Program-made: the position numbers and the translations under genes | The notes under the pieces: generated by a model | The model's database searches: none | What the model was told of the DNA's origin: nothing | What the model saw: the letters and a program-made list of their open reading frames with translations, nothing else | Source of the DNA: Phycisphaerae bacterium | Lineage (GTDB): Bacteria; Planctomycetota; Phycisphaerae; UBA1845; Fen-1342 | Reading direction: 5' to 3' | DNA length: 64,000 bases | NCBI GenBank assembly: GCA_022072445.1 | Contig: JAJVHV010000030.1 | Coordinates: 5,971-69,970 of the forward strand | Part shown: positions 1 to 64,000 of the stretch, piece by piece | How the letters are laid out: each line of letters opens with the position of its first letter | Numbering within the stretch: position 1 is the stretch's first letter

Positions 1-175
1 CGACGTTTGGCGCGCCTGGCTGGCAGACAGCGCCGCCAGCCGGCCGTCAAAGCCGGGCGGCGAGTGAATGCCGCCGTCGCGCCGCGACGATAAAGTACGC
101 GGTGGACGCGCTATTCAGGCCGGCGCTGCCGTGGCGAGCGGTCGCCCAGGCGCCCGCCATCCAGACGGCGGCACG

Positions 176-2992
176 ATGCTCCCGATCAAGCTCCAGAATC
201 GTCAGAGTCAGAGCAAGCTGCTGGCGTTCATGACGGGCGCGTCGGCGACGGTGATCGTCGCGTGTCTGTACGCGGCGGGCTCGCTCGACTGGCTGGAGCT
301 GCGGTCGCTCGACCTGCGTTTTCGCCACACCAACTCGCTGCGGCCCGACCCGCGGATCGTCATCGTTGGCGTGTCCGACCGCGCGCTGGAGCTGATCGGC
401 CGCTGGCCCTGGTCGCGCGACCTTCAGGCCCGTCTGATCGACGTGCTCTGCGAAGCCGGCGCCAGCCAGGTGCTGGTCGACATCAACTGGATCGAGCACG
501 AGACGCGGCGCGACGAACTCCCGGCCGATCTCGACGTTGTCGCCGACCCGCGCGTGGCCGGCGCGCCGCCCGATGCCGCCCGCCGCCCCGATCTGGAACT
601 GCGCCAGGCGCTCCGCCGCGCCGGAAACGTCATCGTCGCCACCGTGTTCGGCTCAGGCACGGCGGCGAGTGCGTCGCCCGACGAGCTGGCCATCGTCGCC
701 TACCAGCGCCGTATTCGCGATTGGCTCTCGGCCCACCCGGAGAACCACGACGCGCCGCATCGCTGGTTCGGCCAGCTCTTCGCCGCGCTGACCGACGCGG
801 CCATCGAGGACGACACCAGCGCCAAGGCACGCATCGTCGAGGCGCTGCGGCGCGAGCTGGGGCTCGCCGCCACGCTGGCCCACGGCTTCCCATCCTCGCC
901 ACGACTTGCCGCCGCCGTGCGATCCGGTCGGCGCATCACCCCCGTCCATTTCCGCCTGGCTTCAGCGGCGGCGCACGCCGGTTTCGTCAACTGGGAGCCG
1001 GACGGCGACGGTGTCGTCCGCAGGCAGGTGCTGCTCGCGGAGCAGGACGGCGTCGTACTGCCGCAGCTCGCCCTGGCCGGAGCCATGGCCGCGCTTCAGC
1101 TGACCGCCGACGACCTCTCGGCCACTCCCGGCACACTGACCATCGCCCGGCAGCCGGCCGACGGCGGACCGTGCCACATCCAGATCGAGGAGCGCGCCGC
1201 GCGGCGCGGCGAGATGGTCATTCCCTGGATCGCCGGACAGCGCTGGGAGGACCAGTTCCGCCAGGTCAGCGCCGACGCCGCCTGGCAGGTCTGCGATCGC
1301 CGCCGCATGATCGCCGAGAACGCCCGTGTGATGCGCGACACGCGCGAGCGGACCCTCAGCGAGCTGATACCGAATTCCGACGAGTATGTCGTGCTGCTCG
1401 GCACCTACAAGGATGCTGAGAGCGCCGGGCAACAGACCCGGCTTGGCGACGACCTGGCGGCGACCCGCGCCGCGGAGACGCGTTGCGCCGCGCTGCTGGA
1501 GCAGATCGAGGCCTTCGAGGCCGCCGCCATCGCTCGGACGCGCGCCCGCCTGGCTGAGATCGACCCCATCCCCTACGCGCAGCGCGAGGCCGAAACCGAC
1601 ACGCTCGAGCATCTGCTGCGCGAACTGGAAAAAACCGGGCGCGCCGCCGCCGCAAATCGCGCGCTGGAGCTCGAAACGCGCGGCGTGCTGGAGCGGCTCC
1701 GCTCCGCGATCGACGGCGGAATCTGCCTCTTGGGGTACACCGCCACGGCAACCGCCGACATGGCCCCCACGCCGACGCATCCGCGTGCGCCTGGCGTGAT
1801 GGCGCATGCCAGCATTCTCAACGGCCTGCTCACCGGCCGGACGATCCGCTGGGCACCCGCCTTGGCGAACTTCGCCGCCACCCTCGTCCTCGGTCTGCTC
1901 ACTGCGCTGGTCGCCGGGGCCCGCCCGCTCCGCGACGGCGCCCTCACGGCCGTCACGCTCGCACTGCTCAGCGTTGGAGCCGCGGCGTGGCTCTTCTGGG
2001 CGCACGCCTACTGGCTGGCCGTCGTGCCAGCGCTGGCGGCGGTCGGACTCTCCTTCGTCACGATCTCGCTCTACCGCTACGCCTTCGCCGACCGCGAACG
2101 CCGCCAACTGGCCAACGCGCTCAGCCAGTACACCTCGCGGGCCATGGCCCGGCAGATGGCGCAGAACCCCGAGCTCTGTCGCCGGGCCGAAACACGCGAG
2201 GTCACGGCGATCTTCACCGACCTCCGCGGATTCACACCCCTCTCCGAACGCGTCGGGGCCGCCCGCACCCAGCAACTACTCAACATCTGCCTCGGCGAAC
2301 TCACCGCCGTCATGCTGCGGCACGAGGCCTTGGTGAACAAGTTCATCGGCGACGGCATCTTCGCCTTTTGGAATCCGGTCATCTATCCGCAAGCCGACCA
2401 CGCCCGCCGTGCCTGCGAGACGGCCCTGGACCTGCACACGGCACTCCGCGCCCTGATCGAACGGCAGGCCGCGATCGGCGGCGACGACGCCTTTGCTGAG
2501 CTGGAGCTGCGCGTCGGTGTCGCGACCGGCAGCGCCGTGGTCGGGCCGTGCGGCTCGGAGCAGAAGTACGACTACACGTGCATCGGCGACTCGGTGAACG
2601 TCGCCTCGCGACTCGAATCCGCCAACAAATTTTTCGGAACTCGCTGCCTGGTGAGTTCCGAGACGCGCGCCGCGGCCGGTCCGGGCCTGGTCTACCGCCG
2701 GCTCGGTGTCGTGCAGGTGCGCGGCAAACGTCAGCCGATCGAAGCGCTCGAACTGGTCGGCCGCGACGGGCGATTGCCCGCCGCGGAGCTGGCGTACGCC
2801 GCGGCGTTTAGTGCCGCGGTTGACGCGTTCTGCGCCGGCCGCTGGGCCGATGCCGCCGCGGGCTTCGAGAGCTGCCGGGCGCTGCGTGCCGCGGACGGCC
2901 TGGCGCGCTATTACTCGCTGCGCGCCAAGGCGCTGCTCGCCAGCCCCCCGGCCGATGGTTGGACGCCGATCATCGAGCTGAATGAAAAGTAG
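176..2992 (+). CDS. CHASE2 sensor domain-containing adenylate/guanylate cyclase (class III)
   Basis: N-terminal TM plus CHASE2-like extracytoplasmic region, second TM block, C-terminal cyclase motifs FTDLRGFT...KFIGDGIFAFWN...CIGDSVNVASRLES. Start placed at ATG 176 (MLPIKLQ), just before the first TM; ORF opens at 68. Confidence 0.85.
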   Translation: MLPIKLQNRQSQSKLLAFMTGASATVIVACLYAAGSLDWLELRSLDLRFRHTNSLRPDPRIVIVGVSDRALELIGRWPWSRDLQARLIDVLCEAGASQVLVDINWIEHETRRDELPADLDVVADPRVAGAPPDAARRPDLELRQALRRAGNVIVATVFGSGTAASASPDELAIVAYQRRIRDWLSAHPENHDAPHRWFGQLFAALTDAAIEDDTSAKARIVEALRRELGLAATLAHGFPSSPRLAAAVRSGRRITPVHFRLASAAAHAGFVNWEPDGDGVVRRQVLLAEQDGVVLPQLALAGAMAALQLTADDLSATPGTLTIARQPADGGPCHIQIEERAARRGEMVIPWIAGQRWEDQFRQVSADAAWQVCDRRRMIAENARVMRDTRERTLSELIPNSDEYVVLLGTYKDAESAGQQTRLGDDLAATRAAETRCAALLEQIEAFEAAAIARTRARLAEIDPIPYAQREAETDTLEHLLRELEKTGRAAAANRALELETRGVLERLRSAIDGGICLLGYTATATADMAPTPTHPRAPGVMAHASILNGLLTGRTIRWAPALANFAATLVLGLLTALVAGARPLRDGALTAVTLALLSVGAAAWLFWAHAYWLAVVPALAAVGLSFVTISLYRYAFADRERRQLANALSQYTSRAMARQMAQNPELCRRAETREVTAIFTDLRGFTPLSERVGAARTQQLLNICLGELTAVMLRHEALVNKFIGDGIFAFWNPVIYPQADHARRACETALDLHTALRALIERQAAIGGDDAFAELELRVGVATGSAVVGPCGSEQKYDYTCIGDSVNVASRLESANKFFGTRCLVSSETRAAAGPGLVYRRLGVVQVRGKRQPIEALELVGRDGRLPAAELAYAAAFSAAVDAFCAGRWADAAAGFESCRALRAADGLARYYSLRAKALLASPPADGWTPIIELNEK

Positions 2993-3067
2993 CGGCGCAT
3001 CGGCGCGCCGCTACGTGCGAGCTCGTCTTGCTCTATCGGACCGCGGTCGATCGCGCGGGCTGCCGGA

Positions 3068-3508
3068 TCAGCAGCCGCCGCCGGTCAAGGCGTCGACGAA
3101 CGGCTCCACGTCGAATCCGTTGACCGAACCGTCGTCATTGGCGTCGCCCGCGCACGGCGCGCAAGGCGTGCCGGAGCCGGTCAGCAGCCCGACAAAAGGC
3201 TCAACGTCAAACCCATTCACCGAGCCGTCGCAGTTCGCGTCGCACGGGACGAACCCGGCGCACGGGTCGCCGGCGACGGCGCCGTTCCAGAAACCGCCGA
3301 CCAGTTCAAACGTCCCGCCCGTCATCGGTGCCGCCGGCGAGTTGGCGTCGGGCTGGCCGATCGTTCCGGAAAGGACGAACGTGCCCCCCGAACTCGTCCC
3401 GCCGCCGCCGTCGATGGTGTACCAATTGATGTCGTAAGTCTGTGAGCTGGCAGTGGATACGGTCGTGATCAGCGCCGCGATCGCGGCAGCGCGCAATTTC
3501 CGCGTCAT
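3068..3508 (-). CDS. small secreted protein with two C-terminal dockerin-like (EF-hand-like) repeats
   Basis: Signal peptide MTRKLRAAAIAALITTVSTASS, then repeats DANCDGSVNGFDVEPFVGLL and DANDDGSVNGFDVEPFVDAL. Confidence 0.55.
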   Translation of the reverse strand: MTRKLRAAAIAALITTVSTASSQTYDINWYTIDGGGGTSSGGTFVLSGTIGQPDANSPAAPMTGGTFELVGGFWNGAVAGDPCAGFVPCDANCDGSVNGFDVEPFVGLLTGSGTPCAPCAGDANDDGSVNGFDVEPFVDALTGGGC

Positions 3509-3778
3509 GCGAATCTCCAGTGGCACTCCGCTAGTGTAGCGAATCGGCGCGACGAACTGCAACCGTCGCCCTTGGCCCGAGGCCGCTGTGCCATAAACGG
3601 CTCTCTATCTGATAAACGCAAAAACCGGCCAGCATCTGACATCTTTTTGTCGCGTTGCCCACGCGCGCCGATCTCAAACGCCCGGGCCCATCACCACAGG
3701 AGCACCGCGTAGGCCCGGCACAGCGTCCACCTCGGATCATAAGTGCTAGTATATTCAGATGTTATGCCAGTTACCGAA

Positions 3779-6250
3779 TCACGGTGCCGGTCGCTCGCCC
3801 GCCATCTTCACGCCCGCGTCGAGCGGCCGCAAATAGAGCCCATACGCACCGCCCACGTTCGTCACCTTCACCAGCACCCGGTTCCAGCCCGCACGCAGCG
3901 GCGCCCGGAAGATCGCCTGAAGCGGGACGGCGGCATGCGGGCCGGCGTCTTCATGCACCACAGCGTCGTTCACCCAGATGCGGCAGCCGTCGTCGCAGCC
4001 CACGGCCATCCGGATCGTACGCTCGTCGGGCGACTGAATGAAACACTGTGCATACGCCGCCGCGTTCTCGCCGGCCTTCTTCTCCGGATTGATCGCACGC
4101 AGGTCGAGATATCCGCTGCGCCCCGCTTTGAGCGGCTTCCAGCCGACCTTCGTGCCATCCTTGCCGGCATACTCGGCCGCCGGGTCGTCGCCGGTCTCCG
4201 GGCTGGTCGCTCCGGGCGCCGGCGTGAGCGGGAAGTAGCCGGCCACGCGCCAGTCGCGGACGTATTCGCCCGGCAGCAGCGCCTCGATTTCGTCGCGATA
4301 CCTCGACACCAACTTCGCGCCCGCCGCGTCCACAAACGCCAGCACGCGATCGACACTGCCCTGCGGCGCGCTCGCCGCCATCGCGTGCAGAAGCGCCACC
4401 TGAAACGCCGGGTCGCCGGTCGCGGACGCAAGCGTGGCTTCCAGATCGGCGAGCAGCGCGGCATCCTTCAACTGCTCGCAGGCCCGCGCCGCGGCCAGCC
4501 GCACGCTGCGCTGCTCGTCGGCCAGCGCCGCCCGCGCCAGCCCCGCCGCCGACGGGTGCTTCCGCTCCGCCGCCGCGTAAATCAGCATGGCCCGCTCGGC
4601 GGGGCGCCAGTCGTGGAATGAATCGGGCGTTAGCGCGTCGGGTTTCCGCTGCACCAGCGCCAGCGCCTGGTCCGCGACCGAGGTGACCGTGCCATCGCCA
4701 TCCGCGTCGATCCAGACCGGATTAGCGATCGCGATCGGCCGCGCCGGGCGGTCCTGATCGTGCACAATCGGCGCCAGCGATTCGTCACCCTCGACCAGCA
4801 CCGCCAGCCACGCGTCTCGCCCCACTTCCAGCTCGCGCTTGGCCGCGAAGCGCCGAACGTCGCGCGACTGCGGCACCGCGATCGTCTCGATCACGTCGCC
4901 GTTCATGACGATCTTCACGCGGTCGCAGTCGATCCACGAGGCGGCCTGCACCTTGATGCTGAGCGTCACCTTGCCGAACATCGCCGCGATCTGCGCGCCC
5001 ATCGGCTCGCCGTTCGCCCAGTACTCGACGAACGGACCCGTGCTCGCAAAGCTCTGCTGGTGTCGCAGCGCCGTCGCCACGTCGGCCGGCTGGATCGCCG
5101 CCGGATCGTCGGTCGGACTGCGCACGAAGTTGCGCGGCCAGGCCGGCAGCGCCGAGTGCACGTTGTGGCTGTCCGAATTCCCCACCGCCGTGTAGCGCTC
5201 CCCGCGGTTCAGCAGGTTGAACCAGTCGCGCGTCACCGAGTACTTGGCGTCGCCGACCGAAAAGGCCTGCGGCAGGTCGGCGTCTTCATAGCCCCAGCCG
5301 ACGTTTTCATTCATGACTTCGATCGTGTCGAAATCCGCCGAGTAGTTCTCGCTGCGCGGCAACCCGGTCACCGGGTCCAGTCGGGCGCGGCCGAAATAAT
5401 CGATGTTGCCCCAGCGCGGGTGATTGAGCTGAATCACCGGCCGCACGCCAAACTTGTTCGGCTCCTCGCGAATGAGCTTGAAAAGCTGGTTGGCGTTGTA
5501 ACTCATCGGCGGCGGCACGGCCCGCTCCGGATCGAGCGGAAACGCGTTGAAGTGCCCGACCGGCGTCGAGACCTCGTTTCCGACCACGGTCGTCACCTGC
5601 CCCTGCTGCCCCAGCTCGCGCAGCGTCGGCTCGTAGTCGATGTTGTGGTTGTGATCGGTCGCGACGGCGAATTCGAGCCCCTCGCCGATGAACGAGATCA
5701 CGCGCTCCTTCATGTTCGCGTCGCCGTGGCCCGAGTGCGTCAGCGTGTGCAGGTGAAAATCGCCGCTGATCCAGCCGGCCGTGTCCACCTCGTGCCACAG
5801 TTCGGCGTTGAATTCGGCCGTCTCGCCCGCGCGAATCTCGATGGGCTGCTCGACGATCGACCACTCCATGCCGCGCGAGGCATAGGCCTTGTACGTGCCG
5901 ACGGGCACGGTTACTAGCGCTTCGCCCGTCAGCGAATAAATGATGTTGTTGCGGATCGCCAGTTCATTCGGCGCCACCTGGGTGTTGGGGAACAGCTTCG
6001 CGCTGGGCCCCTTCTCGCCCAGCAGCGTCAGCCGCGAGGCGAGCGGCTTGCCTTTGGGGTCGGTGATCTTGAACTTCAGAATGCCGCTTGGCGCATCCGC
6101 AGCCGCCGTCGCCAGCGGCGTCTGCGCCCGCGCCGAAGGACTGGCGAACAGGATAGCGGCCGCGACGGGAACGGCGGCCAGCACAGCGTGAAACGCCGCG
6201 GGCAGCAGGGCGGTCAGCGCGGCGTGCCGTGCAGACGTTCGAGCGAGCAT
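3779..6250 (-). CDS. secreted metal-dependent hydrolase (PHP / CehA-McbA-like) with HEAT-like repeats and C-terminal beta-sandwich domain
   Basis: Signal peptide from ATG at 6250 (MLARTSARHAALTALL...), His-rich metal motif GDFHLHTLTHSGHGD...ATDHNH, helical repeat region, C-terminal PA14/CBM-like segment. Confidence 0.7.
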   Translation of the reverse strand: MLARTSARHAALTALLPAAFHAVLAAVPVAAAILFASPSARAQTPLATAAADAPSGILKFKITDPKGKPLASRLTLLGEKGPSAKLFPNTQVAPNELAIRNNIIYSLTGEALVTVPVGTYKAYASRGMEWSIVEQPIEIRAGETAEFNAELWHEVDTAGWISGDFHLHTLTHSGHGDANMKERVISFIGEGLEFAVATDHNHNIDYEPTLRELGQQGQVTTVVGNEVSTPVGHFNAFPLDPERAVPPPMSYNANQLFKLIREEPNKFGVRPVIQLNHPRWGNIDYFGRARLDPVTGLPRSENYSADFDTIEVMNENVGWGYEDADLPQAFSVGDAKYSVTRDWFNLLNRGERYTAVGNSDSHNVHSALPAWPRNFVRSPTDDPAAIQPADVATALRHQQSFASTGPFVEYWANGEPMGAQIAAMFGKVTLSIKVQAASWIDCDRVKIVMNGDVIETIAVPQSRDVRRFAAKRELEVGRDAWLAVLVEGDESLAPIVHDQDRPARPIAIANPVWIDADGDGTVTSVADQALALVQRKPDALTPDSFHDWRPAERAMLIYAAAERKHPSAAGLARAALADEQRSVRLAAARACEQLKDAALLADLEATLASATGDPAFQVALLHAMAASAPQGSVDRVLAFVDAAGAKLVSRYRDEIEALLPGEYVRDWRVAGYFPLTPAPGATSPETGDDPAAEYAGKDGTKVGWKPLKAGRSGYLDLRAINPEKKAGENAAAYAQCFIQSPDERTIRMAVGCDDGCRIWVNDAVVHEDAGPHAAVPLQAIFRAPLRAGWNRVLVKVTNVGGAYGLYLRPLDAGVKMAGERPAP

Positions 6251-6490
6251 GACGGTACTCCTTTCCGCGAAAACGCCGCGGCGGCGGACGGGCGGCGGGC
6301 AGCGGGGGACCCAACCAAAGTCAGTCGAGGCCCGACCTCGATAGAATCCTCTCCTCAGTTCCGGCGGCAGAGCCACGGAATCGCCCCGGCCCGGTTCGCA
6401 GCGATCATATCGCGCGCCGCCGCAGGTCGGACAGGCTTTGGCAGCCAAACTTGCGCAATCTTGATCGAATGTGGATCGTCCCGTTCCGCC

Positions 6491-6527
6491 CCAAAACGAG
6501 CGGCGGCGGGACGTATCCCGCCGCCGC
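6491..6527 (-). terminator. intrinsic terminator downstream of the large lipoprotein gene
   Basis: On the minus strand GCGGCGGCGGGA-tacg-TCCCGCCGCCGC followed by TCGTTTT, just 3' of the gene ending at 6603. Confidence 0.55.
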
Positions 6528-6602
6528 GTGGCTTTCACTCAGTTCCAGGCCGTCCGAGCCGGCCCGGCGATCGCCAGTCCCGGCCGAACGGCGTTGGCGT
6601 CG

Positions 6603-9359
6603 CTAGTGTGCGACCGCTCCAATCCCATCGACGATGAGCTGGAGCGGATCGCCGATCGGCAACACGAACAGGTCGGCGTTGACCAGCTCGTTGCGCAGCG
6701 GCAGCGGGCCGGGGCCGTCGAAGTCGATCGGCGCCTCGACGTTGTGGATGCTGCCGAACACCAGGTTCAGCAGCGCCAGCGACATGAACGGGTTGACGCG
6801 CGTCGCGCCGTTCAGCGCGTTGGCACCGTTGAAGAACTCCGGCGGTGCGAAGGCGGCCAGCAGGTTGACCGTCACGTTGGGCCGGCCGAAACGGAACGCG
6901 TTCAGGCGCGGCTTGAGGTTGCGGGCCACCAGCGCGACGCCGTTCAGCAGCTTCGGCGTGCTCGCCTGCCAGTCGATGTCCTGTGGTGCCGGGAAGCCGT
7001 TGTTGTCGGCGCGGCGGTAGTAGCGTTCGACGAACGTGGAGCGCCAATCGGCCGGGTTGTGCAGGAATTCGCGGAAGTCGAAGACCGGCTCGCCGGCATC
7101 CTGGACGTTGTTGTTATTGAAATCATCGTAGTACGGCGCGCCGTCCGCATCGTAGCCCGGGTTGGCGACGTGCGTGCCGAAGAAGTGCGTCGAGGTCTCG
7201 GGCGCCAGCGTGATGCCCAGAATGGCGGTCGGCGAGATCAGGACGTTGGTCGTCTCGTCGCCTGGCGTAAGCTGCAGCGGGGCGCCGTTGGGGCTGATGA
7301 GCTGGAAGAATCCGGTGCTGTTCGAATCGGGCAGGAACATCACAAAGTACGTGCCCTCGGGGTTGTACGTCGCCACACCCTCGACAAAGTCAACCTGCAC
7401 CGGTTCGCCGTCCGGGCCGAACTGATCCATCAGCACAAAGGCGCTGAAGTTCGGCGGGTTGGTCTCCGGATCGGCCGGCTGGCTGGGATCGAAGTCGGGG
7501 TTCTGAATCCGCAACGCGGGTGCGCCCGGATAGCCCGTGAACGTCTGGGAGAACGCGTCGCCAAACGCCTCGCCATTGACCGTCTCGAACACGGATCCGT
7601 CCATGACGTCGACGATCTGGCGAATACCCTTGCGATTGTGCAGCGGCCGGCCATTGCGACGATCGATGAACTCGACGGCCTGCCCACCCGGCGTCGGGTT
7701 GGCAAATCCGAGGAAGTAGCCGCCGGTGCCGTTACTAATGAAGCGGGCGCTGCTGACGCTGCCGTTGCTGTCCTGAATGATGTCGACGGTGACCGGCGCG
7801 GCGTTGGGGTTCTGGAAGCCGTCCTCGGTGGCCAGGGCGAAAACCTGCGCGGGACCGGAGCGGCTGAACGGCAAATGCGCACGCTGCGCGCGGATGAAGC
7901 GCGCGAACTCGTCCAGGCTGGGAACGCGATCCAGCAGGATACCGGCGTAGATCTCGTCGAACGACGGCTCGGCAGTCGGCGCGAGGAAGTCAATCATCAG
8001 CTTGCGCACGTCGGCCTTGTGCTGCTCGAAGTTGCCGTCGAAGTTAAACATGCCCAGCATCTGAATCTGCTCGTGCAGCAGACCCAGGTTGACCTCGACC
8101 GGGTTGCCGTCGATGCCCAGGAACACCTCGCTGGGCGGTTCGCCCGGGCCATTCGGCCGGACGAACATATAGCGCGCCCCCATGCCGTACTCGAGGTTCA
8201 CGACGATCGCGTGCAGCCCCGACAGGTCGATCGTCTTGCCGTCGAGGAAGAGCTGCGCGAGCTGCGTCAGGATGTGCTCGGAGAAAATCGGCCCGCGGCC
8301 CGGACCGCCGCTCAGATCCTCTTCCGGGAAATTGCGGTCAAACTCGCTGATCGTGGAGTAGTAGAGATCTGGACCCGTAACCGGCACACCCTGTGCCGCG
8401 TCGTCGCCGTGCTCAAAGTGAAAATCCTGGAACGCGACCTTCTGCACCGCCGGCAGCGAACCCAGGAACGAGAGGTCGATGCCGCCCGCGTCGTCGGCGA
8501 TCACGAACCCGCCGCGCAGCATGATCTGCGCCGCGGCCACGACCACGTCGTCAACCGTGTCGGCCTGCGAAAGCTGCACGTTCGCCGCCGCCATGTCCAT
8601 CGCGCGTCGGGCGGCGTCGGGAATAACCGTGTCGAAGAGCGAAGCGAGCACGTCGTCGGCCAGACCCAGCAGCTCGTCGATCGTGATCTCCTCATCTACG
8701 CCCGAATCGCTGAAGAGATTCTCGAACGCGTCGCGGATGCGCGCGACCAGGCCAGAAAGGCTCAGCTCGAATTCGCGCGGGTCGAGGCCGACCGAGACGA
8801 GCATCGCGCGAATCTTGGCGTGAATCAGCGTGCTCAGCGGGTCGACCACGACGCCCGTCAGCGCACCGTCGGTCGAGTTCTCAGTCGCTGGAATGTTGAC
8901 GATCGTCTTCAGGTCGGCGTCCCCGTCGCCGTCAAAGTCCACGTTCAGCACGATGTCCACACCGACCGGCAGTCCGGAAACGCTGAACGACCCGTCGGTT
9001 GCGATACTGAAGCTGGGATACGGCTCGCCGTTGGCGTCGAGCAGCGCGTCGCCATTGAGATCGGTGAACCACCCGGTGGCGTTCGTTGCGATCGCGCGGG
9101 AACGGAGCTTTCGCGCGGACGGGGAATCGCCGGCGTCGCTGGTGGTGGAAACGGAGTCCACGTTACCGCTCACGGAGCCGCCAAAACTCAGCGCCGTTGA
9201 CGAAACGTCGCCCGCCGCCCCGTCGGTCGAGCCACCCGTGCCGTCCGTCGTGCCGCCCGTGCCGTCGTCATCGCCGTCGTTGTTCCCCTGCTGCGGGCAG
9301 CCGGCAAGCAGCAGGCAGACCGCGAGGGGGGTGATTGCGTGAAGCCACCATCTGGTCAT
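6603..9359 (-). CDS. large secreted lipoprotein of unknown function
   Basis: ATG at 9359 gives MTRWWLHAITPLAVCLLLAGC (lipobox), then a Gly/Asp/Thr-rich linker; 918 aa ORF with no recognisable catalytic motif. Confidence 0.7.
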   Translation of the reverse strand: MTRWWLHAITPLAVCLLLAGCPQQGNNDGDDDGTGGTTDGTGGSTDGAAGDVSSTALSFGGSVSGNVDSVSTTSDAGDSPSARKLRSRAIATNATGWFTDLNGDALLDANGEPYPSFSIATDGSFSVSGLPVGVDIVLNVDFDGDGDADLKTIVNIPATENSTDGALTGVVVDPLSTLIHAKIRAMLVSVGLDPREFELSLSGLVARIRDAFENLFSDSGVDEEITIDELLGLADDVLASLFDTVIPDAARRAMDMAAANVQLSQADTVDDVVVAAAQIMLRGGFVIADDAGGIDLSFLGSLPAVQKVAFQDFHFEHGDDAAQGVPVTGPDLYYSTISEFDRNFPEEDLSGGPGRGPIFSEHILTQLAQLFLDGKTIDLSGLHAIVVNLEYGMGARYMFVRPNGPGEPPSEVFLGIDGNPVEVNLGLLHEQIQMLGMFNFDGNFEQHKADVRKLMIDFLAPTAEPSFDEIYAGILLDRVPSLDEFARFIRAQRAHLPFSRSGPAQVFALATEDGFQNPNAAPVTVDIIQDSNGSVSSARFISNGTGGYFLGFANPTPGGQAVEFIDRRNGRPLHNRKGIRQIVDVMDGSVFETVNGEAFGDAFSQTFTGYPGAPALRIQNPDFDPSQPADPETNPPNFSAFVLMDQFGPDGEPVQVDFVEGVATYNPEGTYFVMFLPDSNSTGFFQLISPNGAPLQLTPGDETTNVLISPTAILGITLAPETSTHFFGTHVANPGYDADGAPYYDDFNNNNVQDAGEPVFDFREFLHNPADWRSTFVERYYRRADNNGFPAPQDIDWQASTPKLLNGVALVARNLKPRLNAFRFGRPNVTVNLLAAFAPPEFFNGANALNGATRVNPFMSLALLNLVFGSIHNVEAPIDFDGPGPLPLRNELVNADLFVLPIGDPLQLIVDGIGAVAH

Positions 9360-9653
9360 TGTTCCACGTCTCCTGAAGTGCCCGAAAGGTGCCGCGCAAC
9401 CTTTGCGCTGCACTGGCGGGGAACTTGACCCCGCGTCGAACACTTTGTCGTGACGCGCCCGCGAGAACTTGAAAACCGCTCGGAAATGGCGCGATTCTGC
9501 GCCCGGAACGGTTGAGCAGACCGACGCCGATCGGCATAATCGAGCGCTAGCGGGCGCCCGCGGGCCGGTGCGGGCCCGCGGCGGCGGCTGGAGTTCCGGC
9601 AAGGGCGCGCAGCGGCGCGCCGACACACGTCACCCTCTGCTCGAGAGTCTGTC

Positions 9654-10451
9654 ATGGCCAAGAAAAAGGCGGCACGGAAAGTGAAGAAGGCGAAGAAAGC
9701 CAAGAAGGGACTCAAGAAAGTCGCGATCGCCAAGGCGAAAAAATCCGCCCGAAAGCGCGCAGCGCGGCCGAAGGCGACCCGAAGCTCCAGGCCCGCCACC
9801 GCCCGCAAGAGCGCCGGCCGCACCGTCAAGAAAGCCGCCGCGACGCGCGCCCCGGCGGCCGGCCGAGCCGCCAGCACGCGCGTCGTGAAGTCCGCCAGCG
9901 CGGCCGAAACACGCGTCGCCGCCCGTGCGCCCGTTCCCCCGAAGATCGCGCCGCTGACACCCGCGGTCGGCGAGCCCGCGCCCGACTTCGCGCTGCAGGA
10001 CGAGCGCGGCAACACGCGCACGCTCAGTGCCTATCGCGGCCGCACGCTGGTGCTCTATTTCTATCCCAAGGACGACACGCCCGGCTGCACGCTTGAAGCC
10101 TGCGCGTTTCGCGATGCGTCCTCCGAGTTCGACGCTCTGGCCGCCGCCATCGTCGGCGTCTCGCCCGACACGTCGGAGAGTCATGCGGCTTTCGCGCAGA
10201 AGTTCAGCCTGCCGTTCACGCTGCTGGCCGATCCCGACCATCGCGTCTGCGAGAAATACGGCGTGTGGCGCGAGAAGAATCTCTACGGCGAGACGCGGAT
10301 GGGCGTGGTGCGGACGACGTTCGTCATCGACGAGAACGGCCGCGTCGCGCAGGTCTTCGAGGGCGTCCGGCCCGACGGGCACGACCGTGAAGTGCTGACC
10401 TGGCTGCGCTCGCGCCAGCCCGCGCCCAGCATCGCCCCGAGCGGGTATTGA
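9654..10451 (+). CDS. bcp: peroxiredoxin Bcp/PrxQ fused to an N-terminal Lys/Ala-rich histone H1-like extension
   Basis: C-terminal 150 aa carry Bcp motifs (LVLYFYPKDDTPGCT...FSLPFTLLADPD). The N-terminal ~105 aa are KAKK/AKKA repeats; Lys codons are rare in this GC-rich DNA, which argues the extension is genuinely coding. Confidence 0.8.
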   Translation: MAKKKAARKVKKAKKAKKGLKKVAIAKAKKSARKRAARPKATRSSRPATARKSAGRTVKKAAATRAPAAGRAASTRVVKSASAAETRVAARAPVPPKIAPLTPAVGEPAPDFALQDERGNTRTLSAYRGRTLVLYFYPKDDTPGCTLEACAFRDASSEFDALAAAIVGVSPDTSESHAAFAQKFSLPFTLLADPDHRVCEKYGVWREKNLYGETRMGVVRTTFVIDENGRVAQVFEGVRPDGHDREVLTWLRSRQPAPSIAPSGY

Positions 10452-11380
10452 TGGGCGAGCACTTCGCCGACGCGCTGCTCGCCCGGATTCGGGAGCTGCG
10501 CGCCCCGGCCGCGGTCGGGCTCGATCCGCTCGCCGCGCGTCTGCCGCCCGAGCTGCGCGTCGACCCCGACGATGACGTCGCCGCCGCCGCCGCGTTCGAA
10601 GCCTTCGGCCGCGGCGTGATCGACACCGTCGCGCCGCTGGTCCCGGCGATCAAGATCAACTCCGCGTTCTTCGAAGCGCAGCACGAGCACGGCGTCGCGG
10701 CCTATTTCCGGCTGATCGCCCACGCCCGGCAGCGCGGCCTGCTGGTCATCGGCGACGTGAAGCGCGGCGACATCGGCTCAACCGCCGCACTCTACGCCCG
10801 CGGCCACCTCAGCGGCCGCGCGGCGCCCGACGCCGTCACGCTCGCCGGCTATCTGGGTGAAAACGCGGTCCGGCCGTTTGTCGACGTTTGCCGTGCCGAG
10901 CAGCGCGGCGTGTTCGTGCTCGTCCGACCGTCCGATCCGGGCGCTGACGAAGTTCACGAATTCGCAGGTGCTGCCGGTGCGACGCCCGGCTCGGCACGCC
11001 CGTTCTATCGTCACATGGCATCGCTGGTGGCGCGCTGGGGCAGCGACAGCGATCTGATCGGTCGGAGTGGGTACTCGTGCGTCGGCGCCGTGGTCGCGGC
11101 GAAGGACGCCGCCAGCACGCGCGCCCTGCGCGACGCCATGCCTGGCACGCTATTCCTGGTTCCCGGTTACGGCGCGCAGGGCGCTACCGCCGAAGCGTGC
11201 CGAAACTGCCTGAACGCCGACGGCCTGGGCGCGATCGTCAACGCGTCGCGCTCCGTCATCTTCGCCTACCTGGACGCCGGCGTCGCGGAGCGCGGCGGGG
11301 GCGACTGGCGCCGCTGCGTGCGGCTGGCGTGCGAAGATTTCGTCGCCGATCTACGCCGCGCGGGCCTGGCGCCCGCGTAG
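10451..11380 (+). CDS. pyrF: orotidine 5'-phosphate decarboxylase, type 2
   Basis: IKINSAFFEA...LLVIGDVKRGDIGSTA motifs. ATG at 10451 overlaps the bcp stop (TGATG). Confidence 0.85.
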   Translation: MGEHFADALLARIRELRAPAAVGLDPLAARLPPELRVDPDDDVAAAAAFEAFGRGVIDTVAPLVPAIKINSAFFEAQHEHGVAAYFRLIAHARQRGLLVIGDVKRGDIGSTAALYARGHLSGRAAPDAVTLAGYLGENAVRPFVDVCRAEQRGVFVLVRPSDPGADEVHEFAGAAGATPGSARPFYRHMASLVARWGSDSDLIGRSGYSCVGAVVAAKDAASTRALRDAMPGTLFLVPGYGAQGATAEACRNCLNADGLGAIVNASRSVIFAYLDAGVAERGGGDWRRCVRLACEDFVADLRRAGLAPA

Positions 11381-11462
11381 CACAGCCGCCCCGGCCGCGC
11401 TCCCACCTGCACGCTTGGGTGCTTGGGCGAGCCGCGGCACATCCACTCCAGGTAGCCGACCG

Positions 11463-12083
11463 TCAGAGCGCCGGAATCAGCTTCTTGCTCAGCAGATACT
11501 CGATGACCTGCGTGGCGGCGTCGGCGACGCTCATGGTGGTGTTGACGATGGTCAGCTCGGGCTTGAGCGGCGCTTCGTAAGGCGCCGAAATGCCGGTGAA
11601 CTCCTTGATCTCCCCGGCGCGGGCCTTCTTGTAAAGCCCCTTCGGATCGCGCGTCTCGCAGATTTCCACCGGTACGTCGACGTGCACCTCGACGAACGGC
11701 AGCTTACCTTCCTCGTGAATCTTCCGCACCAGGTCGCGATCCGCGCGATACGGGCTGATAAAGCTCGTCAGCGTGATCACGCCCGTGTCCGCAAAAAGCT
11801 TGGCCACCTCGCCGATGCGACGAATGTTCTCGGTGCGGTCTTCGGGCGAAAAGCCGAGGTTCTTGTTCAGGCCGTGGCGGATGTTGTCGCCGTCCAGCAC
11901 GTACGAGAGGTGGCCGCGTTCGACCAGTGCGTGTTCGACCGTGTAGGCGATCGTGCTCTTCCCGCTGCCCGACAGCCCGGTAAACCAGATCGTGGTTCCG
12001 CGCTGCTTGAGCATGCCGTAGCGCTGCTCGCGGTCGACGTGTCCGTGGTGCCAGGTGACGTTGGTGGCGGCGATCTTGGTCAT
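11463..12083 (-). CDS. cysC: adenylylsulfate (APS) kinase
   Basis: P-loop [27 protein letters not shown] and ISPYRADRD motifs. Start at ATG 12083 ([14 protein letters not shown]); the upstream in-frame extension is non-homologous. Confidence 0.85.
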
Positions 12084-12320
12084 GTGTGGGCTTCCGTTTC
12101 GGAATATCGGGTTTCGGGTCGAACGCGGTAGGATAGGCTGGCGACGAGTCGCCGACAACCATCGGCGGCGGGCGCCACGGCCCGCGCGTGCGCTGTCGCC
12201 GCACCCATCGGCACGTTCACCTGGGGCCGATAATCGGCGCGCCCGAATTCGGGTGATTGACCCGACACTTTGCCCGTCCGACAATGACACCGAAAGTCCG
12301 GGCGGAAACGGAGAGCACGC

Positions 12321-12536
12321 ATGAAGATGTTCCGGTCTCGTAAGTGGATCACGCTGTTGACGCTCGGGGCCGCGCTGCCGGCGATCGCCGCAAGCTGCAC
12401 CGAGGCCCAGTCGCTCGTGGGCGGCACGTCGTTCGACGCGCTGCGCGACAGCTTCAGCACCAGCGGACAGCAGGTCAGTCCGTCCGGGGTTCAACGGATA
12501 TCGGGCCTGCGCCTGATCGCGCCCAGCCGGCCGTAG
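12321..12536 (+). CDS. small secreted protein (signal peptide), unknown function
   Basis: [26 protein letters not shown]; followed by a strong hairpin terminator. Confidence 0.35.
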
Positions 12537-12572
12537 GCGGCGGTCCGCAGCAGCTCGAGCGCTGAGAGAAGA

Positions 12573-12606
12573 AGCCGCGCCCATGGACGGGCGCGGCTTT
12601 CTTTCG
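12573..12606 (+). terminator. intrinsic terminator (possibly bidirectional, also 3' of the hsp20 at 12775)
   Basis: AGCCGCGCCC-atggac-GGGCGCGGCT followed by TTCTTTCG. Confidence 0.55.
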
Positions 12607-12774
12607 TCATCGCGGCACATCGTATCGGGTGGAATGCCCTTGATTGGGAAGCGGCATGCTCTCGCCGTCAGACGTGAACATGCGGTGTTCTGGGTGACAT
12701 GCTTACGCCCGGCGGCGAAAGCAAGCCACCCATGCCACTCAAGCCTAGTCCACCCACGCCGAATCCAACCGAGC

Positions 12775-13263
12775 CTACTCCGTCCGCACCTTGACGGTCT
12801 TCGGCTTGGCCCCGGCGCTCTTGCCGACGCGAATTGTCAGCACGCCGTCCTTGAATGACGCGTCGACGTCGTCGGCGTCCACGCCGCTCGGCAGGCGGAT
12901 ACTGCGCTGAAATCCGCCGAACTGCCGCTCGACGTAGTGGTAATTCTTCTGCTTCTCTTCGCGATCCGAGCGCTTTTCGCCGCGGACCGTCAGCACGTCG
13001 CCGCTGATCTCGACGTCGACGGCGTCTGGATTGACGCCCGGCAGCTCCATCGTGACCGTGACGGCGTCGGCCGTATCGGCCAGGTCGGTGCGCGGCATGG
13101 CGATCAAGTCCTCGTCGGCCTGCTCCCACGGCCAGGCGAACGGATCGCGCATGAAGCGCTCCAGGACGGACTCCATCTGGTCGCGCAGCAGCGACAGCGG
13201 CTGGTCAATCGGCGCCAGCGCGCTTCCTACCTCTCGCTTTCGTCTCCACGGAACGAGTTTCAT
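12775..13263 (-). CDS. Hsp20/alpha-crystallin family small heat-shock protein
   Basis: Alpha-crystallin domain: [38 protein letters not shown]...GVLTIRV. Confidence 0.85.
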
Positions 13264-13348
13264 GTCGAACCTCCTTCCTCGTCAGTTCAGAACTGCGCTC
13301 CGGACAGCTCAGCCGGAGCATACGTCTGGTTCCTTGCGTGGTTGCATG

Positions 13349-13747
13349 TCACGTCGGCTTGACGGCAATCTTCCGCGGCCGAAGCGCGCGGACCTTCGGC
13401 AAATGAAGCGTCAGCACGCCGTCCTTCAGTTCGGCCTCGATCTTCTCGGCGTCAATTCCTTCGCCGATCGTGAAGGCACGATGAAAGTCCCCGACGCCGT
13501 ACTCGCGCCGCAGGTAGCGCGTTCCTGCTTCCTGCCGCGGCTTGACGGTGCCGCGGATCGTCAGTTCGCCGCGCTCGTAGCGCACGTCGACGCCCTCGCT
13601 GGATACGCCGGGCATGTCGGCCAGCAGCAGCAGCTCTTCGGGCGTCTCGACGATGTCAACGAAGGGCACGTAGGTCCGGCCAGCCTGCACGCGCTCGGGC
13701 TTGACGTCCTGGGCGCAGCACGCGTTGTTATTGTCATGTGTCGTCAT
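13349..13747 (-). CDS. Hsp20/alpha-crystallin family small heat-shock protein
   Basis: VDIVETPEELLLLADMPGVSSEGVDVRYERGELTIRG...GVLTLHLPK. Confidence 0.85.
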   Translation of the reverse strand: MTTHDNNNACCAQDVKPERVQAGRTYVPFVDIVETPEELLLLADMPGVSSEGVDVRYERGELTIRGTVKPRQEAGTRYLRREYGVGDFHRAFTIGEGIDAEKIEAELKDGVLTLHLPKVRALRPRKIAVKPT

Positions 13748-13795
13748 GGTAAATCTCTCCCGCGGGCGCGGCTTCGCCGCCGCCCGTTGTCCTGG

Positions 13796-14233
13796 TTAGT
13801 TGGTTCGCACCGTGATCTTCCGCGGCAGGGCCTCGGGCGACTTGGTCAGCCGCACGGTCAACACGCCGTCGCGCAGCGTCGCGTCGACGTGCTCCGGATC
13901 GACGCGGCAGGGCAGCGTCACGACGCGCGAGAACTCGCCGACGCCGCGCTCCCGTCGCTGATACGTCCGCTCGGCGCCGTCGTGCCGCTCGCGTGAGCCC
14001 TTGATGACGAGTTCGTCGCCGGCGGTGGTAATCTCCACGTCCTCGCGCCGCACGCCGGGGACTTCGGCCTCGATCATCACGCTCTGCTGATCTTCCCAGA
14101 CGTTGATGGCCGGGAACGTCGCCGCACCGCCGAGCTCCGTCGCGACCCGGAATCCGAGATCGTCGAAGAGCCGGCCCATCTGCCGCTGAAGATCGTCCAG
14201 CGGATTCCACAGCAGTGAATTCCTACGCAGCAT
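13796..14233 (-). CDS. Hsp20/alpha-crystallin family small heat-shock protein
   Basis: INVWEDQQSVMIEAEVPGVRREDVEITTAGDELVIKG...GVLTVRLTK. Confidence 0.85.
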   Translation of the reverse strand: MLRRNSLLWNPLDDLQRQMGRLFDDLGFRVATELGGAATFPAINVWEDQQSVMIEAEVPGVRREDVEITTAGDELVIKGSRERHDGAERTYQRRERGVGEFSRVVTLPCRVDPEHVDATLRDGVLTVRLTKSPEALPRKITVRTN

Positions 14234-14515
14234 CGGATGTTCTCCTTTCCGGTCATGCGTGCACGTCGCTGCGCGGGCTTATCATCCGCCGTGCCAGGTC
14301 GGTGTATTCACATAACTACTTATGTTGTAATAGGTTATGAGATTCTGAGCGGCGAAGGGCTTCGTCGCGGGGCTTGTCAATCTGGCAGCCTGGCAGGCAG
14401 TCGCACGGTCCGCGCCAGCAACCGCGCCGGCCACTACAATGCAGCGTTTCACCGCGCCGCGCAAGCGTGGCACGACGCGGCAGAATCGACCCGCGGCGAG
14501 AGCAACAGCGCAGAC

Positions 14516-16312
14516 ATGGACCCGGCCCGCATCCGCAACTTCTCGATCGTCGCGCACATCGACCACGGCAAGAGCACGCTCGCCGACCGCCTCCTGCAGC
14601 GCAGCGGCGCCGTGGCCGACCGCGACATGAAGGAGCAGATGCTCGATTCGATGGACCTGGAGCGCGAGCGCGGCATCACGATCAAAGCCAGCGCCGTCAC
14701 CATCTCGGTCACCGTCGACGGCCAGGAGCACATGCTCAATCTGATCGACACGCCCGGACACGTCGACTTTCATTACGAAGTGTCGCGGGCGCTGGCGGCG
14801 TGTGAAGGGGCGCTGCTCGTCGTCGACGCCACGCAGGGCGTCCAGGCCCAGACGGTGGCGAACGCCTACGCCGCCATCGCCGGCAACCTCGAGATCATCC
14901 CGGTGGTCAACAAGGTCGATCTGCCCGGCGCGCATCCGGAGGACACCGCCATCGAGATTGAGCACGTGCTGGGGATCGATTCCGGCCACGTGCAATTCGT
15001 GTCTGCCAAGACCGGCCTGGGGGTTGATGAGATGATTCGCGCGATCGTGCGGCACCTTCCGCCGCCGCGCGGCGACGCCGCGGCACCGCTTCAGGCGCTC
15101 GTATTCGACTCGATCTACGACGACTATCGCGGCGTGATCTGCTACATCCGGCTGTTCAACGGAACGATTCGCAAGGGGCAGAAGGTGCTGCTGATGGGCC
15201 GTGGGCGGCACTACGTGGTCACCGAGCTCGGCAAGCTCCGCCCGAAGATGTCGCCGATCGAGACGCTCGCCGCCGGCGAGGTCGGTTACGTCGTCGCGAA
15301 CATCAAGATGCTGCAGGACGTGACGGTGGGCGACACGATGACCGACGCGCTGACGCCGGCCGCCGAGCCGCTGCCGGGTTATCAGCCGCCCAAGCAGATG
15401 GTTTTCTGCGATTTTTATCCGGCGGGCGGGGAGGACTATTCGGAGTTGCGCGACGCACTGCAGCGGCTGAGCCTGAACGACGCGTCGTTCACGTTCGTCC
15501 CGGAGCACAGCGAGGCGCTCGGCTTTGGCTTCCGCTGCGGATTCCTGGGCCTGCTGCACATGGACATCGTGCAGGAGCGGCTGGAGCGGGAGGCGGGGAT
15601 CGACGTGGTGCAGACGGCGCCGTCGGTGACGTACGAAGTGCTGCTGAACGACGGCGCGCAGTTGCAGATCGACGCCGCCGGCGACCTGCCTTCGGCCGAC
15701 AAGTACCAGGAGCTGCGTGAGCCGATCGTCGAGGTGCAGTTGATTATTCCGGCCGACGCGGTGGGGGCGATCATGAAGCTGACCGAGCAGCGCCGCGGGG
15801 CCTACCGCAAGACCGAGTATCTTTCGACTTCGCGCGTGCTCATGACGTACCACATGCCCTTCAACGAGATTCTCTACGATTTCTATGACAAGCTCAAGAG
15901 CGTGACCCGCGGCTATGGGACGATGGACTACCACTTCATCGGCTACCAGGCCAGCGACCTGGTGAAGCTCGACATTCTGGTCAACAGCGTCGCCGTCGAC
16001 GCCCTTTCGGTCATTCTGCACCGCTCGAACGCCGAGCGCCGCGGGCGGCGCATCATCGCCCGCCTGCGTGAGGAGATCGACAAGCACCTGTTTGAAATTC
16101 CGCTTCAGGCCGCGATCGGCTCGCGCGTTATCGCCCGCGAGACCATCAAGGCCATGCGCAAGAACGTGACGGCGAAGTGCTATGGCGGCGACGTGACCCG
16201 CAAGCGCAAGCTGCTGGAGAAGCAGAAAGAGGGCAAGAAACGGATGAAGACGGTGGGGCGGGTGGATATTCCGCAGAAGGCGTTCATGACGGTGCTGGAG
16301 CCGGAGGAGTAG
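14516..16312 (+). CDS. lepA: elongation factor 4 (LepA)
   Basis: N-terminal NFSIVAHIDHGKSTLADRLL, G-domain and LepA C-terminal domain; ~598 aa from ATG 14516. Confidence 0.9.
   Translation: MDPARIRNFSIVAHIDHGKSTLADRLLQRSGAVADRDMKEQMLDSMDLERERGITIKASAVTISVTVDGQEHMLNLIDTPGHVDFHYEVSRALAACEGALLVVDATQGVQAQTVANAYAAIAGNLEIIPVVNKVDLPGAHPEDTAIEIEHVLGIDSGHVQFVSAKTGLGVDEMIRAIVRHLPPPRGDAAAPLQALVFDSIYDDYRGVICYIRLFNGTIRKGQKVLLMGRGRHYVVTELGKLRPKMSPIETLAAGEVGYVVANIKMLQDVTVGDTMTDALTPAAEPLPGYQPPKQMVFCDFYPAGGEDYSELRDALQRLSLNDASFTFVPEHSEALGFGFRCGFLGLLHMDIVQERLEREAGIDVVQTAPSVTYEVLLNDGAQLQIDAAGDLPSADKYQELREPIVEVQLIIPADAVGAIMKLTEQRRGAYRKTEYLSTSRVLMTYHMPFNEILYDFYDKLKSVTRGYGTMDYHFIGYQASDLVKLDILVNSVAVDALSVILHRSNAERRGRRIIARLREEIDKHLFEIPLQAAIGSRVIARETIKAMRKNVTAKCYGGDVTRKRKLLEKQKEGKKRMKTVGRVDIPQKAFMTVLEPEE
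16061..16312 (+). repeat. direct repeat copy 1 (3' end of lepA), 252 bp
   Basis: 249/252 identical to 17507-17758; the three differences are all synonymous in the lepA frame. Confidence 0.9.
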
Positions 16313-16350
16313 GCGGGCGTACTGTGCGATGTATCGGTGCAGGGAGGTGC

Positions 16351-16713
16351 GTGAATGAACCCGTCGGACTTCCTTATGATGCTGGCGGTGCTCCTTGGGC
16401 GGTTCTCGCGGTTCAGGTGCAGAAGTGGCTCGAGCTGCTTCGTGCGAGCAAACGTCGCCGTCACGAGCTCTTTCGGACTCTCATGACCACTCGAGCCAGT
16501 CGAATCTCACCGGCTCACGTCGAAGCCCTGAACATGATCGATCTAGACTTCGCCGCGGCTAACGACCGTGACAAAGCCGTTCGGATGCCTGGCGGGTCTA
16601 CCACGATCATTCGAACACGCCTGACGATGACAACGAATCGGTGGCCGGGCGATGAGCTGTTCGTCGAGCGCGGCAGCCGGCCCGCAGAGCACTGGCGATC
16701 CGAGGCAACGTAG
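16351..16713 (+). CDS. hypothetical protein inside the lepA-inserted island (start uncertain; ATG at 16483 is an alternative)
   Basis: Open frame only; no recognisable motifs. Confidence 0.25.
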   Translation: MNEPVGLPYDAGGAPWAVLAVQVQKWLELLRASKRRRHELFRTLMTTRASRISPAHVEALNMIDLDFAAANDRDKAVRMPGGSTTIIRTRLTMTTNRWPGDELFVERGSRPAEHWRSEAT

Positions 16714-16779
16714 GGCAGGGTGAACTGGAGCCAGGAGCGACGCTTCCTGAGCGCGGTAGAATAGTCTTGGAGAGTATCG

Positions 16780-17046
16780 ATGACCCTGCACATCCCGCTG
16801 ACGGCGGAATCGGAAGCCCGACTGCGCGAATACGCCGCCGCGGTCGGGAAGGACGTTACTAGCCTGGTTGCGGAGGCCATTGAGGAGAAGCTGTCCCTGC
16901 TCGACGGCGCGCGGGAAGCGCAACGGCGTCCGCGCACGACCGAAGAGTGGCTGGCGGAGTTCGACGCTTGGGTGGACAGCCACAAACCGGCCGGAAACGT
17001 CGCGGACGACAGCCGTGAGGGCATCTATGAGGGGCGCGGCGAGTGA
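16780..17046 (+). CDS. type II antitoxin, ribbon-helix-helix/VapB-like
   Basis: MTLHIPLTAESEARLREYAAAVGKDVTSLVAEAIEEKL has an RHH-like start; stop overlaps the downstream PIN gene start (GTGA). Confidence 0.6.
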   Translation: MTLHIPLTAESEARLREYAAAVGKDVTSLVAEAIEEKLSLLDGAREAQRRPRTTEEWLAEFDAWVDSHKPAGNVADDSREGIYEGRGE

Positions 17047-17501
17047 GAACGCTGCTGGACACCAACGTGCTCGCGCGCATCATCCAGAAATCTCATCCGC
17101 AGCACGAGGCCGCGCGGCGTTCGGTGCGCATCCTGCGAGCGCGTGACGGCGAATTGTGCATCGTCCCGCAAGTGCTCTACGAACTGTGGGTCGTCTGCAC
17201 GAAACCGGCAGGCTCCAATGGGATCGGCCTCAGCATCGCGTCCACACGGGCCGAAATGGCGTCGATCCTGCGATTCACCACGCTGTTTCGCGACGAGCGG
17301 GCGATCTTTGAGCACTGGGACCGCCTGGTCGCCACGCACGACGTGAAGGGCAAGTCCGCTCACGACGCACGGCTGGTGGCCGCCATGTTGCGGCACAAGT
17401 TGACGCACATCCTCACCTTCAACACAGGTGATTTTCGCCGCTACCCAGAGATCGAAGTTCTAACGCCCGCAACGATTGTTAGCGACGCGAGCCGCGGATG
17501 A
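17043..17501 (+). CDS. PIN-domain toxin (VapC family)
   Basis: LLDTNVL motif at the N-terminus (first PIN acidic residue); further acidic residues spaced as in PIN; GTG start coupled to the antitoxin. Confidence 0.75.
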
Positions 17502-17506
17502 AGGGA

Positions 17507-17758
17507 CGCCTGCGTGAGGAGATCGACAAGCACCTGTTTGAAATTCCGCTTCAGGCCGCGATCGGCTCGCGCGTTATCGCCCGCGAGACCATCAAGGCCA
17601 TGCGCAAGAACGTGACGGCGAAGTGCTATGGCGGCGACGTGACGCGGAAGCGCAAGTTGCTGGAGAAGCAGAAAGAGGGCAAGAAACGGATGAAGACGGT
17701 GGGGCGGGTGGATATTCCGCAGAAGGCGTTCATGACGGTGCTGGAGCCGGAGGAGTAG
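17507..17758 (+). pseudogene. orphan duplicate of the lepA 3'-terminal 84 codons (direct repeat copy 2)
   Basis: Encodes [16 protein letters not shown]...TVLEPEE, identical in protein sequence to the LepA C-terminus; no upstream lepA body. Confidence 0.7.
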
Positions 17759-17815
17759 CTCCCGGCGATTGTTCTGCCCGGAATCACTATCCTCGACCGT
17801 CCCTCCGCCGATAGA

Positions 17816-18046
17816 ATGGAAATGATGCCAGCCGAGCTTACGATCATCTACGAGCGCGGTGCCGAGGGTCGGTGGGTCGCAACCATCCCCGAAGTACCCG
17901 GCGCGTTCTCTCAGGGCAAGACCAAGGCCGAGGCCCGCGAGAACGTGTTGGACGCACTCAGCGAGTTGATGCTCGCGCGCCGAGATCGGGCGCTGCGAGA
18001 ACGCACCAGTTCCGGTGACGTCGAGACGGTGCCGCTGGCCGGTTAG
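17816..18046 (+). CDS. HicB-family type II antitoxin-like protein (orphan)
   Basis: LTIIYERGAEGRWVATIPEVPGAFSQGKTKAEARENVLDALSELM is the HicB/UPF0150 signature; no hicA is adjacent. Confidence 0.55.
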   Translation: MEMMPAELTIIYERGAEGRWVATIPEVPGAFSQGKTKAEARENVLDALSELMLARRDRALRERTSSGDVETVPLAG

Positions 18047-18204
18047 CGCTCCGCGGGTGGGTCGATCCTTCCCGCAGCAATTCGCAGCCTTGTTTGCGCA
18101 AATGTCGGACGAGCCTGGCGCGCTTCATACGTCCCTACATGGTCTCGCGGCTGCGGCGCGGCCTCTCGGCACCAGGACGCCTCCGCGCTGCTGCGCGCGG
18201 CAAC

Positions 18205-18741
18205 TCACACGTCACGTGTCGCAAGGTATGCGGCTCGCACCCGCTCCTCCACCGCCGGCCACCACAGCCGCTCCTCCGCCCCGAAAAACCGCCGCAATTC
18301 AGCATCGACCCGCCGCCCGCTCGTCCGATCAAGAATCGGCGGACACTCCGGCAGCGGCAACGGCTCGTCCGGATCGAGTTCGAGCGTCTCCAGATACTCT
18401 GGCCACTGAACCTCGAGCGCGCCCCACGCAAACAACCGCCGCGCCCCGCGATCGAGCCGCAGCTCGATTCCCTCGTCGCCAATCCACACGCCAATCGACT
18501 CTGGCCACGCCGCCAGGAGCAGCCAGCGCACGCCGCGCAGCGCCAGCACTCCCGCGGCCAGAGCGGGTACCTGCAGCAGCCAGGCAATCGCGAGGTTGGA
18601 GTAGCGATCCGCGGCGGTTCCCACGTCGAACCGCAGGCCGCGCACGATGAGGTAGACCGGCAGTAGCGCCGCCGCCGCGAGAGCGAGGTACACCACGCCG
18701 CGGGTCGCGAAGGTCGCCCGGCTGATGGGCAGGTGCAGCAT
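18205..18741 (-). CDS. hypothetical membrane protein
   Basis: Two or three hydrophobic helices at the N-terminus; start set at MLHLPISRATF. Confidence 0.4.
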   Translation of the reverse strand: MLHLPISRATFATRGVVYLALAAAALLPVYLIVRGLRFDVGTAADRYSNLAIAWLLQVPALAAGVLALRGVRWLLLAAWPESIGVWIGDEGIELRLDRGARRLFAWGALEVQWPEYLETLELDPDEPLPLPECPPILDRTSGRRVDAELRRFFGAEERLWWPAVEERVRAAYLATRDV

Positions 18742-18751
18742 GGCTGCGGGC

Positions 18752-19855
18752 TCAGATCGCCACAAGCTGCCCGGCCGCAGAATCGCGGCGTGCGGGCTCC
18801 GGGTTCCCCATCAGGTCCAGCAGGCTCGGAAGATACTCGGTCATCCGCGCGATCCCCGCAGGCGCCTGTCCCGTCTCCGCCAGCAGTCGCTGGTTGTCGT
18901 ACACCACGTTCATGTTCAGAAAGGGCAGGTAGGGCCGCATGCGGTGAAACGTCATGCGCTGACTCGGAGTGCGGACGTGCTCGCGATGGGTGCTGCCGGT
19001 CCAGGCTTCCGGTGCGATCAACCGCAGTGCCTCCGTGCGGCCGAAATAGCGGTCGACGACACGCCCGATTTCGCCGCACGACGCCGAGCGCGCCTCGCCG
19101 GCCGACACGTGGTAGGTGTCGAACGCGGTCGCGCGGCGCGTCGCCAGGTCGGCGATCGCGTCGGCGACGAACCCGACCGGCACGATGTCGAGCCGCGAGC
19201 GCGGATCGACGGGCAGCGCCGGCATCTGGTTCAGCAGCGGAATGAACCACAGAATGGTCCGCGCGAAAGCACGGTCGTGGAGTCCCTTGCTCAGAATGAT
19301 CGATGGTTTCAGCACGAGAAACGGCAACCCGCTGGCGCGAACCGTTTCCTCCGCCTCTGCTTTGGTTCGTGTGTACGCGTTCCAGTGTCCACCGGCCGTG
19401 GCCGCCTCGTCCTCTCCCAGGCAGCGATTTCGCACGGCCCCCACGCTGTACGCCGTGCCGACGTACGCGATCCGCACCAGCCGCCGGCAGTTGCGCGCGA
19501 AGTCGACGACGTGCTGCACGCCGGACAGGTTTGTCGTCCGACACTTTTGCTCGTGCGTGAACGACAGTTCGGCCGCCGCGTGGATGATGAGGTCGAGCTC
19601 GGCGCGCAGCTCGCCGGAGTCGGCGGCCGAGAGACCGAGCCCGGGCTGCGTGACGTCGCCCGCGACGGCGGTCGCGGACCGCGCGCTGTGCAGGCCGGAG
19701 CGCGCCAGCCGCTGCGCGATTCGCGCCGCTGGATCGCGCCCGTTGCGGGGCCGCACGAGCGTCCAGACGCGGTGCCCGCGCGCCAGCAGCCTTGGCAGCA
19801 GTTCGCCCCCCAGCAGCCCGGTTGCACCGGTCAGGAGGATGTTGGACTGGTTCAT
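18752..19855 (-). CDS. NAD-dependent epimerase/dehydratase-like SDR (fatty-acyl/thioester reductase-like)
   Basis: Rossmann motif ILLTGATGLLGGELLPRLL and a YxxxK-type region (YTRTK). Confidence 0.75.
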   Translation of the reverse strand: MNQSNILLTGATGLLGGELLPRLLARGHRVWTLVRPRNGRDPAARIAQRLARSGLHSARSATAVAGDVTQPGLGLSAADSGELRAELDLIIHAAAELSFTHEQKCRTTNLSGVQHVVDFARNCRRLVRIAYVGTAYSVGAVRNRCLGEDEAATAGGHWNAYTRTKAEAEETVRASGLPFLVLKPSIILSKGLHDRAFARTILWFIPLLNQMPALPVDPRSRLDIVPVGFVADAIADLATRRATAFDTYHVSAGEARSASCGEIGRVVDRYFGRTEALRLIAPEAWTGSTHREHVRTPSQRMTFHRMRPYLPFLNMNVVYDNQRLLAETGQAPAGIARMTEYLPSLLDLMGNPEPARRDSAAGQLVAI

Positions 19856-20022
19856 CGGGTGCGATCCTCGAACGGGATCTCACATCGCACGCACACCGAT
19901 GATCGCCCGTGTCTGATTGAATGCTGGTTGGAGCATGGCCGTAACGAACACGGCCGCGCCAACACCCCGACCGTAATGCAGCCGAGCGCGAAACGCAACG
20001 TCCCGGCCGCGGCCGGCGCCGA

Positions 20023-21333
20023 TTGCCCGCCTCGCGCCCCGAGGATAGCATGCACAACTGTCGCCCCTCGGGTCTGGTCCGTGTCGCGGAGAGCCGCTTG
20101 CTCGCGCAGTCTGCCTCGTGGTCGGCGTGGCTCTGGCCCGCCATCACGCTTCTCATCGGTCTCGTCTGGCTCCGCCGGCACGCCGACCTGAACACCGCCC
20201 AGCGCGAGAAAGTCCTCACCCCCGACGACGCCGGCTCGTCCGACGCCGCGACGCTGTTCGCCTCGTCAGGCGGCGCGAGCGCGGCGTCCGTGGCGTGGCC
20301 GCGCGTCTCGATGCTGGTGGCGGCCAAAGACGAGGAGGCCAACATCGGCCGCTGCATCGCCGGCCTTCGCGCTCAGGATTACCCGAATCTCGAACTGATC
20401 TTCGTCAACGATCGCAGCACCGACCGCACACCGCAACTGATCGACGCTGCCGCCGCCGCCGACCCGCGGATCGTCGCGTGCCACGTCAAGGAGCTGCGCG
20501 CCGGCTGGTTCGGCAAGAACAACGCGATGCGCGAGGGCGCCGCCCGCGCCGGCGGCGAGTATCTGTGCTTCTCCGACGCGGATTGTGCCTTCGACGCGCC
20601 CCAGCTCGTCCGAGCTGCCGTGCGTCACGCCGTGACCGAGCGCATCGACTTCCTCTCCGTCCTGCCGCGCCTGGAGGCCGTCAGCTTCTGGGAACGCGTC
20701 ATCCAGCCGGTCGCCGGCGGCGTTCTGCTCATCTGGTACCCGCCCCGGCGCGTCAACGACCCGAACTCGCCGACGGCCTACGCCAACGGTGCTTTCATGC
20801 TCCTGCGCCGCTCGACGTATGACGCGCTCGGCGGCCACGAGCACGTGCGCACGCAAGTCAACGAGGACATGCACCTGGCACGGCGCGCCAAGAGCGCCGG
20901 TTTTACGCTCCGCTCGATCCGCAGTCAGGGGCTCTATCGCGTCCGCATGTATGCCGGCTTCGCGCAAATCTGGCGCGGCTGGAGCCGCATTTTCTACGGC
21001 TGCTTCGGCACATTCCCGCGCCTGCTGGCGACGCTGGTCTTCCTCGCCCTCTTCAGCCTCTCGCCCTACGTCACGCTGGCGGCGTCCGCGGCGACGCAGA
21101 GCGCCGCCGGCGTCGCTGCCAGTCTGCTCACCATCGGCGCGCAGCAGAGCGTACTCTGGCGCTTCTGGCGGTTATCCGGAATCCCCGCCCCCTGGGCTCT
21201 CACGTACCCGCTCGGCGCCGCCGTCTGTGCCGGGATGGTGATCGCGGCAATGGCCAAGCTGGGCGGCCTGACGACGACCACCTGGCGCGGCACGACCTAC
21301 CGCGGGCAGACGCTTCACAACACGTCCGCGTAG
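20023..21333 (+). CDS. family 2 glycosyltransferase, membrane bound
   Basis: VSMLVAAKDEEANIG...FVNDRSTD...FSDADC (DXD) ...QVNEDMHL, with C-terminal TM helices. Confidence 0.8.
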   Translation: MPASRPEDSMHNCRPSGLVRVAESRLLAQSASWSAWLWPAITLLIGLVWLRRHADLNTAQREKVLTPDDAGSSDAATLFASSGGASAASVAWPRVSMLVAAKDEEANIGRCIAGLRAQDYPNLELIFVNDRSTDRTPQLIDAAAAADPRIVACHVKELRAGWFGKNNAMREGAARAGGEYLCFSDADCAFDAPQLVRAAVRHAVTERIDFLSVLPRLEAVSFWERVIQPVAGGVLLIWYPPRRVNDPNSPTAYANGAFMLLRRSTYDALGGHEHVRTQVNEDMHLARRAKSAGFTLRSIRSQGLYRVRMYAGFAQIWRGWSRIFYGCFGTFPRLLATLVFLALFSLSPYVTLAASAATQSAAGVAASLLTIGAQQSVLWRFWRLSGIPAPWALTYPLGAAVCAGMVIAAMAKLGGLTTTTWRGTTYRGQTLHNTSA

Positions 21334-21366
21334 GGCGCCGCGCCGCCGCGCCAGATCGCGCGATGC

Positions 21367-22365
21367 TCACCCGGCAGGTTCGCCGCACGAGCAGACCGGG
21401 GGCTCAGTCTGAATGAGCAGGCCAGTCGGCAGCGGCTCACCGCCAACGTCGGTTTCGAACAGCTCTGCCGCGAGGATGCGGTAGTTGCGCCCGTAGCGCT
21501 CGCACTCCGCGTCCGCCCACTCCAGCCCGAAGCCCAGCAATTGCCCGCTCGCCAGGTCGTCGGGCCAGCCCAGGCCGGCCGCCGAAAGCGGCAGGTCGAG
21601 CACGAGGAATATCTGCTCGCCATCAGACGGAACATCGACGACCAGATAGCGCTCGTCGCCAAAGGACTCGAGCGGCATCCCGGCCCGCAACCGGACGGCG
21701 GCCAGGCGGAAGACCTCGCATTCCCGCTGTCGGCCGGCGGACGCGGAAAACTCGGCGAGCACGAAGACGCGCAGTACGACCGGATTGCCGGGCCGATAGA
21801 CGTGCGGAATCGCGGCGCGCCAGCCAACCGGATACTCCAGCGTCGGGCTTGAAACGAGCAGCGCGTCGGCCGCGACCTGCCCTTCCTCCGCCGACGCACC
21901 CCGCGCGCCGCCGCGATTGTTCGGATCGCGCGGCGTTCCGTCGGCGCCGAGCGTGACGAAGTCGTCGATGAATACGTCAAAAAGCGGCGCAGCGCTCAGC
22001 CCTGGCGGACCTGGCTCGCCCGGCGGCCCCTGCTCACCGGGTGCCCCCGGTTCGCCCGGTGCTCCCGGCGGCCCAGCGGCACCGTCCTCGCCTTGCGGTC
22101 CCGATGGGCCGGCTGGCCCATCGGCGCCTGGAATGGCGCGCCCCGCCGCCTCCTCCAGTGCCTGATTCAGCTCGTCGTCGAACGCCTGGCGCTGGGCGTC
22201 GAGTGCCGCCAGTGCGATCAGCGCCGCGCCCGACGAGAACAGCAGATCGCGCCCATAATCCTGAAGAAAGAAAGCCGAACCGGGGCTGCATCCGACGCTG
22301 ACGCCGAACATCGCCGCCAGCGCGCAGAATCGGCGCCCGCGGCGGAATCGCCGCTTGTTTCGCAT
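21367..22365 (-). CDS. secreted collagen-like (Gly-X-Y triple-helix repeat) protein with C-terminal globular domain
   Basis: Signal peptide [28 protein letters not shown]; 16 uninterrupted G-X-Y triplets [43 protein letters not shown]. Confidence 0.7.
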
Positions 22366-22503
22366 TCCATGCTCCGCAAGCCCGACAGGGTGACGGCAAA
22401 CCGGCGCCGATCGACGCCGGCGCCGCGAGATCTGAGCCCTCGCTGGAACTATAGGCGCCACCCAGGTGGGATCAAGCCGCGGCTGCCCTCGTGTGTTGAT
22501 TTT

Positions 22504-23475
22504 CTAGGACAGGTCAGTCGGCTTGCGGGCGGCGATCCAGAAATTGTCGCTGAGTGGATTCGCTTTCACCGAAATGACCTCGAATCCGACATTGACGATC
22601 AGGCGGCCAAGCGTCGCCGGTGAGAAGTATTGCACGTGCTCGGGCCAGCGATAACCCGACCAGCGTGCTCCGAGAACGCGGCGCAGCAGGCAGTCGTAAT
22701 TCGGCGTTTTGTGAACCGTCACGCCGCCCGGCCGCAGCAGCTCGAACAGCCGGCGCAACACCGGCGCGGGGCGCGGCTCGTGTTCCAGATAGCTGACGGT
22801 GACAGCCAGGTCGAACGAGCCGCGTTCAAGGTCGAAATCCGCCAGCCGGCCGCACAAGACGCGCTCCGCACCCATCCGCCGCGCGGCACGCGACGCCATC
22901 TTCGGCGACGGCTCGACGCCGATCGCGTCGTACCCCCAGCGCAGCGCCAGGGCCGGCAGGCGCCCGTCTCCGCAGCCGACGTCGATCATCCGCGCGCGGC
23001 GCGTGCCGCTTGGCACTTCGGTTCCGCTCGGCGCTGCGCGCGTGCCGCTGGGCGCTGCGCGCGTGGCGTGAAGCTCACTCGGCGTCGCGCCCAGGCTCCC
23101 GTCGACGGCGATGGTCGGCGGGGCGCTGCGGCGAATCCAGCGCAGGGCGCGCGCTTCGCGGCTGGGCTTCATGAAGAGCACGGACATCGTCCAAGCCCGC
23201 GCGAAGGGGTTGCGCATCCAGCGCTCCATCCGCTCGCGCTTGAACGACTCGCTCCACTCGAACTCGGTGTCGATCGCCTCGTCGGTCGGATACTCGGGCA
23301 TGTACGGCAGCCCGCAGCCGGCGCAGCCGACCAGCCGCCAGCGGTCGTGCCGCAGCAGTTCGGCGCCGCCGACAGCGTCGCACACAGGGCAGGGGCGCGA
23401 TTCGGTCCGTTCGGCGGAGTGCGCGTCGCCGGCCCTGATCGTGCGAGGCTCAGTCATTCCGGCACCTCGCGCCAC
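22504..23475 (-). CDS. class I SAM-dependent methyltransferase with N-terminal zinc ribbon
   Basis: CPVCDA...CAGCG zinc ribbon; SAM motif I VIDVGCGDGRL and a post-I acidic residue. Confidence 0.8.
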   Translation of the reverse strand: MARGAGMTEPRTIRAGDAHSAERTESRPCPVCDAVGGAELLRHDRWRLVGCAGCGLPYMPEYPTDEAIDTEFEWSESFKRERMERWMRNPFARAWTMSVLFMKPSREARALRWIRRSAPPTIAVDGSLGATPSELHATRAAPSGTRAAPSGTEVPSGTRRARMIDVGCGDGRLPALALRWGYDAIGVEPSPKMASRAARRMGAERVLCGRLADFDLERGSFDLAVTVSYLEHEPRPAPVLRRLFELLRPGGVTVHKTPNYDCLLRRVLGARWSGYRWPEHVQYFSPATLGRLIVNVGFEVISVKANPLSDNFWIAARKPTDLS

Positions 23476-24101
23476 GTTCGCACCTCTGCGGCGACTGCTC
23501 CGAAGCCGACCGGGAACGCGTTCTCAAGCTCGCCTATAGTCCTCGCGACTCGCTCGCAATGCTCAACCGCGCATTTCGTTGCAAGCTCGAGCGAAGGACG
23601 ATCCGTACCGTAGACCGAGTTCTTGAGTTCACGCATCCGCGATCGCGCCGTCGTGCGTGCCCGTAAGTCCCGTATCCAGGCGACTTCCGTCGCGTGTGGA
23701 TCAATGCCGCAACGGTACCATGCTTCGATGGCAGGCATCGCCACACCGATGGCTACGCTGAACGGCGCGCGTCCGACGACATGCTTCAGCATGTCGCGCG
23801 TCTGGTGAACTTCCCGGCGTACTACGCAAAGTCGGCATCGGTCCGTCGCGCAATTTGCCGCAGGACCGCCTTCGTGTGGCGGCGACCCATTCGAATCAAC
23901 GACTACCACCAAACCTCGCACGTCGCTTTGATAGTACAGGGCGCGCATGACTCCTGGCAGCATCTGATACACGTTGGGCCAGCCACGCGCCCGAAAAGGT
24001 GGGTGCTCTGGCGGTTTTGTCGTCAATCCGAGGATCGCGTTTGCCAGAACGCGCAGTGCGGCTTCGTCGGCCGGGGATTCACTCAGAATTGCCACCTTCA
24101 T
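23454..24101 (-). CDS. DUF4276-like (TOPRIM-like) protein, partner of the upstream ABC-type ATPase
   Basis: MKVAILSESPADEA...GLVVVVDSNGS (Glu in strand 1 and a later acidic cluster, as in TOPRIM/DUF4276). Its ATG overlaps the ATPase stop as ATGA. Confidence 0.55.
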   Translation of the reverse strand: MKVAILSESPADEAALRVLANAILGLTTKPPEHPPFRARGWPNVYQMLPGVMRALYYQSDVRGLVVVVDSNGSPPHEGGPAANCATDRCRLCVVRREVHQTRDMLKHVVGRAPFSVAIGVAMPAIEAWYRCGIDPHATEVAWIRDLRARTTARSRMRELKNSVYGTDRPSLELATKCAVEHCERVARTIGELENAFPVGFGAVAAEVRTWREVPE

Positions 24102-25090
24102 GGCCTGCTCGGAACGCCGCCGAGCACACCCGTGTACCACGCGTCGCCGAGCGGCGCCTGCTGCAATATCTCGTCAATGTCCGGCCGGTCAATGAGCCGG
24201 GTGAACCTCGCTTCAAGGTCATGCTTGTCGGCGATGACCACGCACTCGGGATACTCGCGGAAGAGATCAAGAAAGTAAGGCGAGTGCGTCGTGGCAAGCA
24301 CCTGGACAGCCGGCCGGGCCGCCCCAACGGATTCCGGATGGCACAGCCGGAAGATCGCGTCGCGGACGTCCCGAAGCAGACGCGGGTGCAATCCGCGATC
24401 GGGCTCTTCAAGGCAGACCAGCGGAGGCGGCTCGGGCAGGTGGCTGAGCAGCAGCAGCGCCAGCGCGATCAACGTGCCGTGAGACAGGTCCTCGGCGGCG
24501 ATCTGATGCTTGCCGCTCACAGTCCGAAGTGCAACCGATTTCGCGTTCTGCTTGGGAACCAACTGCACATAATCGTACTCCGGAAGCCAGCGCCGGACTT
24601 CGGCGACGAACGACTCGAAGTTTTCGGGATGCAGGTCCTTGAGATTGTCGATCACCGAAGCGAGCTTTTCGCCACGCTCACCAAGTTCCGGCGATGGCTC
24701 TACGCCAGACGGCTGCTTGAGGACTTGGGCCTCAAATGTGAATGCGCGGATTCGAGAGAAGAACTCCTGGACGTTCGGACTCAGTTGACCGCGACTGGCC
24801 TGAGGATCGACCCATGCTCCCTTCTCCGAACCGGTTTCCCAAACACGCCTGACGACGTTGGAGTCAGAGAGTCGGCACGAAATCTCAATGCCGCGCTTCG
24901 GCGCGCCAACGGAAGCGGATCCGCTCAGTGCCCTACTGACTTTGCCCGCGAGCGCGAGGATGCCATCGACGGCAGTCGACTTCCCGGCACCGTTGGGACC
25001 CACCAGTAACGTGAACGGCCCTAACGGCAGCGTCGTGTCGCGCAGAACGCGAAAGTTCTTGAAATCAATGGATTCGATTGAGAGTGCCAT
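24098..25090 (-). CDS. AAA_21/ABC-type ATPase (OLD/RecF-like SMC-head ATPase)
   Basis: Walker A LLVGPNGAGKST, Walker B/D-loop LVCLEEPDRGLHP, H-loop ATTHSP. Confidence 0.85.
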   Translation of the reverse strand: MALSIESIDFKNFRVLRDTTLPLGPFTLLVGPNGAGKSTAVDGILALAGKVSRALSGSASVGAPKRGIEISCRLSDSNVVRRVWETGSEKGAWVDPQASRGQLSPNVQEFFSRIRAFTFEAQVLKQPSGVEPSPELGERGEKLASVIDNLKDLHPENFESFVAEVRRWLPEYDYVQLVPKQNAKSVALRTVSGKHQIAAEDLSHGTLIALALLLLSHLPEPPPLVCLEEPDRGLHPRLLRDVRDAIFRLCHPESVGAARPAVQVLATTHSPYFLDLFREYPECVVIADKHDLEARFTRLIDRPDIDEILQQAPLGDAWYTGVLGGVPSRP

Positions 25091-25181
25091 GTCCCTCGTA
25101 TCCTAGCACGCGCGCACTAGCCCACGCAAACACACGCCGCGCGCCCGCGCCACCTGGGCGGCCACTCCGACGATTCGGCTC

Positions 25182-26693
25182 TCAGGCGCTCCGCAGCCGC
25201 AGCACCGCGCACACAACGCGCGCCCCGAACCACACAACGATCAGCCCTCCCGCCATCGCACGCGCCGTGACGAGCAAATCGCCAAACGTGAACCGGCCAA
25301 CGATCGCCGTCTGATCGGCCCAGTACCAAAACGCCGCTCCCAGCCCCTCGCCCAGCGCGACGACCAGCACGAAGCCCGCCACCGCCGGCGGGATCGCCGC
25401 GGCGGACGCAAGCACACACAGGGCCGTGTAGCGGCGGATGTCGCGGCGCGGCCGCAGACCGACGAGCAGCGCCGCAACGCTGATGAGCAGCATCCCGGCG
25501 GCACGGATGCCGGCGAAGATCGCGAGCGGGACACATGCCACCAGCAGCCAGTTCCCGCCATTTCCGCCGCCGCGGGCTTCAAGTGCGTCAAGAGTCAAGG
25601 CGAGCGCGGCCAGCGGCGCAGGTATCGCCGCCAGCAGCGATAGCACGAGCGAAACGCCGAGTCGCACGTCGGCGGCGCGGACCACCAGTGCGGTGTCGGC
25701 GAGCATCTGCGGGCGCCGCATGACCCGCCACATGACGCGCAGCCAGTGCCAACGCGAGACCGGTGACCCGCCGATCGCCTCCCGCTCGGCCAGCGCGGCA
25801 AGCGTCGCGGCGATCGGCTGGCCACACTCGGGACACTGACCAGCGAGCGGCAAACCGACCAGCAGGTAGTCGCACCGGACACATCGCGGCGGGACGGCGA
25901 GCGGCTCGCCGCTGTCGGACGGCGCGGCGATGAGCCCGTCGGAAGCGAGTGCGAGAGGCGCTGTCGCGCTCGCCGCCGTTGGCCGTGGCGCGCCTCCGCG
26001 CCCGAGGCGCAGGACGATCGCGAACCACCACGCCATGACCAGCGCCGCCAGCGAAACCAGCAGCATTTCGAACTCATCGCCGTTCAGCTTGGGTCGCGCT
26101 GTGATCCAGGCGAACCCGACCACAAGCCATAGGACCGCGCCAAACGGCAGAATGGCGTTGCTCCACAGCCCAAGCTTGACGCACCGCGCCACCAGGCCGC
26201 CGGTTGTCTCGCGCACCGCGACCCACGGCACGGCGCACAGGCCGAGCACGACCGCAACCGCCGCGACGGCCAGAACCAGGCCCGGAAACGCAAGCACGTC
26301 GCCGAGCGGCGCGGAGCGCAGGTAGAGTGTCGAGACGACGCCCGCCACGATGCGCCGCGGCGGATCGAGCGGCCCGTCCAGCGCGGGCGGAAGCTCGGGC
26401 GGGCCCAGTGTGCCGTCGGTCCGAACGATCTTGATCTGCCACGGGCCGGGGTTCGGAGTGTAGAAAAGACTGTCTGCCAGTGCAACGACCAGAGTCGCCA
26501 GAGCTGACATCAGGACGTGCATGGCCAGCGTGCGGCGCCACGACACGCCGGCCAGCCTGGCGCCTGCACGAAGCGGTGTGAAGACGACTCTCCCCGCCAA
26601 AACGATGGGGTTGCTTCGACCGGCCGCGGCCTGCGCGGCGCCTTTCATCGGCGGAGCTGCGCGCAGCGGTTGGAAGACTGCGCCGTTGGTCAT
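25182..26693 (-). CDS. polytopic membrane protein with internal zinc ribbon
   Basis: Multiple TM segments; CVRCDYLL...CPECGQ; ATGA overlap with the upstream gene. Confidence 0.55.
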   Translation of the reverse strand: MTNGAVFQPLRAAPPMKGAAQAAAGRSNPIVLAGRVVFTPLRAGARLAGVSWRRTLAMHVLMSALATLVVALADSLFYTPNPGPWQIKIVRTDGTLGPPELPPALDGPLDPPRRIVAGVVSTLYLRSAPLGDVLAFPGLVLAVAAVAVVLGLCAVPWVAVRETTGGLVARCVKLGLWSNAILPFGAVLWLVVGFAWITARPKLNGDEFEMLLVSLAALVMAWWFAIVLRLGRGGAPRPTAASATAPLALASDGLIAAPSDSGEPLAVPPRCVRCDYLLVGLPLAGQCPECGQPIAATLAALAEREAIGGSPVSRWHWLRVMWRVMRRPQMLADTALVVRAADVRLGVSLVLSLLAAIPAPLAALALTLDALEARGGGNGGNWLLVACVPLAIFAGIRAAGMLLISVAALLVGLRPRRDIRRYTALCVLASAAAIPPAVAGFVLVVALGEGLGAAFWYWADQTAIVGRFTFGDLLVTARAMAGGLIVVWFGARVVCAVLRLRSA

Positions 26694-28204
26694 GGCTGAT
26701 CGTCCATCGCGCTTTCGTCCGGCTCGCTCACCGGAACGAGGCGCGGCTCGTTCGCGGGTGCGGCACGCGGACCTGCGTAATCGATGTCATCCAGCTCGCG
26801 CGACGGGTCGCGCTTGCCGCCGTCGTCGCGCGCGTTGTAGCCACACGAATAGAGTTGAATGCTCCCGTCGTCGCTGTGCACGTAGCGGAACGTCTGACCC
26901 GGAGTGATTGGATCGTCGGGAAGCGCCGCGAGGAATTCCGGGACCAGCTCGCGCAGCTCCGCCGGATAGCGATGATGCACGCGATGAAATCGCTGCAGGG
27001 CGATCAGGACGCTTATCGACCTCCATTGCGCCAGGTTGCCGAGCGGTATCTGGTACGTCCGCGTGCTGAAGGGATGCCCCCGGTCGGGTGACTGCCCCAG
27101 CAGCGGGCCGGCAGCGGCCGAGTACATCTCGACGGTTCTCAGTCCATCCAATCGAGCCACGGCCTGTCGATACGGCAGCTCCACCACCGATTCGGCCCGC
27201 TGGAAGAGCCGGTCGATGCGTGCTTCGATCGTGCGGCGGTCGTCGTAAATCGGCGAGAGCAGATTCCAAAGCCGGCTGCGCGCGGCCGGGGCCACGGACC
27301 CAGTGAAGGAAAGGGTGTACGTGTCGGGCTGGTCCGCCAGGACGAGCCAGCCGTTGCCATCGGCGCCGCGCGTGTAGCACATATTGACCATCAGCAGCAC
27401 GAGCCGGCGCTCGCCACGCAGCGCGCTCTGCCAGCTCGCTACGGCGTCTGGGGGCAATGCGACGAAGGCGCTCATGTCGGCCAGCAGGCCGTCGTCAGGC
27501 GAATTTTCCAGGAGCCACAAGGACGTTTCCGAGAGGGCCAGCGATTCGCATGCCACCCCGACCAGCATGTTGACCATGTAGACATGTTCGATGCCGCGTG
27601 AAATCGCAAGCGCGGCCCGCAAGCACTCCCAGGCCCTTCGCCCGTCGCGGCGCTCCTCGCGGAAGTAACGCGACGCACTACAGAGCAGCTTCACGGCGGC
27701 CCTGACCTCGGAGGAATGGATTGACGTACCGCTGTTGTCAGAGAAAAAAACGTCGATCACGAACGGCCGATCAGCCAAAGCGCACATGTCGGCGAGATGC
27801 GACTGCATCGCCGGATCGTCCAACGTGCGGATCATGCGGCGTAGCCCTGGGCGCTCTGCCGGCGACCAGGGACCTCGGCGCACGTCGTCATAGTCTAATT
27901 GATGAATGGGGCCGGATAGGGGGTCCCATGCAAACCCCGGCGGCGCTGGCTCATCGAACACCGGCGGAGCCGGCAGACGATCAAACAGCCGTCGCCACTC
28001 CGGCGTAGCGTCGTCGGGCCTGCGCGTCAGGTGCGCGGCACCGAGCGATGCGTAGTCGCCCAAACGAACGACACTGCGGCGGTTCCAGCGCTCGACGGCG
28101 AACTGGGAGAACGGTACCAGCAGCGCGATCAGGGCGATGGCAGCGATCAGCAGGACGGCTCTTCGCCCACGCCGCGCCGCCCGCCGGCCCGTCGCGCTGC
28201 TCAT
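26690..28204 (-). CDS. N-terminally membrane-anchored hypothetical protein
   Basis: MSSATGRRAARRGRRAVLLIAAIALIALLV signal-anchor; 504 aa with no motif; 9 bp downstream of the peptidase gene. Confidence 0.55.
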   Translation of the reverse strand: MSSATGRRAARRGRRAVLLIAAIALIALLVPFSQFAVERWNRRSVVRLGDYASLGAAHLTRRPDDATPEWRRLFDRLPAPPVFDEPAPPGFAWDPLSGPIHQLDYDDVRRGPWSPAERPGLRRMIRTLDDPAMQSHLADMCALADRPFVIDVFFSDNSGTSIHSSEVRAAVKLLCSASRYFREERRDGRRAWECLRAALAISRGIEHVYMVNMLVGVACESLALSETSLWLLENSPDDGLLADMSAFVALPPDAVASWQSALRGERRLVLLMVNMCYTRGADGNGWLVLADQPDTYTLSFTGSVAPAARSRLWNLLSPIYDDRRTIEARIDRLFQRAESVVELPYRQAVARLDGLRTVEMYSAAAGPLLGQSPDRGHPFSTRTYQIPLGNLAQWRSISVLIALQRFHRVHHRYPAELRELVPEFLAALPDDPITPGQTFRYVHSDDGSIQLYSCGYNARDDGGKRDPSRELDDIDYAGPRAAPANEPRLVPVSEPDESAMDDQP

Positions 28205-28213
28205 GTCACCGGC

Positions 28214-30337
28214 TCAGCGCCCCGCGCCGGTCAGCTCATCGGCCAGCGCGCCGGCGTCGTAGATCTTGCGCAGCGCCTCGATGATCGCCCGCGAATCGAC
28301 CGCCACGGCGCGGCCCTGCCGCTCGTCGAACTGAATGTCCCACACAAGCGACTGCAGATTGCCGTCGAAGATCAGCCCGACCACTTCGCCCGCCGTGTTG
28401 ATCACCGGGCTGCCCGAATTGCCCCCGATGATGTCCGCCGTGCAGACGAAGTTGTAGGGCGTATCCAGCTTGAGCTTGCTCTTGCCATCGACCCAGCGCT
28501 GCGGCAGCTCAAATCCCTCCTCGCCGTGCCGCTCCTGCCAGCGCTGGTACAGCCCGGCGAAGTTCGTGAACGGCGGCACATCCCGGCTATCCTCCTGGTA
28601 GCCCTTGACCGGGCCGAACGCCAGCCGCAGCGTTCCGGTCGCGTCGGGATACAGGTCCTCGCCGAAGCGCGCGAACATGGCGGCCGCGACCTTAGCGTAA
28701 TTGGCGCGCTCCACGCCTTCGACCGTGTCCTCGAAGCGCGTCCGCAGGGCGCGGTACTCGGGGTCGAGCGCCGCGGCCAGCTTGATGAGCGGATCGTCGC
28801 TGGCAGCAATGGCCGCCGCTCCGCCCGCGGCGAGTTTCTTGCGGGTCTCGACGTCCTTGAGCGTGCAGCCGCGGACGAGCTGCACGGCCCGCTCGCGCGG
28901 GCTCATGCCCGCCAGCGTCGCCGCGACCGTCGGGTCGTCGCCGCCCAGCGTCTCGGCCATCAGCATCAGGCCGCCGGCCAGACGGTCGATCTCGAGCTCG
29001 TCGTAGATCGGCGCCGGCGAATAGAGCCGCAGATAGACCGACTCGAGCTCCGACTCGCGATACTCGCGCAGGCGGTCGCGGCTGGGCTTGGGCAGCTCGG
29101 CGGCGAGCTGCACGAGCGTGTGCGCGAGGCGAAACAGGTCGCTGCGCAGCGCGCCGCGGATGACCGCGTAGCGCGCGTGGAACTCGCGATATTGCTGAAG
29201 CGCCGTGGCGATGTTGTCCCACGCGTCGCCCCACTGCGCCTGCTGCTGCGGATTGTTCATCACCGCCGCCCGCAGATCCTTCTCGAACGACGCCTTGCGC
29301 TGCATCAGCACCGGGTCGAGCAGCCCGCCGAATCCGCCCGTCATCGCCTTGCGGCCGTTCTGCGTGCCGAACAGGTCGTTCTCGCCGATCCGCGCGTTCT
29401 CGGCGCCGCGCTGCACGAACGTCTTGAGCTGCACCTCGCGCCGCCAGGCGTTCCGCAGATTGAACGGGAAATCCACGTCGCGCAGAAAGCGCAGATGATC
29501 GAGCGTGTTCAGCCGCCGCGTCCGTCCGGGATGGCCCGCGACCAGCACCAGGTCGTTCTCCGCCGCGCCGGCCCTGCTCCACTTCAGATAGTGCTCGCAC
29601 TTCAGCGGCTCGTCGTTCTCGTAGACCCGGAAAAAGCACATGTCCAGGTCGTAACGCGGATACTCGAAGTTGTCGTTGTCGCCGCCGAAGAACGCGATCG
29701 ACTTCTCCGGCGCCATCACCAGCCGCACGTCGGTGTAGCGGCGATAGCTGTAGAGGTGATAGCGCGCCCCCTGGTAGAGCGTGACGATTTCGCAATCCAG
29801 CTTGGTGCGATCCTTGGCCTCCTGTTCGATCTCGCTCATCCGCTTGCGCCGCGCGCTGAACGCGTCGGCCGCGGACATTTCGGGCTTCGCCGCCGCGTTC
29901 ACCTTGTCGGTCACGTCCTCGATCGTCCACAGCAGTCGGACTTCCATGTCCGCGCACTTGAGCTCTTCGGCCGGCGTGCGGGCGTAGAAACCGTCGCGCA
30001 TCAGGTTCCGCTCCGGCGTGCTCAGCTTCTCGAGCTGACCGCTGCCGACGTGGTGATTGGTGAGAATCAGCCCGCGCGGCGACACCAGCGAGCCCGACGC
30101 GCCGATCTTCACCGACGCCTTCTGCACGTGTTCGAGCCAGGCCGCCGTCGGCTCGAATCCATACTTCTCCTTCAGCAGCTTCGTCGGCGGGCGGTTGGGC
30201 AACCACATGCCCTCGTCAGCCAGGGCGCCCACGCCGGATGCGAGCAGCAGGGCGATAGGGACGAGCCGCGCGCCGCGGAGCGAACGCCGGCGTTGACGCA
30301 CGACAGGGGTGATTGTGAGTGTGGATGGGTGATTCAT
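28214..30337 (-). CDS. S46 family serine peptidase (dipeptidyl-peptidase 7/11-like)
   Basis: Signal peptide, then DEGMWLP...SGSLVSPRGLILTNHHVG (catalytic His) ...CTADIIGGNSGSPVIN (catalytic Ser). Confidence 0.85.
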   Translation of the reverse strand: MNHPSTLTITPVVRQRRRSLRGARLVPIALLLASGVGALADEGMWLPNRPPTKLLKEKYGFEPTAAWLEHVQKASVKIGASGSLVSPRGLILTNHHVGSGQLEKLSTPERNLMRDGFYARTPAEELKCADMEVRLLWTIEDVTDKVNAAAKPEMSAADAFSARRKRMSEIEQEAKDRTKLDCEIVTLYQGARYHLYSYRRYTDVRLVMAPEKSIAFFGGDNDNFEYPRYDLDMCFFRVYENDEPLKCEHYLKWSRAGAAENDLVLVAGHPGRTRRLNTLDHLRFLRDVDFPFNLRNAWRREVQLKTFVQRGAENARIGENDLFGTQNGRKAMTGGFGGLLDPVLMQRKASFEKDLRAAVMNNPQQQAQWGDAWDNIATALQQYREFHARYAVIRGALRSDLFRLAHTLVQLAAELPKPSRDRLREYRESELESVYLRLYSPAPIYDELEIDRLAGGLMLMAETLGGDDPTVAATLAGMSPRERAVQLVRGCTLKDVETRKKLAAGGAAAIAASDDPLIKLAAALDPEYRALRTRFEDTVEGVERANYAKVAAAMFARFGEDLYPDATGTLRLAFGPVKGYQEDSRDVPPFTNFAGLYQRWQERHGEEGFELPQRWVDGKSKLKLDTPYNFVCTADIIGGNSGSPVINTAGEVVGLIFDGNLQSLVWDIQFDERQGRAVAVDSRAIIEALRKIYDAGALADELTGAGR

Positions 30338-30459
30338 GGGCTCTCTCCGATCTCGGCAACGCGCTTGGTTGCCTCCAATCTACCACGAACGCAACCCGAA
30401 GACATGCTCAGCGGCCCGGTAAACGGCGGTTCGCGGCAGAAAAGCCCAGCCCGGCAACG

Positions 30460-30831
30460 TCAGGCCGGCCCCTCGCGCAGGCGGTCCCAGTCGGGCTCGC
30501 ACCAGGCCACGACGTGCGAGCCCGACGAGGAGACCGTCACCCTGCCGCAGACACGCTGTGCCGGAGTGTCGGCCGATTCGTACTCGTACACCCAGGTCTC
30601 GACCGGATCGCGCGATGCCGGCGAGTCGCTCTCGATTCGCCGCGGTTCGCCCAGCAGCGAGCGCAGCTCCTGCCGCGTCACCGAGCGCGACAGTTTCCGC
30701 CAGCGCGCCAGCAACATCGTGATGCGTGTCAGCGACTGGACGCGCAGCTCCGGCAGCGCTGCACCGCACTGGCGGCAGAATCTTGCAGCCTCCGCATTAC
30801 TCGCGGCGCAGCGCTGACACGTCTGGCTCAT
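30460..30831 (-). CDS. zinc-ribbon domain protein
   Basis: CQRCAASNAEAARFCRQCGAAL at the N-terminus. Confidence 0.45.
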   Translation of the reverse strand: MSQTCQRCAASNAEAARFCRQCGAALPELRVQSLTRITMLLARWRKLSRSVTRQELRSLLGEPRRIESDSPASRDPVETWVYEYESADTPAQRVCGRVTVSSSGSHVVAWCEPDWDRLREGPA

Positions 30832-30842
30832 GCTTGCTCACT

Positions 30843-30938
30843 CGCTGGCGCTTCGTGCTCGGATGGGACTCCCGTTCACGCGCTGGCGCTTCGTGCTCCG
30901 ATCGCGCAGGTTCTGCATTCTGCATTCTTCATTCTGCC
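30843..30938. repeat. intergenic repeat block: 2 x 38-bp tandem repeat followed by a (TTCTGCA)4 heptamer array
   Basis: CGCTGGCGCTTCGTGCTC occurs at 30843 and 30881; heptamers ttctgca ttctgca ttcttca ttctgcc at 30911-30938. Confidence 0.85.
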
Positions 30939-30946
30939 TTGCCGTC

Positions 30947-33055
30947 CTACGTCTTCCTGCCGCGGCCGTTATCCGCCGCCAGTGCCGTGTGCACCTCCTG
31001 TCGAATCCGCTCCGCACGCGCGTCGGCCGACGCGCCGCTCCGCGCCGGAGTCGCGCCGCCCGCGGCGGGCGGCCCAACCGACGCGACACCCAGGCGATCG
31101 CTGAGCAGCATGGTCAGCAGGGCTTCCATCACGTTGCTGCCGGCCATGCCAGACTTGCCGTCGCCCGCGCCGCCGCCGATCACCACCTTGGGCACCAGAT
31201 CGACGCCCGAGCGTTCGATCGCCTCGGCGAAACGCTCCATGACCTGCCGCGTGATCTGGAACTGCGGCCCGCCGTACGCCCGCACCTGCTCGTCGATCGC
31301 GATGGCCTGCGCCACGCCGATGCGGGCCGCCTTGTCCGCCTCGGCCTCGCCGACCGCGCGGATGCGCGTCGCTTCGCCGTCGGCCAGCGTGCGGATCTTG
31401 GCGGCTTCGGCTTCGGCGACGGCCCGCATCTGCGCCGCCTGTTGCAGGGCGCGCTGATACTCGGCCTTGCCCTGGTTTTCCTGGATGCGAATCGACACCT
31501 CGCTCTCGGTGAGGGCCTGCTGCTGGCTGGCCTTGGCCTCCGCCTCGCGCAGCTCGCGTTCCTTGACCGCGGCCTTCTCCTGCCGCGCGTAGGTCTCGAC
31601 CTGTTCCTCGGCGATTTGCCGCGTGCGGAGCTGGGTGAGGATGTTCTCGATCTTGTTGTCGCCGGCTGACGACGTCGGCGTGCCGATCAGCACCTCTTCG
31701 AGTTCGAGGTTGTAGTGCGCGAACTTCTCGCGCATCTCCTCGCCCGCGAGCTTCTGGATCAGCGCGCGATCCTGCAGGAGTTGAATGAGCGTTCGCGTCT
31801 GGCCGATGTTCTTGAAATACGCCGAGACCATCGGGTCGAGCGTCTGCTCGACCAGCCGCTTGACGTCGCCGAAGCGCTGAATGACCAGCGGCGCCTTGCG
31901 GTAGTCGATGTGCACCACGACGCTGAGCGGCAGCGACGGCTCAAAGGCGTCCTTGGTGATCAGCGAGACTTCGCGCAGGTTCTCGTCGAACTTGTGCATC
32001 CCGCTCTCGTTGCGGATCCACTTCAGGATGAAATTCGTCGTTGGCACCGGGATGACGTGCCCGGCATACGTGTTGAACGCGTATTTGCCGGGCAGCAACG
32101 CCTCGCTCCAGACGCCGCGCTGCCCCGGTTTTACCAGCTCGCCGTGCTTGTATTCGACGCCGGACAGGTCGGCGCCACGCTCGCCTGTGTACGAGACGAC
32201 CACGCCGACGTTGCCGACGTCGATGACAGTCTTGGGCAGCATCTCCACCGTCGCGAACAGCCGGTTGAGATAATACGTGCCGTCGACGAGCACCTGGAGC
32301 TGCCGGCCCCGGCTTCCGCCGGCGGCCAGGAACACCTCGATGTCCTGGAAGTTGTTGTGAAACGTCGACGGGACGTCCGGGGAATTGCCCACAACGGGGG
32401 CGATGATCTCGCCGGCCGGCAGCGCCGGCCCGTCATGAACGGTGATGACGCCGATCATGTCGTCGCTGCCGCGGATCACGACCGGTTCGAAGCCGTTGCG
32501 ATTCCCGATCTCCGCCTGCATGCTCTGAAAGACCGCCTTGTCGTCGCGCTCCAGCGGCAGGTAGTAGAGCTGATCGTCGGTAACGACCGCGAACTGCGCC
32601 AGGTTGATCGCATACGTGCCTTCGCGCAGCAACTTGCGCTGCGGCCCACGCTGCCCGCCGTCCGCCAGAAAGCCGCGCACGTCCTCGAAATTCTGCGCCT
32701 TGACGTTGCACGCCAGCGTCTGCGTCGGCGGCAGCGGGTGCCCGTCACGGGCATACACGTAGCCGATCTGCCCCTGCGGGATCGTCACCAGCGGCAGCAG
32801 ATGCACGCGATACTGAAACGGCGTCAGAAAATGCAGCCCGCCGCGCAGCACGTCCGGTTGAAAGCCGGCTTCGCCGCGCAGCGCGATCAGCCCCTGACGC
32901 ACCGAGCCGCTGTGGCTCCAGAGCCGCTCGACGATGCCGACCCGGCGGTTCGGAATGTACCGAATACCGCTTAGACCGGTGAGCAAGACCAGGACCACAG
33001 CGAGCACAATCGCGCCCACGACCATGGTCGTAACGTCGATGGCTCCGAGTAACAT
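30947..33055 (-). CDS. flotillin/SPFH (band 7) family protein
   Basis: N-terminal TM MLLGAIDVTTMVVGAIVLAVVLVLL, SPFH domain, long EA-rich coiled-coil (AEAEAAKIR...), C-terminal Gly/Ala-rich tail. AAAGGAG lies 8 nt upstream of ATG 33055. Confidence 0.85.
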   Translation of the reverse strand: MLLGAIDVTTMVVGAIVLAVVLVLLTGLSGIRYIPNRRVGIVERLWSHSGSVRQGLIALRGEAGFQPDVLRGGLHFLTPFQYRVHLLPLVTIPQGQIGYVYARDGHPLPPTQTLACNVKAQNFEDVRGFLADGGQRGPQRKLLREGTYAINLAQFAVVTDDQLYYLPLERDDKAVFQSMQAEIGNRNGFEPVVIRGSDDMIGVITVHDGPALPAGEIIAPVVGNSPDVPSTFHNNFQDIEVFLAAGGSRGRQLQVLVDGTYYLNRLFATVEMLPKTVIDVGNVGVVVSYTGERGADLSGVEYKHGELVKPGQRGVWSEALLPGKYAFNTYAGHVIPVPTTNFILKWIRNESGMHKFDENLREVSLITKDAFEPSLPLSVVVHIDYRKAPLVIQRFGDVKRLVEQTLDPMVSAYFKNIGQTRTLIQLLQDRALIQKLAGEEMREKFAHYNLELEEVLIGTPTSSAGDNKIENILTQLRTRQIAEEQVETYARQEKAAVKERELREAEAKASQQQALTESEVSIRIQENQGKAEYQRALQQAAQMRAVAEAEAAKIRTLADGEATRIRAVGEAEADKAARIGVAQAIAIDEQVRAYGGPQFQITRQVMERFAEAIERSGVDLVPKVVIGGGAGDGKSGMAGSNVMEALLTMLLSDRLGVASVGPPAAGGATPARSGASADARAERIRQEVHTALAADNGRGRKT

Positions 33056-33063
33056 GACTGGCA

Positions 33064-33070
33064 CTCCTTT
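33064..33070 (-). promoter_or_regulatory. Shine-Dalgarno AAAGGAG for the flotillin gene
   Basis: Minus strand reads gagAAAGGAGtgccagtcATG. Confidence 0.6.
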
Positions 33071-33716
33071 TCTCAAGCGTGCGAACGCGGCGACGCCCGG
33101 CCGCGCGATCCGCACCGAGGGTCTCGGCGCAGGGCTGCGCCGTCGACCGGTTCAATGCTGGTTCCATACCGCTTCGGCGCCGGGCGCGGCGCCGATCGGT
33201 AGTCGTTACGCACAATGCTCGTGCGCATGCTAATACTGCCGTCGGTGTAGGTTACGTCGAGGGAGGCGGGCTCATGGTTGCTCCAGCGGTCGCCTGCGAG
33301 GTTAGCTGACGGGCGCGCTGCGCTGATTCAGCGTCCGGCTCCGGCCGGATTAGCCCCTGCGTCGCGGGCCTTGTGCCCGCGCCGCGCTGGGTTCCCCGCT
33401 GCCAGGCCGCCTGGGGCAGCCCGACATTCGGCACAAACAGCATGTATTAGAGTAAGTATAGCACAGGTTTGGCCGACTGGCCGGCCGATAACGCGCGCAC
33501 ACGCGCTCGGTACCGTTTTCATTCGACCAGATCCCGGCAAGTATCCAGCAGATCGCGGGAATCCAACCTAACTCCGAAGACTCGCCAGGCTCGATCGGTA
33601 GAGCCATCTCACGAAAGTATCCTCTCGCGAAGCGCCGGAAGTGAAGGCCGAATCGCAGCCAGTGCCAGTAGTCGGCCACCGTGAGCATCGACTGACGCTG
33701 CCAGAATTCGCCGAAG

Positions 33717-34085
33717 CTAGCCACGGCGCGACCCTGCACCGCGCATACTCCCTCCGCACTCCGGGCACGGCCGATCACCCAGATGGCTGCAATCGTATCC
33801 GCACGACGCGCATGTGTCGGGAAAGCGTTCCAGGGTCATTTGTCGGGCGCGCTTCAAGCGACGGTCAATCCCGCGCGAAGCCAAAACCACGGCGCCAGCT
33901 GTGCACACAAGACCGGCGAGGTCACCCGGAAGAACGAACCGCATCGGCACCGCAACGATCGCCCCGAGCACTGTGCTGCCAACCAGGATTGCAATCGTGC
34001 GCGTCGAGAAGAGCAGTTGACGCGTGACGCGCCGGAAATACACCTCGACTTCGGGATTCGAGGGTTCGAACATCGTCCACCGCAT
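33717..34085 (-). CDS. small membrane protein with C-terminal zinc ribbon
   Basis: One TM segment (IAILVGSTVLGAIVAV) and CASCGYDCSHLGDRPCPECGG. Confidence 0.5.
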   Translation of the reverse strand: MRWTMFEPSNPEVEVYFRRVTRQLLFSTRTIAILVGSTVLGAIVAVPMRFVLPGDLAGLVCTAGAVVLASRGIDRRLKRARQMTLERFPDTCASCGYDCSHLGDRPCPECGGSMRGAGSRRG

Positions 34086-34124
34086 CGATGGCGCGCCGAA
34101 GTCGCCGTCCCGTCCGACCGTCCC

Positions 34125-35126
34125 TCAACCCAGACCCGCGTTCAGCAGATCGAGCAGTCGCAGCAGCCCGACCGGCCGGCCGGCGTCATCCGCAACGACC
34201 AGGCTCGTGATCCGGCTCTCCATCATCATTCGCAGACAATCCACCGCCGGATGCGATGCCGACACACTTGAGTGCGTCACCGCCGGCTCGGACGACGTGC
34301 GCCGGCTGCCGCGGTGCGCCTCGCGGGCGGTGATCTTGTGCGGGTCGGAGACGCGTTCGAAGACGCGCCGCAGGTCGCCATCGGTGAACACGCCCAGCAG
34401 CCGCCCGTCGCGCTCCGTGATCAGCGCCAGGCCGAGTTGTTTGGTCGTCATCGAGACGACGAGCTGATCGAACGTGGCGTCGGCGTCGACCAGCGGCAGC
34501 GCCGCGCCTGCGTGCATCACGTCGCCGGCCCGCAGTAGCAGGCGCCGGCCCAGCGTCCCCTCGGGATGAAACTGTGCGAAGTCCTCCTTGCGAAAGCCGC
34601 GCGACGCCAGCAACGCCATCGCCAGCGCGTCGCCGAACGCCAGCATCAGCATGCAGCTTGTCGTCGGCGCCAGGTTCAGCGGGCCCGCCTCCGGCACGTC
34701 CGGCAGGCGCACGAGATGATTCGAGAGCTCCGCCAGCCGCGACTCGCGGGCCTGCGTCACGCCGATCACCGGCCCGCCCAGCCGCCGGAAGTGCGTCACC
34801 AGCCGCAGGATTTCGTCGGTGTTGCCGCTACGCGTGAAGGCCATCAGGCCGTTGCGCGGCGTGACGATGCCCAGGTCGCCGTGCAGCGCGTCGACCGGGT
34901 GCATGAACACCGCCGGCGTGCCCGTGCTCGTCAGCGTGGCGGCAATCTTCCGCGCGATGTTGCCCGACTTGCCCAACCCGCTCACCACAAGCTGGTCGCA
35001 GTCGGTCAGGATGGTCTGCACCACCGCCTCGAAGACTGTCCCCAACTCGTCGGCCAGCCGCCGCAGCGCGTCCGCCTCGTCGCCGATCACCTGTCGCGCG
35101 ATGCGGAGCGCCTCGCTTATGCTCAT
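34125..35126 (-). CDS. kdsD: arabinose-5-phosphate isomerase (SIS + tandem CBS), KdsD/KpsF family
   Basis: SIS motif VVSGLGKSGNIARKIAATLTSTGTPA; C-terminal CBS pair. Confidence 0.85.
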   Translation of the reverse strand: MSISEALRIARQVIGDEADALRRLADELGTVFEAVVQTILTDCDQLVVSGLGKSGNIARKIAATLTSTGTPAVFMHPVDALHGDLGIVTPRNGLMAFTRSGNTDEILRLVTHFRRLGGPVIGVTQARESRLAELSNHLVRLPDVPEAGPLNLAPTTSCMLMLAFGDALAMALLASRGFRKEDFAQFHPEGTLGRRLLLRAGDVMHAGAALPLVDADATFDQLVVSMTTKQLGLALITERDGRLLGVFTDGDLRRVFERVSDPHKITAREAHRGSRRTSSEPAVTHSSVSASHPAVDCLRMMMESRITSLVVADDAGRPVGLLRLLDLLNAGLG

Positions 35127-38100
35127 TTTCCATCCGCCGTCGGGGCCACCGCAGGTTGTCCGCCGCGCTCCTGCGCCGCCAGCTTGGCACGTACCTCGGC
35201 GATGAGCCGCGCGTTCTCGGGGGCGGCGGCCCGCTCCTTGTCGCTCTCGGCCAGCTCGACGCAGCGCGCCCAGGCCCGCCTTGCGCTCTCGGCGTCGCCG
35301 AGCCGGAACTCCGCATCGCCCAGATGGTCGTAGACGGTTGCGTCGTCTCCGTCAAAGATGGTCACCGAGCGCTTGAGGTACTTCTTCGCCAGGCTGAAAT
35401 CGCCGCGCTTGTAATAGACCCAGCCCAGGCTGTCGAGAAACGCGCGGTTCAGCGGATTCTCGGAGACGGCCAGCCGGATCATCCCCGCGGCGCGCTCCAG
35501 CTCGCGCCCCATCTCGACGTACGTGTAGCCCAGGTCGTTGTTGGCGCCCGCGTCGTGCGGCCGCAGCTTCAGCAGCCGCTCCATCACCGCGATGTAGTCG
35601 TCGCGCCGCTCGGCACCTTGCAGCACCTGACTCTTCATCTCCAGCAGCGGGATGATCTGTTCGACGGCGCCACCCGCCTCGGCGTTGCTCAGCCAGCGGT
35701 CGCACCACTCCAGCGCCCGCTCGACCTGCTTCGACTCGACCAGCACACTCACCAGCGTACGCCGCGCCCGCTCCAGTTCGCCGGGAACAAACGGCAGGAT
35801 GCGCTCCTCCAGCAGCGCCGTCAGCGTCTTGATCGCGTCCTCGTGCTGGCCGGCCTCGGATTCGGCGATCGCCCGCCAACCACGGATGAAGATGTCGCCC
35901 GCCGGATCGGACGGCTGAAAACCGTTGATGACGTTCAGCGCGTCGCGTGGGCGCCCGGCCGCCAGCAGCGTCCGCAGCAGCGCCTCGGTCAGCAGCGTGA
36001 CGCTGTTGGACGACGTCGCCGTCGAAATCCACTCGCGCAGCCGCTGCTCGACCCGGTCATACGCTTTGGCCCGCAGACACGCGTCGGCGTAGTGCAGCCA
36101 GCGTTGCTCGTCGGCCGGCGCCTCGTTGAGCCACTCCGTCACCAGCGCCACCGCCTGGTCGTTCCGCCCGGCCTGCGTCAGCAGGTTCCACTTCTGCGCC
36201 AGCAGGTCGTTCTTGTCGCGTGCCTCGGCCAGCCAGCCGTCCAGCCGCGCCAGCGCGCCGTCATAGTCGCGAAACAGCGAGTGCGCCAGGATCAGCTTCG
36301 CCCGCGCCAGGTTCCGCTCCGCGTCGCTCAGCCCCAGCGACAGCAGATGCTCGTACACGCTCCGGGCCCGCTCCGGCTGAAAGTCATTCACGTAGCAGTC
36401 GCCCAGCGTGAACAACAGCGCGCGGCGGTTGGAATACCGCCCGGCCAGCGACTCGAGCTGCGCCAGCGCAACGTCGAAATCCAGCCGCCGTGCCGCGATC
36501 GCCGCCGACAGTAGCCGCGCTTCGTAGTTGTCCGGATCGAAGCCCAGCGCCCGCTGCGCCAGCCGCGCCGCCTCGTCGAAGCGCCGCCGGACGTACAACG
36601 CCTCGCCGCAACGGACCGCCGTCACCCGGTCGTCGGGATACGCTTCGGTCTGTCGCAGAAGCTCGGCGATGTAGTCGTCGGGCGTCCCGCCGGCCCGCGC
36701 AAAGCGGATCGACGTTTGCAGGCGGCGTCGGACGTCCTCCGGCAGGCCCGGCTCGACGCGCTCGAACACACTGATGGCGATCTCGCTCTTGCCGCTGTTC
36801 AGGTAGCTGTCGATCAACAGCTCCACCATCTCCGGATCGTCCGGCGCCAGCGACTGCGCCTGCTGAAAATACCGCTGCGCCGCAACGATGTTGTTCAGCC
36901 GGCGGTAGTGCCGGCCAAACTCAAGCGCGTACTGCGCCTCGCGCGGGTTGAGCCGCAGCGCTTCGCGAAACGCCGCCTCAGCGCCGTCCAGATCATCAAG
37001 CCCCGAAAGCGCCCGCGCCAGGAGATAGTGCGCCGCCGCCAACTTCGGCGACACCTGAAGCGCCTGGTCGGCCTGCTCGCGCGCCTCGTTCCAACGATAG
37101 TGCGCCAGCAACATCTCACCCCACGCCAGGCGAGCCGCCGTAAACTCCGGCCGGGCCTTCAGCGACGTCTCAAACAGCCGGATCGCCAGCGCGTCTTGTT
37201 CAGCCGCTGCCGCCAGCGAACCCAGCGCGTACGCCAGCGCGAAGTCATCCGGCGGTATCGCGGCCATTCTCCCCATCAGCGCCAGAAAGGCGTCGGTTCG
37301 GTCAAGGGGCTTCATCCATTCGGCCAGACGCGCCTGAGGCGGATCGAGCGGCTCCGGCGTCGTCCGGACCACGTCACTCAGCGCGCGCACCGCCGCCTCC
37401 AGGTCGCCGCTGTCCTTCAGCGCCACGGCGAGGGCCCAGGCAGCGTCGACGTCGTCGGGCTTGGCGGCAACCAGCTTGCGCCAGACCGAAGCCGCGATCG
37501 CGTGCTCGCCGACGGTTCCCAGCCCCGTCGCCAGCCGTCGGGCAAGCTGAAGCGACTCAGGCGTCGAAAGCTCGCCGGTCAACTCCTCGCTCCACGCGGC
37601 GAGTTTTCCCGCGGCCCGCGCCGCCCGCACCGCCAGCGACAGGTACGTCGCCAGGTTGTCGCCGCTGAGCTTGCTCCGGCACAGCTCGAACGCTTCGTCG
37701 GCGCGCCCGGCGTTGAGCAGCGTCGTAGCGCACAGCAGGCCGATGTAGCTGTCGTCGGGCTGATGCTGAGCCGCCCAGCGCGCCGCGCGCAGCGCGTCGT
37801 CGGTACGCCCCAGTCCCAGCAGAATGCGCAGCGTCTCTTCAATCATCCCGCGCGGGTGCTGCTGAAGAATCTGCTCGACGAGCGGCTCGTTGCGGTGCTC
37901 CGGATGCGAGTCCCACGCCGCCAGGTCGAATCGCGCGTAGCACTCGCTCGCCGCCGCCAGATACCCCTGTTCCTCCAGGCAGCGCCCCAGCTCGAACCAG
38001 CTCGCCGTCACACGCGCGTTGTTCGGCTCGTGCTCGGCGGCCCGTGTCGCGCTGCGGAAGTGCGCCGCCGCCCGCGGCAGATTGCCCGCCGCCCGCAGCA

Positions 38101-38548
38101 GGCGCCCCAGCAGGTGATGCACGTCGGCCGACTGCGGGCGCAGCAGGGCGGCGAACTCCGCCGCGGCGCGGGCTTCGCCCGTCCGCCCGCTCTCAAAGCG
38201 CGCCGTGGCCAGCAGGTAGTGCAGCTCGAAGCAGTCGTCCGGGGCCGATCGAATGGCCGCGTCCAGACGCGCGATCGCCGCGTCGTACTGGTGATCGTCG
38301 ATCAGATCGCGCGCCGCTTCGTACTCGTCCCGCAGCGCGCCCTGATCGGGAAGCTCAATCCCCGGCCGCGCCGGCCCGGTCGACGCCGGCTCGATCGTCG
38401 AGAGCGGCGCCGCGGCCCGCCCGTCCGTCGCCGGTTGCGTCCCCGTCGGCTGGGACTGACAAGCGGTGGCCCGCGTGGCCGACGCAGCGAACGCAGCGAC
38501 CAGCACGGCGGAGATCATCCGCACGACTTGCGACACGGTGTGGTTCAT
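35123..38548 (-). CDS. secreted tetratricopeptide (TPR) repeat protein, ~1140 aa
   Basis: Signal peptide from ATG 38548 (MNHTVSQVVRMISAVLVAAFAASA), then dozens of TPR-like helical repeats; stop overlaps kdsD start (ATGA). Confidence 0.8.
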   Translation of the reverse strand: MNHTVSQVVRMISAVLVAAFAASATRATACQSQPTGTQPATDGRAAAPLSTIEPASTGPARPGIELPDQGALRDEYEAARDLIDDHQYDAAIARLDAAIRSAPDDCFELHYLLATARFESGRTGEARAAAEFAALLRPQSADVHHLLGRLLRAAGNLPRAAAHFRSATRAAEHEPNNARVTASWFELGRCLEEQGYLAAASECYARFDLAAWDSHPEHRNEPLVEQILQQHPRGMIEETLRILLGLGRTDDALRAARWAAQHQPDDSYIGLLCATTLLNAGRADEAFELCRSKLSGDNLATYLSLAVRAARAAGKLAAWSEELTGELSTPESLQLARRLATGLGTVGEHAIAASVWRKLVAAKPDDVDAAWALAVALKDSGDLEAAVRALSDVVRTTPEPLDPPQARLAEWMKPLDRTDAFLALMGRMAAIPPDDFALAYALGSLAAAAEQDALAIRLFETSLKARPEFTAARLAWGEMLLAHYRWNEAREQADQALQVSPKLAAAHYLLARALSGLDDLDGAEAAFREALRLNPREAQYALEFGRHYRRLNNIVAAQRYFQQAQSLAPDDPEMVELLIDSYLNSGKSEIAISVFERVEPGLPEDVRRRLQTSIRFARAGGTPDDYIAELLRQTEAYPDDRVTAVRCGEALYVRRRFDEAARLAQRALGFDPDNYEARLLSAAIAARRLDFDVALAQLESLAGRYSNRRALLFTLGDCYVNDFQPERARSVYEHLLSLGLSDAERNLARAKLILAHSLFRDYDGALARLDGWLAEARDKNDLLAQKWNLLTQAGRNDQAVALVTEWLNEAPADEQRWLHYADACLRAKAYDRVEQRLREWISTATSSNSVTLLTEALLRTLLAAGRPRDALNVINGFQPSDPAGDIFIRGWRAIAESEAGQHEDAIKTLTALLEERILPFVPGELERARRTLVSVLVESKQVERALEWCDRWLSNAEAGGAVEQIIPLLEMKSQVLQGAERRDDYIAVMERLLKLRPHDAGANNDLGYTYVEMGRELERAAGMIRLAVSENPLNRAFLDSLGWVYYKRGDFSLAKKYLKRSVTIFDGDDATVYDHLGDAEFRLGDAESARRAWARCVELAESDKERAAAPENARLIAEVRAKLAAQERGGQPAVAPTADGK

Positions 38549-38552
38549 AGGC

Positions 38553-39470
38553 TCAGGCCGTCTTGGCTCTCTTGCCGCGGTTGGGGCGCGGCTTCGCCGC
38601 CACCCGCTCCGCGACGCCGCCGGTCGGCTTGGGAACGCGCACCCGGCGCGGCTCGCCTTGCGCCTTCGCGGGCGTACGCGACCCCTTGCGCGCCGCGGCC
38701 CGAGCGCCCGCGTCAGGCGTCTCCAGCTCCTCGGGCAGGTCAGCTTCGGGCGGTTCATCCGTGTCGGTCGAGCCGTCCGGCCGCATCGGACGCAGCATGT
38801 TGCGCGATGAGCGGTTCGGCGGCACGCTGCGGATGCGCTCCACGTCGTGCTTTCGAACCGCCGTCCCCACGTCGATCCAGGCTTGCTTGCGGATCAGCAG
38901 GTACACCTCCAGCGCTTCCTTGTCCGGAATCTGCCGCTCCAGGAAGGCCTGCGCCTCGTCCAGCGTGCACTTCTCGTCGACGATCCGCTGCTGACGCGCC
39001 CAGGCCCACATGGCCTCATCCAGCGGAAACGCGTGATGCCGCAGACCCAGCAGCCGCAGCCGGGCCCGCGTGTAGGGCTCCAGCCCGTCGATCCGCGCCA
39101 GAAATTCACGCACTTCCTTCTTCGACGCGCTGTTCATCCAGTCCAGCGCCACGTCGTGCCGGATCGCGAAAATCCGGTTCAACGCCCGCGACATGTCCTC
39201 GCACTTCGTCCACGCGTCCGGATACTCCCCCACATACTCGGCCAGCTCGCGCGGCGACGTTACGCGCAGCTCGTTGTAATCCACGACCATGCTGCGAATC
39301 CGCTCGATCACGTCGTGTGCCCGTGCCTCGGGCATGTCACGCGTGAAAATCCCCAGAATCAGCTGCGCGAGCGGATCGCCCGGCGAGGGCGCCGGCAGGT
39401 CGCCGTGCCGCGCTCGCAGAGCCCGTATGACCTTCTTCAGTCGCCGCGCGCAATCGCTCGCACCCCGCAT
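38553..39470 (-). CDS. HhH-GPD (endonuclease III-like) superfamily protein with Lys/Arg-rich C-terminal tail
   Basis: DPLAQLILGIFTRDMPEARAHDVIERIRSMVVDYNELRVTSPRELAEYVG resembles the EndoIII N-terminal helices; the assignment is tentative. Confidence 0.45.
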   Translation of the reverse strand: MRGASDCARRLKKVIRALRARHGDLPAPSPGDPLAQLILGIFTRDMPEARAHDVIERIRSMVVDYNELRVTSPRELAEYVGEYPDAWTKCEDMSRALNRIFAIRHDVALDWMNSASKKEVREFLARIDGLEPYTRARLRLLGLRHHAFPLDEAMWAWARQQRIVDEKCTLDEAQAFLERQIPDKEALEVYLLIRKQAWIDVGTAVRKHDVERIRSVPPNRSSRNMLRPMRPDGSTDTDEPPEADLPEELETPDAGARAAARKGSRTPAKAQGEPRRVRVPKPTGGVAERVAAKPRPNRGKRAKTA

Positions 39471-39473
39471 GGG

Positions 39474-39887
39474 CTATTCGGCCTCCTCTGCCTGTTCGGT
39501 CCGGCTGCCGTCCGCCTGGGCGCGCGCCGCCTCACGCGCCCGCAGCTCGGCCATTTCATGATCGATCAACTGCGTCAGCGCGAACCCGCGCTTCAGCGAC
39601 TCGTCCAGGTGAAACCGCAGCCGCGGACAAACCCGCATCGTCAGTTGCGGCGCCAGGATGGACTGAATCCGCCCCGCGGCGTGCCGCAGCGCCGCCACGC
39701 ACAGCTCCGCCCCCGGCCCCGCCGACATCACGCTCACGTGCACGTCCGCCACCGAGAAGTCCGGCGCCACATCCACCCGCGTGACCGACGTCAGCGACGG
39801 CACACGCGGGTCGTGCAGGCCATCCTGGATTTGCTCGGCCACGATGCGGCGGATGAGACTGGCTACGCGTTCAGTTCGTCGGGACAT
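39474..39887 (-). CDS. rbfA: ribosome-binding factor A
   Basis: RTERVASLIRRIVAEQIQ...LTSVTRVDVAPDFSVADVHVSV; located downstream of infB. Confidence 0.85.
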   Translation of the reverse strand: MSRRTERVASLIRRIVAEQIQDGLHDPRVPSLTSVTRVDVAPDFSVADVHVSVMSAGPGAELCVAALRHAAGRIQSILAPQLTMRVCPRLRFHLDESLKRGFALTQLIDHEMAELRAREAARAQADGSRTEQAEEAE

Positions 39888-39899
39888 CAGCTCGCTGAC

Positions 39900-40181
39900 T
39901 CACCAGATTTCGATTTCATGTTCCACGAGCGACGCCTCGGGATGCGTGCGCAGCTCGTCCACGATGCGGGCCAGCGCGCTCTCGACGAAGCGCGCCTCGT
40001 TTGAAACCATCGCGACGCCCAGCGTCGCCGCCTGCCGGTGGTCCAGATCGTCCACTTCACTGATCGAGACGTTGTGCCGGTTGCCGACGCGGTCCTTGAT
40101 GCTCTTGACGACGCGCCGTTTGTCCTTCAGCGAAAGCGCCCCGAATATCGCCAGTCTTACGCGCAGCACACCTACGATCAT
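39900..40181 (-). CDS. DUF503 family protein (YlxP-like)
   Basis: MIVGVLRVRLAIFGALSLKDKRRVVKSIKDRV...; conserved position between infB and rbfA. Confidence 0.75.
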   Translation of the reverse strand: MIVGVLRVRLAIFGALSLKDKRRVVKSIKDRVGNRHNVSISEVDDLDHRQAATLGVAMVSNEARFVESALARIVDELRTHPEASLVEHEIEIW

Positions 40182-40228
40182 GATCGGTCCGCCGCGGCCG
40201 GCCCGCCGCGCAGCCGCCGGCCGCTTGA

Positions 40229-42961
40229 CTACAGCGTCCGCGCCACTTCCGCGACTTCGTAAATCTCGAACACGTCGCCGATCTTCAGGTCGTCGAACCC
40301 GGCCAGCCGGATGCCGCATTCCATCCCGGCGTTGACCTCCTTCACGTCGTTCTTGAAACGCCGCAGCGACGCGATGTCTACGTTCTCGCGAACCACGCGG
40401 CTGTCGCGGACGATGCGAATCTTGTTCGTCCGAGCCACCTGACCGTCCACAACGCGGCAGCCCGCGATCGAGCCGGCCTTCGGCAGATTGAAGATCTCCA
40501 GCACCTCCACCTTGCCGCACGGCGTGATGCGGATTTCAGGCTCCAGCAGCCCCTCGAGCGCTTTCTTGATGTCGTCGATCACGTTGTAAATCACGCGATA
40601 CGAGCGGATCTCCACGCCCACCTCGTCCGCCAGACGCTGGGCTCCGTCCTCGGCCACGACACAGAACCCGATGATCAGCGCCGACGAAACCTGCGACAGC
40701 CGCACGTCCGCTTCGGTCACGGCCCCGACGCCCGCATGCAGGATGTTCAGCCGCACTTCGTCGGACGGAATCTCCCCCAACGAGCCGCGCAGTGCATCCA
40801 GCGATCCCTGAACGTCCGCCTTGATCAGAATGTTCAGCACCGGCACTTCGTCCGCCGTCGCACCGCGGAACAGCTCCTCCAGCGACATCCGCTTCGTCCC
40901 CGCCGACAGCGCCTTGTCACGCCGCTGCGACCGGACTTCCTCCGCAATCGACTTCGCCGACGCCGCACTGCTCACCTGGTACAGCATGTCCCCCGCCGCC
41001 GGAAGCTCGTCCAGTCCCGACACTTCCACCGGCGTGCCCGGACCGGCCTCCGGCAGGCGACGGCCCGCGCTGTCGTGCAGGGACCGCACGCGGCCGTATC
41101 CCGGTCCGCACACGATCGTTTGCCCTGGACGCAGGATGCCCTCGCGCACCAGCACCGTCGCCGTCACGCCCTTGCCCTCGCGCATCTGGGCTTCGATCAC
41201 CTGGCCGACGGTCGGTATCGTCGGATCGGCCTTGAGATCAAGCAGCTCGCTCAGCGTGCTCAGATGCGCGATCAGGTCGTCGATCCCGACGCCCGTCGTC
41301 GCGCTGGTCTTGATGACGTCGACTTCGCCGCCCCATTCCGAAACCGTCAGCCCTTGCTCGGCCAGTTGCCCGTACACGCGGTTGAGGTCGACGCCCGGCA
41401 GATCGATCTTGTTCAGCGCCACGATGATCGGCACCTTCGCGGCCTTCGCGTGATTGATCGCTTCAATCGTCTGCGGCATGACACCGTCGTTCGCCGCGAC
41501 CACCAGCACCACCACATCCGTCAGGTTCGCACCCCGCGCACGCATCTCCGTGAACGCCTGGTGGCCCGGCGTGTCCAGAAACGAAACGTGCCAGTCGCCG
41601 CGGTCGATCCGGTAGGCCCCGATGTGCTGCGTAATGCCGCCCGCCTCGCCCGCCGCAACGTTCGTCTTGCGGATCGCGTCCAGCAGCGACGTCTTGCCAT
41701 GGTCCACGTGCCCCAGCATCGTGACCACCGGCGGGCGCGGCTGAAGCTTGTTGCGCGCGAGAGCGGCGAACTGCTCCTCCAACGCCTCCAGCGCCGTCCG
41801 CCGCTTCAGCATCTTCACCGCGAGCCCGAACTCCATCGCCAGCAGCTCGGCCGTCTCAAAATCGATCATCTGGTTAATCGTCATCAGCCCGCCGGTGTGC
41901 TCCTGCAGCTTCGGCAGCAGCTTGACGTACGGAATGCCAATCGCCGCGCAAAAGTCGCGCAGCGTCAGCGGCGCGGTGATCTCGACCTCGGCGCGCCGCG
42001 CCGCCGGTGGCGGCGGGGGGGCCCCCTTACGCGTCGGCCGCTCGTCCAGCCGCCGATCCTTCAGCGTGTGCCCCGTCGCACTCGCCAGTCGCTCCTTGCG
42101 CTCCAGCAGGTCCTGATCTCGCCACTCACGCAGCCGCTCTGTCGCAAGTTCGACCCCGTCGTCCCGGCGCACCGGCGACCGCGCACGACGCGCTTCCTCC
42201 TCCGCGGTCGTGCCGCGACCTTCGCGCGGCTTCCGTCGCGGCGTCGTCGTTGACGTTCGGTCCGGCATCGGCGGCGGAACGCCCATCGGTCGCGGCCGCG
42301 GCGTCGGGAGCCGATCCGGAGCTTCCATCCGGATGAGCTGCGGACCCTTCAACTCCGCCGGACGCGGAACCAATTGCGGACCCGCCGGCGCAACCGGCTT
42401 CGACGGTGGTGGCGGCGGCGCTGCGACCCGACGCGGCGCAGGCGTCGCCGGCGCAACCGTCGGCGTTACCACGGGAGGTGCCGGCGGCGCTTCCGGCGCC
42501 GGAGGTGTCGGCGGAGCCACCGCCGCCGGTCGCATTGGCTCAGGAACCACTTCCAGCTCAGGCACCACCGTCACCGCAGGCGGCTCAGTGATCGTCGGGG
42601 CTGGCGCAGGTGGCAGCTCCAGCGCTGGCACTTCAACCGTTTCCGGCTCAGCGGCCAATTCAACCGGAGTCGCCGATTCCTCCTCGAAGGCCTCCGCCAC
42701 CGCCGCCCCGCCCTCGTCTCCCTTGCGGCGGCGACGCTGCTTGCGCACCTTCGACAAATCGACCGGCAAGGCCACTTCCACGGATGTCACGTCGGCGCCA
42801 ACGCTGAACCACTCGCGAATCGACTCCGCCAGGCCCGCCGAAACCACCGACATGTGGTTCTTCAGTGTGTCAATTCCCTCGGCGTCGCACTTGGCAATAA
42901 TGTCCTTGCTCGCGACCCCCAACTCCTGCGCCAGCGTATGTACCCGAAGCTTTTCCGACAC
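40229..42961 (-). CDS. infB: translation initiation factor IF-2
   Basis: IF2_N ([22 protein letters not shown]), Pro/Ala-rich linker, G domain [18 protein letters not shown]-terminal beta-barrels. Start placed at GTG 42961 with GGAGAG upstream; the ORF opens at 43060. Confidence 0.9.
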
Positions 42962-43430
42962 TCGACTCTCCGTGGCCGACACGACACCGATCGGATCCGC
43001 ATCCGAAATCGGGTGGCACTGCTCCGCGCGGAGTCCGCCACGACTCGCCGCGCGTCCCAATAATCGACGAACCGCCGGCAGGGCGCACCCTCTCCGGACG
43101 GTCCGCTACATTCGCAATAGAATACTCGCCCGCAACTCGTTTTGCCAGCACGCAAACCACCCCAGCCCCACAGATTGTTTCGCTCAGTCATGTCCGTGAA
43201 CGATCCCGAATCCGCCATTCGGCGTCCGCGCCTCACCCTCAACCAAGCCGTCGTCTTCGGTCGATTGACAGTAACGGCACTCGACCAATATCATCACGAC
43301 CCTCATTCGACCGGCTATCCCAGTGGTCCGTGCGGGCCGCATGAACCGAGTGGGATGAACGGCCTGAGTGATGATTCTCCCCCGCAACGCGCGGTTTGCG
43401 TCACGCTCGCCGCAGGAGCTTGCGCAGTCC

Positions 43431-44810
43431 ATGAAAGTCTTCATGCTCGGTTGGGAGTTCCCGCCCTACATCAGCGGCGGCCTCGGAACCGCGTGCTTCG
43501 GCCTGACGCGCGCCCTCGACGCTGCCGGCGTCTCCGTGCTCTTCGTCCTGCCGCGCGCCGTCGATAATCCCCGCGCCGAGCACGTCAAGCTCCTCACGGC
43601 GGCGTCCATCCCCCGCGGCACCCTGTTGCGTGAAGAAGTCTCCGAGTTCCGCCTCAAGGAATTCGGTCATGCCGAGTTCGTCACCGTCGACGCCTCCATC
43701 GCGCCTTACGACCGCCCGGCCGAACCGCCGAAAACATCGCGCACCGCCACCCCCACCGAAAAGGAAGTTCTCTACGCCGGCCGCAAGGTCTCGCTCGAAG
43801 ATCTGCTCGCCACGCCCTCCGCCAGCGGGCCCGCGCCCACCGCCGTCGTCCCGATGAACGACGGACCCGGCGCCAACTACGCCGGCGATCTCTTTCGCGA
43901 AATCGAGCGCTACGCGCAGCTCGCCGCGCTGATTGCCCGCGACACCGAATTCGACGTCATCCACGCGCATGACTGGATGACCTTTCCCGCCGCGATCACG
44001 GTCCGCGGCCTGTCCGGCAAACCCCTGGTCGTGCACGTGCATTCGACCGAGTTCGACCGCTCGGGCGAACACGTCAATCAGCGCATCTACGATTTCGAGC
44101 GCGCCGGCATGCACATCGCCGATCGGGTCATCGCCGTCAGCCACCTGACCCGCAACATCGTCGTCAACCGCTACAGCGTCGATCCGAAAAAGGTCTCCGT
44201 GGTCTACAACGGCATCGACGACGACGGCGGCATGAAGGACGTCCGCCTGCCCGCCATTGCCCGCGACGAGAAAATCGTCCTGTTCCTCGGCCGCGTCACC
44301 ATGCAGAAGGGTCCCGAGTACTTCCTCGCCGCCGCCAAGCGCGTTCTCGAACACGTCCAGAACGTGCGCTTCATCATGGCCGGCAGCGGCGACATGATCC
44401 GCCGCACCATCGAGATGGCCGCCCAGATGGGCATCGGACACAAGGTGCTCTTCACCGGCTTCCTGCGCGGCGACGACGTCAAACGCATCTACCGCATGGC
44501 CGACCTCTACGTCATGCCCAGCGTCTCCGAGCCCTTCGGCATCGCCCCGCTCGAAGCACTCTCCAATGACGTGCCCGTGCTCATCAGCAAGCAGAGCGGC
44601 GTCGCCGAGGTGCTCACGCATGCGCTGAAGGTCGATTTCTGGGACATCGACGAGATGGCCAACAAGATCATCGCCGTCCTGCGCCACCCGCCGCTTCAGA
44701 ACACGTTGCGCGACCACGGCCGCATCGAGGTCGGCCGCCTGACCTGGAGCGAAGCCGCCGAACGCTGCGAGGAAGTGTACCGCCAGATGGTCGCATCACC
44801 GCGCCGATGA
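43431..44810 (+). CDS. GT4-type glycosyltransferase (glycogen/alpha-glucan synthase-like)
   Basis: MKVFMLGWEFPPYISGGLGTA...DVIHAHDWMT...EPFGIAPLEA. Confidence 0.8.
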   Translation: MKVFMLGWEFPPYISGGLGTACFGLTRALDAAGVSVLFVLPRAVDNPRAEHVKLLTAASIPRGTLLREEVSEFRLKEFGHAEFVTVDASIAPYDRPAEPPKTSRTATPTEKEVLYAGRKVSLEDLLATPSASGPAPTAVVPMNDGPGANYAGDLFREIERYAQLAALIARDTEFDVIHAHDWMTFPAAITVRGLSGKPLVVHVHSTEFDRSGEHVNQRIYDFERAGMHIADRVIAVSHLTRNIVVNRYSVDPKKVSVVYNGIDDDGGMKDVRLPAIARDEKIVLFLGRVTMQKGPEYFLAAAKRVLEHVQNVRFIMAGSGDMIRRTIEMAAQMGIGHKVLFTGFLRGDDVKRIYRMADLYVMPSVSEPFGIAPLEALSNDVPVLISKQSGVAEVLTHALKVDFWDIDEMANKIIAVLRHPPLQNTLRDHGRIEVGRLTWSEAAERCEEVYRQMVASPRR

Positions 44811-44991
44811 GCGTGGAGCGGGCATCTTGCCCGCTTTCGCTGTCGCATTACCTCCAGTCACAGGTAGGGCAGGTCGCTGTTGGGCGACCTGCCGCTGTGC
44901 TCTGAACAGCAGGGACTGCACGCGAGCCGTCATCCGCGCGCATCGTGATGCGGCCTATTCACCATCGCGCCCTTGGGCTATCCTCTCCGCC

Positions 44992-46197
44992 ATGGCGTCC
45001 GTCTGCTTCTACTTCCAGGTCCACCAGCCCTTCCGGCTCCGCCGCTACAGCGTTTTTGACACCTCGCCGCACTACTTCGACGACCACAAAAACCGCGAAA
45101 TCGCCCTCAAGGTCGCGCAAAAGTGCTACCTGCCCATGAACGCCGTCATCGAGGAGCTCGTCGCTCGCCACAACGGCCGTTTCCGGGTCGCCTACAGCAT
45201 CACCGGCGTCGCCCTTCAGCAGTTCGAGTGGTACGTGCCCGAGGTGCTCGAGTCATTCAAACGCCTCTCCGCCACCGGCTGCGTCGAGTTCATCTCCGAA
45301 ACCTACTATCACTCGCTCAGCTTCCTCTACTCGCGACGCGAATTCCTCGAACAGGTCCAGCTCCACCGCGAGAAGATCCAGTCCCTCTTCGGCCAGACCC
45401 CGCAGGTCTTCCGCAACACCGAGCTGATCTACAACAACGAAGTCGGCAAGGCCGCCGCCCGCATCGGCTACCGCGCCGTGATCTGCGAAGGCGTCGACAA
45501 CCTCCTCGGTTATCGCTCGCCCACCTTCCTCTACGGCGTGCCCGACGCCGACGGCGCGGCCCTCCTGCTCAAGCACTATCGCCTCTCCGACGACATCGCC
45601 TTCCGTTTCGGAAACCGCGGGTGGCCCGAGTGGCCGCTCTCCAGCGAGAAGTTCGCCGGCTGGGTCAATCAGATCAACGGAAACGGCTACGTCTGCAACC
45701 TCTTCATGGATTACGAAACCTTCGGCGAACATCAGTGGGCCGACACCGGCATCTTCGACTTCGTGCGGCACCTCCCCGACTCCATCTTTCGTACAGGCGA
45801 GAACGACTTCAAAACCCCCTCGGAGTGCATCACGGCCTACCCTGTCAGCGGCGAATACGACGTGCCGCACATGATCTCCTGGGCCGACACCGAGCGCGAC
45901 CTCTCCGCCTGGCTCGGCAACGCCATGCAGGCCAACGCCCTGCACGAGCTCTACCGCCTCGAAGATTCGGTCAAGGCCACCGGCGAACCCGGCATCATCG
46001 AAGACTGGCGCAAGCTTCAGACGTCCGATCACTTCTACTACATGTGCACGAAATATTTCGCCGACGGGGACGTGCACAAGTATTTCAATCCGTATGACTC
46101 GCCCTACGATTCCTATATCAACTACATGAACGTGCTCGACAACCTTCGCGCCCGCATCCGCGCCGTCGCCAAATCCGCCGCCGCCTCAGCGCCCTGA
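44992..46197 (+). CDS. glycoside hydrolase family 57 protein (alpha-amylase/4-alpha-glucanotransferase-like)
   Basis: MASVCFYFQVHQPFRLRRY...SETYYHS...FMDYETFGEHQW. Confidence 0.85.
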   Translation: MASVCFYFQVHQPFRLRRYSVFDTSPHYFDDHKNREIALKVAQKCYLPMNAVIEELVARHNGRFRVAYSITGVALQQFEWYVPEVLESFKRLSATGCVEFISETYYHSLSFLYSRREFLEQVQLHREKIQSLFGQTPQVFRNTELIYNNEVGKAAARIGYRAVICEGVDNLLGYRSPTFLYGVPDADGAALLLKHYRLSDDIAFRFGNRGWPEWPLSSEKFAGWVNQINGNGYVCNLFMDYETFGEHQWADTGIFDFVRHLPDSIFRTGENDFKTPSECITAYPVSGEYDVPHMISWADTERDLSAWLGNAMQANALHELYRLEDSVKATGEPGIIEDWRKLQTSDHFYYMCTKYFADGDVHKYFNPYDSPYDSYINYMNVLDNLRARIRAVAKSAAASAP

Positions 46198-46525
46198 GGC
46201 ATCCCGCGCGCCAGACCCACCCGCGTCGCGCGCCCCCCGATCATCCAAACCCGAGCGGAAGCGACGGGCTTTGTCCGCCAGCGTCCGTACCTTCGCGCAG
46301 GGGCGCCCCCAGCCGAGCCCCGCGCGTCAGCAAGGGGTTCGACCTGAGCGTGCCTCCGGACTCGGCACATCGTGCACGTCGCGAGGCGCAAGAATCGACA
46401 TGCGGCCCGCAGCTCGGCCACGGGGCGCGACGATGGGTCTTCTTCAGATGAGCCTGACCGGCACGCCCACAACCGCACCATCACGCCCGCCGGACCACGC
46501 GGCCTGCCCCGACACGGATTCCCGC

Positions 46526-47668
46526 ATGCTCACGCCTGACGGCGAGAGCACGCCACGCCGCGAAGCCATCGAACTGCCGCCGGCATCGCTGGCCGAGGCG
46601 CTCATTCGTTGCTCGCTCGACATGATCATCTCGGTTGACCTTCAGCGGCGAATTTTCGAGTTCAACCCCGCCGCCGAGCGCCAGTTCGGCTACGCCAGGC
46701 ACGAGGTGCTTGGCCGGCCGGTCGACATGCTCTACGCCGAGCCGGCGGAGGGCGCCGCGCTGTCGGCGCAGACTTTGCGCTGCGGATTCTGCGGCGAGCT
46801 CTGGAACCGCCGCAAGGACGGCACGCGTTTCTGCTGCTACGTATCGGCGTCGCCGCTGCATGACGCCAGTGGGGCGGTAGTGGGTCTGATGGGGATTTCG
46901 CGCGACATCACCGAGCAGCGTCGCTCGCGCGAGGCGCTTCAGCAGGCGCACGCCGATCTGGAGAAGCTGAACGGTGAGCTGGATGAGCTGAATCGTGCGC
47001 TGGAGGGCAAGGTGCGGCAGCGGACGGCGGAGCTGCGGGCCGCGTACGACGATACGCTCGACGCGCTGGTGCTGGCGCTCGACGCCCGCGAGCACGCGAC
47101 GGCGGGACACTCGCGGCGGGTCGCGGTCTACTGCGTCGAGTTGGCGCTGCGTTGCGGTTTGTCGGATGGCGCATTGGAGAACATCTATCGCGGCGCGCTC
47201 CTGCACGACATCGGCAAGATCGGCGTGCCCGACGCGGTGCTGCTGAAGCCCGGCCGGCTGGACGATGCCGAGCGCCGCGTCATCGAACAGCACGTCGTGA
47301 TCGGGGCGCGGCTGCTGGAACGCGTCGGGTATCTTCAGTCGGCGACGACGATCCCGCGCTTTCATCACGAGCGCTACGACGGGGGCGGCTATGTCGCCGG
47401 TCTGGCCGGAGAGGCCATTCCACCGGAGGCCCGCGCTTTCGCAATTATCGACGTGTACGACGCCTTGCGCTCCCAGCGGCCCTACAAGCCCGCGCTCGGC
47501 CACGACGACGCACGGAAGGTGATCCGCGGCGGCGCGGGGCGGGAGTTCGATCCGCGGATGTGCGCGGCATTCGCCGACGTTTCCGAGCAGCGCTGGGCGG
47601 CGCTGGCCGGGGTCGCCGGCCGAACGGATCGGTTTGACGAGGTTCTGGCGGCGTGCCGTGCATCGTAA
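46526..47668 (+). CDS. PAS sensor + HD-GYP domain c-di-GMP phosphodiesterase
   Basis: PAS region, then HDIGKIGVPD...HHERYDGGGY. Start uncertain; in-frame ATGs exist at 46271 and 46434. Confidence 0.75.
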   Translation: MLTPDGESTPRREAIELPPASLAEALIRCSLDMIISVDLQRRIFEFNPAAERQFGYARHEVLGRPVDMLYAEPAEGAALSAQTLRCGFCGELWNRRKDGTRFCCYVSASPLHDASGAVVGLMGISRDITEQRRSREALQQAHADLEKLNGELDELNRALEGKVRQRTAELRAAYDDTLDALVLALDAREHATAGHSRRVAVYCVELALRCGLSDGALENIYRGALLHDIGKIGVPDAVLLKPGRLDDAERRVIEQHVVIGARLLERVGYLQSATTIPRFHHERYDGGGYVAGLAGEAIPPEARAFAIIDVYDALRSQRPYKPALGHDDARKVIRGGAGREFDPRMCAAFADVSEQRWAALAGVAGRTDRFDEVLAACRAS

Positions 47669-47764
47669 TCGCGCGGCCTGAGCGTCACCGCGTCGGCATG
47701 GGACCCATGTGGCATGCTCACGCCTGGCGGCGAGAGCATGCCATCGCGTCATCGGGCGCCAGCC

Positions 47765-49144
47765 CTATGGCTCCCGCCCGGCCGCCGCCGGCCACAGGTC
47801 GATCCCCGCGCCGACGTAGCCGGCCCGCGATCCGGCCCGCTCCAGCCGCTCGGCGATGGCGCGGTACTGGAATGCCGGAACGCCGCTGTGCGTCGCTCCG
47901 TCGCCGTCGGCAAACGCTGGCAGCCCGTTCGGCGGCCAGTTGCCGGCCGCGGCACGCCGCAGGCGCCAGTCGCGTGCCGCGCGATCGACGAATCCAGGGT
48001 CGCTGCCGAGCTGCGCTCCGTGATACGTCGTCGCCGGATCGAGCCCGGTCGCTGAGGCGTCGTAGCCCTTGCTGAGCCAGTTGTGGTCGCCGGTAATGAC
48101 GCTGGCGTCGGGGATGTTCGCCAGCTCGTAGAGCCGCGGGCCGTTCTGCCGATCGTTGAAGATCACGTTGTTCACCAGCTCGGCCCGCGAACCCGCCGCG
48201 CTGAGGAAAACAACCGCTCCGTAGTGCGGCGTGACGATGGTGTTGTGCAGCAGGTGGAGCGTTCCGTCGTGGCCGCCGCCGCCGTCCTGGCCGAAGTGGA
48301 TCACGTTCGAGTTGCCGCTGAGCGGGTCGCGCTTGACGATGAAGTTGCCCAGCAGGACGGCGTGCGCGTGCGGCCGGGCGGTGTCCCAGGCGTCGACCAG
48401 GTCAAACTCGCGGTTGGCCGAGTCGCGCACGAAGTTGTAAGCGAACAGGTTGAAGTGCGCCCGGCTCTTGACGTTGTGGCCGGTGAGCGCGTCGCGCACC
48501 TCGCAGAAGCGCAGCGTCACGCTCGTGCCGCCGAGGTAGAGGTTGTGGTTATAGCCCGGCTCGTCCGGCTCGCCGTTGGTGTGGATGATGCAGAACTCGA
48601 TGAGCTGGCCGGACGCGGACGTCGGGTTACCGGCCGCGCCGTTCGACATGATTCCCATCTGGTTGTGATGAATCTCGCAGCGGCGGACCGTCGCGCGGCT
48701 GGCCTGGTTGATGCGCACCCCGGCGGCGTTGTGCGACGCGTTCTTCGCGTTGCGCAGCTCGAAGCCCTCGATCAGCACGTCATCGGCGGCGGCATTGACC
48801 TGGAAGATGGCGCGCGGCGTGCTGCCGACGCCGCTGTAGTCGAAGCCGTCGCCGTCGAGCACGATGCGGGTACTGTCGCCACCCTGCCCGATGAAGCGCA
48901 GACCGGCTTTGGCGACATAGACCGCCGGCCGGCGATAGACGCCGTCGCCCGCAGCGGCATAAACCTCGATCGTGTCGCCAGGATTGGCGGCGGCGTTGGC
49001 GGCTTCGATGGTGGCGAACTGCCGGCCTTCCCCGACGGTGAGCGTAGCGCCCCGCGCCGGGAGCGGCGCCGCGCCCGACAGAAGCCCGGCACGGGCCAGG
49101 AGGAGCCCGGCGTAGGCCAGCGTGATGTGCCGGCGGGTGCTCAT
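47765..49144 (-). CDS. secreted right-handed parallel beta-helix repeat protein (pectate-lyase fold)
   Basis: Signal peptide MSTRRHITLAYAGLLLARAGLLSGAAP; repeated NxxxH/NxxG beta-helix rungs. Confidence 0.75.
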   Translation of the reverse strand: MSTRRHITLAYAGLLLARAGLLSGAAPLPARGATLTVGEGRQFATIEAANAAANPGDTIEVYAAAGDGVYRRPAVYVAKAGLRFIGQGGDSTRIVLDGDGFDYSGVGSTPRAIFQVNAAADDVLIEGFELRNAKNASHNAAGVRINQASRATVRRCEIHHNQMGIMSNGAAGNPTSASGQLIEFCIIHTNGEPDEPGYNHNLYLGGTSVTLRFCEVRDALTGHNVKSRAHFNLFAYNFVRDSANREFDLVDAWDTARPHAHAVLLGNFIVKRDPLSGNSNVIHFGQDGGGGHDGTLHLLHNTIVTPHYGAVVFLSAAGSRAELVNNVIFNDRQNGPRLYELANIPDASVITGDHNWLSKGYDASATGLDPATTYHGAQLGSDPGFVDRAARDWRLRRAAAGNWPPNGLPAFADGDGATHSGVPAFQYRAIAERLERAGSRAGYVGAGIDLWPAAAGREP

Positions 49145-49459
49145 GCACAAGAGCATGTGCCGCCGGGGCGCGGCGTGCAAGTGTGGTCGCGGTTGGCGTG
49201 GCTTCGCCGCAGGCGTAGGCATGCACCGCGCAGGTCCCCCGGGCCGTTGGCACACGTGAGAGGCGGGTGCCTTGCCGACGGTTTTCCGCGTCGGCAAGGT
49301 GTCAGCGCGAAGCGCATAGGCTGGGCTGAGCCCTCAAATCCTAGCGATTTGCTATGATCGCGGCATGTTTTCCCCCATGATCCGGCGCGCGGATCAAGAA
49401 GCTGGGCTTCAAACGTCCATCCGAACCCACTACTACCTGCCTGACCGAGGAATACACGC

Positions 49460-50038
49460 TTGAACCGGATCAGAGCACAGGAGCCGCGCATCAGCCGGGG
49501 AACGCCGCGTGCGCATCGCAACGCAGAAACATCGCGCTGGTTGGACCTCCTTGGCCGCCTCGAAGAGCGCCTGATGGAGTGCCACGAGGACGACACCCCT
49601 GACTCGATCAGAAGGCGACTCGTCGAGGCGCGCGCGGTGATCGCCGCGTGGAAACAGATCAAATCTGACACGAGCGCGCCGGTCGACGGCGAGTGCGCAA
49701 ACGAGCGCTGGGCACGCCTGGTTCTACAGACACTCGACATGGCGCGAATTGTGTATGCGTGCAGACGGTCTCGGTGCAAGCGTTCACGCGCGCAACTTGA
49801 AGCGGGCTGTTGGGAGGAGGTTTTCCGAGCACTCACGACTGAGGAAGTTCTTTCGTTGCGTACACTTGCTCGACGGCTCAATAGCCGTCCGAGCACGATC
49901 GCTCAAACACGGCCGTGGAATGCGTATCAGGTGTATTGCGAGCGAACTGGTCGGAGAATTCTGCGCGCGCGACCGATTTTTGTAACATTGGATGAAAAAA
50001 GACATTACGGCACACCACACAATGAACCGGAGGACTAA
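49460..50038 (+). CDS. hypothetical protein (lower-GC patch; TTG start with GAGGA upstream)
   Basis: Open frame plus SD-like sequence; Cys-rich; no motif. Confidence 0.3.
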   Translation: MNRIRAQEPRISRGTPRAHRNAETSRWLDLLGRLEERLMECHEDDTPDSIRRRLVEARAVIAAWKQIKSDTSAPVDGECANERWARLVLQTLDMARIVYACRRSRCKRSRAQLEAGCWEEVFRALTTEEVLSLRTLARRLNSRPSTIAQTRPWNAYQVYCERTGRRILRARPIFVTLDEKRHYGTPHNEPED

Positions 50039-50190
50039 ACCCCGGTCGTGGCGCAGTATAGTAGTGGCGGGCGGTAACTCACTGCTGCTGCGTCCTCTTG
50101 CCCTGTCGTACTCCACGATCAAGATCCCATTCAACGTAACCCGAGTCGGTGCATTCCTGCCGCTTGGGTCCTTTCTCCTTGGAGGAACCG

Positions 50191-50568
50191 ATGTTCGCGA
50201 ACACTGAAGAGGGTATGCTCGGGTCTTGCATGTCTTACTCAAAGGCGATGGCGATGCTAGCACAGAAATGGGGCGTGCCGAATCCAGGTCCGTCCCGGGG
50301 CAAGTCCCGGCTTGAAGACCTACTGAAGCTCGTGCAAACCATCGTGCGAGAAGAGGCGCGCCGAGCCGCGGATGAGGCAGTGTTTCGAGCGTTTCGTGTG
50401 GCAGCGAGGTGCCTGCCGAGCGATCCACGTGACGGACTATTCGTGCCGGCGCAACGCATTCGGATCAATACCGCCGATGTCGGGTTGCTAGAGATTCGGT
50501 CCTTTCGCGGGCACCGCGATGATGCACTACCGGAGGACGACGCGTGCCACCTATTAGTCCCCGGCTAG
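50191..50568 (+). CDS. hypothetical protein (lower-GC patch)
   Basis: Strong SD, GGAGGAaccgATG; no motif. Confidence 0.45.
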   Translation: MFANTEEGMLGSCMSYSKAMAMLAQKWGVPNPGPSRGKSRLEDLLKLVQTIVREEARRAADEAVFRAFRVAARCLPSDPRDGLFVPAQRIRINTADVGLLEIRSFRGHRDDALPEDDACHLLVPG

Positions 50569-50897
50569 GCGGCATCGGTAAGTACATTCGCGACGCATCG
50601 TTGCCCGTTCACGATCCGCGCAGCGGATTTGAATCCGAGCACGCGGCGCGGCTGCTGATCCAGGCCGGGGCTCGGTGGATCGAGTTCGCCGATCTTGAGG
50701 TTTCCCGAACGGACGCACTCGACTGGATCGCGCGCGTCGTCAGCTCGATCCGCTCGAAGCCAAACGGCAGCGAGGAACTGACGCGCGCGCTCGAACGGGC
50801 ATCCGCGGAAACGGACAGGATGATTCGCGCGGCGAACTCAGGTCCGCTCGGCCGCGTTCTGGACGCACTCTCTCGGCCCTGGCGCAAGCCGACGTGA
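50544..50897 (+). CDS. hypothetical protein (lower-GC patch; GTG start with GGAGGA upstream)
   Basis: Open frame plus SD; overlaps the preceding ORF by 25 nt. Confidence 0.35.
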   Translation: MPPISPRLGGIGKYIRDASLPVHDPRSGFESEHAARLLIQAGARWIEFADLEVSRTDALDWIARVVSSIRSKPNGSEELTRALERASAETDRMIRAANSGPLGRVLDALSRPWRKPT

Positions 50898-51178
50898 GAC
50901 TCAGCCGTCAGGGCGGCGCCGCGACATCCGAACCCGGAGTCGATCTCGATACATCTTCGGTGATGGGTGCCGGCACTGGATCGCCGTGCTGCACAGGTCG
51001 AAGTCACGGTGGGAAGGCGTTGGCGGTCGTTGACGCGCTCCGTGCGCATGCCGACGCAACGGCCGTCGGCATGGCACCCGTGCATTCATGGGTTTGTGGA
51101 TTGGTGTATTCAAACACGCAGCGCCCTCGCTCGCTCGGCACCTTTGGTGAAGCACCATTGCGCCCCGCGCTCGCAACG

Positions 51179-54100
51179 CTACCTCACACTGAAATACCGC
51201 GCCGCGGGATGATGCGCGATCACCGCGCTGGTGCTCTGCTCCGGATCAAGCTGGTATTCGTCGCTGAGCGAAACGCCGATGCGCTGCGGCTCGAGCAACT
51301 GCATGAGCTTGGCCTGGTCTTCCAGGTTCGGGCAGGCCGGGTAGCCGAAGCTGAAGCGGCTGCCCTGGTAGCCCTGCTGAAACAGCTTCTGCCGCTCGCG
51401 GGCGTCGTCGCCGGCGATCCCAAGCTCCATCCGCACCTGCTTGTGCACGTATTCGGCCAGCGCCTCGGCGGTCTCGACGCCCAGGCCGTGCAGGAAGAGG
51501 TATTGCTGATACTCGTTGCGGGCGAACCACTCGCGGGCCACCTCGCTGACGCGCTGGCCGGCGGTCACCAGCGAAAGGGCGATCACGTCGGTCTCCCCGC
51601 TCTCGACCGGTCGCCAGAAGTCGGACAGACACCAGTGCGGCGGCTTCTGCTGCCGCGGGAAGGTGAAGCGGGCCACTTCACAGCCACGTTGCGACGGAGA
51701 CAAGGGCGAGCGAGAAGGTAGCCCGAATGAGCCACGGAGGGAGGGAGCGGCTCGATCGCTGGACAGGCCCGGAGAAGCGAGCGCAATCGGAGTCGATCCC
51801 GGCGCAGACGCCATCGACTCCAGTCCTTCCTTCCCCTTCGTGCCTCCGTGGCTTCCTGGCTTCGTGGCGCCTTCTCCTTTCGTGGCTTCGTGGCTTCGTG
51901 GCTTCGTGGCTGTGTCCCAGATGATCAGATCGTCGCCGTCGGAGTTGCAGGGCCAGTAGCCGTAGATGGCCTGCGGCCGGAGGATCGCCTCGCGCTCGCA
52001 ACGCGCGACCAGCTCGCGGTAGATCGGCCGCACGTCGCGGTCGATGTAGCGGCGGAAGTCATCGCCGGCGCGGCCGCGCTTGCGGAAGCCCCACTGCACC
52101 TGGAAGAGCATGATCTCGTTCATGTAGCCCAGAGCGGCCTTGAGCGGGATGTGCTCGAGCACGCGCGCACCCCAGAAGGGCGGCGCGGGAATGGCGTTGT
52201 CGATCGGGATTTCGGAGCGGCGGCGCGGCGGCGCGGCGGCGCGGGCGCGGTCAATCGCGCTGGCCGCGACGAGCGGGCCCTCGGCGACGGCGTCGTCATC
52301 CTCGGCGGTCTCGCCGATGGCGGCGAGGCCGAAGCGCTGCTCGGCGTCGAGGTCGAGGCGGCGCGGGGGTTGGGCGGCGGAGATCGACGCTGCTTCCAGG
52401 TCCGGGCGGTCCTTGCGTCCGAAGGAAACCCCTCCCTTACGGTCGGGGCTCGGCTGGGTGGCGGCGCTCGGCTGGGTGATTTCTCGTTCTTCCAACGCTT
52501 CGTCGCGTTGTCGCTTTTCCCCTTGGTCGTTTCGTCGCTCTGTCGCTTCGTCGCGTCGCCCCGTCGTCGCTTCGTCGCTTCGTCGCTTCGTCGCTGTGAT
52601 CTCCCCCATCAGCCGCAGACCCTCGAACGCGTCCTTCGCGTATGAGAGGCTTCCGGCGTAGAGCGGGCGCAGGTCGTTCTCGACGTAGCCGCGCGTCAGC
52701 GCGGCGCCGCCGAGGATGACCGGCACGCGGATGCCCTGCTCCTCGAGCACGAGCAGATCGTCGCGCATCACCAGCGTCGACTTCACCAGCAGGCCCGACA
52801 GCCCGATCGCGTCGGCGGCGTGCTCGCGCCAGGCGGCGATGACGTTGTTGATCGGCTGCTTGATGCCCAGGTTGAACACGCGGTAGCCGTTGTTGGTCAG
52901 AATGATGTCGACCAGGTTCTTGCCGATGTCGTGCACGTCGCCGCGGACGGTCGCCAGCACGATCCTGCCGCGCGACGTGTCGGCGGAGCGGTCCATGTGC
53001 GGCTCAAGCAGGGCGACGGCGGCTTTCATCGTCTCGGCGGACTTGAGCACGAAGGGGAGCTGCATCTGGCCCGAGCCGAAGAGGTCGCCGACGGTCTTCA
53101 TGCCGTCGAGCAGCAGGTTGTTGATGATGTCGAGCGGCGCGTAGGTCTGGAGCGCGACGGCGAGGTCGGCGTCGAGGCCGATTCTCTCGCCGTCGATGAT
53201 GCGGCGTTTGAGGCGCTCCTCGATGGGCAGGTCGGCGATCTTGACTTTCGTGCCGACTTGTTCGGTATCGGAGAAGAGGCCGATAAACCGAACCAGCGGG
53301 TCCTCATGTGGCACAGCCGCCCCCGGCTGTGAATGTGGCACAGCCGCCCCCGGCAGTGGCTGTGGCTGTGCCACATCGTAGATCAAATTCAGCGCCGCCT
53401 CCCAGCGCTCGTCGCTGATCTGATTGCGCGGCAGGATCTTGCTCGAATGCACGATCGCCGCGGTCAGGCCGCGCTGCCGGGCCTCGTGCAGGAACACAGA
53501 ATTGAGGACCGCGCGGGCGGCGGGGACAAGGCCGAAGCTGACGTTGCTGACGCCCAGGATCGACTGGCAGCGCGGGAAGCGCGTCATCACCGCTTCGATG
53601 CCGTCGAGCGTCTCGAGCGCCAGCCGCCGATCGGCCTCGTTGCCGGTCGTGATCGGGAATGTCAGGCAATCGAAGAAGATGTCCTCTTCGGCGACGCCGT
53701 ACTTGCGCGTGAGCAGGTCGTGAATGCGCGTGGCGATTTCGAGCTTGCGCTGCGCGGTCTTGGCCATGCTCTCGATCGGGTCTTCGTCGATCGTGAGCGC
53801 GACGACGGCGGCGCCGTATTGCCGCAGCAGCCGCGCGACGCGGGCCATCTTGACTTCGCCGTCCTCGAGGTTGACGGAGTTGACGATGCACTTGCCGCCG
53901 ATGAGCTTCAGGCCGGCTTCGATCACCTCGGGCTCGGTGCTGTCGAGCATGATGGGGACGTTGACGTCGACGGCGTAGCGGTCGGCGACGCGCGTCATGT
54001 CGGCGACGCCGTCGCGCCCGACGTAGTCGACGCACAGGTCGAGGACGTGCGCGCCTTCCTTCACCTGCTCGACGCCCACCTGCACCAGGCCCTCGATGTC

Positions 54101-55363
54101 GCCTTCCGCGAGCAGGCGTTTGAACTGCCGGCTGCCGTTGGTGTTGCTGCGCTCGCCGACGATCAGAAAGCTGTTGTCCTGGCGGTAGGGCATGGCCTGG
54201 TAAAGGCTGCTGCACGCCGCCTCACGAGATCGGCTCGGCGATGGGCCTAATGCAGAATGAAGAATGCAGAATGCAGAAGCGTCCTCCGTCGTCGAGCCGG
54301 GCTCAGGTTTCGTCGCCGGTGCGGGCGGATGCTCGGCGGACCCAGAAAGGCCGATTGCAGAGGCATCCGGCGACGAAGAACCGGTTTCTGCATTCCGCGT
54401 TCTGCATTCTGCATTGCTTTCTGCATTGCCGTGGAATCCGATCGCCTCCACCACCGCGCGCAGATGCGCCGGCGTCGTGCCGCAGCAGCCGCCGACGATC
54501 CGCACGCCGTCAACGTCGACGAACTCCTTCAGCCAGCGGGCCAGCTCGGCCGGCGCGAGCGGGAAGTGCGTACGCCCGCTGACGAGCTGCGGCAGGCCGG
54601 CGTTCGGCATCACGCTGATCGGACGCGTGCTGTTCCGCGCCAGATACCGCACGTGCTCGCTCATCTCCTGCGGCCCGGTGGCGCAGTTCAACCCGATTAC
54701 GTCGACTTCCGGATACGCCTCGATCGCCACCAGCGCGGCGGCGACGTCGGTGCCCACCAGCATCGTGCCGGTGGTCTCCATGGTTACCTGCACCATGAGC
54801 GGCAAGCGCTTGCCGGTTTTCTCGAACGCCGACAGCACGGCCCAGATCACGGCCTTGGCGTGCAGGATGTCCTGACACGTCTCGATCAGCATCGCGTCGC
54901 AGCCGCCGTCGATCAGCCCGCGGGCCTGCTCGCCGTAGCTCTCGAGCAGCCCGTCGTACGAAATCTGCCGCAGCGTCGGCAGCTTCGTCCCCGGACCGAG
55001 CGAGCCGACGACGAAGCGCGGCCGCGGCAGCGTCGAAAACGCCTCGCACGCCCGCCGCGCGATCTTCGCCGCCGCGACGTTGATCTCGTAGCAGCGGTCA
55101 GCCAGGCCGAACTCGGCCAGCACGTGCCGCATGCCGCCGAAGGTGTTGGTTTCGACCGCGTCGCAGCCGACGTCGAGAAAGCTGCGGTGAATTTGCTCGA
55201 CGGCGTCGGGGCGGGTGAGGTTCAGGACTTCGCAGCAGTTTTCGAGGCCGTTGTAGTCGCTCAGCGGCAGATCGAGCGCGTGGATGCTGGTGCCCATGGC
55301 GCCGTCGAGAAACACCACGCGCCGCCCGACGAGTTCCAGAAACGCCGATTCCGATCCGCGCAA
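51179..55363 (-). CDS. metH: cobalamin-dependent methionine synthase, 1394 aa with several in-frame low-complexity/repeat insertions
   Basis: All four modules recognisable: homocysteine-binding (GAMGTSI...GGCCGTTPAH), pterin-binding, B12-binding (DVHDIGKN) and AdoMet activation (FPRQ). About 160 aa longer than typical because of repeat insertions. Confidence 0.9.
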   Translation of the reverse strand: MRGSESAFLELVGRRVVFLDGAMGTSIHALDLPLSDYNGLENCCEVLNLTRPDAVEQIHRSFLDVGCDAVETNTFGGMRHVLAEFGLADRCYEINVAAAKIARRACEAFSTLPRPRFVVGSLGPGTKLPTLRQISYDGLLESYGEQARGLIDGGCDAMLIETCQDILHAKAVIWAVLSAFEKTGKRLPLMVQVTMETTGTMLVGTDVAAALVAIEAYPEVDVIGLNCATGPQEMSEHVRYLARNSTRPISVMPNAGLPQLVSGRTHFPLAPAELARWLKEFVDVDGVRIVGGCCGTTPAHLRAVVEAIGFHGNAESNAECRTRNAETGSSSPDASAIGLSGSAEHPPAPATKPEPGSTTEDASAFCILHSALGPSPSRSREAACSSLYQAMPYRQDNSFLIVGERSNTNGSRQFKRLLAEGDIEGLVQVGVEQVKEGAHVLDLCVDYVGRDGVADMTRVADRYAVDVNVPIMLDSTEPEVIEAGLKLIGGKCIVNSVNLEDGEVKMARVARLLRQYGAAVVALTIDEDPIESMAKTAQRKLEIATRIHDLLTRKYGVAEEDIFFDCLTFPITTGNEADRRLALETLDGIEAVMTRFPRCQSILGVSNVSFGLVPAARAVLNSVFLHEARQRGLTAAIVHSSKILPRNQISDERWEAALNLIYDVAQPQPLPGAAVPHSQPGAAVPHEDPLVRFIGLFSDTEQVGTKVKIADLPIEERLKRRIIDGERIGLDADLAVALQTYAPLDIINNLLLDGMKTVGDLFGSGQMQLPFVLKSAETMKAAVALLEPHMDRSADTSRGRIVLATVRGDVHDIGKNLVDIILTNNGYRVFNLGIKQPINNVIAAWREHAADAIGLSGLLVKSTLVMRDDLLVLEEQGIRVPVILGGAALTRGYVENDLRPLYAGSLSYAKDAFEGLRLMGEITATKRRSDEATTGRRDEATERRNDQGEKRQRDEALEEREITQPSAATQPSPDRKGGVSFGRKDRPDLEAASISAAQPPRRLDLDAEQRFGLAAIGETAEDDDAVAEGPLVAASAIDRARAAAPPRRRSEIPIDNAIPAPPFWGARVLEHIPLKAALGYMNEIMLFQVQWGFRKRGRAGDDFRRYIDRDVRPIYRELVARCEREAILRPQAIYGYWPCNSDGDDLIIWDTATKPRSHEATKGEGATKPGSHGGTKGKEGLESMASAPGSTPIALASPGLSSDRAAPSLRGSFGLPSRSPLSPSQRGCEVARFTFPRQQKPPHWCLSDFWRPVESGETDVIALSLVTAGQRVSEVAREWFARNEYQQYLFLHGLGVETAEALAEYVHKQVRMELGIAGDDARERQKLFQQGYQGSRFSFGYPACPNLEDQAKLMQLLEPQRIGVSLSDEYQLDPEQSTSAVIAHHPAARYFSVR
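53305..53375. repeat. 27-bp-period tandem duplication plus inverted partial copy inside metH
   Basis: ATGTGGCACAGCCGCCCCCGGC occurs twice (53305, 53332), then GGCTGTGCCACAT inverted at 53363; encodes PGAAVPHSQ/PGAAVPHED in MetH. Confidence 0.85.
54251..54427. repeat. heptamer-array-bounded inverted-repeat mini-element (MITE-like) inserted in frame in metH
   Basis: (TGCAGAA)4 at 54251-54278 and (TTCTGCA)n at 54386-54427 in inverted orientation, about 107 bp apart; 177 bp = 59 codons without stops in the metH frame. Confidence 0.8.
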
Positions 55364-55384
55364 CGCGACTTCCTCTGTCTGCTG

Positions 55385-55510
55385 GCCGGTGAGATTCTAT
55401 GCGAACGCCGCCCCTGCTGCCCCCTTTGACCCTTCAACCCTTCGACCCCCTGGCCCCTCGCCCCGTGAGCCCCTCGGCCCCCTCGGCCCCCTCGACCTCT
55501 CGGCCCCTTC
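55385..55510. repeat. C-rich low-complexity repeat tract in the metH/aldolase divergent intergenic region
   Basis: Repeated CCCCTCGGCC/CCCTTCGACC units. Confidence 0.6.
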
Positions 55511-55537
55511 GATTTGCTTTCCCCGCGAATCTTCATC

Positions 55538-56275
55538 ATGCTGTATCCGGAGCCGAGCACCTTGGCATTGAACGAACAGACCCTGCGCGAACAGATCTGC
55601 GATGTCGGCCGGCGAATTTACGCCCGCGGATTCGCCGCCGGCAACGACGGAAACATCTCGCACCGCCTCGGGCCGGATCGCGTCCTCTGTACGCCGACGC
55701 TGGTCAGCAAGGGCGCCATGAGGCCCGACGACCTCTGCATCGTCGACATGGAAGGTCGTCAGCTCGCCGGCACACTCAAGCGCACCAGCGAAATCATGCT
55801 CCATCTCGAAGTCCTCCGCGCCGACGCCTCCGTCCAGTCCGTCGTCCATTGCCATCCGCCGCACGCCACCGCCTTCGGCGTCGCGCACGAGCCGATCCCC
55901 TCGTGCATCCTGCCGGAGGTCGAGATTTTTCTGGGCGTTGTGCCGCAGGCCGAATATCAGACCCCCGGCGGCCGCGACTTCGCGGCGACCGTGCGGCCGT
56001 TTCTCGGACGGGCCAACACGGTGGTGCTCAGCAATCACGGCACGGTCAGTTGGGGTCCCACGCTCGAACAAGCTTATTGGAACACCGAAATCCTCGACGC
56101 CTACTGCCGCATCCTGATCCTGGCGCGGCTGCTGGGCCGGGTGGAACGCATTCCGGACGAAAAGGTCCTCGAGCTCCTGAAGCTGCGCGAGAAATTCGGC
56201 GCACCGGCAGACCCGCGCCTGGTCGAGGGTGCACCGATGCGGGTCAACGAGACGTTCGGGCGTCCGCCCGAATAG
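55538..56275 (+). CDS. class II aldolase/adducin family protein (fuculose-phosphate aldolase or MtnB-like)
   Basis: GNDGNISHR...HCHPPHATAF...LSNHGTVSWG metal-binding His pattern. Confidence 0.8.
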   Translation: MLYPEPSTLALNEQTLREQICDVGRRIYARGFAAGNDGNISHRLGPDRVLCTPTLVSKGAMRPDDLCIVDMEGRQLAGTLKRTSEIMLHLEVLRADASVQSVVHCHPPHATAFGVAHEPIPSCILPEVEIFLGVVPQAEYQTPGGRDFAATVRPFLGRANTVVLSNHGTVSWGPTLEQAYWNTEILDAYCRILILARLLGRVERIPDEKVLELLKLREKFGAPADPRLVEGAPMRVNETFGRPPE

Positions 56276-56671
56276 GGGCGGCGCCTACCAGAACCCCGCA
56301 CGCGAGTGCGGCGCGGCCGAACCCAACTCGCATGGTGGGTTCGGTGTACTGCCTCGGAAATATTGCGTCCTATTGGCCGGTGCGAAACGCCGTCCGCACT
56401 GGCCGGAGGCCGATGCGGACCGGCCGGAGGCCAATGCTCCCCTTCGGAATACCGCACGGCATTTCTGAGGCACTACACCAGGCCAAGGGTGCGGACCTCG
56501 AATCATCGGCGGCGAAATCGGAATACCGATACGGGCACGCGGTTTCTGCGCGCTCCGGAAGGGCTGCGGTCGCCGCCGGCGCGCAAGTCGTTGTGCCGGC
56601 TGAACGAAGCGTTCCGCATACGGCGGGTTTTTGTAATGTCGCCAGTGCAGCGGTGAGGTACACTTCCAGCA

Positions 56672-57079
56672 ATGGAAACGTCCCCCGGCATCCTGGGTCG
56701 ATTGTCCGAAAAAGTGCTCGGTTGGATCGCGCTGGGCCTGCTCGTCGCGCTGGGAATCGCCATCTGGCAGACCCCCGCCGACACCAAGCAGGCCATCTGG
56801 AGTGGCGTCTGGCGCGCCACGGCGTGGCTTGCGATCGTCGCGACGTTGCCCTGGGCCAGCCGCCTCTTCATGGGTCGCGTGCTGGAGCAATCGTCGAACT
56901 GGGCCGGGGTGGCGCTGGTCGCCGCTTACTGCCTGGCGGACGTGATCGCGGCGGTGTGCCTGATGACGGTCTGGCCGGCGAGCGGTTGGGCCTGGTTCCT
57001 GAGCGCCGTCGCGCTGGCCATCGCAGGGACGTATAATTATCTGGTTTGCGAGTATGTCGCGGAACAATCGGGCCTATGA
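56672..57079 (+). CDS. small polytopic membrane protein
   Basis: Four predicted TM helices; immediately precedes the kinase gene. Confidence 0.5.
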   Translation: METSPGILGRLSEKVLGWIALGLLVALGIAIWQTPADTKQAIWSGVWRATAWLAIVATLPWASRLFMGRVLEQSSNWAGVALVAAYCLADVIAAVCLMTVWPASGWAWFLSAVALAIAGTYNYLVCEYVAEQSGL

Positions 57080-57122
57080 AGCCGATCTGTGAACAATGCG
57101 GGCGGCTTTGCGGGGTCGAGCG

Positions 57123-58196
57123 ATGAGCACGAAATATCAGACCGGGCTGCGCGTCAGCGAATACGTACTGGAAGAATGCGTCGGCAGCGGCGCGTTCGCC
57201 GAGGTTTGGCGCGCCCGGCATCACATTTGGGAGTCCGAACAGGTCGCGGTGAAACTGCCGCTCCAGCCCGAATTCGCGCGCTATCTGCGGCGCGAGGGCG
57301 CGGTGGTCCACGGCGTGCGGCACGCCAACGTCGTGCGCGTCCTGGGGATCGACCCGTACGGCGAGATTCCGTATCTGGTCATGGAGCTGGTGCGCGGTCC
57401 GTCGCTCAAAAGCGTGATCGTCGAGCATCGCACCGGCGTGCCGGTCGACCTGGCGCTGCGCGTTTTCCGCGGCATCCTGACCGGGTTGGCGGCCGCGCAC
57501 GAAGCGAATGTGATTCACCGCGACATCAAGCCGGGCAACATCCTGCTCGATCTCAATGGCAAGCCGCTGTCGGAGCTGCGCAGCGAGCAGGTGAAGCTGG
57601 GCGACTTCGGCTTCGGGCTGGCCGACGTCGACGCCATGCAGTCGATCGCGCAGTCGGCGTCGATCAGCCGCTCCGACGCTCTGGTCGGAACGATCGCGTA
57701 CATGGCCCCGGAGCTGCGCGACGGGCACGCGGCAGCCGACGAGAAGTCCGACCTGTACGCCGTCGGGGTGGTGCTCTTTGAGCTGCTGACCGGCGAGCGG
57801 CCGGCCGGCGCCGAGCTGCCCAGCAGTGTCCGGCCGGCGATCAGCCCGGCGCTCGACGAGCTATTCAAGAAACTCTATGCGCGGCACGACCGCCGCTACG
57901 CCTCGGCCAACGCCGTGCTGCACGACCTGGACGCGCGGGTGCCCGCCCCCGACGGGGCGCCCGGCGCGCCGCACCTGCCGCCCTTGCCCGAGTCGGGCCG
58001 CCCGCGTTCGTCGCGGGCGAACTGGACGTGCGGCTCGTGCCATCGGCCGGCCGATCCGGCCGACCAGTTCTGCATCCACTGCGGGGCCCAACTGGTCGAG
58101 CGCGTGCGGCGTTGTCCGGGCTGCGATGGGTTTCCCGGCGTGGACGATCGATTCTGCATTTTTTGCGGCGCGTCGCTGCCGCCCGTGACCACGTGA
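57123..58196 (+). CDS. Ser/Thr protein kinase with C-terminal double zinc ribbon
   Basis: GSGAFAEVW, VAVK, HRDIKPGNILL, DFG, APE motifs; C-terminal CGSCHR...CIHCG...CPGCDG...CIFCG. Confidence 0.85.
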   Translation: MSTKYQTGLRVSEYVLEECVGSGAFAEVWRARHHIWESEQVAVKLPLQPEFARYLRREGAVVHGVRHANVVRVLGIDPYGEIPYLVMELVRGPSLKSVIVEHRTGVPVDLALRVFRGILTGLAAAHEANVIHRDIKPGNILLDLNGKPLSELRSEQVKLGDFGFGLADVDAMQSIAQSASISRSDALVGTIAYMAPELRDGHAAADEKSDLYAVGVVLFELLTGERPAGAELPSSVRPAISPALDELFKKLYARHDRRYASANAVLHDLDARVPAPDGAPGAPHLPPLPESGRPRSSRANWTCGSCHRPADPADQFCIHCGAQLVERVRRCPGCDGFPGVDDRFCIFCGASLPPVTT

Positions 58197-58207
58197 GGTG
58201 ACGCGCG

Positions 58208-58504
58208 ATGCACGGCCAAGGCGTCATTGTCCTCTGGGTTTTCGGCCTGCTGTTCGTCGGCGTCATCGGCATCGCCATGCTGGTGCTTGTCGCCGTTCTG
58301 CGCGCCGGCGGCAGGATTTTCCGGCACGTCGGTTTGGCCATGGGCGAGACCGGCGGCCGCGGGTCGGCCCCCTCGGGTGCCGCGGGCCGGCCGCGCTTCT
58401 GCACGCGGCGCGGCTGCCTGCATCCCAACCGCGGCGCGGCCCGCTTCTGCGCCCGCTGTGGTCAGGCGCTCGGCGGCGGGTACGATACGGAACTGTATGG
58501 ATGA
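58208..58504 (+). CDS. small membrane protein with C-terminal zinc ribbon
   Basis: TM segment VIVLWVFGLLFVGVIGIAMLVLVAVL and CTRRGCLHP...CARCG. Confidence 0.5.
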   Translation: MHGQGVIVLWVFGLLFVGVIGIAMLVLVAVLRAGGRIFRHVGLAMGETGGRGSAPSGAAGRPRFCTRRGCLHPNRGAARFCARCGQALGGGYDTELYG

Positions 58505-59969
58505 GATCGCGCGACAGCGGCAGTTTGAGGAGCAGTTCCTCCAGCAGATCCGCGCCAAGGCCGCCGGCCTGACGCGCGGCACCCTGCCCGCCGACCGCGT
58601 CGTCGTCGAAAAGGTGCCCGACGGCATCGACGGCGTGCGGGCCACGCTGAGCCGCCTGGAGGTCTTCGATCACGAGCTGCTGCACCGCATGCCGGGCACG
58701 CAGGCCTGCCAGCTCAAGTTCACACGCTCGATGCTCGGCGGCCTGATGGAGCGGACCGTCTCGCGGCTGCGGGCCGTCGTGCTCGCGCCGGTCGCCGCGC
58801 TGGCCACCGGTCAGGCGCCCGGACCGGTGACCCGCGAGGACGTGCTCAACGCGCTGGCTCGCTACGACCTGATGCCGCGCGGCATGAGACCCACCGGCGT
58901 GGTCTTCGCCGCGCCCACCGGCTTCAGCGACAGCGCCCGCTCGCTGGTGAACGGGCCCGGTTCGCCTACGGTGATTCTGATGGGCGGCCGGGCCGACGGC
59001 GGCTGGGACGTGAGCATGTCCGATGCGGTCGCGAAGAGTCCCTGGGGCAAGCTCTTCGAGCTCGAAACGCAGGACGAGCTGGTCAAGCGCCTCGCGCATC
59101 ATCTCGACGAGTCCGCCGACCTCGTCGATTCTCGCGGACTGTCGATCGAGGAGCTGAGCGAGAAACTCGGCGTGGACCGCGACAAGACCGAGACCCTGGT
59201 GCGCAAACTGGCCCGCACCGACCCGCGCATCATGACCGTCGCCCACGACGGCCGAACGCACGTGTGCCGTACACCCTTCGCCGAGGAGGGCTCTTCCATG
59301 AGTCTCTGGAGCCGAGTTCGCAGACTGCTGCGGCTGAAGCCGACCGTCGCCGAGCAGGTGCGCGAGATGACCGCGCAGCGCGTCAAGCTGGAGCAGCAGC
59401 GCTTCGAGATCGACCGCGCGGTCAACAAGCTCCAGGACGAAGAGGTGCGCATCGTCAAGAGCGGGGCCGCCGCCACCACCGACGTCGAAAAACGCCAGCT
59501 TGCCAGCAAGCTCGTGCGCCTGCGGCGCGACCTGGGCCGGCAAAAGGCCCAGGCCGACGTGCTCACCAAACAGATCGACATCATCGGCACGCACCTGCAC
59601 CATCTGACGCTGGCCGAGCGCGGGCGCCGCATGGAACTGCCCAAGGCCGAGGAGCTGACGCGCGAGGCGGCCCAGGCCGAACAGGTCATGGCCGATCTCT
59701 CGGCCAACGCCGAACTGGCCGTGGGCATCGAAGTTGGCGGCGGGGCGCAGGCCGTGTCGGATGAGGAAGCGGCGATCCTCGAAGAATTCGCGGCGGCGGC
59801 GGGGACGACGCCGGTGAAGGAAACGCCCGCGGCGGCGCCGGCGGCGGGCGAATCGGGACGGGTGGCGGATGCCGGCCGGTCAGGCCCGGTCCGCGCACCC
59901 AGCGCAGCGCCGCCGGTGCCTGGTGCGGCGGCGTCGAAGCGTGAGTCGGCGAAGCCGGAGATGGGGTAG
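58497..59969 (+). CDS. fusion protein: N-terminal domain with winged-helix-like segment + C-terminal ESCRT-III/Snf7-like coiled-coil domain
   Basis: ATG 58497 overlaps the upstream stop (ATGGATGA). The C-terminal 200 aa follow the ESCRT-III helix pattern (LWSRVRRLLRLK...QVREMTAQRVKLEQQRFEIDRAVNKLQDEE...KRQLASKLVRLRRDLGRQKAQADVLTKQIDII...) with an acidic tail. Confidence 0.55.
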   Translation: MDEIARQRQFEEQFLQQIRAKAAGLTRGTLPADRVVVEKVPDGIDGVRATLSRLEVFDHELLHRMPGTQACQLKFTRSMLGGLMERTVSRLRAVVLAPVAALATGQAPGPVTREDVLNALARYDLMPRGMRPTGVVFAAPTGFSDSARSLVNGPGSPTVILMGGRADGGWDVSMSDAVAKSPWGKLFELETQDELVKRLAHHLDESADLVDSRGLSIEELSEKLGVDRDKTETLVRKLARTDPRIMTVAHDGRTHVCRTPFAEEGSSMSLWSRVRRLLRLKPTVAEQVREMTAQRVKLEQQRFEIDRAVNKLQDEEVRIVKSGAAATTDVEKRQLASKLVRLRRDLGRQKAQADVLTKQIDIIGTHLHHLTLAERGRRMELPKAEELTREAAQAEQVMADLSANAELAVGIEVGGGAQAVSDEEAAILEEFAAAAGTTPVKETPAAAPAAGESGRVADAGRSGPVRAPSAAPPVPGAAASKRESAKPEMG

Positions 59970-59984
59970 AGGGTTTGCAGAGGC

Positions 59985-60351
59985 GATGGACATGGCAAGT
60001 GCGCTGCCCACAGAGCTGCTGTTGCGTAAGCCCGTCGGCGAAGAAACTCTGCGTGAGCTTGTTCGCCGCATCGCCCAGCTTCGTAGCGACGCTTGCATCA
60101 TTCTGTTTGGGTCGCGGGCGCGCGGGGACGCACGGCCGGGGAGCGATCTTGATCTGATGGTTATCACGCAGGCGGATCGGAGTCCGCTGGCGATCGCGGG
60201 CGATCTCTACGCGGCACTGGCGGACCGTGATTTCGGGTTAGATATCGTCGTCATGCCGCGCGACCGCGTGCGGCGGGCACGAGACGGGTTCGATCCTTTT
60301 CTGAACGAGGTGCTCGCACAAGGCAGAGTCCTGCATGGCCGACTGCATTGA
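59985..60351 (+). CDS. minimal nucleotidyltransferase (MNT, Pol-beta superfamily)
   Basis: ILFGSRARGDARPGSDLDLMV (GS...D.D). Confidence 0.8.
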
Positions 60352-60724
60352 CTTTGAAGACTGGCTGGCCAAAGCGGAGGGAGATCGAGAAGGCGCCATG
60401 CTGCTGATGCGCGAATTCAGCAAATCTATCGCCGGCCTGATTGCCTTTTTGTGTCAGCAGTCGGTGGAGAAGTACCTCAAGGCGCTCCTGGTGCGTCAAC
60501 GAGTCTCTTTTCCTCGTACGCATGACCTGGCGGCGCTTGCGGCAGGCAGCTATCCGGACATCGCTCGAATTCAGCCATCGCTCGCGCGACTTCAGCCGTA
60601 TGCGGTTAATGTGCGATACCCTGGATTTGATCCGGAGCGCCCCGAATGCGAAGAGGCGATCGGCCATCTGGAACGAGTCCGGTCACATTGCCGCGAGCTG
60701 CTCGAATTGGGTGAGTGCGAATGA
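60335..60724 (+). CDS. HEPN domain protein (partner of the MNT)
   Basis: AVEKYLKALL...R-x6-H (RVSFPRTH); overlaps the MNT 3' end. Confidence 0.8.
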   Translation: MADCIDFEDWLAKAEGDREGAMLLMREFSKSIAGLIAFLCQQSVEKYLKALLVRQRVSFPRTHDLAALAAGSYPDIARIQPSLARLQPYAVNVRYPGFDPERPECEEAIGHLERVRSHCRELLELGECE

Positions 60725-61326
60725 ACTTCTTCACCTGGCTGACGACCAAACGCAAGACGCTCGCGACGATGAGCGCCGCCGAGCTGCGCGCCCAGGAGAT
60801 GATGCTCGAGAACGAGCGCGACCGCATGCTGAAGCGCATGGAGAAGCTGGCCGGCGAGAAGCACCAGGTGATCGAGCGCGGCGCGAAGGAACGCACGCCC
60901 GAGCTGCGTAAGACCTACGCGCAGCAGTTCGACCTGCTGCACACCGAGCAGATGATGCTCAGCCGGCACCTGAACATCCGCAGCAAGGAGCTGCTGACCG
61001 TCTCGCGGCTGCGCATGCTGCGCGAGACGGCCCAGCGGGCCGGCACCGGCATGGGTGCGTTCGGCACGATTCGCGAAAAGGATCTGGCGGTGATCGAGGC
61101 CCTGATCGAGAACGACAAGGTCACCACCGACATGTACCAGGAGCGGCTCGACGCGATCCTGCAGATCGGCGCGGCGGCGGACGAGGAGGCGACCGGCCTT
61201 TCGGCGGCGGCGGGCGAGCTGCTCAAGGTCTGGAACGACATGGACGCCGGGCTGATCTCCAACACGGCCGAAGCGTTCGACGAGGCGGAGAAGCGGGTGC
61301 GTGAGAGAAACAGAGCAGCGGAGTAG
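60721..61326 (+). CDS. ESCRT-III/Snf7-like coiled-coil protein
   Basis: MNFFTWLTTKRKT...AELRAQEMMLENERDRMLKRMEKLAGEKHQVIERGAK...MLSRHLNIRSKELLTVSRLRMLRETAQ... mirrors the Snf7 helix 1-4 layout; start ATGA-coupled to the HEPN gene. Confidence 0.55.
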   Translation: MNFFTWLTTKRKTLATMSAAELRAQEMMLENERDRMLKRMEKLAGEKHQVIERGAKERTPELRKTYAQQFDLLHTEQMMLSRHLNIRSKELLTVSRLRMLRETAQRAGTGMGAFGTIREKDLAVIEALIENDKVTTDMYQERLDAILQIGAAADEEATGLSAAAGELLKVWNDMDAGLISNTAEAFDEAEKRVRERNRAAE

Positions 61327-61332
61327 CCTCAT

Positions 61333-61701
61333 ATGCAACGACGCCCGAACCAGCGCGAAAACCGCGAGGCGCTCCGCGGCCCGATTGACAATCGCGTCAT
61401 TGGACAAATCGTAGACCGCTTGTCCAAGCGGTTGCCGGACTGCTGCATTGTGCTTTTCGGCTCCCGGGCCTACGGAACGCCGACCAGCCAGAGTGACGTT
61501 GATCTGCTGGTGGTGGCCCCGTCGCAACGTGACCCGTACGTGCTCTGCGGCGAACTACATCGCGAACTCAGTCCACGGGATTTCTCCGTTGATCTACTGG
61601 TCATGACGCCCGAGACTTTTCGTCAGCGCCGCTCACGGTTTGATCCGTTTTTTGCAGAACTCACCTCAAAGGGCCGCGTCCTGCATGGTCATCTCCCCTG
61701 A
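61333..61701 (+). CDS. minimal nucleotidyltransferase (MNT)
   Basis: VLFGSRAYGTPTSQSDVDLLV. Confidence 0.8.
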   Translation: MQRRPNQRENREALRGPIDNRVIGQIVDRLSKRLPDCCIVLFGSRAYGTPTSQSDVDLLVVAPSQRDPYVLCGELHRELSPRDFSVDLLVMTPETFRQRRSRFDPFFAELTSKGRVLHGHLP

Positions 61702-62071
61702 TGCGGCGGAATGGGTCGATCGCGCCGAAGGGGACGTGCGCGCGCTTCGGAAGCTCGACCCAGTCGAGGATCGTGTCGTCGTGGCGTTTCTCGCTCAGCA
61801 GGCCGCGGAGAAGTACCTGAAGGCCACTCTGGTCAACAGCCGGATATGCTTTCCAAAACCACACGACTTGGTCGCGCTCGTCTCCCTGTGTCGGCAGATC
61901 AGTGATGAATTCGAGTCGTTGGTGGGCGCTGCCGCCGTGTTGCAGCCCTTTGCGGTGGACGTGCGATATCCCGGACCCGCCCCCGGAGAGGCCGCCGTGC
62001 GGGCGGCGATTGAGAATATGGACGTGATCCGAACCTTTTGCCGCGAGAGGCTTGCGCTGCAAGCGCCCTGA
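61685..62071 (+). CDS. HEPN domain protein
   Basis: AAEKYLKATL...R-x6-H (RICFPKPH); overlaps the MNT 3' end. Confidence 0.8.
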   Translation: MVISPDAAEWVDRAEGDVRALRKLDPVEDRVVVAFLAQQAAEKYLKATLVNSRICFPKPHDLVALVSLCRQISDEFESLVGAAAVLQPFAVDVRYPGPAPGEAAVRAAIENMDVIRTFCRERLALQAP

Positions 62072-62095
62072 ACGGCGATCACGCGGAGATGTACG

Positions 62096-62713
62096 ATGGC
62101 CCTATTCAAGTCAAAAGAAGAGCGCCGCATCGAGCAGGACATCAAGATCCGCCAGGGCATCCGCCGGATCGAGAAGTCCATCAGCGAGCAGAGCAAGTTC
62201 ACCGACGAGTTCGTGAAGAACGCCCGGCATGCGAAACAGATCGGCGACAACGGGCAGTATGTCTTCATCCGCAACTCGCTCAAGAAGACCGCCACCATCA
62301 AGAAGCTGCTCGAACGGCAGCTTCTGAGCGTCAAAAACGCGCTGCTGATCAAACGCCAGGCCGAGGCCTCGGCCGATTTCGCCAACGCCATGAGCCTGAT
62401 GGCCCGCGAAGTGGGCAAGCTCTACGGCGACACCGATCTCGTGAAGACGCAGACCGACTGGGAGAAGGCGCTGCTGCAGAGCCAGACGATGGAGGAGCGC
62501 ATGCAGATGTTCCTCGATTCGATCGAAAGCGGCGCCGCGGCCGACATCGCCGCCTCGCCGACGGCCGCCGAAGCGATCAGCGACGACGAGATCGACCGCA
62601 TGATCGCGGTTGAGGAGCAGGTGGAGAAGGCGAAGGAGACGCAGCAGATGTCGGCGCTGCGGGCGGAGCTGGCGGAGCTGAAGGGGGAGAGTAAGGATAA
62701 GGAGACGAAGTGA
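62096..62713 (+). CDS. ESCRT-III/CHMP-like coiled-coil protein
   Basis: MALFKSKEERRIEQDIKIRQGIRRIEKSISEQSKFTDEFVKNARHAKQIGDNGQYVFIRNSLKK...ANAMSLMA matches the CHMP2/Snf7 layout (MSLFGK start, basic helix 1-2, acidic C-terminus). Confidence 0.6.
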   Translation: MALFKSKEERRIEQDIKIRQGIRRIEKSISEQSKFTDEFVKNARHAKQIGDNGQYVFIRNSLKKTATIKKLLERQLLSVKNALLIKRQAEASADFANAMSLMAREVGKLYGDTDLVKTQTDWEKALLQSQTMEERMQMFLDSIESGAAADIAASPTAAEAISDDEIDRMIAVEEQVEKAKETQQMSALRAELAELKGESKDKETK

Positions 62714-62850
62714 GGGCGGGCGTCTCCATGACTCAGGGACAGCTTGAATCGTGGGATGTCGTCCGCGGGCAGGTCCCGATTCTGGAACCAGATGAAGAAA
62801 GAGGACAAGTACAACGCGATTCATGAGCCGGATGACGACACGCCAGACGA

Positions 62851-63549
62851 GTGAGAGCATTGCCGATTAAGCCGCAGAAGTGGTTAGAGATGCTTGCTGA
62901 GGACTTGGTGCGCGACATCACGTCCAACCACTCGTTGCGCAGGTACACGACAAACGCGGATCTGCTTGGGGCGTGGGCTGAAGCGTGCGTACGAAACCTG
63001 ATTGCTCGCATGGTTCATCCGCTGCGAGTCTCACGCGGTGCGATCGTTTACGAAGGCATTTGCCCGGACGAAGTCCCAGAGCTGGATGCCATCGTGTGGA
63101 CCGCCGCACCCGTGCCGGCGGTCTTCGATCTTGGCGACTTTGCAATAGTACCGCGCGGCTCGGCCGTTGCTTTTCTTGAAGTCAAGCGAAGCGCGTACAC
63201 CGGCGTAAGCGACCGGATGCGCAAGACGCTCAACGGTACTGAGTGTCTCATCACACATTGCGAGCAAGAAAAGGGAACGCGCTTGGACGGAGAGGCTCTG
63301 GGTGTCGTCTGCATGAAGAGAGAGGACCAGAAACTCGACCGCACACTCCAAAGGCTCATGGACGACCAGAAGGCTGTTCTGCTCCTTGAGGAGAAGAATG
63401 GGTCCTGGAGGGCCATGGCGAGGGACGTACTTCGGCTTGTGAACTTTCTCGCGGCGGTGCGGGTCCGTGCGTTCGTCCTTGCATCCCAGCTCGGCGTAAA
63501 CACCGAGATTCTGGCTCCGGTACTAGGTAGCGACGGGACAGCGTCATGA
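62851..63549 (+). CDS. hypothetical protein, possible PD-(D/E)xK-like nuclease fold
   Basis: D...FLEVKRS spacing (D-x13-E-V-K); weak. Confidence 0.35.
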   Translation: MRALPIKPQKWLEMLAEDLVRDITSNHSLRRYTTNADLLGAWAEACVRNLIARMVHPLRVSRGAIVYEGICPDEVPELDAIVWTAAPVPAVFDLGDFAIVPRGSAVAFLEVKRSAYTGVSDRMRKTLNGTECLITHCEQEKGTRLDGEALGVVCMKREDQKLDRTLQRLMDDQKAVLLLEEKNGSWRAMARDVLRLVNFLAAVRVRAFVLASQLGVNTEILAPVLGSDGTAS

Positions 63550-63887
63550 TCGGTATCTGCACGCCCGTTCGAGTCACCGACGAACGGATCGCCGAAGTCG
63601 TGCGCCGCCTGGTCGAGGCGTTGCATCCGCAGCGCATCTACCTCTTCGGCTCGCATGCCTACGGAACGCCTCACGCGGACAGCGACGTCGACCTCCTTGT
63701 GCTGGTTGATGACGCCGAGCTGACGCAGGACGATCATGACCAGCGCGGCTATCGCTCTCTGCGCGGGATGTTTCTACCCATCGAGCTGCACATTCGAGGT
63801 CGGCAGGCGTTCGAACGGCGCGCGGTCGCTCCTCACAGTTTCGAGAACGAGATCCTGCGAAAGGGCAAGCTGCTCTATGCCGCGTGA
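63546..63887 (+). CDS. minimal nucleotidyltransferase (MNT)
   Basis: YLFGSHAYGTPHADSDVDLLV. Confidence 0.8.
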   Translation: MIGICTPVRVTDERIAEVVRRLVEALHPQRIYLFGSHAYGTPHADSDVDLLVLVDDAELTQDDHDQRGYRSLRGMFLPIELHIRGRQAFERRAVAPHSFENEILRKGKLLYAA

Positions 63888-64000
63888 TCCCGCTCTCATA
63901 CGCGAGTGGCTGCAGAAGGCCCGAAACGACCTCGAGACCGCGCGGCGCGCGATGGCCGAGAAGCCCATTCTCGATACCGGGTGCTTTCATTGCCAGCAGG
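63877..64000 (+). CDS. HEPN domain protein, 5' part only (runs off the window)
   Basis: MPRDPALIREWLQKARNDLETARRAM...; overlaps the MNT stop. Confidence 0.6.
   Translation, partial: MPRDPALIREWLQKARNDLETARRAMAEKPILDTGCFHCQQ

What the first reader, a model, noticed from the sequence alone, without database searches (positions are those of the whole stretch)
9654..10451. Peroxiredoxin Bcp fused to a histone H1-like Lys/Ala-rich N-terminal domain
About 105 residues of KAKKAKKGLKKVAIAKAKKSARKRAARPKA... repeats precede a complete Bcp/PrxQ domain in one ORF. AAG/AAA-rich coding is strongly non-random in 70% GC DNA, so the extension is probably translated. H1/AlgP-like tails bind DNA, suggesting a nucleoid-tethered thiol peroxidase.
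Basis: partly seen in the sequence, partly recalled or inferred. Interest (0 to 1): 0.55.

Follow-up and report, generated by a model that had tools for sequence, protein, structure and literature searches.

The report
Peroxiredoxin Bcp with polycationic disordered tail
A Phycisphaerae (Planctomycetota) bacterium makes its Bcp/PrxQ thiol peroxidase only as a fusion to a 104-residue, strongly positive, disordered Lys/Ala-rich tail, and similar tails sit on Bcp at either end in at least five phyla, which suggests (untested) that the enzyme is parked on DNA or another polyanion.

Summary
ORF 9654-10451 (+) encodes 265 aa. Residues 1-104 are a Lys/Arg/Ala-rich tail (22 K, 13 R, 31 A, 1 acidic; pI 12, about +33) that is predicted disordered. 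Residues 105-253 are a complete Bcp/PrxQ domain with the CP-x4-CR motif.

The tail is almost certainly translated:
- No start codon lies at the ancestral Bcp start (Thr102, ACA).
- A conserved sigma-70-like promoter and an SD-like motif lie upstream of ATG 9654.
- Against the closest relative, the tail shows only whole-codon indels and dN/dS 0.35.
- Dozens of homologues begin MAKKK and carry tails that differ in sequence but share composition.

The fusion is not a one-off. Of the 150 best 50%-identity cluster representatives, about 60 have N-terminal basic tails and 15 have C-terminal ones. Named examples come from Myxococcus, Gemmatimonadota and Bdellovibrionota. This points to repeated acquisition.

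The tail matches no family (Pfam HC2 not met, no true repeats). Its likeness to histone H1 is compositional.

Nucleoid tethering is the best-supported mechanism by analogy (HupB, TopA, DdbA, Dps, and yeast Dot5, a chromatin-bound BCP-type peroxiredoxin), but it is untested. RNA or polyphosphate binding remain rivals.

I found no paper describing this architecture. Verdict: a new variant of a known kind, of moderate interest.

The parts
9512..9540 (+). Predicted sigma-70-type promoter: TTGAGC (9512-9517), 17-nt spacer, CATAAT (9535-9540). Predicted TSS is near 9547, giving a 5' UTR of about 105 nt.
   Evidence: the only promoter-like site in 9300-10600 (1 found, 0.1 expected from shuffles); both hexamers are identical in the closest relative L001 while the spacer has diverged. 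It lies upstream of ATG 9654, so the transcript would include the tail.
9643..9647 (+). Weak Shine-Dalgarno-like GAGAG, 6 nt before the ATG.
   Evidence: the 21 nt before the ATG are identical in L001. Purine-rich GAGGA/GGAGA motifs sit 8-12 nt before the MAKKK start in L002, L003 and L061.
9654..10451 (+). Whole gene: 265-aa tailed Bcp/PrxQ peroxiredoxin (28.6 kDa, pI 10.5). It is identical to an NCBI MAG protein named 'Peroxiredoxin [Phycisphaerae bacterium]'.
9654..9833 (+). Strongly basic segment of the tail, aa 1-60 (MAKKKAARKVKKAKKAKKGLKK...), net charge about +28.
   Evidence: charge profile; coil, pLDDT 49-57; the first 26 aa are nearly identical in P0002.
9834..9965 (+). Ala/Pro/Ser/Thr-rich, mildly basic linker, aa 61-104. 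It ends in APVPPKIAPLTPAV and includes Thr102 (ACA, 9957-9959) at the position of the ancestral Bcp start Met.
   Evidence: codons CTG ACA CCC here, CTG ACG CCG in L001.
9966..10412 (+). Bcp/PrxQ (AhpC-TSA) thioredoxin-fold domain, aa 105-253.
   Evidence: Pfam E 6.5e-42. (PRK09437, 151 bits against a 140-bit cutoff). (pLDDT 90-97). (solved Bcp/PrxQ 5enu, 3gkk, 5iiz align only to aa 105-253).
10086..10103 (+). Active-site motif: peroxidatic Cys145 (TGC 10086-10088) within P138-x3-T142-x2-C145, and resolving Cys150 (TGC 10101-10103), i.e. CP-x4-CR.
   Evidence: Read directly from the sequence. P138, T142, C145, C150 and R220 are invariant in the 22-sequence alignment A1.
10451..11380 (+). pyrF (orotidine-5'-phosphate decarboxylase). 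Its ATG overlaps the bcp stop codon by 1 nt (TGATG), so the two genes probably form an operon.
   Evidence: OMPdecase E 5e-22. pyrF lies immediately downstream of bcp also in L001, L083, L085 and L088, with overlapping or abutting coding ends in L001, L083 and L088.

Best explanation
The gene encodes a catalytically intact, atypical 2-Cys Bcp/PrxQ thiol peroxidase that is made only as a fusion. An intrinsically disordered, polycationic Lys/Ala/Arg-rich segment of about 60 aa (net about +28) is joined by an Ala/Pro-rich linker of about 45 aa to the acidic catalytic domain (pI 5.2). The architecture arose by 5' extension of the reading frame past the ancestral start codon. Most likely the tail binds polyanions electrostatically and without sequence specificity, above all chromosomal DNA. 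That would concentrate peroxide scavenging at the nucleoid, where H2O2 and organic hydroperoxides drive Fenton damage. The flexible linker would leave the active site free to be recycled by thioredoxin. Shown here: the ORF, the intact domain, predicted disorder, the lack of an internal start, expression signals upstream, purifying selection on the tail and conservation of its composition, and recurrence across lineages at either terminus. Inferred: DNA or nucleoid binding and the protective role.
For: Translation of the tail:
- Untailed Bcps start with Met exactly 7 residues before the APDF motif (60 of 71). The window has Thr (ACA) there, and 42 of 49 tailed homologues also lack Met at that position, so the domain cannot be made without the tail.
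- The promoter TTGAGC-17-CATAAT at 9512-9540 is conserved in L001.
- SD-like motifs precede the MAKKK ATG in four loci.
- Against P0002 (83% identical), the tail has only 1- and 3-codon indels and dN/dS 0.35, against 0.15 in the domain.
- GC3 in the tail is 0.83.

Selection on composition rather than sequence:
- In 50 tailed homologues, tail length is 39-245 aa, K 26%, A 27%, P 11%, D/E about 0, and net charge has a median of +26. K/(K+R) is 0.84, against 0.24 in the window's own genes, so Lys is held against the GC mutational bias.
- 37 of 51 tailed hits begin exactly MAKKK.
- The tail alone has no detectable homologue.

Recurrence:
- Tailed forms make two pure clades of 26 and 21 sequences, plus this pair.
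- bcp-pyrF synteny links five Phycisphaerae-type loci.
- Of the 150 best 50%-identity representatives, about 60 have N-terminal and 15 have C-terminal K/A/P tails.
- Named examples are Myxococcus dinghuensis and Gemmatimonadota (C-terminal) and Bdellovibrionota (N-terminal), plus Fibrobacteria.
- A module that works at either end fits a tether.

Specificity: no other K-rich tail occurs in about 150 kb around these loci.

Structure: tail is coil with pLDDT about 50, domain has pLDDT above 90.

Precedent:
- K/A/P tails confer DNA binding on HupB (PMC5676037), TopA (PMC5714199), DdbA (PMC3643593) and Ku (PMC3553676).
- Yeast Dot5, a BCP-type peroxiredoxin (E 1e-12 to 2a4v), is tethered to chromatin by a disordered N-terminal motif (PMC13347269).
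- In two loci of another tailed clade, bcp lies directly downstream of uvrC and next to katG.
Against: - No experiment or tool here shows nucleic-acid binding or localisation.
- The tail meets no curated H1-like model. Pfam HC2 gives no hit for this protein and only 22-31 bits, against a 40-bit cutoff, in relatives.
- Comparable tails bind RNA (PhaF, PMC12818456) or act at polyphosphate granules (AlgP, PMC9239181), so DNA is not the only candidate ligand.
- A conserved in-frame GTG at 9885 (aa 78) cannot be formally excluded as a second start, although it has no SD-like sequence.
- The genomic context here (pyrF, a large lipoprotein) says nothing about DNA protection.
- The closest domain relatives are mostly untailed, so the tail is not needed for Bcp function in general.
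Confidence: 0.55

Rival explanations
1. The tail tethers Bcp to RNA or ribosomes, or to polyphosphate granules or condensates, rather than to DNA. The enzyme would then protect or regulate those structures, or be stored in them.
For: The KPAA-rich disordered region of PhaF binds specific mRNAs and activates translation (PMC12818456). The H1-like protein AlgP organises polyphosphate granules (PMC9239181). The composition of the tail would bind any polyanion. Nothing in the sequence discriminates between ligands.
Against: For most characterised bacterial K/A/P tails on enzymes and nucleoid proteins, DNA is the demonstrated ligand (PMC5676037, PMC5714199, PMC3643593, PMC3553676). No polyphosphate kinase or RNA-related gene is linked to bcp in any locus examined.
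Confidence: 0.2
2. The tail has no ligand. It acts as a solubility or entropic bristle, an oligomerisation or phase-separation modulator, or a stability or turnover determinant, or it is a nearly neutral low-complexity expansion tolerated on an abundant enzyme.
For: The tail evolves faster than the domain (dN/dS 0.35 against 0.15) and varies from 39 to 245 aa. It has no sequence homology. Some relatives carry mixed basic and acidic tails, for example P0081 and P0176.
Against: Lys is kept at 7-9 times the background frequency against the GC mutational bias, and acidic residues are excluded, in about 50 diverged homologues. The same composition was acquired at N or C termini in several phyla. 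The MAKKK start is conserved. dN/dS is clearly below 1. Together these indicate selection for positive charge, not neutrality.
Confidence: 0.12
3. The long ORF is mis-annotated. Translation starts inside it, at GTG 9885 or at a non-canonical codon near the domain, and the Lys-rich stretch is an untranslated leader or a separate element.
For: GTG 9885 is in frame and conserved in L001. The SD-like motif before ATG 9654 is weak (GAGAG). Seven of 49 tailed homologues keep Met at the ancestral start, so short isoforms may exist in those species.
Against: No ATG, GTG or TTG lies within 26 codons of the domain, and Thr102 occupies the ancestral start. Frame-preserving indels, dN/dS 0.35 and GC3 0.83 mark the tail as coding. 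There is no stop in frame. More than 75 independent 50%-identity clusters keep tail and domain in one frame. No SD-like sequence precedes GTG 9885. The only promoter-like site is upstream of ATG 9654.
Confidence: 0.05
4. The fusion is a DNA-tethered redox sensor or relay rather than a scavenger. The peroxiredoxin would pass oxidising equivalents to nucleoid-bound proteins such as transcription factors or nucleoid-associated proteins, as Orp1 and Tpx1 do in yeasts (own knowledge).
For: Bcp enzymes have modest catalytic capacity compared with AhpC (own knowledge). The CP-x4-CR pair is intact and could form mixed disulfides. Chromatin-bound Dot5 affects silencing and repair when overexpressed (PMC13347269).
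Against: No partner gene is conserved next to bcp. The resolving Cys favours rapid intramolecular resolution. There is no direct evidence.
Confidence: 0.08

Closest known systems
Bcp/PrxQ subfamily peroxiredoxins (E. coli Bcp; Xanthomonas campestris PrxQ 3gkk/5iiz; Burkholderia 5enu)
   Same: Full-length thioredoxin-fold AhpC-TSA domain with PxxxTxxC and a resolving Cys five residues later. About 45-50% identity to solved Bcps. Passes the NCBIfam equivalog cutoff.
   Different: Canonical Bcps are 150-160 aa, start 7 residues before the APDF motif and are acidic. This protein carries 104 extra N-terminal residues with about +33 charge, which raises the whole protein to pI 10.5.
Saccharomyces cerevisiae Dot5 / nuclear thiol peroxidase (BCP-type Prx)
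   Same: A BCP/PrxQ-type catalytic domain (E 1.2e-12 to 2a4v) with a disordered N-terminal extension that tethers it to chromatin and has been linked to genome protection (PMC13347269).
   Different: Dot5 uses a short Arg-rich HMGN-like motif that recognises the nucleosome acidic patch, plus a C-terminal DNA-binding element. The bacterial tail is a long Lys/Ala-rich polycation with no such motif, and bacteria have no nucleosomes. The origins are independent.
Bacterial proteins with histone H1-like Lys/Ala/Pro tails: HupB, TopA, DdbA, Ku (actinobacteria); AlgP and PhaF (Pseudomonas); Hc1/Hc2 (Chlamydia)
   Same: A low-complexity, acidic-residue-free, disordered K/A/P-rich segment appended to a folded functional domain. 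In those proteins it confers DNA binding, or RNA or polyP association (PMC5676037, PMC5714199, PMC3643593, PMC3553676, PMC9239181, PMC12818456).
   Different: The partner domain here is an antioxidant enzyme with no nucleic-acid substrate. The tail lacks the regular PAKKA/KPAA/AAKK repeats, is N-terminal, and does not reach the Pfam HC2 threshold.
Dps (DNA-binding protein from starved cells)
   Same: An antioxidant protein that binds DNA through a flexible Lys-containing terminal tail and so protects DNA from peroxide and Fenton chemistry (own knowledge; Dps DNA binding is also in PMC4677351). This is the same functional logic.
   Different: No homology. Dps is a ferritin-fold dodecameric ferroxidase with a short tail. 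This protein is a thiol peroxidase with a 104-aa tail.

Membership tests
Bcp/PrxQ peroxiredoxin (thioredoxin-dependent thiol peroxidase) | AhpC-TSA thioredoxin-fold domain above curated thresholds | tested here: met
   Pfam PF00578, 142.8 bits against a 26-bit cutoff, profile positions 1-123 of 124. NCBIfam PRK09437, 151.3 bits against a 140-bit cutoff. AF2 pLDDT 90-97 with a thioredoxin-like beta/alpha pattern.
Bcp/PrxQ peroxiredoxin (thioredoxin-dependent thiol peroxidase) | PxxxTxxC peroxidatic-Cys motif and conserved active-site Arg | tested here: met
   P138-KDD-T142-PG-C145 read from the sequence. P138, T142, C145 and R220 are invariant in alignment A1.
Bcp/PrxQ peroxiredoxin (thioredoxin-dependent thiol peroxidase) | Resolving Cys (atypical 2-Cys, CP-x4-CR as in E. 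coli Bcp) | tested here: met
   C150 is invariant in A1. The comparison with E. coli Bcp C45/C50 rests on own knowledge.
Bcp/PrxQ peroxiredoxin (thioredoxin-dependent thiol peroxidase) | Thioredoxin-dependent peroxidase activity | not testable with these tools
   Needs an enzyme assay.
Histone H1-like nucleoprotein HC2 (PF07382) / AlgP-type repeat proteins | Match to the family model above the gathering score | tested here: not met
   The tail gives no HC2 hit even at E up to 10. Relatives reach 22-31 bits against a 40-bit cutoff. NCBIfam gives nothing. The tail alone finds no homologue among 5.8 billion proteins.
Histone H1-like nucleoprotein HC2 (PF07382) / AlgP-type repeat proteins | Tandem Lys-rich oligopeptide repeats (KPAA, PAKKA, AAKK pentamers and similar) | tested here: not met
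   TRF finds only a 9-nt unit x2.9 (score 38) and a 20-nt unit x2.4 (score 46).
Histone H1-like nucleoprotein HC2 (PF07382) / AlgP-type repeat proteins | K/A/P-rich, acidic-poor, intrinsically disordered composition | tested here: met
   21% K, 30% A, 8% P and 1 acidic residue in 104 aa; pI 12. Coil with pLDDT about 50.
Histone H1-like nucleoprotein HC2 (PF07382) / AlgP-type repeat proteins | Non-specific DNA binding or nucleoid association | not testable with these tools
   Needs EMSA or localisation.
Dot5/nTPx-type chromatin-tethered peroxiredoxin | BCP-type catalytic domain | tested here: met
   phmmer E 1.2e-12 to Dot5 structure 2a4v.
Dot5/nTPx-type chromatin-tethered peroxiredoxin | Arg-rich HMGN-like motif that binds the nucleosome acidic patch | tested here: not met
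   The tail is Lys-dominated low complexity with no such motif. Nucleosomes are absent in this lineage as far as is known. The resemblance is functional only (PMC13347269).

The most novel reading that the evidence does not exclude
Bcp/PrxQ peroxiredoxins have repeatedly and independently acquired polycationic disordered tails, N-terminal in Phycisphaerae, Bdellovibrionota and Fibrobacteria and C-terminal in Myxococcus and Gemmatimonadota. This would create an unrecognised class of nucleoid-resident 'genome-guardian' peroxidases, a bacterial counterpart of yeast Dot5. They might also act as DNA-tethered H2O2 sensors that relay oxidation to nucleoid proteins, or as clients of DNA, RNA or polyP condensates.
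Probability: 0.3. Interest if true: 0.65.

Novelty: new variant of a known kind. Interest (0 to 1): 0.45.

Why it matters
Peroxiredoxins are usually treated as freely diffusing cytoplasmic scavengers. A Bcp that is made only with a polycationic tether would mean that some bacteria place peroxide removal at the chromosome or another polyanion. Until now that logic has been associated with Dps in bacteria and, for peroxiredoxins, only with yeast Dot5. The tail appears on the same enzyme family at either terminus in at least five phyla, which argues for a general selective advantage. It also offers many natural variants (39-245 aa, N- or C-terminal, some with acidic blocks) for testing how disordered polycations localise bacterial enzymes. 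A cultured species, Myxococcus dinghuensis (WP_253973074.1), carries a C-terminal version, so the idea can be tested experimentally. For annotation, these proteins are currently labelled only 'peroxiredoxin' or 'thiol peroxidase', which hides the extra module.

Tried and rejected
- Internal start or RBS near 9960: none found. Only GTG 9681 and GTG 9885 are in frame, and neither has an SD-like sequence.
- Tail as a member of a known family: Pfam, NCBIfam and a 5.8-billion-protein search with the tail alone all gave nothing.
- True tandem repeats: not supported.
- Antisense ORFs 9356-10021 (-) and 9630-10382 (-): rejected as high-GC shadow ORFs. The + frame carries the Pfam domain, the GC3 signal and the frame-preserving indels.
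- A structured or riboswitch-like 5' UTR: folding is no better than shuffled sequence (z -0.72), and there is no Rfam hit at E up to 1.
- A genome-wide habit of Lys-rich tails: no other instance in the 64-kb window or in about 90 kb of related loci. The rest of the genome could not be examined.
- A second Prx paralogue in the window: none.
- Conserved functional neighbours: only pyrF, which has no obvious link. The uvrC/katG adjacency is seen in two related loci of another clade and is too thin to use.
- Signal peptide or membrane anchor: the tail has no hydrophobic stretch, with 4% hydrophobic residues at the median across homologues.
- LepA appeared to have a 95-aa N-terminal extension. This is an over-long ORF call, and the real start is MDPARIRNF.
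- Eight literature searches found no paper on a Bcp/PrxQ with an H1-like tail.
- The number of independent tail acquisitions could not be settled. NJ trees of a 150-aa domain at about 50% identity are too noisy.
Full report
**1. What is in the sequence**

ORF 9654..10451 on the + strand starts with ATG and encodes 265 aa. An in-frame stop lies upstream at 9537.

Residues 1-104 contain 22 K, 13 R, 31 A, 8 P, 14 S/T and a single acidic residue. Their pI is 12 and their charge about +33.

Residues 105-233 match Pfam AhpC-TSA end to end (E 6.5e-42). Residues 105-253 pass the NCBIfam equivalog model for thioredoxin-dependent thiol peroxidase (Bcp), at 151 bits against a 140-bit cutoff.

The active-site signature P138-x3-T142-x2-C145 and a resolving Cys at C150 are present, and they are invariant in an alignment of 22 relatives. 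Solved Bcp/PrxQ structures (5enu, 3gkk, 5iiz; about 160 aa) align only to residues 105-253.

AlphaFold2 gives pLDDT 90-97 for the domain. It gives featureless coil at pLDDT 49-57 for residues 1-104.

The same protein is already in NCBI as 'MAG: Peroxiredoxin [Phycisphaerae bacterium]'.

**2. Is it more than chance?**

Yes.
- A six-frame scan of the 64-kb window for stop-free 40-aa stretches with at least 10 Lys finds only this locus.
- Likely genes in the window contain 2.9% Lys and 9.0% Arg, so K/(K+R) is 0.24. The tail has 21% Lys.
- GC drops locally to 0.52 with a strong excess of A over T.
- Third-position GC in the + frame stays at 0.83, the coding signature of this 67% GC genome.

TRF reports only two marginal arrays. 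The tail is low-complexity, not repetitive.

**3. Is the tail translated?**

Several independent lines say so.

(a) Untailed Bcps begin with Met exactly 7 residues before the conserved APDF motif (60 of 71). In the window that position is Thr102 (ACA). 42 of 49 tailed homologues have likewise lost the Met. The only in-frame start-like codons before the domain are GTG 9681 (aa 10) and GTG 9885 (aa 78), and neither has a purine-rich leader. So the essential domain cannot be made without at least part of the tail.

(b) The only sigma-70-like promoter in 9300-10600 is TTGAGC-17-CATAAT at 9512-9540 (1 found, 0.1 expected). Both hexamers are identical in the closest relative while the spacer has diverged.

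(c) The 21 nt before the ATG, including GAGAG, are identical in that relative. GAGGA/GGAGA motifs sit 8-12 nt before the MAKKK start in three more distant loci.

(d) Against P0002 (83% identical; locus L001), the tail differs by one 1-codon and one 3-codon indel only. Its dN/dS is 0.35, against 0.15 in the domain.

(e) Tail and domain stay in one frame in dozens of diverged homologues, and 37 of 51 of them begin exactly MAKKK.

**4. How widespread is it?**

In the 90%-identity database, 51 of the 128 proteins collected (mostly the 120 best hits) carry basic tails of at least 30 aa. On a neighbour-joining tree of the domain they form two pure clades of 26 and 21, plus the window protein with P0002. 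Source names are Phycisphaerae, Phycisphaerales and Planctomycetota.

Five loci share the arrangement bcp followed at once by pyrF: the window, L001, L083, L085 and L088. In the window and L001 the pyrF ATG overlaps the bcp stop by 1 nt. This indicates orthology across a Phycisphaerae lineage.

Searching with the domain alone returns almost only untailed 150-160-aa Bcps at 58-67% identity. Among 80 species-representative genomes, only a planctomycete, a Fibrobacteria MAG and, with a short tail, Chrysopegis show basic extensions. Pirellulales-type Bcps start MADWIEP. Tailed forms are therefore a minority.

The exhaustive search of 1.84 billion 50%-identity representatives gave 662 hits at E up to 1e-30. 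Among the best 150, about 60 have N-terminal Lys-rich tails and 15 have C-terminal Lys/Ala/Pro-rich tails.

Named examples:
- Myxococcus dinghuensis WP_253973074.1, C-terminal '...APAKKKTAPAKKKAPVAKK...'
- A Gemmatimonadota MAG, MBM3908045.1, C-terminal 'PAKKPAKKPAAKK...'
- A Bdellovibrionota MAG, MEZ4814711.1, N-terminal

The same kind of tail on the same enzyme, at either end and in at least five phyla, means repeated acquisition. It argues for a function that does not depend on position.

**5. What is conserved in the tails?**

Composition is conserved, not sequence. Across 50 tailed homologues:
- length is 39-245 aa (median 79)
- K is 26%, A 27%, P 11%, S/T 13%, D/E about 0
- net charge has a median of +26
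- K/(K+R) is 0.84

The tail alone finds no homologue and no family. Pfam HC2 is reached only below threshold in some relatives (22-31 bits against a 40-bit cutoff).

In the window protein the charge is front-loaded. Residues 1-60 carry about +28. Residues 61-104 are an Ala/Pro/Ser/Thr linker with about +6. The catalytic domain is acidic, with pI 5.2.

The tail is specific to Bcp locally. No other Lys-rich stretch occurs in the window or in about 90 kb of related loci.

**6. Mechanism**

The best-supported reading is a polyanion tether. A disordered polycation holds an otherwise ordinary Bcp on nucleic acid, most likely the nucleoid, through non-specific electrostatic contacts. A flexible linker leaves the active site accessible to peroxide and thioredoxin.

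This step is inferred, not shown. It rests on analogy:
- K/A/P tails confer or strengthen DNA binding in HupB (PMC5676037), Streptomyces TopA (PMC5714199), DdbA (PMC3643593) and M. smegmatis Ku (PMC3553676).
- Dps combines antioxidant chemistry with a Lys tail that binds DNA (own knowledge).
- Yeast Dot5, a BCP-type peroxiredoxin homologous to this domain (E 1e-12), is tethered to chromatin by a disordered N-terminal motif (PMC13347269).

A weak contextual hint comes from another tailed clade, where bcp lies directly downstream of uvrC and beside katG in two loci. A third locus of that clade differs.

**7. Rivals**

- Similar tails bind RNA (PhaF KPAA region, PMC12818456) and act at polyphosphate granules (AlgP, PMC9239181). 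RNA or polyP tethering therefore cannot be excluded (about 0.2).
- A ligand-free role, or neutral expansion, is disfavoured. Lys is maintained against the GC bias, acidic residues are excluded, and the tail has been gained convergently (about 0.12).
- Mis-annotation with an internal start is unlikely (about 0.05).
- A DNA-tethered redox-relay or sensor role is speculative (about 0.08).

**8. Comparison with what is known, and novelty**

The catalytic domain is a bona fide Bcp/PrxQ member, and all sequence-testable criteria are met. The tail is not a member of the HC2 or AlgP families, because the model threshold and the repeat criterion were not met. It works like them only in composition and predicted disorder.

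The closest functional analogue is Dot5, which uses a different, nucleosome-specific motif and arose independently.

Eight full-text searches found no description of a Bcp/PrxQ with an H1-like tail. Databases label these proteins simply as peroxiredoxins.

I rate it a new variant of a known kind. The fusion is real, conserved and recurrent, and its role is plausible but untested. Interest is moderate (0.45).

Noticed in passing
P0236 (Myxococcus dinghuensis WP_253973074.1), P0292 (Gemmatimonadota MBM3908045.1), P0192, P0235, P0251: Bcp homologues with C-terminal rather than N-terminal Lys/Ala/Pro-rich tails of 50-180 aa. 15 of the 150 best 50%-identity representatives are of this type. One is from a cultured Myxococcus species, which makes experiments feasible.
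   Followed up: partly
P0006, P0009, P0010, P0012, P0040, P0063, P0064, P0076, P0079 (e.g. L003 / L085 10001-10753): A Phycisphaerales subclade of tailed Bcps shares a short conserved motif, P(K/R)xPRRTxQAxPP, at the junction of the Lys-rich and Pro-rich parts of the tail. It could be a linear binding motif. It is absent from the window protein.
   Followed up: no
P0003, P0005, P0007, P0015, P0017, P0021, P0064: 7 of 49 tailed homologues keep a Met exactly at the ancestral Bcp start (7 residues before APDF), while Met is about 1% elsewhere in the tails. This could be a relic, or it could allow a short untailed isoform by internal initiation in those species.
   Followed up: partly
P0081, P0176, P0179, P0181, P0184: Some tails are 180-270 aa long and combine the Lys-rich block with a strongly acidic Asp/Glu block, for example EEDDFDDEEGAAEEDEEDE in P0081. 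That gives a polyampholyte extension rather than a pure polycation.
   Followed up: no
L084 5900-10672 and L086 1585-6702: In another tailed-Bcp clade the gene order is katG (divergent), then uvrC, then tailed bcp. This places the enzyme next to nucleotide-excision repair and catalase-peroxidase genes. It is seen in two related loci only, and L087 differs.
   Followed up: partly
window 6603-9362 (-): A large predicted lipoprotein of about 920 aa, with signal and lipobox MTRWWLHAITPLAVCLLLAGC, has no Pfam match and is transcribed divergently from bcp. A gene of similar size without Pfam hits holds the same position in L001 and L083. The listed 1007-aa ORF is over-extended at its 5' end.
   Followed up: partly
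window 10449-10453: The bcp stop and the pyrF start overlap by 1 nt (TGATG), as in L001. The coding ends also overlap or abut in L083 and L088, which suggests translational coupling of a peroxiredoxin with a pyrimidine-biosynthesis gene. No functional rationale is apparent.
   Followed up: partly
window 12775-14233 (-): Three tandem Hsp20/alpha-crystallin small heat-shock genes (162, 132 and 145 aa) lie between cysC and lepA.
   Followed up: no
window 9558-9585: A GC-rich hairpin (CGCGGGCC-N6-GGCCCGCG) lies in the predicted bcp 5' UTR. The UTR as a whole folds no better than shuffled sequence (z -0.72), has no Rfam match and is not conserved in L001.
   Followed up: yes
window 11463-12620 (-) and 14237-16312 (+): The mechanical ORFs for cysC (APS kinase) and lepA are over-extended at the 5' end. 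The Pfam domains begin near internal ATGs (MTKIAATN... at about 12050; MDPARIRNF... at about 14516). Neither has a real N-terminal extension.
   Followed up: yes

Follow-up and report, generated by a model that had tools for sequence, protein, structure and literature searches.

The lepA 3' End Is Duplicated around a vapBC Pair

We analyzed a stretch of 64,000 nucleotides (64 kb; hereafter the window) from a Phycisphaerae genome, in which the 3' end of lepA occurs twice, on either side of a toxin-antitoxin (TA) pair. The locus comprises the following features:

14516..16312, + strand: lepA (elongation factor 4), full length, 598 aa; Pfam GTP_EFTU, GTP_EFTU_D2, EFG_C and LepA_C
16061..16312, + strand: repeat copy 1, the 252-bp 3' end of functional lepA with its TAG stop
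16198..16211, + strand: 14-bp patch with all three differences between the copies (partner patch 17644-17657)
16355..16713, + strand: decayed DUF6680-like gene, likely a pseudogene, with at least two frameshifts
16780..17046, + strand: antitoxin gene of vapB type, 88 aa; overlaps vapC at its stop codon; weak family matches
17043..17501, + strand: vapC, predicted to encode a PIN-domain ribonuclease toxin of 152 aa; apparently intact; Pfam PIN
17481..17506, + strand: diverged, apparently lepA-derived stretch encoding the final vapC codons and TGA stop; extends the repeat to 16035/17481
17498..17758, + strand: 86-aa ORF over copy 2; starts with an ATG that shares ATGA with the vapC stop; matches positions 28-106 of 107 in Pfam LepA_C
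17507..17758, + strand: repeat copy 2 (lepA'), a putative relic of the lepA 3' end, like an attR scar

Base-by-base comparison bears out the 252-bp direct repeat with three synonymous substitutions described in an earlier note on this DNA. The lepA 3' end with its TAG stop (16061-16312) recurs at 17507-17758 with mismatches at 16198 (C/G; ACC/ACG, Thr), 16201 (C/G; CGC/CGG, Arg), and 16211 (C/T; CTG/TTG, Leu); read in the lepA frame, each of them is synonymous. The two copies are spaced 1446 bp apart, and the right edge of the repeat is exactly the TAG stop, the sequences being unrelated from 16313 and 17759 on; on the left, a weaker similarity to lepA extends about 26 bp from copy 2 into the end of vapC. 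The geometry is that proposed earlier for elements targeting the 3' end of a gene, the insertion lying right at the end of lepA, between the two copies of its 3' end. A 33-nt lepA tail occurs twice in the window against no occurrence expected by chance, and no further copy of the repeat unit is found elsewhere in the 64 kb. A Logan unitig built from raw reads (SRR10609163; L001, 1254 bp) is 100% identical to window positions 16283-17536, spans both junctions, and ends 30 bp inside each repeat copy. Since both junctions lie in this read-derived unitig and the same architecture occurs in independent MAGs and unitigs (see below), the structure is real and not the assembly artefact envisaged in the earlier note. 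A promoter/terminator scan of 16200-18200 gave nothing interpretable.

An NCBI MAG protein from a Phycisphaerae bacterium, named "Elongation factor 4", matches the window LepA at 100% identity. The small ORF reported between the copies is present, but it is part of a frameshifted DUF6680 remnant: the Pfam match (E=2e-18) spans only profile positions 17-75 of 170 and is divided among three frames, and the frameshifts are not random assembly errors, since they are identical in the unitig from reads. The toxin gene was correctly read as a PIN gene coupled to its antitoxin through GTGA, the GTG start of vapC overlapping the TGA of vapB; its Pfam PIN match has E=2.6e-11 and 44.6 bits against a cut-off of 23.6, the NCBIfam Mtu_PIN_fam match (E=2.7e-14) is under its cut-off, and NCBIfam VapC and antitoxin scores are all under curated cut-offs. 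NCBI names this protein tRNA(fMet)-specific endonuclease VapC. On inspection, the acidic residues D6, E47, and D108, together with N127/D130, which we take to be the conserved PIN active-site residues, are present in the window VapC and conserved in its orthologues from two relatives (L082 and L084). Profile matches of VapB are weak (PSK_trans_fac, E=0.0075; RelB-like antitoxin, E=3.7e-5), both under curated cut-offs. The GC3 of the insert (0.78-0.80, against 0.87-0.90 in host genes) is only mildly atypical. No recombinase lies between the repeat copies, and no integrase or recombinase, including tyrosine recombinase and intI, is found among the 30 mid-size window ORFs scanned on both flanks, in line with the earlier description of the locus as a remnant lacking an integrase.

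The Junction Is Shared with Distant Relatives

The vapC::lepA' junction is also found in two other Phycisphaerae MAGs, L082 and L084, in which LepA is 77-81% and VapC 64% identical to the window proteins, the product of the gene upstream of vapC being 65-71% identical to VapB. The gene order is lepA - ORF195 - vapB - vapC - lepA' in L082 and lepA - cassette - lepA' - ORF222 - vapB - vapC - lepA' in L084. When all tails are aligned, the vapC TGA falls in the same column, opposite lepA ATCATC, in the window, L082, and L084; sharing this position within lepA-derived sequence, the three stops indicate that the junction arose once, long ago. Relative to the lepA stop, the relic starts at -258 in L082 (blastn, E=4e-13), -261 in L084 (E=2e-19), and -252 in the window. 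After vapC, it occupies 10459-10640 in L082, with an internal 68-bp deletion, and 3929-4024 in L084, where it is truncated, and such damage argues that the relic is not a conserved gene. Logan unitigs from two further read sets cover the vapBC segment with ORF195-vapB-vapC (L083) and run from the end of vapB through vapC to the DUF2442 gene that follows the relic in L084 (L085). The lepA-to-vapB segments of the window, L082, and L084 share no mutual homology, the DUF6680 segment having no counterpart in either relative. Judged from these alignments, the insertion is an old scar and not a fresh mobile island. Of the reading as a recent trans-mobilized island, the insertion geometry and the remnant state stand, but the recent arrival does not, given the junction shared with L082 and L084.

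Nothing is inserted after lepA in six relatives (L087, L088, L090, L097, L116, and L002). The earlier note had set its island against an ancestral arrangement with no empty site; we find an ancestral junction in L082 and L084, and yet unoccupied relatives exist. Among 5.8 billion proteins, the nearest LepA other than the window's own is 83% identical, and flanking synteny is absent there; the nearest GTDB genome, L002 (LepA 79% identical), likewise shows no synteny with the window. Exact-protein look-ups of LepA, a HicB-like ORF, and the 86-aa ORF, in search of a strain-level empty site, gave no match. In the LepA tree, vapBC carriers are scattered, each beside a non-carrier, a pattern that calls for several independent losses or else for the cassette to have spread horizontally. 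The one further VapC homologue examined (L117, 63% identical) is encoded away from lepA, so the VapC family as a whole is not bound to this gene.

The lepA End Is a Recurrent Landing Site

Small cassettes, mostly TA-like, are found at 8 of the 17 clade lepA loci. We count at least nine of them (0.3-1.5 kb), mostly TA-like pairs of different families, with at least six TA-like cassette types at this one conserved gene end across the clade; behind every cassette lies a lepA tail, 41 to ~290 bp long. The terminal cassette ORFs end within ~15 bp of the tail, sometimes inside it, and the tandem arrays of L084 and L094 carry one tail per cassette. L094 and L095 have a common DUF4258/DUF2283 cassette, with an 85-bp spacer that is kept in L095 and lost in L094, where the lepA stop is altered and the cargo start overlaps it. 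The atypical last codons in L093 and L094 are those of the functional lepA, not of the relic. In L017, an unrelated genome from the Acidobacteriota, an insert of one gene is bordered by a lepA tail of 74 bp. Tails start within the most conserved part of LepA_C; their left ends range from -41 to about -290, and they revealed neither a hairpin nor a conserved core motif. In this group of bacteria, small cassettes have landed at the lepA end repeatedly.

Some candidate features of the tails were rejected. An attC-like hairpin was discarded, as the tail folds no better than shuffles on both strands (z = -0.13 to +0.43). A third, very degraded tail, seen by eye at ~16718-16742 after the DUF6680 remnant and ahead of vapB, aligns locally no better than shuffles (p about 0.24), and the same holds for an extra degraded tail in L082 and L084.

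No integrase was found among the ORFs between lepA and its tail copies in the other occupied clade loci, and neither an integrase nor a larger element in 8-10 kb of Pfam-annotated downstream sequence from each of L082, L084, and L086. The lepA 3' end is present on 17 IMG/VR contigs, at least 9 of which carry a tyrosine-integrase-like ORF 80-110 bp past the lepA stop (Phage_integrase was confirmed by Pfam in four representatives, and the remaining ORFs share the same N-terminal sequence); on contig L109, two large serine recombinases follow lepA. With prophage integrases abutting it, lepA is apparently used as an att site in low-GC bacteria. The view that lepA is an unusual target does not hold, given these recombinases directly after the gene and the tail duplications in the clade. 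Free or phage-borne copies of the clade lepA tail were sought in viral contigs with 0 matches, and a literature search returned no direct report of lepA as an att site or of TA cassettes with duplicated gene ends.

Probable Gene Conversion and a Proposed History of the Locus

Identity between copy 2 and lepA is ~62% at -278..-253 and 249/252 thereafter, the rise from ~62% to 100% coming five bases past the vapC stop. The three mismatches fall within 14 bp (P about 0.007 for random sites) and so probably reflect one event; were mutation random, all three would be synonymous with P=0.013. The L082 relic matches its own lepA at 100% over the last 129 bp, against 93-94% for the lepA of other species, and its left part is 83-85% identical. 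The older left parts of the L082 and L084 relics are 83% and 81% identical, respectively, to their own lepA versus 66% to each other. Because the 252 bp are otherwise identical whereas the older left part of the relic stands at ~62%, the near-identity of the copies in the window genome seems best explained by gene conversion from lepA. The earlier note had read the purely synonymous differences as evidence that both copies evolved as coding sequence in different lineages, a weak argument, as their clustering within 14 bp and the identity of the remaining sites point to gene conversion.

At the three variable sites, copy 1 has the state common in the lepA of relatives and copy 2 has states unseen in them. 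Polarizing the differences on this basis was abandoned, as the unique states of copy 2 fit a relic that has mutated as well as one that took them over from an allele not sampled here. The synonymous nature of all three changes, together with these unseen states, is slightly awkward for a non-coding relic.

With moderate confidence, we regard the locus as what reduction has left of an old insertion into the 3' end of lepA, and we propose a history in five steps; its best reading is that of a decayed CIME-like insertion scar held by addiction and concerted evolution. To begin with, one ancestral event, to which the shared junction testifies, fused the terminal part of vapC with lepA sequence ~285 bp upstream of the lepA stop, its product (lepA - cargo - vapBC - lepA' relic) being common to at least three Phycisphaerae lineages. 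By analogy with the integrase-bearing prophages that appear to use lepA in this way in other phyla, a larger element most likely integrated at the lepA 3' end, duplicating it; deletions would then have removed all but the addictive vapBC, reaching slightly into the gene ends, and this trimming would have left the vapC stop codon inside lepA-derived DNA. An integrase-mediated origin rests on analogy with other phyla, since neither an integrase nor a larger element was found in the ORFs and flanks examined at the 8 occupied Phycisphaerae loci. In the third step, suggested by the identity patterns, the non-coding relic would have been repeatedly overwritten by conversion from functional lepA, the last tract here covering all 252 bp and ending 5 nt past the vapC stop, which a longer tract would erase; the 14-bp patch may go back to one later event, as a short tract of recombination or a stretch that escaped conversion. 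Fourth, the space from the lepA stop to vapB undergoes further turnover, being occupied by the DUF6680 pseudogene in the window and by other, unrelated genes in each of L082 and L084. Finally, the cassette has no recombinase of its own; the 252-bp repeats would permit its precise RecA-mediated loss, which would account for the patchy distribution among relatives, and post-segregational killing by VapC would counter that loss. Two points run against an insertion-scar history: every cassette would need deletions on both sides, halting just at gene ends, and vapBC carriers are scattered in the LepA tree.

Alternative Explanations

The old-insertion history has to be weighed against other readings of the same data. 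A trans-mobilized mini-island could have arrived recently with its own lepA end, the synonymous differences recording independent coding evolution in donor and recipient. We judge this improbable: the repeat geometry and the three synonymous differences are as expected, the insert is slightly below host genes in GC and GC3, and some relatives have empty sites, yet a junction shared at such LepA and VapC divergence makes the unit old, a foreign lepA should differ throughout the 252 bp (between-species identity is 80-89%) and not just within 14 bp, and the older part of the relic, which holds the vapC stop, has already diverged. Recent arrival is largely refuted by L082 and L084. Copy 2 might otherwise be a functional third gene, encoding a LepA C-terminal mini-protein of 86 aa, coupled to VapC in translation by way of the ATGA overlap and modulating the toxin or the ribosome. 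With its frame broken by the deletion in L082 and truncated after ~30 codons in L084, CTG replacing its ATG in L082, the first quarter of the LepA_C domain absent, and no exact record of its product in the gene-position index searched, this ORF is probably not a functional gene, and such a role is very doubtful even though in the window the ORF is intact, overlaps the vapC stop by its ATG, and differs from lepA only synonymously, and L084 has an ATG at the same position. It is extremely improbable that the repeat stems from misassembly or from in-situ tandem duplication without insertion. MAG assemblies can collapse or expand repeats, and the unitig breaks inside each copy as it would at any repeat, but both junctions are contained in it, independent assemblies and read sets have the same architecture, and a tandem duplication would also have doubled the cargo, which is single copy.

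Less improbable, yet still rather unlikely in our view, is an integrase-less cassette system, in which circular units of cargo plus lepA tail enter at lepA by recombination via the conserved tail, functioning much as pdif modules or integron cassettes do. Their entry would depend on RecA (Campbell-type or homology-facilitated) or on a host or trans-acting recombinase. All of the clade cassettes are small, mostly TA-like, and devoid of a recombinase, the arrays have one tail per cassette, the vapBC + tail unit is patchy in the phylogeny, the conserved start of the tail gives cross-species homology, and a lepA tail likewise flanks the Acidobacteriota insert. Conversely, the tails lack a fixed left end, a core motif, and a hairpin (fold z-score ~0), the atypical functional lepA of L093 and L094 is compatible with an element that carried its own gene end or with a subsequent deletion, the L117 VapC is unlinked to lepA, no circle or second genomic copy was observed in the 64-kb window, and viral and DNA pattern scans gave no free cassette. 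We hold it unlikely that the conserved last 40-290 bp of lepA are the recombination site of an integrase-less TA cassette system in Phycisphaerae, perhaps wider.

Implications and Comparison with Known Systems

The movement and persistence of chromosomal TA modules are poorly understood, and the lepA locus with its relatives offers a concrete, traceable case, in which every cassette type bears the scar of a lepA tail, with no recombinase remaining. Read as an old insertion, the locus would illustrate addiction modules as the last survivors of eroded insertions, as well as a pseudogene fragment undergoing concerted evolution with its parent gene, the conversion boundary being apparently set by the need for the toxin stop codon. 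For annotation, short LepA_C ORFs 3' of lepA should be regarded as probable scars, not genes. Integrase-less cassettes, if real, would be a new route of gene-cassette mobility and a housekeeping-gene-anchored analogue of integron or pdif-module arrays, with TA cassettes gained, stacked, and lost.

As in VapBC type II TA modules, a PIN toxin with the acidic residues follows a small overlapping antitoxin gene; unlike the usual modules, the last codons and stop of the window vapC are apparently supplied by lepA-derived DNA. The low-GC prophages (L098-L106 and L109, with a Listeria match) share the target, the element starting within ~100 bp of the lepA stop. However, they contain phage genes and a recombinase of the tyrosine or serine type, both absent from the window locus, their hosts belong to a different phylum, and, as they can be read at one end only, the likeness is limited to that end. 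Like site-specific integrative elements, the window locus has flanking direct repeats, with the 3' end of the target gene reconstituted and lepA intact; an integrase of its own is found neither among the 30 window ORFs nor in the flanks of L082, L084, and L086.

Vibrio superintegrons string together small, promoter-poor cassettes, a large share of which are TA pairs, each with a repeated element resembling a recombination site, and TA pairs are thought to stabilize integron cassette arrays. The likeness of the lepA loci to chromosomal integrons lies in the small, often TA cassettes, each followed by a repeated element of this kind. The integron integrase gene intI, on the other hand, was not found among the 30 window ORFs, and the repeat comes from a housekeeping gene instead of being an attC; unlike attC, the lepA tail has no hairpin potential, and its lengths and left ends vary, with no conserved core sites.

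The closest comparison is with CIMEs, elements without integration and transfer genes that keep attL and attR and for which decay and tandem accretion are described in the ICESt1/CIME model (PMC5704250). Unlike CIMEs, the lepA units are only 0.3-1.5 kb long and carry almost solely TA-like pairs, the lepA repeat (252 to ~290 bp) is apparently being homogenized with the gene, and no related integrase-bearing element is seen at lepA in the clade, the likeness being one of structure only. In that structure, nonetheless, the correspondence is threefold: the window locus has both repeats with no recombinase found, tandem stacking at one target is also seen in L084 and L094, and the target gene is left intact, likewise at lepA.

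Repeat Structure and Gene Content of the lepA Locus

The 3' end of lepA stands twice in the window. Base-by-base comparison yields 252-bp repeats at 16061-16312 and 17507-17758, 1446 bp apart, with three mismatches (16198, 16201, and 16211), each synonymous in the lepA frame, and with a right end that is exactly the TAG stop of lepA; the repeat, its placement, and its three synonymous differences, as an earlier note made from the sequence alone had described them, are thus borne out. The 64-kb window holds no further copy of the repeat unit, and a 33-nt lepA tail occurs in it twice, against none expected. An assembly artefact, which that note had named as a possible objection, is unlikely, because a Logan unitig built from the SRR10609163 reads is identical to window 16283-17536 and spans both junctions. 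The locus comprises the following features:

14516-16312, lepA, with GTP_EFTU, EFG_C, and LepA_C domains
Between the copies, a DUF6680 match to a third of the profile only, split over three frames
16780-17046, antitoxin-like gene, 88 aa
17043-17501, vapC, PIN domain, 152 aa, its GTG start overlapping the antitoxin TGA

By sequence, the antitoxin-like gene and vapC qualify as a putative VapBC module, and the DUF6680 segment is likely a pseudogene. Immediately upstream of lepA, and divergent from it, lie three consecutive Hsp20/alpha-crystallin genes (162, 132, and 145 aa; 12775-14233, minus strand). Directly after copy 2, a 76-aa HicB/UPF0150-like ORF (17816-18046, plus strand; Pfam E = 1.3e-5, just under the cut-off) is overlapped by a convergent ORF (17958-18128, minus strand), whose N-terminus is HicA-like by eye and which has no family match. 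The two may be another degraded toxin-antitoxin (TA) pair and, therefore, several TA-type genes may stand in a row behind lepA. Near the window end, genes for a HEPN-domain protein and an NTP_transf_2 nucleotidyltransferase (61640-62071 and 63546-63887, ~1.5 kb apart) are components of an MNT/HEPN-type TA system; MNT/HepT pairs also occur downstream of lepA in the Phycisphaerae MAG L082 and in strain RAS1.

An Old Junction Between vapC and lepA-Derived DNA

The closest two VapC homologues (64-65% identity) both adjoin lepA. Gene order is lepA, ORF195, vapB, vapC, and a lepA fragment in L082 (GCA_964532435.1), and lepA, a small cassette, a lepA fragment, ORF222 (opposite strand), vapB, vapC, a lepA fragment, and a DUF2442 gene in a second Phycisphaerae MAG, L084 (GCA_016235145.1). 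Counted back from the lepA stop, self-comparison puts the start of the fragment behind vapC at -258 (L082), -261 (L084), and -252 (window), and weaker lepA similarity reaches leftward to about -285. When the sequences are multiply aligned, the vapC stops of all three genomes fall in one column, facing the lepA codons ATC-ATC; this common column, together with the similarity to about -285, makes a single origin of the junction well supported. Former lepA sequence probably supplies the final vapC codons, as ~16 matching bases out of 21 suggest. Since LepA is 77-80%, VapC 64-72%, and VapB 65-76% identical pairwise among the three carriers, the event is old. The stretch from the lepA stop to vapB is unrelated across them, and the vapBC carriers are dispersed in the LepA tree, each beside a non-carrier.

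Probable Gene Conversion of the Relic Tail

In the window, the copies match at 249/252 positions from 17507 onward, and the 26 bp to the left of it are ~62% identical. The L082 relic has lost a 68-bp piece; its left part shares 83-85% identity with the lepA of its own genome, and its terminal 129 bp share 100% with that gene, against 92-95% with lepA of L084, of the window, and of two further genomes (L086, L088), and 86% with that of another (L087). Similarly, in their old left parts, the relics of L082 and L084 share 83% and 81% identity with their own lepA, versus 66% with each other. Because relics match their own lepA better than they match other relics or lepA genes, repeated overwriting of the relic by the neighbouring functional lepA through gene conversion (concerted evolution) is well supported. 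The converted tract in the window has its left edge 5 nt past the vapC stop; as a longer tract would swap TGA for the lepA ATC and lengthen VapC, this edge is plausibly set by selection on the toxin gene. The earlier note took the purely synonymous divergence as a sign that the copies had evolved as coding sequence in different lineages. Yet the three differences fall inside 14 bp (P = 0.007 for three random sites), and three random changes would all be synonymous with P = 0.013, a clustering and synonymy better explained by one short event of recombination or conversion than by long independent coding evolution. At the variable sites, copy 1 carries the states common among relatives and copy 2 unique ones.

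lepA Tails and Cassettes Across the Clade

Clade lepA loci were drawn from close LepA homologues, one metagenome scan with the clade tail sequence, and a genome scan. Of the 17 distinct loci, 8 have additional lepA tails (one or two) behind the gene, a fraction that is only indicative, as two loci entered via VapC; among 80 genomes of other lineages, a duplicate tail within 6 kb was found in one only (L017, Acidobacteriota). The inserts measure 0.3-1.5 kb, and their cargo ORFs directly adjoin both junctions.

Cargo of the cassettes, with the genomes or contigs that carry it
vapBC: window, L082, L084
DUF4160 + DUF2442: L086
DUF4258-like + DUF2283, with or without a YgiT-type zinc-finger gene: L094, L096, L095
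107-aa ORF without annotation + weak YgiT-finger ORF: L084
Nucleotidyltransferase: L093
Membrane protein: L094, second cassette
23S_rRNA_IVP four-helix-bundle gene: L017

Tails finish at the stop codon in every case but L095, and their left ends vary (-41, -63, -75, about -90, about -117, -126 to -130, and -252 to about -290). In L095 (93-1110) the direct repeat continues beyond the lepA stop, its ends lying near -41 and +60, and the cassette is flanked by a roughly 100-bp duplication including intergenic DNA, unlike all other cases. Relative to L095, L094 has lost a spacer, so that its lepA stop, which is altered, overlaps with the beginning of the cargo. Two tandem cassettes follow lepA in L094 (5084-6714; L096 is identical): DUF4258-like and DUF2283 genes with a 93-bp tail, then a 304-aa membrane ORF with a 120-bp tail. 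The functional lepA of L094 ends in PED-TGA, and the first relic retains the clade consensus PEE-TAG. In L017, a Pyrinomonadaceae MAG (7803-8412), a lone 173-aa 23S_rRNA_IVP gene directly follows lepA, with a 74-bp, 86% identical lepA-tail copy behind it, an arrangement that recurs here in an unrelated phylum. An ORF of ~105 aa right after lepA in Phycisphaerae bacterium RAS1 (L115, 11855-12169) is 57% identical to the 107-aa ORF of L084 (1427-1750). It matches no Pfam or NCBIfam family and, since a weak YgiT-type zinc-finger ORF comes next in L084, could represent a toxin family not described before. What deserves pursuit, in our view, is the clade-wide build-up of TA cassettes that bear lepA tails as their mark.

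Origin of the Locus

No recombinase was found among 30 mid-size window ORFs scanned or within the annotated 8-10 kb surrounding the loci of L082, L084, L086, L115, and L116. In L086, a 4.85-Mb contig, a terminase-like gene and transposase-like DDE_Tnp_1, DDE_3, and HTH_23 matches precede lepA by 3-7 kb (3074-4595), with no established tie to the lepA cassettes. The lepA 3' end is present in 17 IMG/VR viral contigs, and in at least nine low-GC contigs of that collection a tyrosine-integrase-like ORF of 378-390 aa starts 80-110 bp past the lepA stop (assignment confirmed by Pfam for four representatives); in another, L109, two adjacent large serine recombinases lie ~540 bp downstream. Because such low-GC viral contigs carry recombinases just past lepA, its 3' end is an integrase-used site, seen in other phyla only. 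Prophage-like contigs with an integrase after lepA occur among L098-L106, L109, and L114; one group matches Listeria monocytogenes, and L114 has one large serine recombinase ~2.7 kb downstream. Our literature search found no paper on lepA as a prophage att site.

Overall, the locus is probably what remains, in reduced and CIME-like form, of an old insertion at the 3' end of lepA. By analogy, we infer that an integrase-bearing element would have entered at lepA and afterwards been pared to an addictive TA pair. As the main alternative, TA cassettes might be mobile without an integrase of their own, the conserved lepA tail serving as recombination substrate, and their uniformly tiny, recombinase-free build and patchy distribution would suit such movement; however, tail ends are variable, the tail has neither core motif nor hairpin, and no circle was observed, which leaves this account rather unlikely. 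The recent arrival from another lineage proposed in the earlier note is improbable, since a vapC::lepA' junction common to three lineages, with LepA 77-80% identical, speaks for an old event. That copy 2 is a functional LepA_C mini-gene is highly improbable: an 86-aa ORF does run over it, with an ATG overlapping the vapC stop, but it is not conserved, its frame being disrupted in L082 and cut short in L084, and it is unlikely to encode a functional protein. An artefactual repeat, against which the read-built unitig with both junctions speaks, is barely credible.

Comparison with Known Systems

The locus differs from an integron cassette, being without an attC-like fold and, among the 30 window ORFs scanned, without intI; the lack of an integrase among these ORFs separates it from an autonomous integrative element. 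By description it fits a CIME as defined in PMC5704250, a decayed cis-mobilizable element that keeps attL and attR, an ICE or IME ancestry being putative.

Follow-up and report, generated by a model that had tools for sequence, protein, structure and literature searches.

Two adjacent genes on the minus strand of a 64,000-nucleotide stretch of DNA from a Phycisphaerae bacterium (hereafter the window) form a self-contained two-gene operon for a compact ATPase and a smaller, putatively TOPRIM-like nuclease. We lean toward reading this pair as a split OLD-like ATPase–nuclease of the HEC-01, AbiL and PARIS kind, that is, an abortive-infection or toxin–antitoxin (TA)-like module that was acquired horizontally and is followed by a methyltransferase gene belonging to the host.

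Organization of the locus

The two reading frames, referred to here as genes A and B, and the features that border them are as follows:

25091..25181, minus strand: intergenic leader 5′ of gene A, 91 bp, presumed promoter region
24098..25090, minus strand: gene A, ABC/SMC-type ATPase, 330 aa (ORF plus Pfam and PADLOC matches)
24098..24101, minus strand: ATGA stop/start overlap of gene A and gene B (read off the sequence)
23454..24101, minus strand: gene B, TOPRIM-like, by sequence a probable metal-dependent nuclease, 215 aa (ORF from the ATG at 24101)
22504..23457, minus strand: Zn-ribbon class I SAM methyltransferase (Methyltransf_23, 9.1e-24)

The stop of gene A and the start of gene B share four nucleotides (ccATGAagg), in agreement with the ATGA coupling to a 215-residue protein that an earlier note on this DNA had described, and this overlap couples the translation of the two genes. 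A Shine-Dalgarno-like element (GAGGGA) lies in the 91-bp leader just 5′ of the gene A ATG. A promoter scan found no sigma-70 consensus in the leader itself; the only consensus-level sites were one within the 3′ end of gene A (24192-24165) and one at 22475-22448. Other TA genes lie near the pair within the window.

Gene A encodes a compact ABC/SMC-type ATPase

By its sequence and its predicted structure, gene A is a compact ABC/SMC-type ATPase with an ABC-head fold. The following motifs can be assigned:

residues 31-39 (G31-T39): Walker A, GPNGAGKST
residues 202-206: signature-like, LSHGT
residues 227-236: LEEPDRGLHP, with Walker B/catalytic E228-E229 and H235-P236
residues 267-271 (T267-P271): H-loop, TTHSP

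All of the motifs that the earlier note had named for a 330-residue AAA_21-type ATPase are thus present, and the HMM search bears the assignment out, with scores above the gathering threshold for both Pfam AAA_21 (PF13304; 87.8 bits against a cutoff of 27, 1.8e-24) and AAA_15 (PF13175; 65.6 bits against 32.1, 8.2e-18). Among PADLOC models the best match is HEC-01A (3.6e-42), followed by mad3 (3.3e-31), AriA (8.8e-25) and AbiLi (3.7e-13), and the closest PDB sequence is that of Ts OLD (6p74; 2.3e-12). The AF2 model has a pLDDT of 92.1, and its top Foldseek matches are PtuA, Rad50/SMC heads and Ts OLD. The ATP-binding and hydrolysis motifs are unchanged across 45 family members.

Gene B is a probable TOPRIM-like nuclease

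The gene B protein begins MKVAILSESPADEA and carries VVVVDSNGS at residues 65-73. Its predicted structure is a confident model with alternating strands and helices, laid out as an N-terminal alpha/beta core of about 130 residues (with E8, D69-S-N71 and E126) and a C-terminal helical domain (with E139, K160, Y164 and R208). E8 sits directly after strand 2-6 and is invariant (47/47 and 45/45 sequences), D69-x-[D/N]71 comes after the VVVV strand, and E126 comes after the next strand; the same invariance, over 45-47 sequences, holds for D69 and E126. At position 71, 31 of 45 family sequences have D and the other 14 have N, and the window protein reads D-S-N. Within the helical domain, K160 and Y164 are invariant in the family and R208 nearly so. 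The alpha/beta core with its invariant acidic cluster appears to resemble the TOPRIM domains of the OLD/AriB type.

The window protein itself matched nothing in Pfam, NCBIfam or PADLOC, even at E≤10. The earlier note had likened it to DUF4276, a comparison that did not survive the search: PF14103 was matched neither by the window protein (E≤10), nor by any of 47 family members (E≤1), nor by the family consensus (E≤10). DUF4435 (PF14491), which the note had also proposed for an HMM check, and PADLOC AriB were similarly unmatched by gene B, the family members and the consensus. The closest models by sequence are PADLOC HEC-01B, Mad4 and Pfam RloB, all of them weak or sub-threshold. HEC-01B models gave no match to the window protein but are matched by 23 of the 47 family members (best 9.3e-5) and, across residues 1-130, by the consensus (7.3e-6). 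RloB (PF13707) is also unmatched by the window protein, is weakly matched by 13 of 47 members (best E 0.0081), and is matched by the consensus over residues 56-190 with 22.7 bits (E 1.2e-4), below the 31.5-bit gathering threshold. Twelve of the 47 members weakly match mad4, and this model, described as DUF4276-like, is the sole link of gene B to DUF4276. The likeness holds at most at the superfamily level; RloB and DUF4276/Mad4 have both been described as members of the Toprim superfamily with a conserved Glu and a DxD motif (PMC12065111). For the partner, a profile search against PDB sequences returned noise alone (ARF GTPases at E>0.2), and Foldseek found no significant match to the gene B model in the PDB.

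These results bear on whether the partner is a nuclease at all. It could instead be an inert TOPRIM-like or Rossmann-like adaptor or a ligand-binding subunit, with the ATPase acting as the effector or as part of some other machine; the N that replaces the second DxD aspartate in the window protein and in 31% of the family points in that direction, as does the lack of any curated TOPRIM model matched above threshold. We nevertheless consider this quite unlikely, given four invariant acidic residues located at the ends of strands, the positions occupied by metal ligands in TOPRIM domains, the invariant K160 and Y164 and near-invariant R208 of the helical domain, and a set of independent weak matches that converge solely on TOPRIM-type partners of AAA_21 ATPases (HEC-01B, mad4, RloB and PDC-M38B). 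From its sequence features, then, we regard gene B as a probable TOPRIM-like metal-dependent nuclease.

The two genes are conserved as a pair

The adjacency of the ATPase and its partner is not due to chance, because the same ATPase family is found directly 5′ of the partner in all 83 loci with any upstream sequence (81 of them non-redundant), as well as in all 56 of the loci that have 1 kb of it or more. The 4-nt overlap recurs in 75 of the 83 loci, and the two proteins co-vary (mirror-tree r = 0.70, Mantel p ≤ 0.001). The coupled ATPase and TOPRIM-like pair that the earlier note had recognized is thus genuine and conserved, with a two-gene architecture of the PARIS/AbiL/split-OLD sort. The partner proteins are about 200-230 aa long and fall into about 700 clusters (50% identity level) out of a total of 1.84 billion. 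No third gene recurs at the family loci, and no fused ATPase–TOPRIM form was found among the best 150 family representatives.

The downstream methyltransferase belongs to the host

A Zn-ribbon methyltransferase does lie directly downstream on the same strand, as previously noted, but the 22-nt overlap with gene B then given for it is valid for an upstream GTG start alone; in the public annotation the gene begins with the ATG at 23457, producing a second ATGA overlap, this one with the stop of gene B. The protein is of the Methyltransf_23 class I SAM type with an N-terminal CPVC...CAGC zinc ribbon, and its gene is probably co-transcribed with the pair in this genome.

Such an arrangement might suggest a three-gene, methylation-linked system, either restriction-modification-like or MADS-like, in which the methyltransferase would supply the mark of self and the pair would attack nucleic acid that lacks it. 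MADS is an eight-gene methylation-associated system that includes the Mad3 ATPase and the DUF4276-like TOPRIM protein Mad4, and its mad2-4 genes are required for defense. The methyltransferase weakly matches PADLOC mad2 (8.2e-13), the window ATPase matches mad3, and the gene B family weakly matches mad4. We nonetheless find this scenario highly improbable. No homolog of the methyltransferase occurs at any of 87 partner-family loci, in keeping with the absence of a recurring third gene. Its top Pfam matches are the generic SAM-methyltransferase families Methyltransf_23/11/25/12/31, and its top NCBIfam matches, all far under their cutoffs, are of the DVU_1556, UbiG and BioC types; we take these to be small-molecule rather than DNA methyltransferase types. 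Its GC3 (0.855) is like that of host genes and unlike that of the ATPase/partner pair (0.72 and 0.64). In addition, the window ATPase scores 109 bits with NCBIfam MAD3, for which the equivalog cutoff is 420, and, judged by their Pfam domains (none or unrelated), none of the flanking genes is a candidate for MAD6-8, which are mandatory. The 0/87 loci and the host-like GC3 place the methyltransferase outside the conserved module, as a host neighbor gene.

Genomic context and distribution

The pair is seen in several phyla with unrelated flanks, always on genome or metagenome contigs; the named members of the gene B family are chromosomal in Planctomycetota, Acidobacteriota and Verrucomicrobiota, and identity is about 50% across different phyla. 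The pair was absent from 80 S46-peptidase-anchored loci of related genomes, which had no other neighbor in common with the window, and the upstream neighbor in the window (hyp503) is an ORFan. The pair is thus not core or syntenic across the phylum, and probably accessory; a core, syntenic pair was among the findings that the earlier note had said would count against a defense module. It was probably acquired horizontally. Its GC3 values are toward the low end of those in the window, a modest deviation (z -1.0 and -1.9). The borders of the pair show no convincing direct or inverted repeats, and there are no tRNA genes in the window.

Homologs of the partner were found by tblastn in none of 72,556 plasmid records and none of 50,697 phage records, and a scan of 2.9 million viral contigs of IMG/VR also found none; for the ATPase, the plasmid and phage searches gave N-terminal P-loop matches to OLD/RecF-like genes and nothing else. 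The 143 flanking ORFs surveyed at 35 loci were mainly housekeeping genes. Their 25 commonest Pfam families included no integrase, transposase or restriction-modification families, and their PADLOC matches were few, with no obvious defense enrichment in this small census. The matches to "pVip" among them are best explained as radical SAM enzymes of the MoaA type, because an equal number of ORFs (three) match Mob_synth_C and Radical_SAM. No defense-island, phage, plasmid or mobile-element context supports the defense reading.

With housekeeping genes for neighbors and no mobile-element association found, the pair might itself be a housekeeping nucleic-acid factor that takes part in, for instance, RNA maturation, chromosome processing or DNA repair. 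One precedent is Cran1, an archaeal OLD protein of class 5, which shows that OLD-family enzymes can hold essential non-defense roles (PMC12796447); RecF/RecR provide a looser one, and the lack of defense from HEC-01 (see below) fits as well. We judge such a role distinctly improbable: the distribution is rare and patchy, as the cluster count given above reflects, the pair is missing beside the S46 anchor in the 80 related genomes, the flanks differ between lineages, the roughly 50% identity across phyla implies horizontal spread, and the GC3 of the pair is under that of host genes.

The same solitary setting among housekeeping genes of many phyla, with no island context, might also be expected of a selfish TA-type addiction module, with a TOPRIM toxin, an ATPase antitoxin and no anti-phage role. 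The tight translational coupling and fixed gene order would suit such a module, as would the further TA genes nearby in the window. Addiction modules are typically common on plasmids, whereas the plasmid records searched contained no homolog of the partner, and the fully conserved catalytic site of the ATPase suggests regulated sensing over simple sequestration. There is precedent: the behavior of PARIS is that of a type II TA system (PMC13064643), and TA-like pairs of AAA "antitoxins" and TOPRIM_OLD/RloB toxins have been validated by NetFlax (PMC10440598); TA behavior and abortive defense are compatible, however, and the validated examples are interpreted as defense systems (PMC13064643, PMC10440598). 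Overall, we hold a purely selfish module to be unlikely.

A model for the pair and its implications

Returning to the split OLD-like reading, the pair would amount to an OLD-type enzyme on two polypeptides, one being a minimal ABC/SMC-type ATPase and the other a metal-dependent nuclease with a TOPRIM fold. Analogy with PARIS, AbiL, Septu and the tRNase P2 OLD suggests that an oligomer of the ATPase would bind the nuclease and keep it inactive. The ATPase would sense a trigger, perhaps a phage protein or an aberrant nucleic acid, upon which the TOPRIM protein would be released or activated and would cut tRNA or DNA, leading to growth arrest. The same analogies suggest that the pair is probably an abortive-infection or TA-like module, and its architecture makes an anti-phage defense role plausible. 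Against this reading we count the negative assay of HEC-01, the housekeeping flanks, the finding of no mobile-element carriage, N71 of the window protein and the modest composition anomaly.

It is also conceivable, though we think it somewhat unlikely, that the family constitutes its own clade of uncurated, minimal split-OLD systems from environmental phyla, combining a 330-aa ATPase that lacks a coiled-coil insert with a 215-aa D-x-[D/N] partner, whose trigger, target or role (possibly a non-defense one) could differ from those of PARIS, AbiL and OLD.

ABC-ATPase and TOPRIM pairs (among them OLD, Gabija, PARIS, AbiL and HEC-01) make up a large, only partly charted branch of prokaryotic immunity. 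What is new here is a well-defined clade, of the size given above, that no curated model recognizes, that stems from little-studied environmental phyla and that has an unusually small ATPase. If active, it would extend defense-system annotation to Planctomycetota and Acidobacteriota and would offer a minimal model for the gating of a TOPRIM nuclease by an ABC ATPase. The practical gain is modest, namely an HMM for the new partner family and a candidate for testing, and the solitary housekeeping setting, together with the negative HEC-01 assay, advises caution against calling every ATPase–nuclease pair a defense system.

Comparison with known systems

The earlier note knew of no named system for this exact pair, but a named candidate does exist in HEC-01 (Hma-embedded candidate 01), whose HEC-01A is, as described above, the best PADLOC match of the window ATPase. 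HEC-01 consists of the ABC ATPase HEC-01A and the TOPRIM protein HEC-01B, and when assayed in E. coli it failed to protect against any of the phages used (Payne et al., bioRxiv 10.1101/2024.01.29.577857). Both HEC-01 and the window pair comprise two genes, for an ABC ATPase and a small TOPRIM protein (TOPRIM-like, in the window), but the HEC-01A models span 363-464 positions as compared with the 330 residues of the window ATPase, and HEC-01 is embedded in Hma whereas the window locus lies in no Hma or other defense system. We would not expect PADLOC to call the window locus as HEC-01, because gene B of the window matches no HEC-01B model.

The OLD enzymes of classes 1-3 (P2 Old, Ts OLD, GajA and the retron Eco8 effector) are single chains of about 500-600 aa that include both domains, whereas the window has two ORFs joined by the ATGA overlap. 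Neither a GajB helicase nor a retron RT/ncRNA is found near the window pair. Class 1 OLD genes do, like the window pair, also occur as solitary genes in variable neighborhoods. In Septu, the HNH nuclease PtuB stands beside PtuA; the fold of the window ATPase is nearest to that of PtuA, but its partner has no HNH match.

AbiL of Lactococcus, which combines the Rad50-like ATPase AbiLi with the RloB/TOPRIM effector AbiLii, is bicistronic with the ATPase first, as in the window. AbiLii has been described as RloB/OLD-TOPRIM-like (PMC13064643, PMC10440598); the gene B family consensus shares a sub-threshold similarity to RloB, but gene B of the window itself has no RloB match. AbiL is also plasmid-borne in Firmicutes, whereas the family of the window pair is chromosomal and absent from the plasmid records searched.

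PARIS, a class 4 OLD system made up of the ABC ATPase AriA and the DUF4435 TOPRIM tRNase AriB, has the same split architecture and gene order as the window pair. The two differ in several respects: gene B matches neither DUF4435 nor AriB, the match of the window ATPase to AriA (8.8e-25) is weaker than that to HEC-01A (3.6e-42), and AriA is a protein of roughly 53-55 kDa with a coiled-coil insertion (PMC11464382), as compared with 330 aa in the window. PARIS is often found on phages and satellites (PMC11464382), whereas the family of the window pair is absent from the phage and viral collections searched. Even so, by analogy, the holding of a toxic TOPRIM effector by an ATPase is likely to be a logic that PARIS and the window pair share.

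Organization of the locus

The genes discussed here, with their immediate upstream neighbors, are as follows:

24098–25090, minus strand: ATPase ORF, 330 aa, with GPNGAGKST, LEEPDRGLHP and TTHSP
24101–23454, minus strand: partner ORF, 215 aa, N-terminus MKVAILSESPADEA, VVVVDSNGS inside
25182–26693 and 26690–28204, minus strand: two overlapping ~500-aa genes without Pfam domains, just upstream of the pair

As claimed in the earlier note, the ATPase, with all three motifs, is coupled to the 215-aa ORF: in the sequence, the ATPase's TGA stop and the partner's ATG share ATGA. By homology search, the window protein is identical to one from a Phycisphaerae MAG. Pfam identifies the next gene after the partner as a Zn-ribbon methyltransferase (Methyltransf_23). 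The 22-nt overlap proposed between it and the partner holds only for an upstream GTG start; the sequence itself and the public annotation both favor the ATG at 23457, which gives a second ATGA overlap, with the partner's stop.

Within the ATPase gene, at its 3′ end, is a sigma-70-like promoter match (24192–24165, minus strand, 9/12), 64 nt before the partner's start codon; through this match, which is at consensus level only, the partner might be expressed on its own. The 503-aa protein upstream of the pair has a membrane-like look and a CxxC...CxxC motif, and is an ORFan, finding only itself among 5.8 billion proteins. Within the methyltransferase gene, short imperfect tandem repeats (22989–23059) encode a repeated TRAAPSGT-like peptide linker that joins the Zn-ribbon region to the methyltransferase domain.

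The two genes form an obligate pair

We sampled six look-ups plus 80 metagenome loci. In 83/83 loci with space for it (81 non-redundant), including all 56 with at least 1 kb upstream, the gene immediately before the partner belongs to the ATPase family; 75 of the 83 have a 4-nt overlap and 4 a 1-nt overlap. Divergence in one protein tracks divergence in the other, their pairwise identities being correlated (r = 0.70, Mantel p <= 0.001), bearing out the earlier suggestion of a true pair. No third gene recurs across 35 loci, and a role for the methyltransferase alongside the pair does not hold: none of 87 partner-family loci carries a homologue, and its GC3 of 0.855 is host-like. Those of the ATPase (0.72) and partner (0.64) lie in the window's low tail (6th and 4th lowest of 40; z −1.0 and −1.9). 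The pair is obligate and co-evolving, and joins an ATPase whose catalytic site is intact to a TOPRIM-like partner with a conserved acidic site.

The ATPase

The ATPase scores well over the Pfam cutoffs for AAA_21 (87.8 bits) and AAA_15 (65.6 bits). Its best PADLOC match is HEC-01A (3.6e-42), the ABC ATPase of the candidate system HEC-01, followed by the MADS component mad3 (3.3e-31) and AriA (8.8e-25), with Old, AbiLi, GajA and PtuA weaker. We rejected it as a MAD3 equivalog because its NCBIfam score, 109 bits, is below the cutoff of 420. The closest solved sequence is the Thermus scotoductus (Ts) class 1 OLD nuclease (2.3e-12). AF2 confidently predicts a compact ABC head that lacks a long coiled coil (pLDDT 92.1). 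Foldseek ranks PtuA chains of Septu/retron complexes, Rad50/SMC heads and Ts OLD as most similar to it (E 1e-13 to 1e-11). Since the Walker A, LS[Q/H]GT signature, E228-E229, H235-P236 and TH269SP are invariant or nearly so among 45 family members, the protein is predicted to be an active ATPase.

The partner is TOPRIM-like

Searches of Pfam, NCBIfam and PADLOC with the window partner give no match at a threshold as loose as E<=10. Its family is compact, with 1566 clusters at 90% identity and 700 at 50% among 1.84 billion representatives (351 with E<=1e-30); no cluster carries a Pfam annotation, and the best 150 representatives include no ATPase–partner fusions. Where members are named, they belong to Phycisphaerae, other Planctomycetota, Binatia and Blastocatellia; the ATPase family additionally occurs in Verrucomicrobiota, Gemmataceae and Pyrinomonadaceae. 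Model matches among 47 members, to PADLOC HEC-01B (23), mad4 (12), PDC-M38B (12) and Pfam RloB (13), are each weak but all point to a single type of protein, the small proteins that pair with AAA_21 ATPases. The family consensus matches HEC-01B (7.3e-6, residues 1–130), mad4 (2.6e-3) and, at 22.7 bits against a 31.5-bit cutoff, RloB. The DUF4276 label given earlier falls away, as that model was matched by neither the window protein, family members nor the consensus.

AF2 models the partner with confidence (pLDDT 92.4, pTM 0.90): strands 2–6, 63–69 and 115–121 alternate with helices, and the C-terminal domain that comes after them is helical. E8 (after strand 1), D69 (end of the VVVV strand) and E126 (after the next strand) are invariant, as are E139, K160 and Y164, with R208 nearly so; position 71 is D in 31/45 sequences and N in 14/45, including ours. 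In the model, the invariant residues appear to sit at TOPRIM metal-ligand positions. RloB and DUF4276/Mad4 were assigned to the Toprim superfamily by a conserved Glu plus DxD (PMC12065111). The structure used in our fold comparison is a listed match of PARIS AriB, a DUF4435 protein, in a lactococcal study (PMC11381338). The predicted fold supports a TOPRIM assignment without being decisive, because generic alpha/beta folds score similarly and Foldseek found nothing significant in the PDB. The TOPRIM-like idea of the earlier note holds.

Genomic neighborhood

The pair is clearly not core and syntenic across the phylum: its flanks vary by lineage (sulfatases, smpB, ECH/NAPRTase and DUF3142 among them), and 80 S46-peptidase-anchored genomes share no neighbors with the window. 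Housekeeping families dominate 143 flanking ORFs, PADLOC matches are sparse, and the top 25 Pfam families include no integrase, transposase or restriction-modification family. The partner family was not found in phage, plasmid or viral-contig collections. This lack of island context is not disqualifying for defense, because class 1 OLD genes are likewise found alone, in variable neighborhoods.

In one 4.9-Mb genome (L003, 4018–6633), the pair lies ~0.5–0.9 kb downstream of smpB (tblastn or public gene-call starts); the smpB/ssrA region is a classic integration hotspot. The ATPase there is 188 aa in the public gene call yet 98% aligned by tblastn, which suggests a frameshift or assembly error. 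Two Blastocatellia-type loci (L002, 1–1716; L004, 1–1620) encode large HEAT+AAA_21 or DUF4062+NACHT proteins ~3.3–3.4 kb upstream of the pair, with metabolic genes between. These STAND/ATPase-type proteins are possible defense genes, the sole hint of a defense neighborhood that we noticed.

Other features of the window

Elsewhere in the window we noted:

16035–16312 and 17481–17758: 278-nt direct repeat, 96% identity, duplicating the lepA/EF4 3′ end
16313–17480: ~1.2-kb insert enclosed by these repeats
16396–16713: DUF6680 fragment, in the insert
16780–17046: small antitoxin-like ORF, in the insert; sub-threshold PSK_trans_fac only, E 0.0075
17043–17501: PIN-domain VapC-like gene, in the insert, overlapping the antitoxin-like ORF
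17816–18046, plus strand: HicB/UPF0150-like antitoxin ORF, 1.3e-5, slightly under the Pfam cutoff
17958–18128, minus strand: 56-aa ORF, HicA-toxin-like by eye, without a Pfam match; convergent overlap with the HicB-like ORF
21367–22461, minus strand: collagen-like protein, GPxG triple-helix repeat, Pfam Collagen 9.9e-8

The insert has the appearance of a small integrative insertion that duplicated its target, and 17816–18128 could represent a HicAB module that has decayed or been rearranged. The collagen-like gene adjoins a GT2 glycosyltransferase and an NAD_binding_4 reductase/epimerase; together these may form a cell-surface or glycan cluster that includes the methyltransferase.

Possible mechanism and comparison with known systems

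Several systems provide precedents for an ATPase-controlled effector. In PARIS, the tRNase AriB is held by AriA and freed when Ocr is sensed (PMC11464382; PMC13064643); AbiL is another (PMC13064643), as are TOPRIM toxins neutralized by AAA proteins (PMC10440598), and P2 OLD is now reported to be a tRNase opened once its tetramer is destabilized. By analogy, an oligomer of our ATPase would sequester the putative partner nuclease until some trigger released or activated it, and the activated partner might then cleave tRNA or DNA, arresting growth. An anti-phage role is plausible, though unproven; Cran1 illustrates that OLD-family enzymes are capable of non-defense roles (PMC12796447).

The earlier note knew of no named system for such a pair, but PADLOC's HEC-01 candidate (ABC ATPase plus TOPRIM protein) exists and is the nearest named entity, HEC-01A being the best ATPase match; HEC-01 gave no protection in E. 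coli (bioRxiv 10.1101/2024.01.29.577857). The locus does not qualify as DUF4276, RloB (at its curated cutoff), PARIS/DUF4435, MADS, a fused OLD class or Septu. We rate the pair as a distant relative and divergent member of the split-OLD kind, which it probably resembles in how it works.
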